Shown here piece by piece: positions 1 through 39,466 of a DNA stretch of 39,466 bases. Numbering within the stretch: position 1 is the first letter of the stretch; the number at the start of each line of letters is the position of its first letter. Below the pieces are notes generated by a model. The model was not told the origin of the DNA, made no database searches, and saw only the letters and a program-made list of their open reading frames with translations. A program made the position numbers and the translations under genes. Source of the DNA: Candidatus Thorarchaeota archaeon (lineage in GTDB: Archaea; Asgardarchaeota; Thorarchaeia; Thorarchaeales; Thorarchaeaceae); contig PRDI01000015.1 of NCBI GenBank assembly GCA_003345595.1, positions 1 through 39,466 of the forward strand, in the 5' to 3' direction.

Positions 1-2
1 TC

Positions 3-740
3 TTCCACTATACCCCCTGGGGTCACACTGGCTATGCGTACGGCTCGTATGAATTGGACGGATTCTCTGACCTCTTGCTGACCATACAGTACCCGTATGT
101 TGTTTTTCTCGGCGTAGTCACGTCTGGTTTGGACACTGGAATCATTCTGCAGTCTGCAATTCTAGTAGTTGCACTACTGGTTAGGCTTCGTCATGGGTTC
201 CTTCGAGCAAGAGCAGAGTCCGTACTCGGCGACCCCTGCCTAGTGCCACTTCTGTTGGTATTGGTAGGCGCATTCCTACCTTGGTTTAGGTATGACTACG
301 TGTCTCCTGGTGGGACTTACATGAATCATGACGACTACCACGCATTACAATTCGCTGGGGTATTCTTTCCTCCGCTTGCAGTTCTTACGCGACAGACACC
401 ATCTGGAATGACTGCACCCTACGTGTTGGAAACATGGTTCCTAACCATGCCACTATTCGTGGCTTTCTTCTGGATCCCCATACTGGGTATGGCATGTCTA
501 ATAGGAACGCAACAGATCTCGCTGAGCTGGAGAAGGCTTGTGTCAGTTGCGTTTCCATCTGTGATGATGCTAATGTCCGCACTTGTTCTTGCAGTGCTCA
601 GCTGGGTTGCACCCGTCGGCTTGTGGATGGTTCCAGACGTGGGCCTATGGCTGATTCTGTTGTCGCCTGTCGTATTCCTCATCCAGATTGGAATCCGGAG
701 AGTACTAATAGCTTCAGGAGCCGATTCCATGAAGACGTAG
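3..740 (+). CDS. Multi-pass membrane protein, 5'-truncated by the window edge; tandem paralog of the next gene
   Basis: The frame is open from position 3 (FHYTPWGH...YELDGFSDLLLTIQYPY). It aligns by eye to the C-terminal half of the next ORF (FELDGSSNLLVYIDYPY...GAF[LM]PWFRY...ILLSPV..IQIGI). Several hydrophobic helices. Confidence 0.8.
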   Translation, partial: FHYTPWGHTGYAYGSYELDGFSDLLLTIQYPYVVFLGVVTSGLDTGIILQSAILVVALLVRLRHGFLRARAESVLGDPCLVPLLLVLVGAFLPWFRYDYVSPGGTYMNHDDYHALQFAGVFFPPLAVLTRQTPSGMTAPYVLETWFLTMPLFVAFFWIPILGMACLIGTQQISLSWRRLVSVAFPSVMMLMSALVLAVLSWVAPVGLWMVPDVGLWLILLSPVVFLIQIGIRRVLIASGADSMKT

Positions 741-863
741 GAGACATTGGAGTTGCATCGCCGAAGAGCAAGTGAGAGTTCACCTGAAGACGAATCGAGG
801 GCTTGCAGGCCTCCTCCGAGCGGACACATGGACGGCTCCGCAGTCAGTCTGGCACGTCGTGGT

Positions 864-2630
864 ATGCGCTTGCGGGTTTTGGTACGTAAGTACGGGGATG
901 ATCTGATAATCATCATTCTGTTGCTCTTGTTGACACGAGCACTGGTCATCTCTTCAACTGTTGATTACAGTCCTAGAGTGAGCCTCTCTCCGGTTGGATC
1001 AATATCCGGAACGCGTGGCGTGGATAGAACGTATCAAAGTTGTCTATCCTCTCGCTCAGTACATCTGATTAATAGCACCAGACTCGATTACTATAATGGT
1101 TGGGATGTCGCCTCAGATTCCTATAATGGCTCCATGTACCCGGATGGATTTCGTGTTAGTCTTGTGAAATCCTCCGTAACGTTCCAACGTGAGCTCTACA
1201 TACCTATTCAAGACTACGAGTCGATCAGTGTTTCCCTTCAAGTCGAAGCTTTGTCCGGGTCGGCAAATGTGAGCATGAGCCTGACCCCCAGTATCCGGGC
1301 GGGCAACCACTCAGAAGTGGAGGTAAAGGAGTGGCAGACCGAGTGCCTTGTCGTGAACATGTCCCTAGATGAGCTGAAGATCCAGTATGTTGATTATTGG
1401 ATGTGGCAGTTCTATTCTAGAATACAGATATCTTCGGAAGAACAGGCAGAGATTCTGATCCATAGTTTGGACATTGAAGCACACTCGTCCGAGATTCTGA
1501 CGCCTGTGTCTGTTGACCTTCAGAATACCGGCCAAGATAGTCTGCTGTCTGATCCGCACGTTCGACCAGCCTTCTGGTACCTGTTACTTGCAGTGTCACG
1601 ACTAGACGATGGAAATAGAGCCCTCGTCCGGGCTCAGGTCGCCAACGAAACTCTCTATCTGCCAATCGGCAACTACTCGATAAGGGCAGGCTGGTCTCCC
1701 ACTGCAAATTGGGGAAGCTACATCGATTACGAACAAGCTGACTTTGCCATTCGGGAGAACCAGACGACGCTTCTGGGGATTCGGCTGCCTACTGTCCGGC
1801 TGAGTATTGAACTCTCTCCATACATTGTATACGTTTCTGTAACCATGAGGGGAACTGGCCCTGATGCATCTCTGTTTTTGCATGGTATGTACTTGGAACA
1901 GTCGTTTTACTTGCCTGCGTCGGTTGGGTCGATAAACATCTCCGTTTCCCATGTGGCCCCTTGGAGCCGCGAAGGTCGTTTGGACAGTCAGTTCGAGTTG
2001 GATGGGTCTTCCAACCTTCTAGTGTACATAGACTACCCATATCTAGTTCTTCTTGGAGTCGTCATGACCTACCTAGATTTCGGTATCCTTGTGCTTCTTG
2101 CTGGTCTGGTGGTTGCAGTCATGACTAGGCTCCTCCGACTGCTTACTCAGAAGAGAACGGAGCCCCTGTTGGCCGACCCGGGATTGCTGCCATTCTTGCT
2201 GATCCTCTTGGGTGCATTCATGCCTTGGTTTAGGTATGTCGACCCAACGTCGGGTCTTTCAAAGACTGTTTGGCCGTGGCTCGGCGTCTACACACAACAG
2301 ATGCGAACTGGTGTCATTTTTCCCTATCAGGATGAGTTCTGGGGATTTGGACTTCCCATATTCGTGCTTCTCTTCTGGGTGCCTCTGTTCGAAGCTGCAA
2401 CACGGATAGGAACGCCAACGCCGGCCCTAAGTAGTGACAGGCTGGTCCCTATGGCGTTTCCAGTTGTCCTGACCTTGGTTCTGGGGCTGTTTCTTGCTTT
2501 ACAGGGCTGGATTCCAGAAGTTGGTACGTGGATGATTCTATTATCACCTGTAGCATTAGCCATCCAGATTGGCATTCAAAGGGTTTCCCAGTCTCACGAC
2601 CCACTTCCTGATGAGCTGCATTATGGCTAA
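864..2630 (+). CDS. Membrane/surface glycoprotein: N-terminal TM or signal, large extracellular domain, C-terminal multi-TM domain
   Basis: ORF 747-2630; likely start is ATG 864 (MRLRVLVRKY) just before the hydrophobic run LIIIILLLLL. Nine N-x-S/T sequons in the soluble part and about 5 C-terminal TM segments. Confidence 0.75.
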   Translation: MRLRVLVRKYGDDLIIIILLLLLTRALVISSTVDYSPRVSLSPVGSISGTRGVDRTYQSCLSSRSVHLINSTRLDYYNGWDVASDSYNGSMYPDGFRVSLVKSSVTFQRELYIPIQDYESISVSLQVEALSGSANVSMSLTPSIRAGNHSEVEVKEWQTECLVVNMSLDELKIQYVDYWMWQFYSRIQISSEEQAEILIHSLDIEAHSSEILTPVSVDLQNTGQDSLLSDPHVRPAFWYLLLAVSRLDDGNRALVRAQVANETLYLPIGNYSIRAGWSPTANWGSYIDYEQADFAIRENQTTLLGIRLPTVRLSIELSPYIVYVSVTMRGTGPDASLFLHGMYLEQSFYLPASVGSINISVSHVAPWSREGRLDSQFELDGSSNLLVYIDYPYLVLLGVVMTYLDFGILVLLAGLVVAVMTRLLRLLTQKRTEPLLADPGLLPFLLILLGAFMPWFRYVDPTSGLSKTVWPWLGVYTQQMRTGVIFPYQDEFWGFGLPIFVLLFWVPLFEAATRIGTPTPALSSDRLVPMAFPVVLTLVLGLFLALQGWIPEVGTWMILLSPVALAIQIGIQRVSQSHDPLPDELHYG

Positions 2631-2702
2631 GGTGATCGCGAACCAGCGCAGACGGTTGTGCCAGCAATCTTGATTTGAGAGTGTCTTCGGATTCTTCTTC
2701 GG

Positions 2703-3548
2703 ATGAATTCCATGGTGCTGTTAGGTTCAAGGCCTAGGCTTAATGACCTCGACGGACGTGAGTGGGTCAAGTCCACGAAGTCTTGGTTTGTCGTAAATCC
2801 CCGTTCTCGGAGCAAGACCCAGATGAAACATCCGGCGAAGTTCCCAGAGGGTCTTGTGACCCGATTTGTCAGATACTTTTCTCGGGAAGGCGCATGGGTG
2901 ATTGACCCGTTTGCTGGCGTAGGCAGTACCATGGTTGCCTGCAAGACGCTTGGCAGAAACTCCGTGGGCATAGAGCTGAACCCAGATTATGCGGCCACTG
3001 GACTTGCCGACACGAATCAGACTGCAGGGTCGGGAGAGCACCACATCATCATTGGCGACTCGATTCAGATGGCCTCATTACTTCAACGGGAGTTTGGAAA
3101 CAGCATCCCTCAGTTCGACTACCTCATCACCTCTCCCCCATATTGGGACATGCTCCATAAGTCACGAGGAGGCAACGAATCCGTGCACAAGGTCCGGCGC
3201 AAAAGGGGTCTGGACCTTATCTACAGTGAAACCGCATCTGACATTGGGAATATCACATGTTACGACGACTATATCGAGGCAGTCGCGCGAGTGCTGGGAT
3301 GTGCGCAGCACTTTCTCAAACCCGGTGGGTATGTCACACTGGTTGCACAGAACATGTTGGATTCCAATGGTGTGATGCGACCGATTGCGTGGGATCTTGC
3401 CCGTAGGCTGTCAATATCCTATCGTCTAAGGCAGGAGCAGATTTGGTGTCAGGACAACAAGCGGCTTGGCTGCTGGGGTTATCCCACGACATACGTGTCG
3501 AATGTGCACCACCACTACTGCCTGATTTTGCAGAACAACCATGCATAG
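2703..3548 (+). CDS. Site-specific DNA methyltransferase (N4-cytosine/N6-adenine family), orphan
   Basis: HPAKFP, SAM-binding DPFAGVGST, GIELN and catalytic TSPPY motifs. Confidence 0.88.
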   Translation: MNSMVLLGSRPRLNDLDGREWVKSTKSWFVVNPRSRSKTQMKHPAKFPEGLVTRFVRYFSREGAWVIDPFAGVGSTMVACKTLGRNSVGIELNPDYAATGLADTNQTAGSGEHHIIIGDSIQMASLLQREFGNSIPQFDYLITSPPYWDMLHKSRGGNESVHKVRRKRGLDLIYSETASDIGNITCYDDYIEAVARVLGCAQHFLKPGGYVTLVAQNMLDSNGVMRPIAWDLARRLSISYRLRQEQIWCQDNKRLGCWGYPTTYVSNVHHHYCLILQNNHA

Positions 3549-3641
3549 ACTCTGCACTGTCTGGCTCGAGTGAACAGAGTTGCAGACTGGCATGGTCCAG
3601 CTTCGTTCATTTCATAAGCCTCTCTGAATGCGCTCGAAGGC

Positions 3642-4556
3642 ATGGCGAGGACTATCAGACGGCTTGAGATCTCTGATCATGCAGACGTGAATGCTCTCTG
3701 CGCCACGTTGGAAGAGCATGACTATGTTCCGGATGCATTCCCGCAATGGGCTGATTCCAAGGACTCGGAACCTGTCGGCGTCTTCGAAGGAAAAGAGCTC
3801 ATAGGCATCGTCACCCTTAATCTCGTTCCAGATTCCGATATCGCTTGGGTGAATGGTCTCAGGGTCAAGGCGGATTATCATCGGAAGGGCGTAGGGTCAT
3901 TTGCCACAGCCCACATAATTGCCCTTGCAAAGCAGAAGGGAGTCAGGACACTATGGTATTCAACGGGTAGTAACAACGAAGCGTCAATAGGACTGGCCAA
4001 GAAGATGGGTTTCGTTGTCGCTGACCGTGTGGGCTACTTTCGTGTCGACAAGCCGTTTCCGCCACATCCTTCACCGAGTCCAAACTTGCACCCGCTCACG
4101 GTCGGCCCGGAGCGGCTATCCGAGATGCTGAAGGACGACTCAGAGCTAGTAGAAAGCAAAACGCTACCCTTGGCTTGGGATTTCGACTTCAAGACTCTGG
4201 CCGGCCTCAGAAGAATGGCTGCTGAAACCGAGTTCAAGGTTCTGATCGATGAAGATGGCAGGAGTTCCGGTTTGTACTACAGCAAGGCGTTCGTGCGCGA
4301 GGACGGTACGAGAATCACTTTCTCGATATTCAGCCGAGATCAGGCAACCTTCGTTGACATCATGTCAAGGGCCTTTGATGATCTTGAGAACACTGGTGCC
4401 GACAGGGGTGTGTTCTTCTTGAGCCCGAAGGCGAAGGACTGGGCTCTAAGCCTTGGTGTTGTGCCCGGGGAGTACCTGAATTCAAGCTATTTCCTGTTCC
4501 AGCTTGATCCTTCAAAGACCGTGCCTAGAGGAAGAATATCGCCAAGATCCCGGTGA
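3642..4556 (+). CDS. GNAT family N-acetyltransferase with C-terminal extension
   Basis: GLRV..YHRKGVGS acetyl-CoA motif A and N..SIGLAKKMGF motif B. Confidence 0.85.
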   Translation: MARTIRRLEISDHADVNALCATLEEHDYVPDAFPQWADSKDSEPVGVFEGKELIGIVTLNLVPDSDIAWVNGLRVKADYHRKGVGSFATAHIIALAKQKGVRTLWYSTGSNNEASIGLAKKMGFVVADRVGYFRVDKPFPPHPSPSPNLHPLTVGPERLSEMLKDDSELVESKTLPLAWDFDFKTLAGLRRMAAETEFKVLIDEDGRSSGLYYSKAFVREDGTRITFSIFSRDQATFVDIMSRAFDDLENTGADRGVFFLSPKAKDWALSLGVVPGEYLNSSYFLFQLDPSKTVPRGRISPRSR

Positions 4557-5223
4557 GAAAGACTCCGTCCCACGTGCCTGCTCCACCAATCGATGCGCTG
4601 CCTGTTCTGAGCTGAGTTATTTTTCCGAGGTTCAGAATGTCTGCGCCGAGGAGGGCACCAAGTGTACCGGATACGTAAGCTACAACGTAGGTGTCCTGCA
4701 GCGTCGGTATGAACTGAATCAGGGAGAGCGTTATCAGAGCTGCGGCGATTGGAGGAAGAAGAGCTGGAGTGACAATACCTACGTTTGGCTCTATTCTCGC
4801 GACTGCGTGCACAAAGACGGTGATGACCACTACTCCCAAGAGTGCAGGCACCAGTGTTTCCAGATGTTCGAGCAACAGGTACATGCTGACTGAGATTGGG
4901 ATTATGGCTCCACCGAGGTTTATGCTTAGCCGCAGTTTTCCGGGACAGTCAGGGGTCTTGACCTTGTAGCTCAAGCCCCAAAGACTAAGATAGTCCTGCT
5001 CCACGCAAGGCGTCTTGTCAGACTCCACTGTGGCTATGGGGATGTTAACGAAGCTGCCAATCAACGACCCGGGTATGATTAGGAGTGCCAGCCAAGTTGG
5101 GAGTCCTAGCTCGATGAACACAGTCCCTGCCGCTTGCAGGAATAGCAGCATGACGATGGCGACGGCTAGTATGATAAACAGTGAGAAGCTTCTCCTGCTG
5201 TGGTGAAGTTCCATCTCGCTCAT
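4525..5223 (-). CDS. DUF1614-type archaeal membrane protein
   Basis: SLIGSFVNIP, INLGGAIIP, GTLGALLGADILNL and SIGGAGTWDGVFLTG are characteristic of this family. Confidence 0.85.
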   Translation of the reverse strand: MSEMELHHSRRSFSLFIILAVAIVMLLFLQAAGTVFIELGLPTWLALLIIPGSLIGSFVNIPIATVESDKTPCVEQDYLSLWGLSYKVKTPDCPGKLRLSINLGGAIIPISVSMYLLLEHLETLVPALLGVVVITVFVHAVARIEPNVGIVTPALLPPIAAALITLSLIQFIPTLQDTYVVAYVSGTLGALLGADILNLGKITQLRTGSASIGGAGTWDGVFLTGILAIFFL

Positions 5224-5253
5224 ATTATCGTCATAGTCGCTTCATCAGTCCTG

Positions 5254-5835
5254 CTATTGAATGTTGGCTTGAGTACCTCGTTGCTGTCGTTCAGTTGTCG
5301 ATGAGTCGTAGGAGTCGGACTCATCTTCCTCGTAGTCATCGAAGACGGACCAGTTGGGCGCGTATGAGATTGGTTCGAGGTCTCTTGGTTCGAGATGAAG
5401 CGTTTCTACCTTTGCGATTTCCTTTCGCAATGTGTAGGATTTGGCTCCCTCCCATCGAAGGTAATCATCCGGATCGGCGGAGTATTCGCCTTGGTATCTG
5501 CCGCACGTTCCGCCGCAGAAGACCAGCTTACTGTCACGGATTACGAGAGCGTCTCCGCACCACCTGCAGACTGCCTCCATACCATGAACATGAATCCTGC
5601 CATCGACTAATTGTACAAACATGACTGTTCCATCGAGATTGCAGACACCCCACTCCTCACCTTCCTGTCTGATCCTTTGCCACAGCTGAGGCTTGGACCT
5701 TACTGTCTTCCCGGTTGCAGATGGGACCGGGAGGTGGTCCCACTTGCCGCCGGACTTCTCATCGAAGTCTTCCAGCCTTGTCTGTATAGTGGTGTCCCTC
5801 ACGCCCTGTTGTATCATGACGGGACTCATAAACAC
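5254..5835 (-). CDS. Hypothetical protein with a putative Zn-ribbon and acidic tail
   Basis: CRWC-x13-CGGTC. Co-oriented with pfkA and directly downstream of it. Confidence 0.65.
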   Translation of the reverse strand: MFMSPVMIQQGVRDTTIQTRLEDFDEKSGGKWDHLPVPSATGKTVRSKPQLWQRIRQEGEEWGVCNLDGTVMFVQLVDGRIHVHGMEAVCRWCGDALVIRDSKLVFCGGTCGRYQGEYSADPDDYLRWEGAKSYTLRKEIAKVETLHLEPRDLEPISYAPNWSVFDDYEEDESDSYDSSTTERQQRGTQANIQ

Positions 5836-5850
5836 CCCAAGACCGACTTG

Positions 5851-6819
5851 TCATGTCGCAAGGTCACCGATGAGATCCAACATCCACTTGTCTAGAGACT
5901 TCTTCTTCTTCCATGTGTCCTCGTATGGCGTCTTGACAAGATTGCCCCTGACCTCACCCAGCATCACACCTCTCACGCCCTCAAGGATACAATCCACAGC
6001 ATACACTCCTAGTCTTGTCGCCAGGATTCTGTCTTGACGAGTAGGGTTACCACCACGCTGGATGTAGCCGAGAACCGAGATACGGGTCTTTTCCCCTGGC
6101 AGCAGCCCATTCAGCTTCTCCCCAATGGCAGCTGCGTTGCCCTCGTCATCGCCCTCGGCCACAATGACGATGGCGCTTGACTTGCCTCTCAGCCTGCCTT
6201 CTGCTATCTTGTCAGCAATCACTTTGAGGTCCGTCTTTGTTTCTGGGATAGCGACCGCGGATGCACCTGAGGCGATGCCGACGTGAGCACCAATGGCACC
6301 ACATTTCCTTCCCATGACCTCCACGAGGAACACACGCGAGAAGGCTTCGGCTGTATCTCGAATCTTGTCTATAGCATCGAGCGCGTTGTTGACCGCCGTG
6401 TCAAAACCAATAGAGTAGTCTGTGCCCCAGATGTCATTGTCGATTGAGCCCGGGATTCCTATGGTCTGTCCGGGCCAGTACTTCTCAAGCGCGGTGAGAC
6501 CCCGCATCGTACCATCGCCACCAATAGCGACGAGTGCCTGGATATCGTGCTCTTGGAGGACCCGGGCGGCCTTCTTCAACCCCTCTTCCGTCTTGAATTC
6601 CTCCGATCTTCCGGTGGTCAGGATGGTGCCGCCCCTGTGGATAATATGAGCGACCGATCGTGAATCAAGGTCGCCCAAATTCTCATCCAGAATACCCTGA
6701 AAGCCTCCGTAGATGCCAACAATTCTAAGTCCATGGCCGAGACCGATTCTGACAAACGCTCTGATACAAGCGTTCATGCCTGGAGCGTCTCCGCCGCTCG
6801 TCAAAATGCCTACTCGCAT
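5851..6819 (-). CDS. pfkA: ATP-dependent 6-phosphofructokinase (PfkA family)
   Basis: TSGGDAPGMN, GGDG, PGSIDND, EVMGR, AEG and LGYIQRGG. Gly in GGDG and in PGS fits the ATP-dependent type. Confidence 0.95.
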   Translation of the reverse strand: MRVGILTSGGDAPGMNACIRAFVRIGLGHGLRIVGIYGGFQGILDENLGDLDSRSVAHIIHRGGTILTTGRSEEFKTEEGLKKAARVLQEHDIQALVAIGGDGTMRGLTALEKYWPGQTIGIPGSIDNDIWGTDYSIGFDTAVNNALDAIDKIRDTAEAFSRVFLVEVMGRKCGAIGAHVGIASGASAVAIPETKTDLKVIADKIAEGRLRGKSSAIVIVAEGDDEGNAAAIGEKLNGLLPGEKTRISVLGYIQRGGNPTRQDRILATRLGVYAVDCILEGVRGVMLGEVRGNLVKTPYEDTWKKKKSLDKWMLDLIGDLAT

Positions 6820-6920
6820 GAGGACCTGAACGGATGTTGGTCACAGATAAGCAAAGCGAAACGGTCCAAACGGGGGGAATTGAAACACGTTGACCACGAT
6901 TGTATGCCTCGTCGCACTCA

Positions 6921-7403
6921 TCAATGAACCCAGTCTGCGGCATCCTTGGATAGGAACAGCAAGTAGTCGGTGCCAAGGACCTCAACACCCAGGGTTCGAA
7001 GAGTAGCAGCCAGCTGTCCTCGATGATGTGTGGTATGCAGTAGGTACTGGAGATAGAAGTCTAGTGAATCTACGTCAAAGGGGTCGTCAGAAATGTGTGT
7101 GACGGTGATCTTTCCTTGGGGTATCTCTTCTATGACCCGCCCTAGGCGGACGTCTAGTTGCTGCCACCTTGACATGAGTTCCTCCCTTGAGAACAGTCCC
7201 ACCTTGCCAAACACGCTTTCGTCTGACGAGTTGTCGCCATAGAAGAAGCAGGTTTCGAGGGCTAGGACTATATGTATACATAGATCCTTGACGCTTTTGC
7301 CGCGGACTTTTCTGGCAAATCGCTCGTCATCGAGCTGACGAACCATCACTCTCATCCTGTCGCCAGCCCACACGTGATAATGGCCAAGGTTCTTGAATGT
7401 CAT
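6921..7403 (-). CDS. DinB family protein
   Basis: Y..WA near the N-terminus, SVKDLCIHI, and C-terminal H..HHRGQL...LR.LG. Confidence 0.85.
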   Translation of the reverse strand: MTFKNLGHYHVWAGDRMRVMVRQLDDERFARKVRGKSVKDLCIHIVLALETCFFYGDNSSDESVFGKVGLFSREELMSRWQQLDVRLGRVIEEIPQGKITVTHISDDPFDVDSLDFYLQYLLHTTHHRGQLAATLRTLGVEVLGTDYLLFLSKDAADWVH

Positions 7404-7498
7404 ATGTAGCTGCCCTCTGTCTTGAGTGCGTTTCGTCGGTATTTATCAACACCGATTGACTGAGTGCAAGGTCGGCTGAGCGTCAGGAGGTTTCCTGT

Positions 7499-8026
7499 CT
7501 ACCATCGGTCATGGTGGATCTTCGATTCGGTGTACCGGTTCTCCCTTCCCTTCTTTTCGTTTGGGATGCCAACCGGGGCAATGGCGAATGGGACGACCTG
7601 TTCGGGGATGCCCAGTAGTTTCCGGAGTCCGTCCATTCGCTCCTGTCTCGGGTAAACGCCCAACCAGACAGAAGCGAAGCCGCTTGCATGGATTGCCAAG
7701 AGAAGGTTCTCCATTGCCGCCGAGCAGTCTTGAACCCAGAATCCCCTATACCTCTCTGCGGCAAGGTCACCGCAAACGAGTACTGCGGCAATAGCGTCGT
7801 TCAACATCTGAGAGGACTTGTGAATCTCGGTGATTCTGTTGAGAGTCTGCCTGTCCCTTATGACGACAAACTGCCAGTCCTGTTGGTTGCCTGCAGACGG
7901 TGCACTCATGGCCGCTGTGAGGACGTCCTTGATGAGGCTGTCCGGGATGTCCCCCTGCTTGTACTTTCGAATGCTCCTTCTAGTGAGTAGCGCCTCCATT
8001 GCTTCCACAGTATCGACCCTTCGCAC
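7499..8026 (-). CDS. Nitroreductase family flavoprotein
   Basis: TRRSIRKY, APSAGNQQ.WQFVV and DCSAAMENLLLA motifs. True start may be GTG 8008. Confidence 0.93.
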   Translation of the reverse strand: MRRVDTVEAMEALLTRRSIRKYKQGDIPDSLIKDVLTAAMSAPSAGNQQDWQFVVIRDRQTLNRITEIHKSSQMLNDAIAAVLVCGDLAAERYRGFWVQDCSAAMENLLLAIHASGFASVWLGVYPRQERMDGLRKLLGIPEQVVPFAIAPVGIPNEKKGRENRYTESKIHHDRW

Positions 8027-8380
8027 AGGGGACTTCGTCTGCCTAAAAGGGTTTCATGCTATGTCGGAGTTGCGCGTGAGCATGTAATACCTACTTGACC
8101 ACGACACACGTTAATCGAGTTGGTTTCTCTCCCGGACTATGGATCCTGCGCCGACAAAACCGTGTTTTCTCCTGACCTGGTCGTTCATTCCCTCTGGCAG
8201 GAGTGCTTTCCATTCAGAAACGACTGAACCTCTGAGAAGTCAAAACCTCGGGAAACTTGCAGGACCGCCCCACGCAAAGTTCCTAGCTATTCGCAATGTT
8301 ATTTTAGCCGCTGTTGCTCTAGCTTGTGCAGGCCTTTCCAGTACTATAACGGTAGTAAACAGACGAGAAGTGAAGGTTCG

Positions 8381-10903
8381 ATGGAGAGCAACGTAGAAGT
8401 TTTCTGGAGTCAGCCCATCGAGGATCTGTATGAGGCACTGGAGTCGAGTCCTCATGGTCTATCCACAGAGCAGGTGGAGGAACGTCTGGCTTCGGCTCAA
8501 GCAACTCGCCTCGGACGCAAGACCGGGCACAGCGCCATTGCCATCTTCTTGCGTCAGTTCAAAAGCCCCATTGTGCTGCTTCTGCTGGGAGCGGCAGTGC
8601 TTGCGTTTTTCACGCAGGATAACATTGACGGTGCTATTATCGTCGTGCTGCTGCTGATTAGTAGCTTCCTCGGATTCTGGCAAGAGCATCGAGCGGCTCA
8701 TACTATCGAGAAACTTCTGTCGATGATCAGTGTCACCATCGAGGTATTGAGAGATGGAGCCGTGAGGTCAGTTCCTTTGGATGACGTGGTCCATGGGGAC
8801 GTTGTCGTTCTTTCTGCTGGGGATTTGGTGCCGGGTGACTGCAGAATCATCGATTCTAAGGATCTCTTTGCAAACGAGGCGTCGCTAACTGGGGAAACGT
8901 ATCCTGCGGAGAAATCGGCAGGAAGAGTAGACGCAGATTCGCGCCTCGCTCTTCGTACGAACTCACTGTTCATGGGCACATACGTAGTCAGTGGTGCTGG
9001 CATGGCCCTTTTGGCGAAGACCGGCAGCAACACAGAGTTCGGTAGGATATCGGACCGACTGAAAGCGCGACCACCAATGGCCGAATTTGAGCGGGGTGTC
9101 AAACGTTTCGGAGCACTTCTCATTCAGTTGATTCTGCTCCTCACCCTTGCGATATTCGCCATCAACGTGTTCCTGAGCCGTCCAGTGCTTGACTCCTTCC
9201 TGTTTTCCTTGGCCCTAGCAGTCGGGATGACACCTGAGCTTCTGCCAGCCATTGTGAGTATCAACCTTGCACACGGTGCACAAGAGATGGCTCGGAGCAA
9301 AGTCATCGTAAAGAGGTTGACAGCGATTGAAGACTTCGGAAGCATGAACATACTGTGCACCGACAAGACGGGCACCTTAACAGAGGGGCGAATGAGAATC
9401 GAGTCCGCAATCGACTTCGATGGCAACGACAGCAAGAAGGTCCTGTTGTTTGCCTATCTGAATTCTTCGTTCGAGAGCGGCTATCGAAACCCGATTGACG
9501 AAGCCATACTGGCGTCCGTCACAATTGATGTGTCACAATACTCGAAAGTTGATGAGATTCCTTTCGATTTTATACGAAAGAGACTGAGCATCCTAGTCAC
9601 AGACGGTCAGTCTCACTACCTTGTAACGAAAGGAGCGGTCACAAATGTCCTCGATGTCTGCACGCGCGCCGAGAGCGCAAGTGGCCAGATAGTGCCAATT
9701 GATCAGGTTGCCGAGACAATTCGGACGAAGTATAGGACGCTGAGCGAGGAGGGTTATCGAACACTTGGCGTCGCCACGGTTGATATGGGAGCCAGTTCAA
9801 TCGCAAGAAAAGAATCTGAGCAGGATATGGTGTTCCTGGGCTTTCTAGTGATAGCTGACCCCCCGAAGGCAGGTATGATGGATACACTTTCGGAACTCCG
9901 CTCACTAGGAATATCGCTCAAGGTCATCACCGGAGATAATGAGCTTGTCGCAGCACACATAGGACGAGAGATTGGGTTTGCTGAAGCGCGGGCAGTGACC
10001 GGGTCCTCTCTCAGACACATGAGTGACGAGGCTCTTGTCAGGCTTGCCATTGATGTGGACATCTTCGCCGAGGTCGAACCCAATCAGAAGGAACGAATAA
10101 TCATGGCTTTGCAGCACGGAGGCAACGTTGTAGGTTACATTGGCGACGGCATCAACGACGCATCTGCACTTCACACTGCTGATGTGGGTATCTCCGTCGA
10201 TTCAGCTGTGGACGTGGCAAAGGAGGCTGCCGACATTGTGCTTCTCGAGAAGAGCCTCGAATCGCTAGTACAAGGTGTTCGGGATGGAAGACGGACATTC
10301 GTTAACACCATGAAGTACATCTTCATCACTGTCAGTGCCAACTTCGGAAACATGTTCAGCATGGCTGCTGCTTCACTGCTACTTCCCTTTCTGCCTCTTC
10401 TGCCAAAGCAAATACTGACACTCAATGTCCTTTCCGACATGCCAGCTGCCACGATTGCATCGGATAATGTAGAGGCTCAATTGGTGGCACAACCCCGAAG
10501 GTGGAATATTCGATTCATAACGCTATTCATGGTCGTATTTGGAATAATCAGCACCGCCTTTGACTTTCTGACTTTCTTCATTCTATTGCTAGTCATTGGG
10601 GCTGGAGAAGTCGAGTTTCAGACGGGGTGGTTCATAGTGTCGATGGTCACCGAGCTGCTCGTGTTGCTTGTTCTCCGGGATCAGGGACGGCTGTTCTCAA
10701 GCAGGCCGAGCACGTACCTTAGTGCTGCTACTGTGATAGTGTTGATTATCACTCTCTTGCTGCCATATTCGCCGCTGGGTGTGTTGTTTGGTCTGATTCC
10801 ACTTGGGCCATTGCCCATGTTTCTTCTATCTCTCGTGGTTGTAGCCTACGTTGTGACCACGGAGCTCGCTAAGAGGCTGTTTTACATGAAGGTGAAACGT
10901 TAG
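8381..10903 (+). CDS. mgtA: Magnesium-translocating P-type ATPase (MgtA-like)
   Basis: TGE, AVGMTPELLP, DKTGTLT, EIPFDF.RKR, TGD, GDGIND and SANFGNMFS. Start taken at ATG 8381. Confidence 0.9.
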   Translation: MESNVEVFWSQPIEDLYEALESSPHGLSTEQVEERLASAQATRLGRKTGHSAIAIFLRQFKSPIVLLLLGAAVLAFFTQDNIDGAIIVVLLLISSFLGFWQEHRAAHTIEKLLSMISVTIEVLRDGAVRSVPLDDVVHGDVVVLSAGDLVPGDCRIIDSKDLFANEASLTGETYPAEKSAGRVDADSRLALRTNSLFMGTYVVSGAGMALLAKTGSNTEFGRISDRLKARPPMAEFERGVKRFGALLIQLILLLTLAIFAINVFLSRPVLDSFLFSLALAVGMTPELLPAIVSINLAHGAQEMARSKVIVKRLTAIEDFGSMNILCTDKTGTLTEGRMRIESAIDFDGNDSKKVLLFAYLNSSFESGYRNPIDEAILASVTIDVSQYSKVDEIPFDFIRKRLSILVTDGQSHYLVTKGAVTNVLDVCTRAESASGQIVPIDQVAETIRTKYRTLSEEGYRTLGVATVDMGASSIARKESEQDMVFLGFLVIADPPKAGMMDTLSELRSLGISLKVITGDNELVAAHIGREIGFAEARAVTGSSLRHMSDEALVRLAIDVDIFAEVEPNQKERIIMALQHGGNVVGYIGDGINDASALHTADVGISVDSAVDVAKEAADIVLLEKSLESLVQGVRDGRRTFVNTMKYIFITVSANFGNMFSMAAASLLLPFLPLLPKQILTLNVLSDMPAATIASDNVEAQLVAQPRRWNIRFITLFMVVFGIISTAFDFLTFFILLLVIGAGEVEFQTGWFIVSMVTELLVLLVLRDQGRLFSSRPSTYLSAATVIVLIITLLLPYSPLGVLFGLIPLGPLPMFLLSLVVVAYVVTTELAKRLFYMKVKR

Positions 10904-10961
10904 GTGTTTCTTGGCCATGATGGCTGAATAGCAGGGTATGGTGAAGGCGATGGTGTCACTC

Positions 10962-12278
10962 TCAGATGATGACGCTCTCGATCTCAACTTTGCGTTGCTT
11001 CATACTGAGGGCATTCGACGGCATCCTCTTCCCGCCAAAGAGCTCAGCTTCGGGCTGTCCTCTATATAGTGCGTCTACGATTCTTGCGACCGCATCAGCC
11101 TTCATGATGCCGCTGCCGCTTGTTCCGTTCACGACCATGAACCCACTCTCTTTGTACGCGAATGGGATTGCGTCAGGACTATAGTTGTAGCCTCCTCCCC
11201 AGCTGTTCGCAGGCCGGGCACCTTGGAAGACAGGGAAGTACTTTGCCAGTACTGGGTAGATACTGTTCTCGTAATACGCCATTTCGGCAGTCGCATAGCT
11301 GTCTGTCTGAACGTAGTCGTAGGCGCGACCAACCTTGTCTGCACAGCCTACCCAGAATCCCTTCTCTTGGAGCTGAGGTCTGAAGTAGACTCCTGCCGAC
11401 GGTAGAATGGTAAATGGAATTGACGCTCTAGAGCTGAAACCCCTTGTGTAGAGGAGATCGAGCAAGGGTTTCTTTTCTGCGGCGTGAATGACAAACAGCT
11501 GACGTTTCTTTGCTTTCGTTTCGCTGTCGAATCCGATTGGATCCAAGAGTCTGTTCGTCCAAGCATCAGTAGCAAGGACAACAGTTTCTGCCCTGAGCTC
11601 CTTGGTGGCAGTCCTCACGCCGTTGACGCGCTTGTTCTGCCAGATCAGAGGCTCACCCGGCAAGTCTAGCCTGGGATCCGCCTCGAGCAGCAGGCTCTTC
11701 ACCTCGACCCCGAATCTCGGTTTCACCTTGCTGAGCTTTGTGAACTCTTGCAGATAGAAATCCACAAGTTTCGTTGGGTCAAGAACGCCGCAGTCCGGAC
11801 CGAAGAGCCCATAGCTGACCTCTTGGAGGTTCATCAGCTGGGCTTCCTCATCTCCTGTGAAATCAACATTGAGAGATGGGATGATCTTCTTGAGCTGGTG
11901 CTTATCGTATGCCGTGTACTTGATGCCAGAAGCAGTCATCCTCTGCATCCACATCTTCACAGAAGGATCGGTGAACTGCTTATCACTCAGGAGCCACAGG
12001 TAGCCGCACTTCTCAAAGGTCAGATCGAAGTGCAGGTCCTCCTGAATGTGCTCTATGAACTTGATTGACGAGTCTGTGAGCAGCTGGTTCGTCGACGATG
12101 CAAACATGTTTCTCACAGCAGCCGCACTCATAGCAGTGTTTCCCTGTCCGGCGGCCGGAAGTCGATCGACCAGCAGTATGGTCTTGTTCGGACTGTTCTT
12201 TTGCAGATAGTACGCCGTTGCCAGGCCAACAACGCCAGCTCCGACAACGATTATGTCGTAGTTCTCTGTGCTGCTCAT
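10962..12278 (-). CDS. FAD-dependent oxidoreductase (DAO / sarcosine oxidase beta / proline dehydrogenase-like)
   Basis: GAGVVG Rossmann motif, GNTAMSAA, and C-terminal NG.SGSGIMKADAVAR. Confidence 0.88.
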   Translation of the reverse strand: MSSTENYDIIVVGAGVVGLATAYYLQKNSPNKTILLVDRLPAAGQGNTAMSAAAVRNMFASSTNQLLTDSSIKFIEHIQEDLHFDLTFEKCGYLWLLSDKQFTDPSVKMWMQRMTASGIKYTAYDKHQLKKIIPSLNVDFTGDEEAQLMNLQEVSYGLFGPDCGVLDPTKLVDFYLQEFTKLSKVKPRFGVEVKSLLLEADPRLDLPGEPLIWQNKRVNGVRTATKELRAETVVLATDAWTNRLLDPIGFDSETKAKKRQLFVIHAAEKKPLLDLLYTRGFSSRASIPFTILPSAGVYFRPQLQEKGFWVGCADKVGRAYDYVQTDSYATAEMAYYENSIYPVLAKYFPVFQGARPANSWGGGYNYSPDAIPFAYKESGFMVVNGTSGSGIMKADAVARIVDALYRGQPEAELFGGKRMPSNALSMKQRKVEIESVII

Positions 12279-12434
12279 CCTAGGAGCCCCCGATGAAGTG
12301 AATCCACGCGAGATTCTGTCCTATTATAACGGTTTTCTTTGTTACTTAACTGATAGAATGGAACTGGCCCGATGTTATGCACGGAAGAATCATATCTCTG
12401 TGCTTCCATCGCACTCCACAGGAGAACTCAACAT

Positions 12435-13424
12435 ATGCCCGGTTTGGTTGTGAGAATGGAAAACGGCGACCTGAAGTGGTTCCCATTTTTCAAGCACGGT
12501 GACAAGTACACCTTCTTTCCCTCGAACGACCAAGAAGAGAAGGAGAGCGGACGGAAGGTTGGTGATGGTTTCAACTTCAGCAAGTACCTGACTGGATACT
12601 GGAAAGCCGGCAACATACCGAGTCATCGAAGGCGGATTGGCGGCGGCAGCTCCCTGATCTGTGTTGAGAAAGGTGGTGACCTAAAGCACTACCCATTCAT
12701 TGGAGCGACCTTCATGATCAAGGACGCAGGTGAGAAGGTGGGCTCGGGCTTCAGCCCTCAGTATGACTACTACGTCGCGGAGTGGACCAACCGAGGTATG
12801 TCTGATATGGTTGTCCGTGATGATAAGGGCGACCTGCGTTTGTTCCCATGGAATGGCACCAAGTTCACTGACTTGGGTAGGTCTGAGAGGGTAGGTGAGG
12901 GTTTCACAAAGGACAGAATCCCATATCTCTATCCCGGGTACTGGAATGGTGGATCTTACCCAGACCTACTGGCGCGAGAGAAAGATGGCGACTTTCAAGT
13001 CTATGCTTTCAATGGCAAGACGTTCAAGGAGATCAAACCGCGAAAAGTGGGAATAGGTTTCGGGAAGGAATTCACACACATACTCGTAGACGAGTGGATG
13101 GGCGACGGTAACCCAGATATTATTGCGCGTCATAAGAATGGCAAGCTCATTAGGTACCCATTTGGGAGGTTCGACCCAAAGGAAACTCTACCAGTGTTTG
13201 CTGGTCCTCCCTACGCTACCGTCGGAGACGGATTCAATGAGAAGTGGGTGTACATCGTTGGGCACTGGCGGACGCCTGGCAAGCCTGATCTTGTAGTCTG
13301 TGATGACGACCATAATCTGAGGTTCTATCCGTTTGACGGACAGACCTTTGTCGATCTGCACAAAGAGGACAAGCTCGTCGGCAAGGGCTTCAAGTGCACA
13401 CACTTCTGGGATTTCTATACTTGA
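12435..13424 (+). CDS. Six-repeat beta-propeller protein (FG-GAP/tachylectin-like repeats), no signal peptide
   Basis: Six repeats of about 50 aa: [P]DL[VL].R...GDL..[YF]PF.G..F.....[KR]VG.GF......W..G. GGAG lies upstream of ATG 12435. Confidence 0.8.
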   Translation: MPGLVVRMENGDLKWFPFFKHGDKYTFFPSNDQEEKESGRKVGDGFNFSKYLTGYWKAGNIPSHRRRIGGGSSLICVEKGGDLKHYPFIGATFMIKDAGEKVGSGFSPQYDYYVAEWTNRGMSDMVVRDDKGDLRLFPWNGTKFTDLGRSERVGEGFTKDRIPYLYPGYWNGGSYPDLLAREKDGDFQVYAFNGKTFKEIKPRKVGIGFGKEFTHILVDEWMGDGNPDIIARHKNGKLIRYPFGRFDPKETLPVFAGPPYATVGDGFNEKWVYIVGHWRTPGKPDLVVCDDDHNLRFYPFDGQTFVDLHKEDKLVGKGFKCTHFWDFYT

Positions 13425-13607
13425 TATACAGTCGTCGCGTGATGAGTGCGCCTTGGAGTGAGTGATGAGCATAGTAAGGTTGGCGGAAGCTTCAAATCAA
13501 GTGAACCTGATATACGTGGTAGGGGTTCGTGCCCAACCACCTGTATGTATGCTGGCTCGGGCGAAATCTGGAGGCGAATTCGTGGAAACACTGGAAGGAT
13601 GGTCACT

Positions 13608-13739
13608 ATGAAAAAGAGAAAGACCGGAAAGGAGCAAGTTGCTGAGTCGTATCAGCCTGGAAATGTCGGTTCAATGTCTGGGCCAATACCTTCGATAAAG
13701 AAGAAGAGGAGAAGGCCTGTGGAATCTGGAGAAGACTGA
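13608..13739 (+). CDS. Small basic protein (43 aa)
   Basis: MKKRKTGKEQ...IKKKRRRPVESGED. Purine-rich, coding-like sequence filling an otherwise empty gap. Confidence 0.45.
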   Translation: MKKRKTGKEQVAESYQPGNVGSMSGPIPSIKKKRRRPVESGED

Positions 13740-13885
13740 GAGGGTACAAAACGTACGCGTAGAATGTGCGTTAATTGTGACTCATCCGATGTCAGTTCGG
13801 CAGGAATCAGTAGTTGAACGGACTCGGGTTGGCGCGGGCGTGTGTGTCCGAAGCACAGCCCGGGCATCGAGGGCGACGGCGTAAT

Positions 13886-15484
13886 ATGACCAAGACGGGA
13901 GGAAAAGAGGGCAGATTGCCCTTGGTGATTGCAGTGCTGGCGCTTTTGATGGCCTTTCTTGTTTCCATCTATGCCCCCACCGCACCTGTAATTGCGGACA
14001 GCATAACTAGCAGAGCAGGGTCGCCCGTACACAGCAGTCAGTCACAAGAAGAGGACGGGAACAGGATTGCGATTGTCAGGCCGAGTTTCTCTGCAACGGC
14101 TTACCAAGATGCGTTCTATACCTTCTACTCAAAGTACAGAAACGTGCCTTCGGGCGAGTACGTCACGACTAGCCTTGGGCTCTTGAACAGAACTCTGGTT
14201 ACAGAATGGAAATGGAGTGAGCAGCTTCGCACATGGTTCAATACCGAGGCCGCGTCCTCGCTCCATTTGGTGCTCGATGAGACCGTGACAGTCGTAGATG
14301 AGACTGACGTAGATAGCGGTGAGCTCTTTGAAAACGGAACGAGAAGATATGATGTTCTGATACTCGGATTCACGGAGTATGTCACGCAGAGGGAATACCT
14401 CTACTACAAGCTATTCGTGGAGTCTGGCGGTATCATGATAATCATGGACGCGTGCAACTTTCTGGCTGAGGTGTCGTACTCGAATGGCTATGTGAGTCTG
14501 GTCAAGGGGCACGGCTGGGAATTCAACGGGACCCACGCGTGGAAATCGGTGTATCATAGATGGCCTGAGGAGAACACCAATTGGGTCGGAGGTAACTACT
14601 GGAAGTATTGGTACGGAAGACATTACGACTACTTCAGCGCGAACACGTCGAACCTAGTAAGCACCTATCTCAGGACCGCACTTGGAGAGAACATAACCAC
14701 AAGCTATGGTGGCCACGAAGAGAATCTGCTACAGAATCTGACCCAATCAGAAGTGATAGGCTACTGGCATTTCTTGGATTCGAGCGAGTACCCCGGCGAG
14801 CCCATAGCCGCCTACATGCATCGCTACGGAAAAGGGACTGTCATTCATTCGGGAATAATGGCAAGTGATGCGATCATGTCCGATAGGTTCCTCGGAGTGC
14901 TCCTTGCAGCCGGTATCAGATTCGGTCTTAACGGTAACATTGAAGAATGGGCCTATCCCGAAGCTCTGGTTCCGTCTGATGATGCAATTGAATGCCAGAC
15001 CACGCTGTACGATCGAGACGGAAATGTAGCAGCGGGGGCACTTACAAGCGTAGCATATTGTGACGTCAGTTTCAGTGCAATCACGGACGTCCTTCGAGGT
15101 TGTCATCATTCGAACCTCTCTTCGGTAGCGGGGAAACTCACTGAACGACCAGATGGGGAGGGACGTCTATTCCAGAGTCGCATTATGCAGGGTCGTGCAG
15201 TCAGTGACAACTGTTGGAGGATTGACATTGATACCCTTGACCTACCCAATGGTAACTACGGTCTAGCTATCAATGCTACATGGAAGGGAATCAGGAGTCC
15301 GGTCATGTTCAACGAATCCATTGATGTCTTGCCTTTTTCCATTGCCAATGATGAGATACCGTCAGTCTACCCATGGATCGGGACTGTGACTGTAGGGACA
15401 AGCATCGCAGTCGCTGCCGTAGCTTACGTATGGTTCACCAGAAACAAGGCCCGGATAGTGACGACCAATGTGCGTCCAGCTTGA
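13886..15484 (+). CDS. Membrane-anchored extracellular protein with an N,N-dimethylformamidase-beta/GATase1-like domain
   Basis: N-terminal signal/TM; IAIVRP.FS.TAY and YDVLILG..EYVT..EY.....FV.SGG motifs; C-terminal TM followed by a basic tail; nine N-glycosylation sequons. Confidence 0.7.
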   Translation: MTKTGGKEGRLPLVIAVLALLMAFLVSIYAPTAPVIADSITSRAGSPVHSSQSQEEDGNRIAIVRPSFSATAYQDAFYTFYSKYRNVPSGEYVTTSLGLLNRTLVTEWKWSEQLRTWFNTEAASSLHLVLDETVTVVDETDVDSGELFENGTRRYDVLILGFTEYVTQREYLYYKLFVESGGIMIIMDACNFLAEVSYSNGYVSLVKGHGWEFNGTHAWKSVYHRWPEENTNWVGGNYWKYWYGRHYDYFSANTSNLVSTYLRTALGENITTSYGGHEENLLQNLTQSEVIGYWHFLDSSEYPGEPIAAYMHRYGKGTVIHSGIMASDAIMSDRFLGVLLAAGIRFGLNGNIEEWAYPEALVPSDDAIECQTTLYDRDGNVAAGALTSVAYCDVSFSAITDVLRGCHHSNLSSVAGKLTERPDGEGRLFQSRIMQGRAVSDNCWRIDIDTLDLPNGNYGLAINATWKGIRSPVMFNESIDVLPFSIANDEIPSVYPWIGTVTVGTSIAVAAVAYVWFTRNKARIVTTNVRPA

Positions 15485-15797
15485 CTTGTTCCGCTGAGTT
15501 GCTTTCACGGGAGAATAGGTCTATCCAAACGGTGCAACTGTATCATGATTGCGCGCAACGTTCGTACTTCCTCCCATGATTTCTGCAGAAGGTAAGTGTT
15601 TATTTGCTTCCGATGCAACAGGAAATGCCAAGGCGATGTTGCCTTAACATGAATCGATTGCTTCATTTCGTGAGAATCAAGGAACCCAGATGCTTGCCGC
15701 ACGAGCCAGCTCTCTTTTTCTTGGATTGCGGCTTGATGCCAACCTTGACATGCAACGACTTGGCACTTCGTACTCTTCCCTACCGGGAGGTGACACA

Positions 15798-15950
15798 GTG
15801 AGCAGGCAAAATCAGTCCAGTCTGTTGAGAACTGGAAATGGGAGTGGCACCAAACGCACCGTCTACGCTGAGAAGCGTTCGAGGAATTCCGGTGCCAAGA
15901 AGATCCCAGTAATCGATGACCCCCTGGGTCTCGGTTGGTCAGGTTGCTAG
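15798..15950 (+). CDS. Small protein (50 aa) MSRQNQSS...DDPLGLGWSGC
   Basis: Perfect RBS GGAGGTGA at 15786-15793, 4 nt before GTG. Tandem TAG TAG stops, then hairpins and a pyrimidine tract. Confidence 0.55.
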   Translation: MSRQNQSSLLRTGNGSGTKRTVYAEKRSRNSGAKKIPVIDDPLGLGWSGC

Positions 15951-15986
15951 TAGCCTGACGGGGTCGACATATTCCCAGTGTGTTGT

Positions 15987-16040
15987 GACCCAGTGCGGAC
16001 AGCCCCACTGGGTCCGACTGCATTTTTCCTTTCCTTTTTC
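15987..16040 (+). terminator. Hairpin plus pyrimidine tract, probable terminator
   Basis: GACCCAGTG (15987-15995) pairs with CACTGGGTC (16006-16014), followed by TTTTTCCTTTCCTTTTTC. Confidence 0.55.
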
Positions 16041-16239
16041 AGGTGACCCGACTTGTAACTCTGTGAAACGCGCTTTCGCGTCCTTTTCGATTTGCATACT
16101 TGAATCCTTGTGCGAAACCCGCACTCGCGTCTGCTACGAGAGCACATTAAGGCGGGTTCACGCCTCAAGGCCCTTGGTCCAATGACACCAAAAGGTCCAA
16201 AACCGCATAGAGTCGTGCAGCAATCTAGGTCGACAACTG

Positions 16240-17037
16240 TTGCCGCAAGATCAGCCAGATGCCCATGAGGAGTTGCATGAGTTCATTTCAAAGAGTGAAA
16301 CCAAGACCTATGCAGTCGGCGTGATGCTAGCCGCGGTTTACGGAGTTCTCATACTAGTACCCATGAGTGCGTTTGTAGGCGCACTCGGAATAGCAACGGG
16401 TGGTATTCCTGTGGCCATTTGTGTTGTGCCCCTGTTTGGCATCATGCTGGGACCAACAAAGGGTCTGGTATTTGGACTCGTGGCCGGCATTATTGCGGCC
16501 TTTCTGGCATTGGTCGTGACGCCGATCAGTCTTGCTGTTCCTACCATGCTATTAGGGCCAGCGGTATCAGGGCTTTTCACAGGGCTATCGATGAGAAGGG
16601 CAACAAGGTTCGGCTCGATTAGAGTCCCGGGCCCCATTGTCACAGCACTCTATCTCTTCATAATAATCATGCTCTATGAGGTTCCGAATAGTGCTGCCTG
16701 GTGGTTCATGACTCCCTACATGTTGGCTCTGGTCACTGCCATTCTTCTACAGATCAAGAGCGTCGAGTACAATCGAGATCTTGGAGGTCTCAATAAGTAC
16801 ATCCAAGTCATACCATTTGTTCTCATAGGAACCATGACGGACTTCTCGATGCTTACCATGGGGGCCGTATACATTCTGGGGATTCCAGCGGATGTCTTCG
16901 GCTTCGTGGTCTTCCCGCTAATGCTTGCCGAGCGGACCGTCGCAGTCGTCGCAGGTTCGTTCCTCGCCGTTCTAGTTCTGGCCGCGTTTCGCGACCTCTG
17001 GTACTGGGCGACACCAGAGTCAACAAGTGAAAGTTGA
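16240..17037 (+). CDS. Integral membrane protein, possibly an ECF transporter S-component-like protein
   Basis: About 7 TM helices; AAVY and PLFGIMLGP..G motifs resemble S-components. Confidence 0.65.
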   Translation: MPQDQPDAHEELHEFISKSETKTYAVGVMLAAVYGVLILVPMSAFVGALGIATGGIPVAICVVPLFGIMLGPTKGLVFGLVAGIIAAFLALVVTPISLAVPTMLLGPAVSGLFTGLSMRRATRFGSIRVPGPIVTALYLFIIIMLYEVPNSAAWWFMTPYMLALVTAILLQIKSVEYNRDLGGLNKYIQVIPFVLIGTMTDFSMLTMGAVYILGIPADVFGFVVFPLMLAERTVAVVAGSFLAVLVLAAFRDLWYWATPESTSES

Positions 17038-17103
17038 GAGCATGAAGGAGCGCTTTGAGCTGAGACGGCATGTTTAAAGTGCCGGAGCATGTGGTGTCTT
17101 CTT

Positions 17104-18315
17104 GTGGCTCGCGTCGTCGTACTGGGCGGTTGTGGTGCTGTCGGAAGCGTGGCAGTTAGGACGCTAGCTTCGCTTGGAGACTTCTCCGAGGTCGTAGTGG
17201 CCGACATAGATGCCAAGAAGAGCTCACATCTCGTCGACGATATTGGTTCGAGATGTCTGTCTTCCTTGACAGTTGACGTTCTGGACAAGAGAAATCTTAC
17301 AAAAACGATTGAAGGATCCGACGTCGTCTTGAACTGCGTTGGTCCATTCTACAAGTCTGGGCCTCTGATCCTAGAGGCTGTCATCAGAGCCGGAGTGAAC
17401 TATGTTGACATCTGTGACGATATTGATGCAACTGAATTGCAGCTCAAAATGGATGGCGCTGCGAAGCGTGCGGGAGTGTCTGCATGCATAGGTATGGGTA
17501 GCTCGCCCGGTGTCACAAACCTCTTGGCAAAGTTCGCTGCTGATAGTCTTCTCGAAACTGTCGAGTCCATTGACTTGTACCATGCTCACGGAGGCGAGCC
17601 TGTCGAGGGCGCTGGTGTCATAGGACACAGAATCCACTGCATGCAACTTGACGTACCTGTGTACATCAATGGCGTTCTCAAGAAAGTGAAGTTCTTTGGC
17701 CGGGCAGGCGCGGCGCTTCAGGAGGAAGTCGACTTTCAATTAGTAGGGAGCCATCGTGTGTATCCATACCCGCATCCCGAAACGCTGACATTGCCCAACT
17801 ACATCAAATGCCGGCGGGTGACGAACAAGGGAACTGTTCTGCCAGATGCGTACTTTCAGCTCACCCTAGGTATTGTACAACAGGCTCTGAAGAGTGGCAG
17901 ACTCAATCTGAAAGAAGAGAGGTCTTCTGTGTTGGAGTCGATGATATCCGATATCATTCAGCAGCGTGAGCGCATACTCAGGGAAACCAGCTTCGGAGAG
18001 CAGAGAGGATGTGTCAAGATTGTTGTGGCTGGCCAAGAAGGTGGCGAACCTCACAAGTACGTTTTCTCTCTGGCATCTCGAGGGCAAGCTATGGGCGAAG
18101 GTACAGGAATCCCTGCTGCCTTTGGTGCCGCGCTGATGCAGCGCGGCAAGGTCAAGTCAAAAGGTGTCTTTCCTCCAGAGGGCTGTATACTGCCTCTTGA
18201 CTTCCTGGAGATTATGCAGGAGTACCTGAAATTGGACAAGGTGGGAGGCACAGGGTCTCCGCTTACGATTGATTCCGTTGACGCAAAAGGGAACGTAGAG
18301 AAGCTTACGCTCTAG
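17104..18315 (+). CDS. Saccharopine dehydrogenase-like NAD(P)-binding oxidoreductase
   Basis: VVVLGGCGAVG, NCVGPFY, YVDICDD, GMGSSPGVTN, HPETLTLP and GVFPPE. Start GTG 17104. Confidence 0.88.
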   Translation: MARVVVLGGCGAVGSVAVRTLASLGDFSEVVVADIDAKKSSHLVDDIGSRCLSSLTVDVLDKRNLTKTIEGSDVVLNCVGPFYKSGPLILEAVIRAGVNYVDICDDIDATELQLKMDGAAKRAGVSACIGMGSSPGVTNLLAKFAADSLLETVESIDLYHAHGGEPVEGAGVIGHRIHCMQLDVPVYINGVLKKVKFFGRAGAALQEEVDFQLVGSHRVYPYPHPETLTLPNYIKCRRVTNKGTVLPDAYFQLTLGIVQQALKSGRLNLKEERSSVLESMISDIIQQRERILRETSFGEQRGCVKIVVAGQEGGEPHKYVFSLASRGQAMGEGTGIPAAFGAALMQRGKVKSKGVFPPEGCILPLDFLEIMQEYLKLDKVGGTGSPLTIDSVDAKGNVEKLTL

Positions 18316-18323
18316 GAACCGGG

Positions 18324-19103
18324 CTACAGTCTGTCATCGCCGTTGCCTACTGAGGTTGTATCGGTCTTGATAATGCGGCCCATCAAAAGGCTGTACGCAG
18401 AGATCAGAATGAGCGGAGTGTGAAGGAACGCCATCCAATACGTATACCCCGGAATCAAGAAAACCCCAGTTGCGTTCCAGAAGCCGATTATGAGTCCCGC
18501 CAGACCAGTCATGGTCAGAAGTCTCTTGTCTACCCGTGGGTATGCCAGTGTTAGCAGTCCGAGCATGACTGGGACTGTTGGACAGAACATAATGCCGTAT
18601 GTCGAAGTCAACAACAATAGTGGGCTGAAATCGGGTTCGAGAGTTGCGCTTATTGGGAACCAGAACGCCAAGATCATGAATGGTATTACCCAGTAGCGCC
18701 ATGCTCGAAGTCCCGCGAAGGCGTATTCGTTTTTCGGTCTGTAGGCCTCTGCAAACCAGAAAGCGGCCACGATTGACATGAGCACCAAATTGCTGGTTAT
18801 GATCACAAGCCCGTAGTCCTCTGTGTAAGCTATGTGTTGAGTGACAGCAGCGAATAGCAGAGTGACACCGAAAAAGAAAGAAAGAACCCGACCAATCTGC
18901 TTTCTATAATAGGTTCCCACCAAGAGCAATAATGTCGCAACGTGGAACAAAGGGCTCAGCCATGTATATGCATTGGAGGAAACGCTGAGTACTGCTGCGA
19001 TGACTGCACCTGTCTGCTGCGGGTCATAGGGTACCTCGGTGATTGACGGCAGAAATGATGAGAATACAAGGACTGCATAGAGGCTACCGGTTTTTCTTTC
19101 CAT
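18324..19103 (-). CDS. Multi-pass membrane protein, unknown function
   Basis: About 8 hydrophobic segments; YGIMFCPTVP and HTPL motifs. Start ATG 19103. Confidence 0.75.
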   Translation of the reverse strand: MERKTGSLYAVLVFSSFLPSITEVPYDPQQTGAVIAAVLSVSSNAYTWLSPLFHVATLLLLVGTYYRKQIGRVLSFFFGVTLLFAAVTQHIAYTEDYGLVIITSNLVLMSIVAAFWFAEAYRPKNEYAFAGLRAWRYWVIPFMILAFWFPISATLEPDFSPLLLLTSTYGIMFCPTVPVMLGLLTLAYPRVDKRLLTMTGLAGLIIGFWNATGVFLIPGYTYWMAFLHTPLILISAYSLLMGRIIKTDTTSVGNGDDRL

Positions 19104-19231
19104 GTCGTTCCCTACTTTGACAGTAGCCGTGCTCCGCAGCACAAAAGGTTGTCGAGTGAGATGTCCATGAGGAATGCCTTATAGATGAGTAAGAGGAGCG
19201 ATATGGACTGCCGTGCCCAGTGGATCTAGGA

Positions 19232-20743
19232 TTATGTCAGTGCCCGGAACAGTGGCGTTATAGCACCGGTACCGATCGATGCTACAGACGTCAGTTTCCT
19301 GAGCAGATACGATATGTTGCGTATTATTGCGACAGGCATGGTCTTTCCTTCGAGTACTCTTCCCGAGGCGTCTTCTACGAAGACCTGAAGAGTCTGAACG
19401 CCTATCTCGCGCGGTTCAAGAGTCACCCAAAGAGAGACACTGTTCTTCAGGATTGTTGCGAGGACGTGTGCGACATCTACGTCCGACTCGCTCACGAGTG
19501 GGATAGGTTCTGATGGAATTGTTAAACCGCCTCTGCCCTCTGCCGACACACTGACTTTGAGCTCAGCCGGCTGTAGACCTGATACGACAATTCTCACTGT
19601 GAAGTCTCTAGCATCTTTGGAGTTGTTGAAGAGCAGCAACAAGAAATGGCACTCGCTGTCCTTTACGCACACCTCCTGCGCGGCCGCATCGACATAGACC
19701 GGGTCGCTTGCAAGGAGAGAGATGTTGTCCACTAGCTCGAGCTGCAGTCGGTCAATTAGGTCAAACACGGCCGGCGTGGTTGACTCAATCAGGTGGAAGA
19801 CACGGTAGATGTCTGCAGCCCTAAAGTAGTGTCGCCCACCGATTTTCACTCCTTGGTCAGGATGATAGTGTTCCGTCTTAAGGTCTAGAAACTCACTGAG
19901 TTCTTCGATGACCTTCTGGTGGCTCAACACTCCGCTGTGTTCCATGTAGTGCAGGTAAAGCAGCTTTTCCACTGCAAGGGCAACGGGGTTCTCACCAGTT
20001 TCATCTTTGAGAACTGCTTCGACGAAGCTCGGTTTCAGGCATTGTCGAATGGCATCAGTGAACTCATCCCACTTTAGCCGTACAATCGGATCGAGGTGCC
20101 CTCGGAAGACATCTGCGAAGAAGTTGTCTAGCAGGAGCTCATGAGATGTAGGTCTGTAGAAGTCAGAGAGGCCAGTCACGGAAGTTATGTCCATACGAAC
20201 GCTGCGAACCATCAGTGATGCTCCGAAGCACACTAGCGACAATCCCAAGCCAAGGTAGGCGACCCCGGTCGACAGCTCTTCAGATAGTACATTCAAAACC
20301 ATCAGCACGTAGCCAGTATAAAGGATAAGGACCAGAAGGCCAAGCAGGAATACTCCCCTAATAGTCAAGATAGTCCTGTCCACGCCGCTCTTTATTGCCA
20401 CAAAACCCTGAAGGCTCTCCAACGGGCGACCGTTCTGCCTCTCCAGCTGCAGCCTCTTTGTGAAGGCGGCCTTGGTCTTGCTTGCGAGCAGACCCAGGAT
20501 TAGAGTGTTGATGGCAAATACGGCAAGGACACCAATAAGAACGAACAACAGTGTTGTCGGCTGAACGATCTTCAAAAGTGCGACAGCTGTTAGTGCGACC
20601 AAGACTAGCGGCAGCGTGTACAGTAGGGGTCGACCGACACTCACATTGTAGGAAGTCAGCTTCGCCTGTTGTGCCTCTGTCTTCTCGACACTCTTTTCGT
20701 CTACTTGGGGATGCTCTTTTTCGGTCATACCTGTCGGGGTCAC
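19232..20743 (-). CDS. Hypothetical membrane protein: 4 N-terminal TMs, helical middle, beta-rich C-terminal domain
   Basis: 503-aa ORF with clear TM segments and normal protein composition. Confidence 0.75.
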   Translation of the reverse strand: MTPTGMTEKEHPQVDEKSVEKTEAQQAKLTSYNVSVGRPLLYTLPLVLVALTAVALLKIVQPTTLLFVLIGVLAVFAINTLILGLLASKTKAAFTKRLQLERQNGRPLESLQGFVAIKSGVDRTILTIRGVFLLGLLVLILYTGYVLMVLNVLSEELSTGVAYLGLGLSLVCFGASLMVRSVRMDITSVTGLSDFYRPTSHELLLDNFFADVFRGHLDPIVRLKWDEFTDAIRQCLKPSFVEAVLKDETGENPVALAVEKLLYLHYMEHSGVLSHQKVIEELSEFLDLKTEHYHPDQGVKIGGRHYFRAADIYRVFHLIESTTPAVFDLIDRLQLELVDNISLLASDPVYVDAAAQEVCVKDSECHFLLLLFNNSKDARDFTVRIVVSGLQPAELKVSVSAEGRGGLTIPSEPIPLVSESDVDVAHVLATILKNSVSLWVTLEPREIGVQTLQVFVEDASGRVLEGKTMPVAIIRNISYLLRKLTSVASIGTGAITPLFRALT

Positions 20744-20937
20744 GTGCGCTCTAATGTATAAGCATTATTGAGGCATATGTCGGTAGTTGCCTTACTCAAG
20801 ACTGCTGGGCAGTCAGATAGAGCGTAAAGGTCGAGGTGCCAGCTCTCAGTGATAAGCCAAAATCCTCACCTTCCGGCGCCACCCGAAGGCCTTTTCAGCC
20901 ACGAAAGCGATGAACAACAACCGAGCGGGTTAAAGCC

Positions 20938-22530
20938 ATGTGTGCTGGATATGAAGTCAAGTACATTCTCGCAATTGACCATGGAACTTCAGGGATGAAA
21001 CCTGCTATCGTTTCCACCAATGGCAAAATCATCGGGTCTGAGTTCGAACCGACTCCTCTGTACCTATCGGCTGGTGGTGGTGCAGAGCAGAACCCATCTG
21101 AATGGTGGGATGCGTTTCTCAAGGCCGCCAAGCGGTTGATTGACAAGAAACTCGTCGATCCCGAGGACATCGTTGGCGTGTGCAACTCGAGTCAATGGTC
21201 TGGGACAGTGGCCGTGGACGAGAATGGTCAGCAGCTCATGAATGCTATCATCTGGATGGACACTCGGGGGGCTCCCTGTGTTGAGCGGACTTTTCACGGA
21301 CGTGTCAAGATTGGGGGCTACCCTGCACTCGACGCCCTTCGGTGGCTCCGAAAGACTGGAGGCATTGCCAGCCATAGCGGAAAGGATCCGATTGCCCACA
21401 TTCTGTACTTGAAACAAGAAAGACCTGAAATCTACAAGGAAGCACGCTGGTTCCTAGAGCCGACAGACTTCATCAATCTCAGACTCACCGGAAAGGTTGC
21501 CGCGTCATACGCCTCAATTATGATTTACTGGCTGACGAACACTCGCAAGATCAACAGAATTCACTATGACGACTCGCTTGTTAGACGAGTGGGCGTTGAC
21601 AAGGGCAAGCTGCCTCCTCTTCTCAAGTCTACAGATGTGCTGGGGCCCGTTTGCAAGGAGGTCGCTGACTGCTTGGGACTGTCTCATGAAACGAAGGTTC
21701 TGGTTGGGGCACCTGACCTTCATTCGGCGATAATTGGCTCAGGTGCTGTCCGAGATTATCAGGGTCATATCTATGTCGGGACAAGCAGCTGGATAACCTG
21801 CCATGTCCCATTCAAGAAGACCGACATCAGCCACAACATTGCTTCATTACCGTCAGCGATACCTGGTCGGTACTTTGTTGCCGATGAACAGGAAACCGCA
21901 GGAGCCTGTCTGAACTTCCTTCGAGACCGAGTCTTCTACTCTGATGATCCCTCCCGTTTCGGTGCGAAGGAAGTTTACAAGGAGTTCGACAGAATCGTTG
22001 AGAAAGCGCCTGCTGGGAGCGGCAGAGTGATTTTCACTCCGTGGCTCTATGGCGAACGAACTCCTATCGAGGATCATACGGTCCGTGGTGCGTTCTACAA
22101 CCTGTCGCTAGATGTGGACCGGAGTCAACTCATCCGTTCTGTCTTTGAGGGCGTCGCATTTAACAGCCGGTGGGTACTGGGCGTTGTTGAGAAGTTCATC
22201 AAGAGACCCATGGACACGCTCAATATGATAGGCGGCGGTGCTCAGTCCGACATCTGGTGTCAAATCTACGCAGATGTACTGAACAGGAACATCCAGCAGG
22301 TGGAAGATCCCATCCAGGCAAACGCGCGTGGTGCCGCCTTCATCGCATCTGTCGGGCTGGGTTATCTCACCTTTGATGCCATTCCGCAGCTAATCGCCAT
22401 CTCGAAGGTCTTCAAGCCGAATCCTGACAATCGTAGGCTGTATGACGAGCTCTTTGGCCAGTTCTTGAACATATACAAGGCCAACAGGCTACTGTACAGG
22501 CGTCTGAACAGCACCGTGTGCGTTCAGTGA
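20938..22530 (+). CDS. FGGY family carbohydrate kinase (xylulokinase-like)
   Basis: LAIDHGTSG, EQNPSEWW, IIWMDTRG, GTSSW, PWLYGERTP, EGVAF and GGGAQS. Confidence 0.92.
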   Translation: MCAGYEVKYILAIDHGTSGMKPAIVSTNGKIIGSEFEPTPLYLSAGGGAEQNPSEWWDAFLKAAKRLIDKKLVDPEDIVGVCNSSQWSGTVAVDENGQQLMNAIIWMDTRGAPCVERTFHGRVKIGGYPALDALRWLRKTGGIASHSGKDPIAHILYLKQERPEIYKEARWFLEPTDFINLRLTGKVAASYASIMIYWLTNTRKINRIHYDDSLVRRVGVDKGKLPPLLKSTDVLGPVCKEVADCLGLSHETKVLVGAPDLHSAIIGSGAVRDYQGHIYVGTSSWITCHVPFKKTDISHNIASLPSAIPGRYFVADEQETAGACLNFLRDRVFYSDDPSRFGAKEVYKEFDRIVEKAPAGSGRVIFTPWLYGERTPIEDHTVRGAFYNLSLDVDRSQLIRSVFEGVAFNSRWVLGVVEKFIKRPMDTLNMIGGGAQSDIWCQIYADVLNRNIQQVEDPIQANARGAAFIASVGLGYLTFDAIPQLIAISKVFKPNPDNRRLYDELFGQFLNIYKANRLLYRRLNSTVCVQ

Positions 22531-22718
22531 GTTTGACAGATTCATCACAGTATAGTGTCGCTTGGCTCAGGCCTCCACTTGACTAGGGCTCTGCCTCAGT
22601 ACCAATCAAAGAGAGCATGGGCTAGCTGGTCGGATCCCAGTGATAGTTTGTCCTTGCATGTTAACCGCAACCAGCCAGCTAGTCTAGCAACGCTCCTTGG
22701 TGCATCGGTGCTCTTTAC

Positions 22719-23207
22719 TCACTTTGTAGAAGGCATCTTCTTCAGCATGTGCTTTGCTGCCACTGGGTCTATTTCGAGCACTTCCACCTTGGTCATCTTG
22801 TCGCCCTGACTGATCTTCTTCACAACATCGAATCCTTGGGTCACTCTTCCGAAGACAGTGTGCTTCCCGTCGAGATGCTTGCAGTTCTTCTCACTGAGTA
22901 CGATGAAGAACTGACTACCGCCAGTATTCAGACCTGCGTGGGCCATCGAGAGTGCTCCCTCGATATGCTTCTGTCTAGGACCCTTGGTTTCGCATGGTAT
23001 CGCATAGCCGGGCCCTCCTCTACCAGTGCCTTGAGGGTCTCCGCCCTGAATCACGAAGTCAGGGACTACTCTGTGAAACTTGACTCCATTGTAGAACCCG
23101 CTCTTGGCTAGTTCGATGAAGTTCTTCACCGTATTGATGGCATCGTCAGACCAGAGTTCCAGCATGATGACGCCCTTGTCAGTTTCCATTCTCACCTTGG
23201 TTGGCAA
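22719..23207 (-). CDS. Cyclophilin-type peptidyl-prolyl isomerase
   Basis: [30 protein letters not shown] and [10 protein letters not shown]. Confidence 0.95.
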
Positions 23208-23346
23208 AGTGTCAAAACACCTACACGGTCTTGCGGCTAGACCTCCACTTAGATGTTCTCCTGAGGAATATTACTCCATACCCCGCGTCAACCGGTCTGT
23301 TTCAATTGGACGAAGGAGTCTTTTCCGTATACGTGGCGGCGCTAGG

Positions 23347-24003
23347 TCAGTCATCGACCAAGGTGAGTTCCAAGTATACGGTGAGGTACTGATGATTGTT
23401 CTTCCACATCACGGAAATGGGTGCTCCGTTTGAAAGAGAAACGTTGCCATACCATCCCCAATTGCTATCGATGTTGTTGGACAGGATGTATCCGAAGAAG
23501 AAATGATCGGGGTATAGTCTCGACACCATCAACTGCAGGCTGCTGCTGAAGTATGGGATCTCATCTTGGTAGAGGGAATCAATGTATTGCCATCCGCCTA
23601 TGGGAAGAATGCATCCGGAGATTGCAGGGACTAATATTGCTTCTATATCGTTGTGTATCTCGCTTCCATTGTCAAATACGCAGATCACTTTTGAAACGTT
23701 GACAACTTCTGAGAAGAATGATGAGGAGTTAGTGATTCCATCTAGTGGAGGTAGGCTCGTTACGTTAGCTCTTATTGTCGTGCCATTGATGAGGAGCATC
23801 TCTTCGAAGGTCTGATGGGACAATCTACCTGCCAAGGGGTAGTTGCCATGTATTGCGATTTCGTATCGAAATGAGTCACCAATATGAACACCCCATTCAA
23901 AGTCGGGTGTTGCTATTGGCGCTGGTCTCATGGCAACAAGGACTCCGACCCCGACGACGAACGTTACGGCAATCGCGACAGCAAGAAGAGCTGATCGTTT
24001 CAA
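23347..24003 (-). CDS. Secreted or membrane-anchored glycoprotein, unknown function
   Basis: Likely start TTG 24003 after AGGTAGGA. N-terminal TM, FEWGV..GD.F.Y motif, six sequons. Confidence 0.7.
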   Translation of the reverse strand: MKRSALLAVAIAVTFVVGVGVLVAMRPAPIATPDFEWGVHIGDSFRYEIAIHGNYPLAGRLSHQTFEEMLLINGTTIRANVTSLPPLDGITNSSSFFSEVVNVSKVICVFDNGSEIHNDIEAILVPAISGCILPIGGWQYIDSLYQDEIPYFSSSLQLMVSRLYPDHFFFGYILSNNIDSNWGWYGNVSLSNGAPISVMWKNNHQYLTVYLELTLVDD

Positions 24004-24104
24004 GTTCCTACCTACTGGGTCAACTATGCACATTTTCCATTTGTATGTTACGGTTTCTGTATGCCGTGAAAAGTCCTGCCTGAGGCTTCGGCCAAGCGAC
24101 CGGC

Positions 24105-24719
24105 TCACGACTTGGCCAAGAGCGGAGCAATAGTCCTCAGTGCTTTCACGACAGTATCTAGGGGCATCGTAGGAAGCGCCATGTTGTTCTTTTCAATCGC
24201 TTGTGTTGGGAGTGGTGGGACATGCATGAAGGTGGCCCGGGCGTCCAGACGATGCTGGTTTATCATATGTAGCACATTGTAGAGCAGCCAGTTGCATCCA
24301 TACGTCCCTGCATGATAGCTCACCAGCGCCGGAATCCCTTCTTCTTGGAGTCGCTTGACAAGTGGATGGGGGTCTATGCTTGAGAAGTATGCTGCAGGAC
24401 CATCAGGCACGATCAGGTCCGACTCAGGCACGCGCCCCTTGTTGTCGTGCCTTGCTGTGCTCACTGCGTTGACAGCAAGTCGTTCGAATGTTATCGAGCC
24501 CCTGTCCGCTTGGCCGCAGCAGAGTACTACAGAAGGACTGCCCTTGTTCAAGGCCTCCTGAAGGTTAGATAGAATCTCAGAATAGTCGAGAGGTAGCACT
24601 ACCCCAGTCACCAGATAACTGCCGAGCCGCTTACCGTCGAGGGCTTTTGCGAGTTCACCGGATGGATTTACCGAATAATTGTCAAATGGCTCATAGCCTG
24701 TGAGAAGCAGCTGTTTCAT
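24105..24719 (-). CDS. pcp: Pyroglutamyl-peptidase I
   Basis: LLTGYEPF, NPS, FERLAVN, SYHAGTYGCN (catalytic Cys) and FMHVP (catalytic His). Confidence 0.92.
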   Translation of the reverse strand: MKQLLLTGYEPFDNYSVNPSGELAKALDGKRLGSYLVTGVVLPLDYSEILSNLQEALNKGSPSVVLCCGQADRGSITFERLAVNAVSTARHDNKGRVPESDLIVPDGPAAYFSSIDPHPLVKRLQEEGIPALVSYHAGTYGCNWLLYNVLHMINQHRLDARATFMHVPPLPTQAIEKNNMALPTMPLDTVVKALRTIAPLLAKS

Positions 24720-24782
24720 GGTCTGCCGGATATGTTTCAGTGCTGGTGCGTCTAAAGTCTTGCGCTCTCTGAAGAGGCACGC

Positions 24783-25442
24783 CTATAATAGAGCCATCAT
24801 TACGAACCACAAGCCAAGAGCGACTTGGATTAGGCCAATGGCGACGTTAACCCAGTTTATCCCGCCGACCGTGATTCTCTTTGATGCCTTGTCGGATCCG
24901 ACTGCTAGAAACGCTCCAAACAAGAAGTCCGTAGATACATGCGTTAGATAGATGAGAACCCCTGCGATGAAGATGGTGCCAACTCCCACCTGAAGCTGAC
25001 CCACGAGCAGGGTCACGTTCAGCAGTCCGATTGTGAACCACCATATCAAGAAGTAGGGCGAGAGAAGGCTTACGGCAGCTCCCTGAAGAGTCGCCTGAAC
25101 AACAGTTGATGGTGTAGGCTGTGCCGAACGGCCTCCACTAGTCTGCCCACTATTGATTCTCCAGTCTTTCAGCGCGAGCAAGCCAAAGCCTGCTATCACG
25201 AGTCCACCGACTCCGAGAATGATGTCGATTGTAGCCGGATTGGGCTCTAGTACCTCAACACCGACAATGATTGCGGCGACAATACCGACTTCAACTATCG
25301 CGTGCCCGACCATAGGAAGTACGCCGTGAAGGCGACCGTGCTTGCTGGCCTGCATGACACAGGCCGCAGAGAGAGGCCCCGGAGCAAGAGCACCCGTGAG
25401 CGAGAGCACGAACCATCCTGCCAGGATCTCTAGGACTGCCAT
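24783..25442 (-). CDS. LysE family translocator
   Basis: SLTGALAPGPL, GHAIVE and SLLSPYFLIWW. Confidence 0.85.
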   Translation of the reverse strand: MAVLEILAGWFVLSLTGALAPGPLSAACVMQASKHGRLHGVLPMVGHAIVEVGIVAAIIVGVEVLEPNPATIDIILGVGGLVIAGFGLLALKDWRINSGQTSGGRSAQPTPSTVVQATLQGAAVSLLSPYFLIWWFTIGLLNVTLLVGQLQVGVGTIFIAGVLIYLTHVSTDFLFGAFLAVGSDKASKRITVGGINWVNVAIGLIQVALGLWFVMMALL

Positions 25443-25558
25443 TTACCGAGCCTCGACTGGGCGATTGCATCACACATGGGTCAAGAAAACCTTGATGATT
25501 GAGCCAACTCAGTTTCACCATTCGAAGTCCGCATTAACCAGAACCTCGCAGGGCACTC

Positions 25559-26380
25559 TTACTCGCTTGGCTTCGGCGTCACGAGACCCACGAGCTTCGA
25601 AGTCCAGTTCCTGTCATGTTCCCAGCTCTTGAGAGCTGCCATCCTCTCTTGGTAGACTTCATCGATTCTCTTGACTTGTTCATCCGCCAACATCGTCACG
25701 CCGTCCCTAAGTATCACCGCCATGTGGGTAATCTTGCGCCCAACGCCTGGCGCTTTCTCAGCTGCCTTCTTTGCTGTGTATACAGACAAGAGCGCTTCCG
25801 GCAAGGAACACGACGCATCGTAGTCTTGAATGATGAGCGTCGTGTCAGCATGAGTGTAGCCACTCCCTATTGCGTGATACGACAGATCATCCCACGTAGT
25901 GGCTACACCCGGATCTTCGACGACTGTGATGTGAGCACCGTCGCTGTCGACGGATGCTATGATAAGATCCAATTCAAGGTCGAACTCCTCTATCTCCTTG
26001 TAAGCGGCTTTTGCTAGGACCTCAAGCATAGATTTCTGTGCATCATAGAACTTGGCCATACTCTCGATACCTTTCGGCAGGAGTATCTGGTCTTCAATCG
26101 CTCTCTCTCTGAGTGCACGATAGGTCTGCCTGGTCTTTTCGATGATCTTGTCCCTCGAAGGAGCCTTTAGCTCAGATATCGCCTGACGGACCATGCGAAT
26201 CAGGTCGGTTTCTAGATTCGCATTCCCGGCTGCAGCGACGACGCAATTCTTGGTCAACTGCTTGAGTTTGGATGCAGCAAACTCATATTCGATCATCAAG
26301 TCTTCTCCAGTAATCATGGCGTCCGCAGCCAATACCATGGCCTTGCCGGACTCACAAATAGCAGCGATACAGACCGTCAT
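25559..26380 (-). CDS. Proteasome-beta-like N-terminal-Thr (Ntn) hydrolase, stand-alone
   Basis: M-T-V-C-I-A-A start, VLAAD, SKL, AAG, AIGSG...A and PGVG. Confidence 0.75.
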   Translation of the reverse strand: MTVCIAAICESGKAMVLAADAMITGEDLMIEYEFAASKLKQLTKNCVVAAAGNANLETDLIRMVRQAISELKAPSRDKIIEKTRQTYRALRERAIEDQILLPKGIESMAKFYDAQKSMLEVLAKAAYKEIEEFDLELDLIIASVDSDGAHITVVEDPGVATTWDDLSYHAIGSGYTHADTTLIIQDYDASCSLPEALLSVYTAKKAAEKAPGVGRKITHMAVILRDGVTMLADEQVKRIDEVYQERMAALKSWEHDRNWTSKLVGLVTPKPSE

Positions 26381-26599
26381 TCGTGTTTCATCCCGTTATG
26401 TCCACTGACAACAAGCTTCCACTCTGGCGATGTGAGGTCATGTATCCCGTGTTCGACGTTCTCTAAAAAACATAGAGGATGCGCACAAGGCTCGATTCAA
26501 CGTAGTTTCCATGAGTGGCAGTGTAATACTAGGATTCTCATGGGTTAACTGTCTAAGCTTGGTTAGCACACGGAAGATGTCTGGAGCGACCATGACAAG

Positions 26600-27073
26600 A
26601 TGTCCGAACAGAAGGGGACCAAGAACAAGCTGTTCAAGGGTCTGACAGACTACGACATACTCGTCTGGGAAGAGGAGAAGATGAGGCACCAGCGAAAGGC
26701 GGGGCGGAAGATAACAGATGTAGAGTTTCTCCGGTACCTGCTCATGGCTTCATCGCGTCCTGTCATATCTGCTAAAGACGGTGTCGCCGGTGGATTCCTC
26801 ACCGGCCAAGGTCCGATCTATGAGAAAGCGGACACGCTACTTGAGAGATACCGTACTCAATCTCAGCCAAAACCCACCGAGTCTGATCGTGTCCCGGGAG
26901 GGCCGGGAAGAGGTGTGGACCGGGACAAGCCTCGGATGGCAGACGAGTTTGTGAATCGGACCTCCATATCCAGATCGGTGATTGCTCCGGACGTCAGCCA
27001 ACGGAACTGTGAAGGGAATGCTGAACAGCCCACACTTGTGAGGGTCAGGTCACAAGCCTTAACTAGGGACTAA
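26600..27073 (+). CDS. Hypothetical protein with an N-terminal ribbon-helix-helix-like domain
   Basis: Strand-helix-GRKIT-helix pattern (DVEFLRYLL); the C-terminal half is low complexity. Confidence 0.5.
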   Translation: MSEQKGTKNKLFKGLTDYDILVWEEEKMRHQRKAGRKITDVEFLRYLLMASSRPVISAKDGVAGGFLTGQGPIYEKADTLLERYRTQSQPKPTESDRVPGGPGRGVDRDKPRMADEFVNRTSISRSVIAPDVSQRNCEGNAEQPTLVRVRSQALTRD

Positions 27074-27135
27074 CATGTATACTAGCGATGGGCGTTCTCT
27101 CACGAGCGAGACTTCGAGAGGCGATATTACCAAGT

Positions 27136-27840
27136 ATGAGTCCTGAAGAAACGGTGGAAATTGACAGAGTCTTCAAAGCGCTGGGTCATGTCACAAGAAG
27201 GAAGATTCTCCAGCTGCTCGCACACACACCCAGGTATCCATATGAATTGAGCAAGTTACTGGATCTCAACCGGAGAGTCGTACTCAAGCATCTTGAGGCA
27301 CTAGAGGACGCGGGCCTAGTGGGTCATGAACCAGGATCGAGCGAGATGGGCCCAGACAGAGTCTACTATAGAGTCAACATGGCTTTTGGTCTCTCAACCG
27401 CAGTGATGCCCAATTCGTTCTTCGTGAGGGTGACAAGGAGCGGGGATGCCGAGACCGCCGCTGCTTCTCAAGGTGTGATTACACCCGAGACCGATGCCGA
27501 CGTCAAGGCTGTGAAGGCATTGTTGAATGAACTGGGACGAATGAACGAACAACTGGAGAAGCTCGATGAGGAGCGCTTGCGTTTCGTTTCGCTCCGCGGT
27601 CAGATCATAAGCCGCATAGAAGACATCATGAGCGATAGGAACTGGGACCAGCGAGTCTGCCAGAGGATCAGGGCGATAGTGGACCCGGTTCGAGCCGACC
27701 TACCCGAGGCGGACGCAGATGAAATCGTCCTTTGGTCAAAAGCCATGGATGAGGTCATGTCTATGTTCGAGAGCATGATGGGTCGAAGAAGCACCCACAC
27801 AGGCAAGCTAGCCTACCAGACTGAAGACCAAAACGTATAG
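27136..27840 (+). CDS. ArsR-type wHTH transcriptional regulator with C-terminal coiled coil (Phr/HSR-like architecture)
   Basis: FKALGH.TRRKILQLL...P.Y..ELS......VLKHL.ALE.AGLV...R.YY, followed by a heptad-rich helix. ORF is open from 27088. Confidence 0.85.
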   Translation: MSPEETVEIDRVFKALGHVTRRKILQLLAHTPRYPYELSKLLDLNRRVVLKHLEALEDAGLVGHEPGSSEMGPDRVYYRVNMAFGLSTAVMPNSFFVRVTRSGDAETAAASQGVITPETDADVKAVKALLNELGRMNEQLEKLDEERLRFVSLRGQIISRIEDIMSDRNWDQRVCQRIRAIVDPVRADLPEADADEIVLWSKAMDEVMSMFESMMGRRSTHTGKLAYQTEDQNV

Positions 27841-27863
27841 ACAGCCTCTGAGTGTTTGCCGCA

Positions 27864-28559
27864 CTACCAGTTGAGGACTATCTCCCAGTCATACCTTTGT
27901 GTACTTGACATGTCGGGCACATATTCGATTGGATTGTACGGCAACTCAACGCCCGTTGACTTCTGAACTGTCAGGTAGTGCTTGCCCCTTGACGTGGTTA
28001 GAGTCACTATTCCCTGAGCGAGCGAGAACAACTGATTCATGGTGACAGGGTCCGCCGTTTCTGAATTGACAAGGAAGAACTCTAGGGAGCCGTTCTTGAT
28101 GCTCTCCTCAACAGACTCCTTGAAGAATTGGACGACCTCGCGTGGGGAGAAATCTATCAGAAGCGGCGTCAGCCCCTCGAAAAACACGATGTTCGGATTG
28201 ATGGCGTTCCTGAGTCCTCTCAGCATTATGTTGATTTCGTGCAGATGGGGTGAGCAGGTGTGTTTACCGATCGCTTCTTGGCCATACGAAACTTCGAGGA
28301 TCTGGTAGTTCTCCCCCTGATGCTTCGCGAGTTCACTCATGATGGCACGATTGCGAGCCTCAGTGACGACTTGAAGGACCTTCAAGCCCATGTCGCGTGC
28401 GCGCTTCAGCAACGTTAGCATGAATAAGTCGTAGTGGCTGTCCTGAGCGGCCATGATTAGGAAGACATAGCCCTTTGGAGGCCTGCTAACCAAGTTGTCG
28501 ATGATGTTTCCTCTGCCGGTGTCGTGTCCACTCGGTTCGACCGCAACCACGATGTCCAC
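27864..28559 (-). CDS. Inactivated KaiC/RAD55-like ATPase domain protein
   Basis: Walker-B-like IVFFEGLTPLL and RecA-fold C-terminus (LAQGIVTL...LTVQK). No Walker A. Confidence 0.65.
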   Translation of the reverse strand: MDIVVAVEPSGHDTGRGNIIDNLVSRPPKGYVFLIMAAQDSHYDLFMLTLLKRARDMGLKVLQVVTEARNRAIMSELAKHQGENYQILEVSYGQEAIGKHTCSPHLHEINIMLRGLRNAINPNIVFFEGLTPLLIDFSPREVVQFFKESVEESIKNGSLEFFLVNSETADPVTMNQLFSLAQGIVTLTTSRGKHYLTVQKSTGVELPYNPIEYVPDMSSTQRYDWEIVLNW

Positions 28560-28562
28560 TCT

Positions 28563-28949
28563 CTATTCCTGAGGAATCTTGAGATGCTTTCGTATCGTGG
28601 CAACGAGTGCTCTGCCTGAGAACGGTTTTACCAGATACTCGTCAGCTCCAACCTCGCGTCCTTTCTCGATGTCTTTGCTGAGCCCCTTCGCCGTGAACAT
28701 CAATATGGGCGTCTTGGCAAATACCTTGTCTGCCTTGAGCCGCTTGCACACCTCGAAACCGTCTACCTTGGGCAGCATGATATCCAACAGAATCAAGTCG
28801 GGTCGTTCTGCCTGAGCAACTCTCAATGCCTCCTCTCCATCGAAGGCGCAGACGACCCTGAATCCCTGCTGCTCAAGAAAGGTCTTGGCAAGCTCAGTTG
28901 TCACCTGCTCATCATCTACCACGAGTATCTTCTTACTTGGTGTTGTCAC
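28563..28949 (-). CDS. Stand-alone response regulator receiver domain
   Basis: LVVDDE, PDLILLDIMLP..DG, FTAK, YLVKPF; GGAGG RBS. Confidence 0.93.
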   Translation of the reverse strand: MTTPSKKILVVDDEQVTTELAKTFLEQQGFRVVCAFDGEEALRVAQAERPDLILLDIMLPKVDGFEVCKRLKADKVFAKTPILMFTAKGLSKDIEKGREVGADEYLVKPFSGRALVATIRKHLKIPQE

Positions 28950-28985
28950 TGGTAATTCCTCCAGTCACTGGCTACTGATATACGA

Positions 28986-30413
28986 TTAGACAATCGGCAG
29001 AAGATCAAAGTCAAGAAACCCTCCTGAAAGTAATGGCCGTATTGCGAAGAAGTTCGTTCGAGGATTCGCTCCACAGACAGTCAAGACTCCGCCAATCTCT
29101 TGAACACGCAGCTGTATAGCGTGGCACAGTGAAGTGCTCTTGATAGCTTGCTGTCTGCCAAGTATCGTGAGGGTCACTCTCTTGGTGTCAGGCAGAGCGG
29201 CTGTGACCTCCGCCATCAACTCTTGAACGTGTGCCGCTCCATACTTGTTCTCCAGAGTGTCTAGCGCAAACAGCTCAGTGACATCCATGCCGAACCGTCG
29301 CTCTAGTTGACTCGCTTCATACCTAATTTCCTGCAAGGTCTTCCACGGATCATCGTCAATGGAACGCACATTTCCCTTCTTACCGAGAGCCTGTCTGCCA
29401 AAGAACACGACCTGTTTCTCTACGATCTCTCTGTCCACGAACTGACTGAGACCGCTGGTGAAGCGCTCTGGCGACCATCCTTCCGGCAGAAGGACGATGG
29501 CGGGCCGCCCCAGTTGCAGATGATTTGAGAGGAAAGGTAAGTAGATCGTTTCAAGATAGGGTGCACCGAGATTGTCGACCTCGATGATACTGAGCGTGCC
29601 TTTAGCAAACCCTCCTCTTGTGAGTGTGTCAAAGCTGCGGTTGCCTGTGGACATGCGATCTGGGGAAGGGTCTCCTAGAGGTTCTCTCTCAATCATTATG
29701 GGCGGGTACTGATGGACGTACCATGGCACGTAGGTAAAGAAACCCCTGTCCAGAGTGAAGACGAAAGTGTCCTGGGCTATTGGCATGGACCTCAGTTTCT
29801 CAATTACGAGTTGGCGATACATTCTCCCATCAGTCCGGACTTTCTCGAGTCTGAGGATGGCATCGGCCACGTGATTCAGTCGGGATAAGTCACCTCCAGG
29901 CATGGAAGTGTCCGCAATCAATACGAGCTTCTTCTTTTCCTCTCTTGCCGTCTGAACCAAGGACTGAAGTATCTCTGTCCTGCGTGCGCTGTCGATCGGC
30001 TCGACTAGACCGGTCCAAGAATCCACTACGATAGTGTCGAAGTCCCGTAGGCGGGGCTCGGCTGCCACCAGCTCGTTGATCTTCTGTAGAAAGGACGCAC
30101 GATGTGAGCCAGACCACGTGACTGGGCGCCAGTAGTCCACCACAACATGACGCTCCTTCCAAGCGTCGAATGCCGGACTTGGCCCTGTCCTTATCTCTCC
30201 CCATCCTTCCTTGTCAGTTAGAATCGCACAGGAGTTGGGAAACTCTCTCACTATCTCTTGGGCAAAAAGAGACTTACCCGTGCCTGGCTCTCCGCTCACC
30301 ACGATCACGTAGCCGCGATCGGTACACAGTGCGGTCCTAATGTCTGGCGGAAAGAGGCCTTCAGTGCTCACGTCAATGGTCCCTGCGTTGTACAGAAGGG
30401 TCATTGGTCCCAT
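28986..30413 (-). CDS. Double-domain KaiC-superfamily ATPase (GvpD-like); second domain degenerate
   Basis: Domain 1 has GEPGTGKS, IVVDSW and IEKLRS. Domain 2 begins STG..SFD.L..GGF.KG but lacks a P-loop. Confidence 0.78.
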   Translation of the reverse strand: MGPMTLLYNAGTIDVSTEGLFPPDIRTALCTDRGYVIVVSGEPGTGKSLFAQEIVREFPNSCAILTDKEGWGEIRTGPSPAFDAWKERHVVVDYWRPVTWSGSHRASFLQKINELVAAEPRLRDFDTIVVDSWTGLVEPIDSARRTEILQSLVQTAREEKKKLVLIADTSMPGGDLSRLNHVADAILRLEKVRTDGRMYRQLVIEKLRSMPIAQDTFVFTLDRGFFTYVPWYVHQYPPIMIEREPLGDPSPDRMSTGNRSFDTLTRGGFAKGTLSIIEVDNLGAPYLETIYLPFLSNHLQLGRPAIVLLPEGWSPERFTSGLSQFVDREIVEKQVVFFGRQALGKKGNVRSIDDDPWKTLQEIRYEASQLERRFGMDVTELFALDTLENKYGAAHVQELMAEVTAALPDTKRVTLTILGRQQAIKSTSLCHAIQLRVQEIGGVLTVCGANPRTNFFAIRPLLSGGFLDFDLLPIV

Positions 30414-30455
30414 ATATAGCTAAGTGGGGGCCCTTTGGCCTCTCATGGTGAAACA

Positions 30456-31004
30456 CTAGGCATCGCGCTGACTAGCTTCGCGGAAGAGCTCCATGAAAAT
30501 CGTGTCGTAGTACTGTCCCTCTATGTAGATCCTTTTATGAGCCACTCCGAACTCCTTGAACCCAACTTTCTGGTAGGTTCTGATGGCTCTCTTGTTGAAA
30601 GCGTGGACAGTGAGTTCAATGCGCCTTAGGTTCAAGCTGTTCCAAGCGTAGTCAACGAGAAGACGCATCGCCTCGGACCCGTACCCCTTGCCCCAGTTCT
30701 CGGGGCTGTGAATTGCTATGCCGAGGGTGCAGCTCCCAGATATCCAGTTGATGCCGTGTAAGGAAGCCCCGCCCAAGAACGCGCCGTCAGAAGAGCGCTC
30801 TATCACATAATCGAACTCCCTTCTCGCCTTCATTCCCTCAATGGCAGACCGTAACCACTCGGTTTCCTCCTCTCTGCCCATAGGGATCATCCCGCCGAGG
30901 AATCGTCTTAGCTCAGGGTTATTCCAGCCACGTAGTATGTCGTCCAGATGTTTCTGCTCTAGGACCACCAGGCGTACCAGTTCACCAACAAGCAAGGCCA
31001 CCAC
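30456..31004 (-). CDS. GNAT acetyltransferase (RimJ/RimL type)
   Basis: WGKGYGSEA, LNLRRIEL.V...N.RAI..Y.KVGF. Confidence 0.9.
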   Translation of the reverse strand: MVALLVGELVRLVVLEQKHLDDILRGWNNPELRRFLGGMIPMGREEETEWLRSAIEGMKARREFDYVIERSSDGAFLGGASLHGINWISGSCTLGIAIHSPENWGKGYGSEAMRLLVDYAWNSLNLRRIELTVHAFNKRAIRTYQKVGFKEFGVAHKRIYIEGQYYDTIFMELFREASQRDA

Positions 31005-31055
31005 CGTGCACCCCAGTGGCTGCTGTCAGACATAAACCTCTTCCGGCAACTGCTA

Positions 31056-32642
31056 TCAGCGGTTCAACGCTGTGATGAAGTCCCTGAAGTGAGGGCAGAG
31101 GCCACCCATCCAAAAGAGATTGCCATAGCACTCTTTCCTCATGGTCATCCTCTCCACCCGACATTCGAAGTTCTTCTCGGAGTCGTGGAAGACGCAGATA
31201 TCACTCTGTAGGGATACATCATCAAGGATTCTTTGCCGAACTCGCCGCATAGGAGACGCGTCTTCGGACTTGAGCCACTCGTCGGACTCTCCCATGGTTG
31301 ACTTGATGCGTTCCAATAGCGTCTTAGGTGGATTCTTCTCTTGAGCCCATATCGTGACCAGCTCACTAATGTCAGCATTGAACGCTAGGATTGGCATGTT
31401 AGTCTCGTCACAGAGCTTCCGGGCCTTGCGATACCACGCTATAGCCTCATCGAACTTGCTGCTCATGAAGTTCGCATCGCCAAGATGAAAAAGACTGAGT
31501 CTGAGGAGTTCCTTCAGACCAGACCCTTCTGCCGTCTTGGTGCTATCCATGTAAAGCCGGACTGCCTCATCGATGTCGCCCCTTCTGAGAGCCACATCGG
31601 CCAGGTTAACAGTCGAGTAGGCAATGCCCCTGACATACTCAGCCTCCTGACTTATCTCAAGGGCCCTTCGGTTGTACATTTCCATCTGATCGAGCTGGTC
31701 AAGCATGCGGTCTATTTCTCCGACGTTAATCAGAGCGTTGACGAGGCCAATCTGATTGTTGAGCTGCTGCTGTATGATCAGGAGTTCCTCGAATTGGTCT
31801 CTCGCATCTTGCAGTTGGCCTCTGTCAATTAGTACAACCCCCCTGAGGTTTCTAGCGTTTGCCACACCTTGAAGGTAGCCCATCCTCTCATACCTTCGGA
31901 GAGCAGACTTGAGGAGACTAAGGGCTGTGTCAAACTCTCTGAACTGTTCGTAGGCTCTCGACCGATAGTACCTGATGTCTGAGAGTGCAAGCTGATCATC
32001 AAGAACCTCTGCAGTCTCCTCAGCCGAGTCCAATCTGATGAGACCCTCCTCGCGTGAGACCATTGCCGTCGTGATATAAGCCAAGATAACGCGCGAACGT
32101 AGAAGTGCCGACTGAACCATGGTCCTGATGCTTGCGTCCTTGGTCGTTGCAGTTGTCACCTTGTCTATACTCTCGTTGGCGACTCTAGTTGCCTCATCGG
32201 CATATCCCAAGTCGACCAAAATGGACGCCAGCTCTCCCGAGAGTTCTGCAAAGACGATGTAGTCCTTCGCTTGCCATGCCTGAGTCACGTAGTTCCTAAG
32301 GTTGTTCAGCCAACGTGGGTCAAGACTCTGCCTGCAATAGGCCGCTGCTGCGTATCCCTTGCATGCAAGGCTAGGGCTGGACTTGGCGAGGATCTGATTA
32401 TATCCATATTTCCCTCTCAGGAAGCTAGCTTTCGCGCACATCGCCAAGAAGCTACTTGATCTGTTTACCCATTCTCCTGTGCTAATCCCCTCAATTAGGA
32501 CATCTGTGAAAGCCATGAATCTGTCTTTCTCAGTCCGTGATTCAGACGATATTCTATTCGCCAGATCATCCAGTTCGAAGCTATCGAGACCACTCCTGTA
32601 CATTGCGAACTCCGGAATGATCGGGTCTCTCTGCAATGCCAC
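31056..32642 (-). CDS. Tetratricopeptide repeat protein with a C-terminal 4-Cys motif
   Basis: Tandem TPR-like helix pairs (A.A.N.RG....RG....A) and a C-x10-C-x10-C-x10-C tail. GTG start after GGTGA. Confidence 0.82.
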   Translation of the reverse strand: MALQRDPIIPEFAMYRSGLDSFELDDLANRISSESRTEKDRFMAFTDVLIEGISTGEWVNRSSSFLAMCAKASFLRGKYGYNQILAKSSPSLACKGYAAAAYCRQSLDPRWLNNLRNYVTQAWQAKDYIVFAELSGELASILVDLGYADEATRVANESIDKVTTATTKDASIRTMVQSALLRSRVILAYITTAMVSREEGLIRLDSAEETAEVLDDQLALSDIRYYRSRAYEQFREFDTALSLLKSALRRYERMGYLQGVANARNLRGVVLIDRGQLQDARDQFEELLIIQQQLNNQIGLVNALINVGEIDRMLDQLDQMEMYNRRALEISQEAEYVRGIAYSTVNLADVALRRGDIDEAVRLYMDSTKTAEGSGLKELLRLSLFHLGDANFMSSKFDEAIAWYRKARKLCDETNMPILAFNADISELVTIWAQEKNPPKTLLERIKSTMGESDEWLKSEDASPMRRVRQRILDDVSLQSDICVFHDSEKNFECRVERMTMRKECYGNLFWMGGLCPHFRDFITALNR

Positions 32643-32857
32643 TAATTCACCATCTTAGGAAGGACTCTGGCCAAGCGTTTCTCAAGGTACAACCGTTTCA
32701 GGTCTCTAAAAATGATTCTAGTGCATTCATCCGCGCAAGAATAACCGTTATGGACCATTTTGGCACACAGCTATTTCAACGAATGCCTTCCGGATGTGTC
32801 AGGAAGTCTTCAGCAAAGATAATAACACAACGCGCGAGATGGCTTGTCGGTTGCGCT

Positions 32858-33613
32858 ATGCCAAAGACTCGTGTTAGCAGTGGGGTTTCAGGACTCGACA
32901 AGATCTTGGGTGGAGGATACATTCAGGGCCGCACCGCGCTCTTGGCTGGCGGACCCGGAACAGGCAAGAGCATTCTGAGTTGGCACTTCCTCCTAGACGG
33001 AATATCCAAAGGGGAACATGGCGTCCTTCTCACCCTCGACCAAAGCTCAGAGAATATACAGGATGACATGACGGACTTTGGTTGGGACTCTCGCGGCGCA
33101 GTCAAGTCCAAGAGTCTGACTATCCTGAGCGGAAGTATGACATTGGTCCCTGTTGAGAAGGGGTATGAGTATGTCATTGGCTTCGATCACCCGTTGCTGA
33201 AGGAACAGCCATTCACTGTCGCCCGCCTTGCCAGTCTTGTCAAGCAGAAAGCAGCAGAAACTGGTGCTGTGAGACTGGTAGTAGACGGATTAGGTCCGCT
33301 TCTTGAGGTCGCGGGGAACCGTTTCGAAGTCAGGCAGACTGTCTATTCGTTCATGAGAGAAATCATCACAAAGAACACGACCGCTCTTCTAACACACGAG
33401 CTAAAGACCGGTCAGGATGCAAGGAGTAACGAGATGCCGTTCTTCATTTGCGACACAGTTGTGAAGCTCGACATGGTGTACAGCGGGGGAGACTTCGTTC
33501 GGACGATGCGGGTCATTAAGATGCGCGGGTCCAGTCATGTCATGCGGCCTATCATCTTTAAGATAGGTGCCGACGGAATCGTGGCATTCCCTGATGCAAG
33601 ACTGCCGGACTGA
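32858..33613 (+). CDS. KaiC/RAD55 family single-domain ATPase
   Basis: SSGVSGLD.IL.GG, GGPGTGKS, LVVDGL and R.MRVIKMRGS.H. Start ATG 32858. Confidence 0.9.
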   Translation: MPKTRVSSGVSGLDKILGGGYIQGRTALLAGGPGTGKSILSWHFLLDGISKGEHGVLLTLDQSSENIQDDMTDFGWDSRGAVKSKSLTILSGSMTLVPVEKGYEYVIGFDHPLLKEQPFTVARLASLVKQKAAETGAVRLVVDGLGPLLEVAGNRFEVRQTVYSFMREIITKNTTALLTHELKTGQDARSNEMPFFICDTVVKLDMVYSGGDFVRTMRVIKMRGSSHVMRPIIFKIGADGIVAFPDARLPD

Positions 33614-33678
33614 TTTCCCAGGAGTCTCTCCGGCTAGGTGATTGCCCAGATGTCGTTGGCTGAAACCGCGTTCATTTA

Positions 33679-34065
33679 CTACCGGTAGACGGGTGCGACC
33701 TTCTTCACAAGGTCAATAAGATCATACATGCTGAAAGGCTTCTGAATGTACGCTCTTGCGCCCACAGCGAGCATGGTTTCTTCAAGTTCTTCTGTCGGGT
33801 CTGCTATCACCACTACCGCCAGGTCCGGATTGATATCCAATAGGTCCTCGACCAATCTGACGCCCTGAATATCTGGAAGATGAAGGTCCATAAGAACGAT
33901 GTCTGGGTTGTTATGGGTGCAGCTCACCAGTAGATCCTCTCTGTCTGAAACCTCATCAACCACATCATCTCCTGCCTCCTCAATCGCTATTCGGAGAAGC
34001 GCTCGGAGGAACGGTACATCACCCGCAACGACAACCGTTGTCACTTCGTGGTTGTGGAAGTTCAA
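33679..34065 (-). CDS. Stand-alone receiver domain, atypical
   Basis: PDIVLMDLHLP and YIQKPF are present. The acidic pocket is GD instead of DD, and the conserved T/S is Ala. Confidence 0.85.
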   Translation of the reverse strand: MNFHNHEVTTVVVAGDVPFLRALLRIAIEEAGDDVVDEVSDREDLLVSCTHNNPDIVLMDLHLPDIQGVRLVEDLLDINPDLAVVVIADPTEELEETMLAVGARAYIQKPFSMYDLIDLVKKVAPVYR

Positions 34066-34108
34066 TCCCCCCAGATGCCAAGTCCCCCGGTCCGGGCGTT
34101 CCTCGCTC

Positions 34109-34471
34109 CTATGTCACCATGGCGGTCTCGACGAGATCCAGCATGTGACGAATGGTCACGGGCTTCAGTCCAAAGCTTGCTGCTCCAGACTTCATAGCCT
34201 GGTCACGGACATTCGCATCAGCACTGATGAAGACGATCCGGGCGCTTGGCTGAACACTTAGTATCTCTCTCATTGCCTCGAGACCGTCCTTGTTAGGCAT
34301 TCGGTGGTCAAGAATGATTACCTCAGGCTTTGGCTCCATCGCCATAAACTTCCGTATGGCCTCCTCTCCATCATAGGCATCTGCCACGACTTGGTGGCCC
34401 TTTATGGCGAAAACGTCCTTGTAGAGCTTGTGAAGGATCGCTTCGTCGTCTATGATGAAAATTGTCGCCAT
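34109..34471 (-). CDS. CheY-like stand-alone receiver domain
   Basis: IIDDE, ILDHRMP..DG, ISAD, LKPV; GAGGTGG RBS. Confidence 0.92.
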   Translation of the reverse strand: MATIFIIDDEAILHKLYKDVFAIKGHQVVADAYDGEEAIRKFMAMEPKPEVIILDHRMPNKDGLEAMREILSVQPSARIVFISADANVRDQAMKSGAASFGLKPVTIRHMLDLVETAMVT

Positions 34472-34599
34472 TTGCGTGTGTCCACCTCGAGGCCTATGCC
34501 GAATCTGAAGCCTGCCTGAGGGTTGTAGCGATGACCACTCGTTTCTGATATCACTACATGCGTGCTCAAAGCTAATGGTATAACTTGTTGTCCCGTAGG

Positions 34600-34607
34600 T
34601 TATAAAT
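34600..34607. promoter_or_regulatory. TATA-box candidate between the receiver-domain genes and the structured locus
   Basis: TTATAAAT in an AT-rich patch; usable in either direction. Confidence 0.35.
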
Positions 34608-34648
34608 GAATTTCATGCAGTTGAAGTTTCGGCTTCTAGATGGAAAAC

Positions 34649-34824
34649 GCCGCACGGGTGAGACTTGCCGTGGGCAGGTCAGGAAGAACGTGTCCTTTTC
34701 TGAGCGTCAGGGGAAAGGGCCGTGGTCTTCCGTTACATAGCAGTCGGGGCTGCTGAGGGGCTTGCTATCTAATTGCTCTCCCTCAAGTCCTGAACCGCAC
34801 CAATCTCGGCAGGTTTCCTGACTC
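34649..34824 (+). ncRNA. Candidate structured RNA of unknown family
   Basis: Three consecutive hairpins (34649-34675, 34682-34731, 34746-34791), the latter two with G-U pairs in + sense, plus a long-range GTCAGGAA/TTCCTGAC helix. Confidence 0.4.
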
Positions 34825-36055
34825 CCTCAATTCGATCGCACATATTCCACGATCTGTATGCTCGCTACTCGCTGTCTATCACTCAGAACCATTCGATTTC
34901 TCGACAGGTCGATACAAGTCCTGATACCAACGTCACTCCACTGCACCAGCATGTGACTTCCTCCAACTAATACAGTACAGGATATGAGACTTCCTTCATA
35001 GTGAGGATGTCTATATACCCCGCTGCTCGTAGGCCATAGTTGCCGGGAGCAAGTACAGCACTTCAAAGCGTTGCTCGGCTGGAATGCTGTCAGCTGAGGT
35101 CATACCATCGTATTCGATTGTTGAATACGGTCTCTGGTTGTGGCCCCCAAGATCACCATGCTCTGTACTCATATAGTGTGTACCAGTAGTGTTTACCGAG
35201 GACAACCATGATTATCTGCTTCCTTTTCTGTGGTGACCGCACTATGTTTCAGACTCCGAGTATGGCGCTCAAAACGAAATCCCCTATCGGCAAATGCTCG
35301 TAGCGCTATTCGGCTGGGTACCGAACATAATGATGATGAAGAGCGAGTATATTCAACAATGATAACCGCAAAGCATGTGAGATGCAAATGCCGTCAAATG
35401 GAACATTTGGTACCAAGTGACGGACATAAGATTTGCTCAAGTCAGTGACTAATAGTAACGACGAAAGACTGCTGAGTGTAGCTCACAAAAAATCGAGGGT
35501 ATGGAATAGGTATGGCGCAAAAGAGAGCCATCTAGCGGCTCGGCGGTCAAGGCGAAGGCACTGCCAAATGCGCCATTAGGATGGCTAAGGGCATCACCTT
35601 TGCCAACACCATTGCGTAGATGGTTGTATTGGGTGATCTTTTGAACAGCCTTTCGTATAAGAACCTGAAAACGGTACGCAATGGTTTGGATAGCATCGGC
35701 TTTTTGATCCCGACAGAACTACAGGTCAGTTATGCAGCCTCGTCCGGCTTTCCACTTTCGAGGAGTGTCGGCACAAGAGTGCTCTGCTCGGTCTGCTTTG
35801 ATTTCTGCAGATTGGCTCCAGTGTTTCTGCTCTTAACAATGGGTTGGTAATGTGCCTTTTGAATGCCCGCCTGTCACCTCAAAGACTATGCTTGCAGGCC
35901 AGCGCTTAGGGTATAGCTTATATCATACGAATAGCAGTGGCCGGGAATGCTGGGAGCAACTGATTCTTCCCCTAGCACTTCTACGACCTCTCGGGTATCA
36001 GACCTAGCTGCACGCCAGAAGGACGACCCGGACGATCCATCTACGGTGATGAAGA

Positions 36056-36820
36056 ATGATCGAGTTAATGATAATCCTAGCCCTAAGCGGGATAATCCTA
36101 GTCATCTCTGCTCTGCTGAGGCTAAGAAAAGTCGGAAAGTTCAGATCATTGGGTAAGACCATTGAGGGCAAGTTTGACGTCAAGGGCTTAGACCTCTCGG
36201 GAAGAACTGAATATGCCGATTGCTTTTCTCACGATTGGTACATCCGGCATATGACAGGAACCCAGCACGGCCGAATGGGTGAATGGTTTCAGCGCCAGAT
36301 GATGGAAAGGACCATTGCGACCTTTCTCTGGTTTGGAGTCCTCCTTGGATGTTCCGCAATGTTGATTGGCCTGCTTGTATTCTCGTCGTTAAGGCTTCTT
36401 CAAGTGGGAGCTCTCGTCCTCTTCTTTGCTGTTTTGTTGGTAATCGGTTCAGGCGGAGTAAACGTCTCCGAGCAACTGTTGGCTGCTCTGTTACAAGCCA
36501 AACCGGATGAGTATCGGCGTGACGACTATGCCTATGTGAGGATCTCAATCAGAACGATTATGACATGGAGTCTGTTTTGTCTCGCCGTAGGAATAGTCTT
36601 CCTTGTTAGCGCACCCTTTGACACACTGTTGTTTGACGTACTTGGAACCGGAATCATGCTTTTTGGAGATGCAGTCCTTTGGGGCCCAATGCTTAGGCTC
36701 TTCTTGGTATGGGCGCCTCTTGGAGTAATCTACATCAGCTTGGTTGTCCCATTCATCTTCATAATCGTTCCACTGGTCATCTACTCGGCCTATCGTCGCA
36801 TAAGATATGGATCTGCATGA
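36056..36820 (+). CDS. Multi-pass membrane protein, unknown function
   Basis: About 6 TM helices and basic loops. Confidence 0.75.
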   Translation: MIELMIILALSGIILVISALLRLRKVGKFRSLGKTIEGKFDVKGLDLSGRTEYADCFSHDWYIRHMTGTQHGRMGEWFQRQMMERTIATFLWFGVLLGCSAMLIGLLVFSSLRLLQVGALVLFFAVLLVIGSGGVNVSEQLLAALLQAKPDEYRRDDYAYVRISIRTIMTWSLFCLAVGIVFLVSAPFDTLLFDVLGTGIMLFGDAVLWGPMLRLFLVWAPLGVIYISLVVPFIFIIVPLVIYSAYRRIRYGSA

Positions 36821-36972
36821 CATCGATTCCTTCTTTGCGCTGATGATATGGTCTGCGTGACGCAGCCGAACCGTCACATCTGAATGTTCATTAGTGCCTG
36901 CAGGGTAGCCGTCTTACCTTAGTAGTCACGGAGTCGTGGACGGCAATCTAGGATTCGAAGGAGGATACCGGT

Positions 36973-37830
36973 TTGGACAGACAGCGAAGTGTGGCGAAGG
37001 TCTGGAGAAGTCAACCGACGTTGGAAGGCGCAGGTGTGCGTCTGAAGCGAGCCTTTGGATTCTATGAAGTCAAGGCACTCGACCCATTCCTGCTGCTTGA
37101 TGACTTTCATTCAAAGAACCCGGACGACTACGTCGCAGGCTTCCCATGGCATCCACATCGCGGCATTGAAACCGTAACGTACATGATTAGCGGAAAGGTT
37201 GCACACAGAGATAGCTTGGGCAATTCGGGAGTGATTGGACCCGGCGACGTCCAGTGGATGACTGCAGGAAGCGGGATCATCCACGAGGAGATGCCTGAGC
37301 GAACAGAGGGAATGTTGGCGGGCTTCCAGCTATGGGCCAACCTGCCGGCATCTCACAAGATGATGCGCCCACGCTACCGAGGAGTGGAGAGCAAGGACAT
37401 ACCTGAGGTGACACTTGAAGGCGGCGCAAGAGTCAAAGTGATATGTGGTAGAGTTGATGCCACAGTGGGGCCAGTGACCGAGATAATAACGGACCCTGAG
37501 TATTTGGATGTCACACTGTCCAGCAAGGGCCACTTCGTTCATGCAGTCAAGAGTGGGTACACAGCTTTTGCACACGTCATAGACGGAAGGGGCTACTTCG
37601 ACAAGAACCGGAGTCAGTCTGTGGAATCAGAAACAACCGTCCTGTTCTCAGACGGGTCCGAGGTCGAAGCACTGGCTGCTGCCAGAATGTTCCGTTTTCT
37701 CCTGGTTTCGGGCAGACCTCTTAGGGAACCGGTTGCTTGGAGAGGGCCAATCGTAATGAATACTGAGAACGAGCTGGCACTGGCCTTCGATGAGTATAGG
37801 AATGGTACGTTCCTGAAGCACAGACAGTGA
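36973..37830 (+). CDS. Pirin family protein
   Basis: DPFLLLD, GFPWHPHRGIETVTY, QWMTAGSGIIHEE, FQLWANLP and GPIVMN. Confidence 0.95.
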   Translation: MDRQRSVAKVWRSQPTLEGAGVRLKRAFGFYEVKALDPFLLLDDFHSKNPDDYVAGFPWHPHRGIETVTYMISGKVAHRDSLGNSGVIGPGDVQWMTAGSGIIHEEMPERTEGMLAGFQLWANLPASHKMMRPRYRGVESKDIPEVTLEGGARVKVICGRVDATVGPVTEIITDPEYLDVTLSSKGHFVHAVKSGYTAFAHVIDGRGYFDKNRSQSVESETTVLFSDGSEVEALAAARMFRFLLVSGRPLREPVAWRGPIVMNTENELALAFDEYRNGTFLKHRQ

Positions 37831-37881
37831 TTATCACTAGCCGCCAATCAGGCGAATCAACCTGAAACCGGATTCCTCAGC

Positions 37882-38553
37882 TCAGCCGAGAGCCTTCCTC
37901 ATGTCCTCTTTCTCTTGGTCTGATAGTTTGTCGAGTCCCTCAAACGAGTCGACAGAGCGGTTGCTGATCCTGCTCTTCACACACTCAAGATGGTGCCAGC
38001 GGTACGTGACATGCTCTTGGAACATAGAAGGCTCGCCAACACGAAGATGACCTTTCTCAATAGGTAGGTTGCAGGTCCGACATGTCGCGCGACCAGACTT
38101 GGCTGTTTCAATCACCCACTTCATCTCCTCTTCCTTGTGCTCCTCATCGACAAACTCCTTGAGTGATTCTAGAAACTGCTTGGGATTGGGGCCTGCGAGT
38201 TCCGGTGTCAAAGTCACGATGAATGAGTCGTACTGCGTCGGTTTGTATGACACGTCAACGTTTCCGTTTTTGTTGACCTGCTTGATTTCGGAGAATGGCG
38301 GCCATTGACTCGTGTCCTTCATGTATTTGACCATCTGCTTGACCAGAACATTGGACGCGTCTCTCTTGGAGATCATCTTCAGACCATCACTGGTTACGAG
38401 TCCGTACGCTGTGGAAGTGAATGTCCTGCCGCTGTCATCAGTGACATGAGACTTGATGAGCACCAAAGACCCGATTGGTGCTCCGTTCTTCACCCTAGGC
38501 ATTCGGAAGGAGTTAGGGTTCACGAAGTATGCCCATTCTTCGTGAATGTCCAA
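37882..38553 (-). CDS. Protein with a C-terminal PARP-type zinc finger and unknown N-terminal domain
   Basis: AKSGRATCRTC..PIEKG.LR.G...WHHLEC...GLDKLSDQEKE. Confidence 0.85.
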   Translation of the reverse strand: MDIHEEWAYFVNPNSFRMPRVKNGAPIGSLVLIKSHVTDDSGRTFTSTAYGLVTSDGLKMISKRDASNVLVKQMVKYMKDTSQWPPFSEIKQVNKNGNVDVSYKPTQYDSFIVTLTPELAGPNPKQFLESLKEFVDEEHKEEEMKWVIETAKSGRATCRTCNLPIEKGHLRVGEPSMFQEHVTYRWHHLECVKSRISNRSVDSFEGLDKLSDQEKEDMRKALG

Positions 38554-38788
38554 CCATTCGGTCAGATACAGACTCTCCCAAGATACCTACGTAGCCAAGT
38601 CATTAAAGCCTATCGCCACAAGGTAGAACATGGCGCTTGTTAGCTCTACTCAAGAAAACTTCGGGAACAAAGAGTTTCAGTGGCTCCATACATGTGGCCT
38701 CTGAGATGGGAAAGACTAATAGCGGGAACGACGAGAGTGAATTGTCTACTATCCACTCGGTTCAAGACGTGTTGGGAGGTGCCAAAGA

Positions 38789-38989
38789 ATGGTAGCGAGT
38801 TACGGTGATTTCCTAGCGGCACTAGCGTGCATCCTCGTAGCATTCTCACTGCTTTTTGCGTTCGCGGCGTTGTCCACGATGCCTTACTCCGAAGCAGCCT
38901 CCATAGCTACATTTCAAATGACCGTGATGGCACTTGGCCTATCCGCAGTGGCCTGTGCCATACTCAGTAATGCCTATGCAGGAAAGTGA
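38789..38989 (+). CDS. Small 2-TM membrane protein (66 aa)
   Basis: GGAGGTG RBS upstream and two hydrophobic helices. Confidence 0.65.
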   Translation: MVASYGDFLAALACILVAFSLLFAFAALSTMPYSEAASIATFQMTVMALGLSAVACAILSNAYAGK

Positions 38990-39226
38990 AAAGCCTGCTG
39001 TCACCGACAGCATGACACGAAGCATACGTTCGACACGCATGGGTTGCGGGATCCCTGAAAAGTTGGGCTTCTCCGCTAGGTTCCTGACTTCCGTGTGCCT
39101 TTCCTCGTTCAAGTGTTGGTCTTGGCATGGACCTAGACCTACTTCAAGAGCTGGTGAGTGAACACAGTCGGTCGGTGCCTTTTTCTGCATGGGAATCAAT
39201 CATGTGCCCAACAAGGGGGCTCGCAA

Positions 39227-39466
39227 ATGCGGCTTCGCAATCCAGTCATCCTCTCTGTCGTGTTCCTGTTGTCACTGCTCACACAGGTTTCAGCAACGAA
39301 CTCACAGGGCTTCGACTGGGCCGTCGCACCAGGGGATGAAATGCAGTTCACAGTCGATGCAAGTGGTCAGGGCGTGGGACCTTTGCACGAAGCGATGTAC
39401 TTCAGGGTCGACGAAGTACCTGAGCTCAGTGAAGATTTCGTGGTCATGAACAGAATACCGATTGTC
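39227..39466 (+). CDS. Secreted protein, 3'-truncated by the window edge (absent from the ORF track)
   Basis: MRLRNPVILSVVFLLSLLTQVSA signal peptide, then SQGFDWAVAPGDEMQF; open to the end of the window. Confidence 0.75.
   Translation, partial: MRLRNPVILSVVFLLSLLTQVSATNSQGFDWAVAPGDEMQFTVDASGQGVGPLHEAMYFRVDEVPELSEDFVVMNRIPIV

Follow-up and report, generated by a model that had tools for sequence, protein, structure and literature searches.

A PARP-type zinc finger joined to an undescribed folded domain in a Thorarchaeota genome: a possible enzyme-free adaptor for DNA breaks

Eukaryotic signalling of single-strand breaks starts with PARP-type zinc fingers, and the contact roles assigned in this work to the equivalents of PARP1 residues R18, R34 and M43-F44 come from crystal structures of PARP1 bound to DNA. 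The closest known fingers to the one analyzed here are Zn1 and Zn2 of human PARP1 (F1/F2; PDB 3od8, 3odc, 4av1, 2n8a) and the finger of DNA ligase III-alpha (1uw0). PARP genes have been reported to be absent from archaea (Perina et al. 2014, PMC4245714), and among Asgards PARP-specific zinc fingers have been described only in Heimdall- and Thorarchaeia (Eme et al. 2023, Nature 618:992, PMC10307638, suppl. 4.1.3). The homologues in that report belong to the same gene class as the Thor-type protein studied here, and the single paragraph devoted to them records their presence only, without architecture, N-terminal domain, bacterial members or function. A full-text literature search returned nothing on prokaryotic stand-alone zf-PARP proteins. 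The occurrence of the finger in these archaea is hence known already, but its N-terminal partner domain is undescribed.

In this work we analyze a gene of this class located in a 39,466-nucleotide stretch of Thorarchaeota DNA (the window). The gene is real and intact, with a real PARP-type finger, and its N-terminal domain constitutes an undescribed, confidently folded family without a Pfam family or a convincing PDB fold match. We propose, with moderate confidence, that this small, enzyme-free, two-domain protein is a break-docking adaptor, in which the finger docks and the N-terminal domain binds a partner or ligand. The features of the gene and of the related loci discussed below are collected in Table 1.

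Table 1. Coordinates of the zf-PARP gene, its parts and related loci. Positions without a locus prefix refer to the window; aa, amino acids.
Feature	Position	Strand	Basis or remark
Whole gene, 223 codons, TTG start at 38553 and TGA stop (37884-37882)	37882..38553	(-)	ORF list and sequence
N-terminal domain, undescribed family, residues 1-137	38143..38553	(-)	
Acidic flexible linker, residues 138-145, within DEEHKEEEMK	38119..38142	(-)	low pLDDT
zf-PARP finger, residues 146-223, C-terminal helix included, DQEKEDMRKALG	37885..38118	(-)	
Zinc ligands C158 (38080-38082), C161 (38071-38073), H188 (37990-37992), C191 (37981-37983)	37981..38082	(-)	HMMER alignment to PARP1
Predicted DNA-contact residues between ligands: R171 (=PARP1 R34), M177-F178 (=M43-F44)	within 37981..38082	(-)	
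R155 (=PARP1 R18), just upstream of zinc ligands	38089-38091	(-)	
TATA-like hexamer TTTAAT, 49 nt upstream of TTG	38602..38607	(-)	read from sequence
Giant Loki-type LRR proteins, 1369-1613 aa or more, N-domain near C-terminus	L032:5352-10190; L033:1-4770; L034:1-4107	(-); (+); (+)	
N-domain plus conserved ~110-aa C-terminal domain, ~280-300 aa	e.g. L037:2514-3431, L036:2556-3455	(+)	alignment A3
HSP20 downstream of N+finger	L043:2233-4348	(-)	also L003, L010, L011, L012, L017, L021, L024
Overlapping genes of one Thor subclade: N+finger 260 aa, 493-aa protein, N-only paralog 159 aa	L035:3561-6250	(+)	
Co-oriented gene just upstream of N+finger, weakly rubrerythrin-like	L074:2380-2871	(+)	E 0.002, below Pfam cut-off
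Planctomycetota N+finger gene	L067:2872-3702	(+)	contig 70% GC
Polyangiaceae N+finger gene	L076:2065-3567	(+)	contig 71% GC
Enzyme-free tandem-finger proteins	L085:3001-3543, L081:2995-3942, L102:2565-3323	(+)	

An earlier reading of the sequence alone had noted the motifs AKSGRATC158xxC161, LRVG, WHH188xxC191 and G.DKLS..EKE at 37882-38553 (-), all of which are seen in the C-terminal 78 residues, and had assigned them to a finger of the PARP1/DNA ligase III type. Profile searches bear out this assignment. The Pfam zf-PARP model (PF00645) matches residues 149-222 over its entire length (positions 1-87 of 87) with 60 bits against a cut-off of 39.3 (E 4e-16), the gene scores 62.2 bits in a genome-wide search, and phmmer against PDB sequences recovers PARP1 (E 1.4e-12) and DNA ligase III (5e-6); the match is not a chance pattern. 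The ligand spacing, C158-x2-C161-x26-H188-x2-C191, fits the C-x2-C-x(~26-30)-H-x2-C arrangement, and a residue-by-residue HMMER alignment covering human PARP1 Zn1 and Zn2 equates the ligands with C21, C24, H53 and C56 of Zn1, R155 with R18, R171 with R34, M177-F178 with M43-F44 and W186 with W51. The four ligands, R155, R171 and W186 are invariant in a 13-member family alignment, and position 178 is F or Y in every member. In three dimensions, residues 146-223 fold like the fingers of PARP1 and ligase III, and alignment and homolog conservation both point to the phosphate-grip arginines and base-stacking hydrophobic residue expected of a zf-PARP domain. Its sequence thus characterizes the finger as a genuine PARP/ligase III-type CCHC zinc finger.

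The same reading had placed an undescribed domain ahead of the finger and had seen no ADP-ribosyltransferase or ligase domain in the protein, and both statements stand. Pfam detects zf-PARP alone, NCBIfam yields no match for the 223-aa protein, and no ligase family appears in Pfam or NCBIfam at E up to 1. The N-domain likewise falls into no Pfam, NCBIfam, PADLOC or PHROG family; the anti-phage defence and phage profiles of PADLOC and PHROG returned none at E <=0.1 for either the 223-aa protein or stand-alone relatives of the domain. The source genome (2.73 Mb, 129 contigs, 83% complete) contains one zf-PARP gene and no match to PF00644 (ART) or PF05406 (WGR); the PF00644 search was equally empty in every control genome, so that this genomic absence is weakly shown.

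When modelled on residues 1-138 alone from a 42-sequence alignment (A2), the N-domain forms a compact alpha+beta domain (pLDDT 91.9, pTM 0.83) in which four strands (b1 8-11, b2 30-38, b3 44-54, b4 57-61) and three strands (b5 88-93, b6 99-103, b7 111-115) flank a 19-residue helix (63-81), followed by two short helices. In the full-length model pLDDT falls below 50 solely at residues 138-142, and the gap in pTM between the whole protein (0.58) and the N-domain alone suggests that N-domain and finger fold as two independent domains. Fold searches by three routes retrieved no significant PDB match for the modelled N-domain (Foldseek best E 0.05), BFVD yielded nothing significant either (best E 0.011), and a search of the ESM Atlas with residues 1-142 peaked at a score of 0.78, within the noise range. 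An internal duplication of the domain was rejected (hhalign of the two halves, probability 0.35%), and a homodimer prediction with two copies scored 0.00, a result that is uninformative in either direction.

Sequence conservation was assessed across 42 diverse N-domain members. P85 and F111 are the sole invariant positions, W7, F16, K34 (98%) and G97 are near-invariant, and D109 is conserved at 88%. Almost all conserved positions are hydrophobic or structural (W7, F16, P85, G97, P105, F111, F127), leaving K34 and D109 as the only widely conserved polar residues, and no conserved His/Cys/Ser/Glu constellation was found in these members. The median pI is 7.0 for N-domains and 8.5 for fingers, and the N-domain of the 223-aa protein carries a net charge of -1. 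This combination of conservation and pI is characteristic of modules with a structural or interaction role and fits neither enzymes nor classical nucleic-acid binders; the term "effector domain" used in the sequence-only reading overstates what a set of almost exclusively hydrophobic or structural conserved positions conveys.

The N-domain family is small: a profile search of 1.84 billion representative proteins returned 142 clusters at E <=1e-3 and 104 at 1e-10. Local domain mapping places zf-PARP directly after the N-domain in about 45 of 140 mapped relatives, with the finger-bearing forms (N, N-domain; F, finger) comprising N-F, N-N-F (one annotated from a Hodarchaeales MAG), X-N-F and N-F-X; the X regions have no Pfam or PDB sequence match. 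The remaining relatives include stand-alone N-domains, proteins of Loki-type genomes that combine the N-domain with a ~110-aa C-terminal domain, LRR proteins of 1369-1735 aa that bear a Rho_N/SAP-like motif and end in the N-domain, a WD40 protein (P0045) and an ankyrin protein (P0130). For the giant LRR proteins, the ~900 N-terminal residues show no Pfam match; the Rho_N/SAP-like motif is present in two of the three listed in Table 1. The ~110-aa domain of the Loki-type proteins ends in the pattern GD.I.F.G..K.D..LG...QNIRK, which resembles an OB fold; a direct test gave an hhalign probability of 38% over 22 columns, with no PDB sequence match.

We propose that the single CCHC finger would clamp the DNA ends exposed by nicks, gaps or double-strand breaks in the manner of PARP1 Zn1/Zn2, with R155 and R171 gripping the phosphate backbone and the M177-F178 loop stacking on bases. 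The flexible acidic linker would tether the finger to the compact N-domain, a presumed non-catalytic module for partner or ligand binding; the finger would locate the lesion and the N-domain would hold or recruit something there. By analogy with the eukaryotic fingers, the conserved contact residues and the fold of this finger make DNA-break binding its most likely activity. What the analysis establishes is which domains are present, how they are conserved and distributed and how they are combined; each functional step is an inference from this. The adaptor role is one that we infer from residue conservation, charge and domain partners: the N-domain is read as a binding module because it is not basic, has no conserved catalytic-looking set and is joined elsewhere to LRR repeats with Rho_N/SAP-like motifs, to WD40 and to ankyrin. 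As an argument from absent catalytic and basic features, this reading is a weak one.

Weak hints in fold and features toward phage ssDNA-binding proteins and PUR-like repeats speak against the adaptor and would suit a bipartite reader of nucleic acids, in which the N-domain is a second binder of DNA, ssDNA or RNA that, together with the finger, recognizes, protects or bridges gapped or broken DNA while recruiting nothing, akin to PARP1 Zn1+Zn2 or to the ligase III finger plus DBD. PUR/Whirly/PC4-type and phi29-type ssDNA-binding folds were considered for the N-domain, but every structural match fell below significance, hhalign of the halves detected no internal b4-a repeat, and the near-neutral pI and charge given above are not those of a basic domain. 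Repeated fusion of such a binder to other DNA-binding modules would, moreover, be partly redundant. We regard this account as unlikely, though deserving of serious consideration.

In the window, the zf-PARP gene is convergent with a pirin gene (36973-37830), and beyond this pair an intergenic stretch precedes genes without an assigned function. No DNA-repair or partner-indicating gene and no HSP20 neighbour was found in the window, which also contains no Rfam families or tRNAs and, between 34472 and 36055 (~1.6 kb), no ORF >=120 aa on either strand. Across N+finger loci the neighbourhood is conserved solely within subclades and not across clades, and this, together with window genes that indicate neither a partner nor DNA repair, counts against the adaptor. 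Within subclades, 8 of 48 distinct N+finger loci have HSP20 as their immediate downstream neighbour on the same strand, with the order NF-HSP20-NF in one near-complete genome, and in 7 of 11 Heimdall-labelled loci the N+finger gene is preceded by the conserved, weakly rubrerythrin-like gene of Table 1. The genes that come next in the Heimdall-labelled loci encode a convergent AMP-binding enzyme and a PLP-dependent enzyme. About six Thor loci present an apparent operon of N+F gene, 493-aa gene and N-only paralog. The 493-aa protein gives a weak metalloprotease-like hint (PDB sequences, E 0.37-0.49; Atlas structure, TM 0.37 to a cluster with 25% of members carrying Peptidase_M6). It has neither an HExxH motif nor a Pfam family, a search of the source genome did not find it, and it was dropped as a partner of the window's protein.

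The recurrence of stress-linked neighbours is a suggestive but weak functional hint. Both the HSP20 adjacency and the rubrerythrin-like gene of another clade would fit a structure-specific regulator of stress genes, in which the finger would occupy intact DNA of unusual form (hairpins, cruciforms or a promoter element), the N-domain would respond to a signal and the neighbouring stress genes would be regulated; PARP1 fingers are also able to bind non-B DNA. The lack of neighbourhood conservation across clades and the absence of stress neighbours from the window tell against such a regulator, as do the conserved finger residues, which correspond to those for end and backbone contacts and not to base-specific ones, and we consider it improbable.

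Eukaryotic zf-PARP domains are usually fused to enzymes, and an N-domain fold without match that conserves two polar residues, K34 and D109, could be taken for a new kind of catalytic domain that works on DNA ends or on break-associated proteins. With invariance restricted to P85 and F111, no catalytic-looking constellation, a small size (~135 aa) and a position at the tail of repeat-scaffold proteins that is typical of interaction modules, a cryptic enzyme of this kind appears very improbable.

The N-domain was found in 92 of 400 genomes of the phylum, including 42 of 85 in the window's own family and 23 of 31 in a second family, and the finger in 101 of 400, including three further families with tandem two-finger proteins. 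Most full-length relatives come from 'Candidatus Thorarchaeota' MAGs, and a more distant N+finger set (31-34% identity, 33% GC) is labelled Heimdallarchaeota. Two full-length N+finger relatives are bacterial, on one Planctomycetota and one Polyangiaceae contig. Their gene GC (0.69 and 0.72) equals that of their flanks (69-72%), so that mis-binned Asgard DNA is rejected as their source and the genes are not fresh transfers either. In the Polyangiaceae protein the finger is truncated, and a ~310-aa unknown region extends the N-terminus. Many Myxococcota, Planctomycetota and Bdellovibrionales contigs encode fingers above the Pfam cut-off, and tandem-finger proteins fall into size classes of ~180 aa (many Myxococcota), 316-327 aa (Heimdall-labelled MAGs) and 253-264 aa (Hodarchaeota-labelled MAGs). 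The sequence-only reading had described the finger as mainly eukaryotic and as a candidate eukaryotic signature. Such a signature would be absent from bacteria and other archaea, and the description is too strong because bacteria carry the finger, widely as tandem-finger proteins, because its presence in these archaea is known, and because the N+finger architecture itself exists with native composition in two high-GC bacteria.

A finger tree of 96 domains and 85 columns, comprising Asgard and bacterial fingers and one human Zn1 fragment, addressed the further suggestion that the finger might be a recent transfer nested among bacterial fingers. The N+F fingers come together in a single group (SH-aLRT 91) of 34 Asgard sequences, the Planctomycetota finger and one finger truncated by the 5' end of its contig; the first-finger and second-finger clades of Myxococcota and the tandem fingers of Asgards lie outside this group. 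The finger therefore does not nest inside a bacterial clade. Among tandem proteins, first fingers cluster with first fingers across species, and second fingers with second fingers. The deeper branching order of the tree is not resolved, and the human Zn1 fragment, on a branch 2.0 long, is uninformative; a query with region 144-223 aimed at eukaryotic sequences scored no long proteins with a similar finger. The idea that this finger is ancestral to the eukaryotic one finds no support in these analyses.

The extent of the gene bears on its integrity. An in-frame TAG at 38587-38589 makes the TTG at 38553 the first canonical start, whereas the public gene call for the locus (P0001, 206 aa) begins at an ATG corresponding to residue 18, omits 38503-38553 (-) and excludes the first N-domain strand. 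Because the family-invariant W7 and P13 sit upstream of that ATG, the TTG start is preferable. A leaderless CTG start at 38565, about three codons upstream of the TTG, is a possible alternative that would yield the family consensus MTEWL, and it would also fit the N+finger family better than the residue-18 ATG. The TTTAAT hexamer may represent an archaeal promoter element. The GC content of the gene (0.504, against 0.517 for the window) indicates native composition, and the 13 full-length homologs of the protein range in identity from 35 to 87%, with most relatives at only 35-48% and the best, at 87%, present on 10 contigs. In a search of sequencing runs, the stretch occurs in wetland metagenomes of two studies, and no RNA run is listed among the matching runs. 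That the frame is a spurious or decaying ORF without function, as its non-ATG start and its not being found in three other genomes of the same genus might suggest, is scarcely credible for a full-length, intact frame of native composition that retains all family-invariant residues, yields confident models for both domains and has a close homolog on several contigs.

A broader and decidedly doubtful extension of the adaptor reading holds that the N-domain is a new fold and that a DNA-lesion signalling network of Asgards, and sporadically of bacteria, uses it as a shared output or docking module, brought to DNA either by a PARP-type break sensor or on giant LRR, WD40 and ankyrin scaffolds. If true, this network would be a prokaryotic, ADP-ribose-independent counterpart of the recruit-to-break logic that eukaryotes later built around PARP1. 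PARP-type fingers borne on other modules, without a PARP enzyme, in the Asgard relatives of eukaryotes could illustrate break sensing before poly(ADP-ribose) signalling, and study of the partner domain would give a function to a confidently folded family absent from Pfam and PDB. In practical terms the gain is modest, with a small protein that lends itself to E. coli expression and clean in-vitro tests.

Compared with PARP1, the protein analyzed here bears a single finger and not a pair, and the loop between R171 and W186 is two residues shorter than in Zn1, so that its substrate preference may differ. Its finger is C-terminal, whereas those of PARP1 and ligase III are N-terminal, and the Zn3/PADR1, BRCT, WGR, catalytic and ligase domains of these enzymes are all absent from the 223-aa protein. 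The tandem proteins of Hodarchaeales/Heimdallarchaeia (250-325 aa) and Myxococcota (~180 aa) are likewise enzyme-free and built on PARP-type fingers but, unlike the N+F proteins, they combine two fingers and do without the N-domain.
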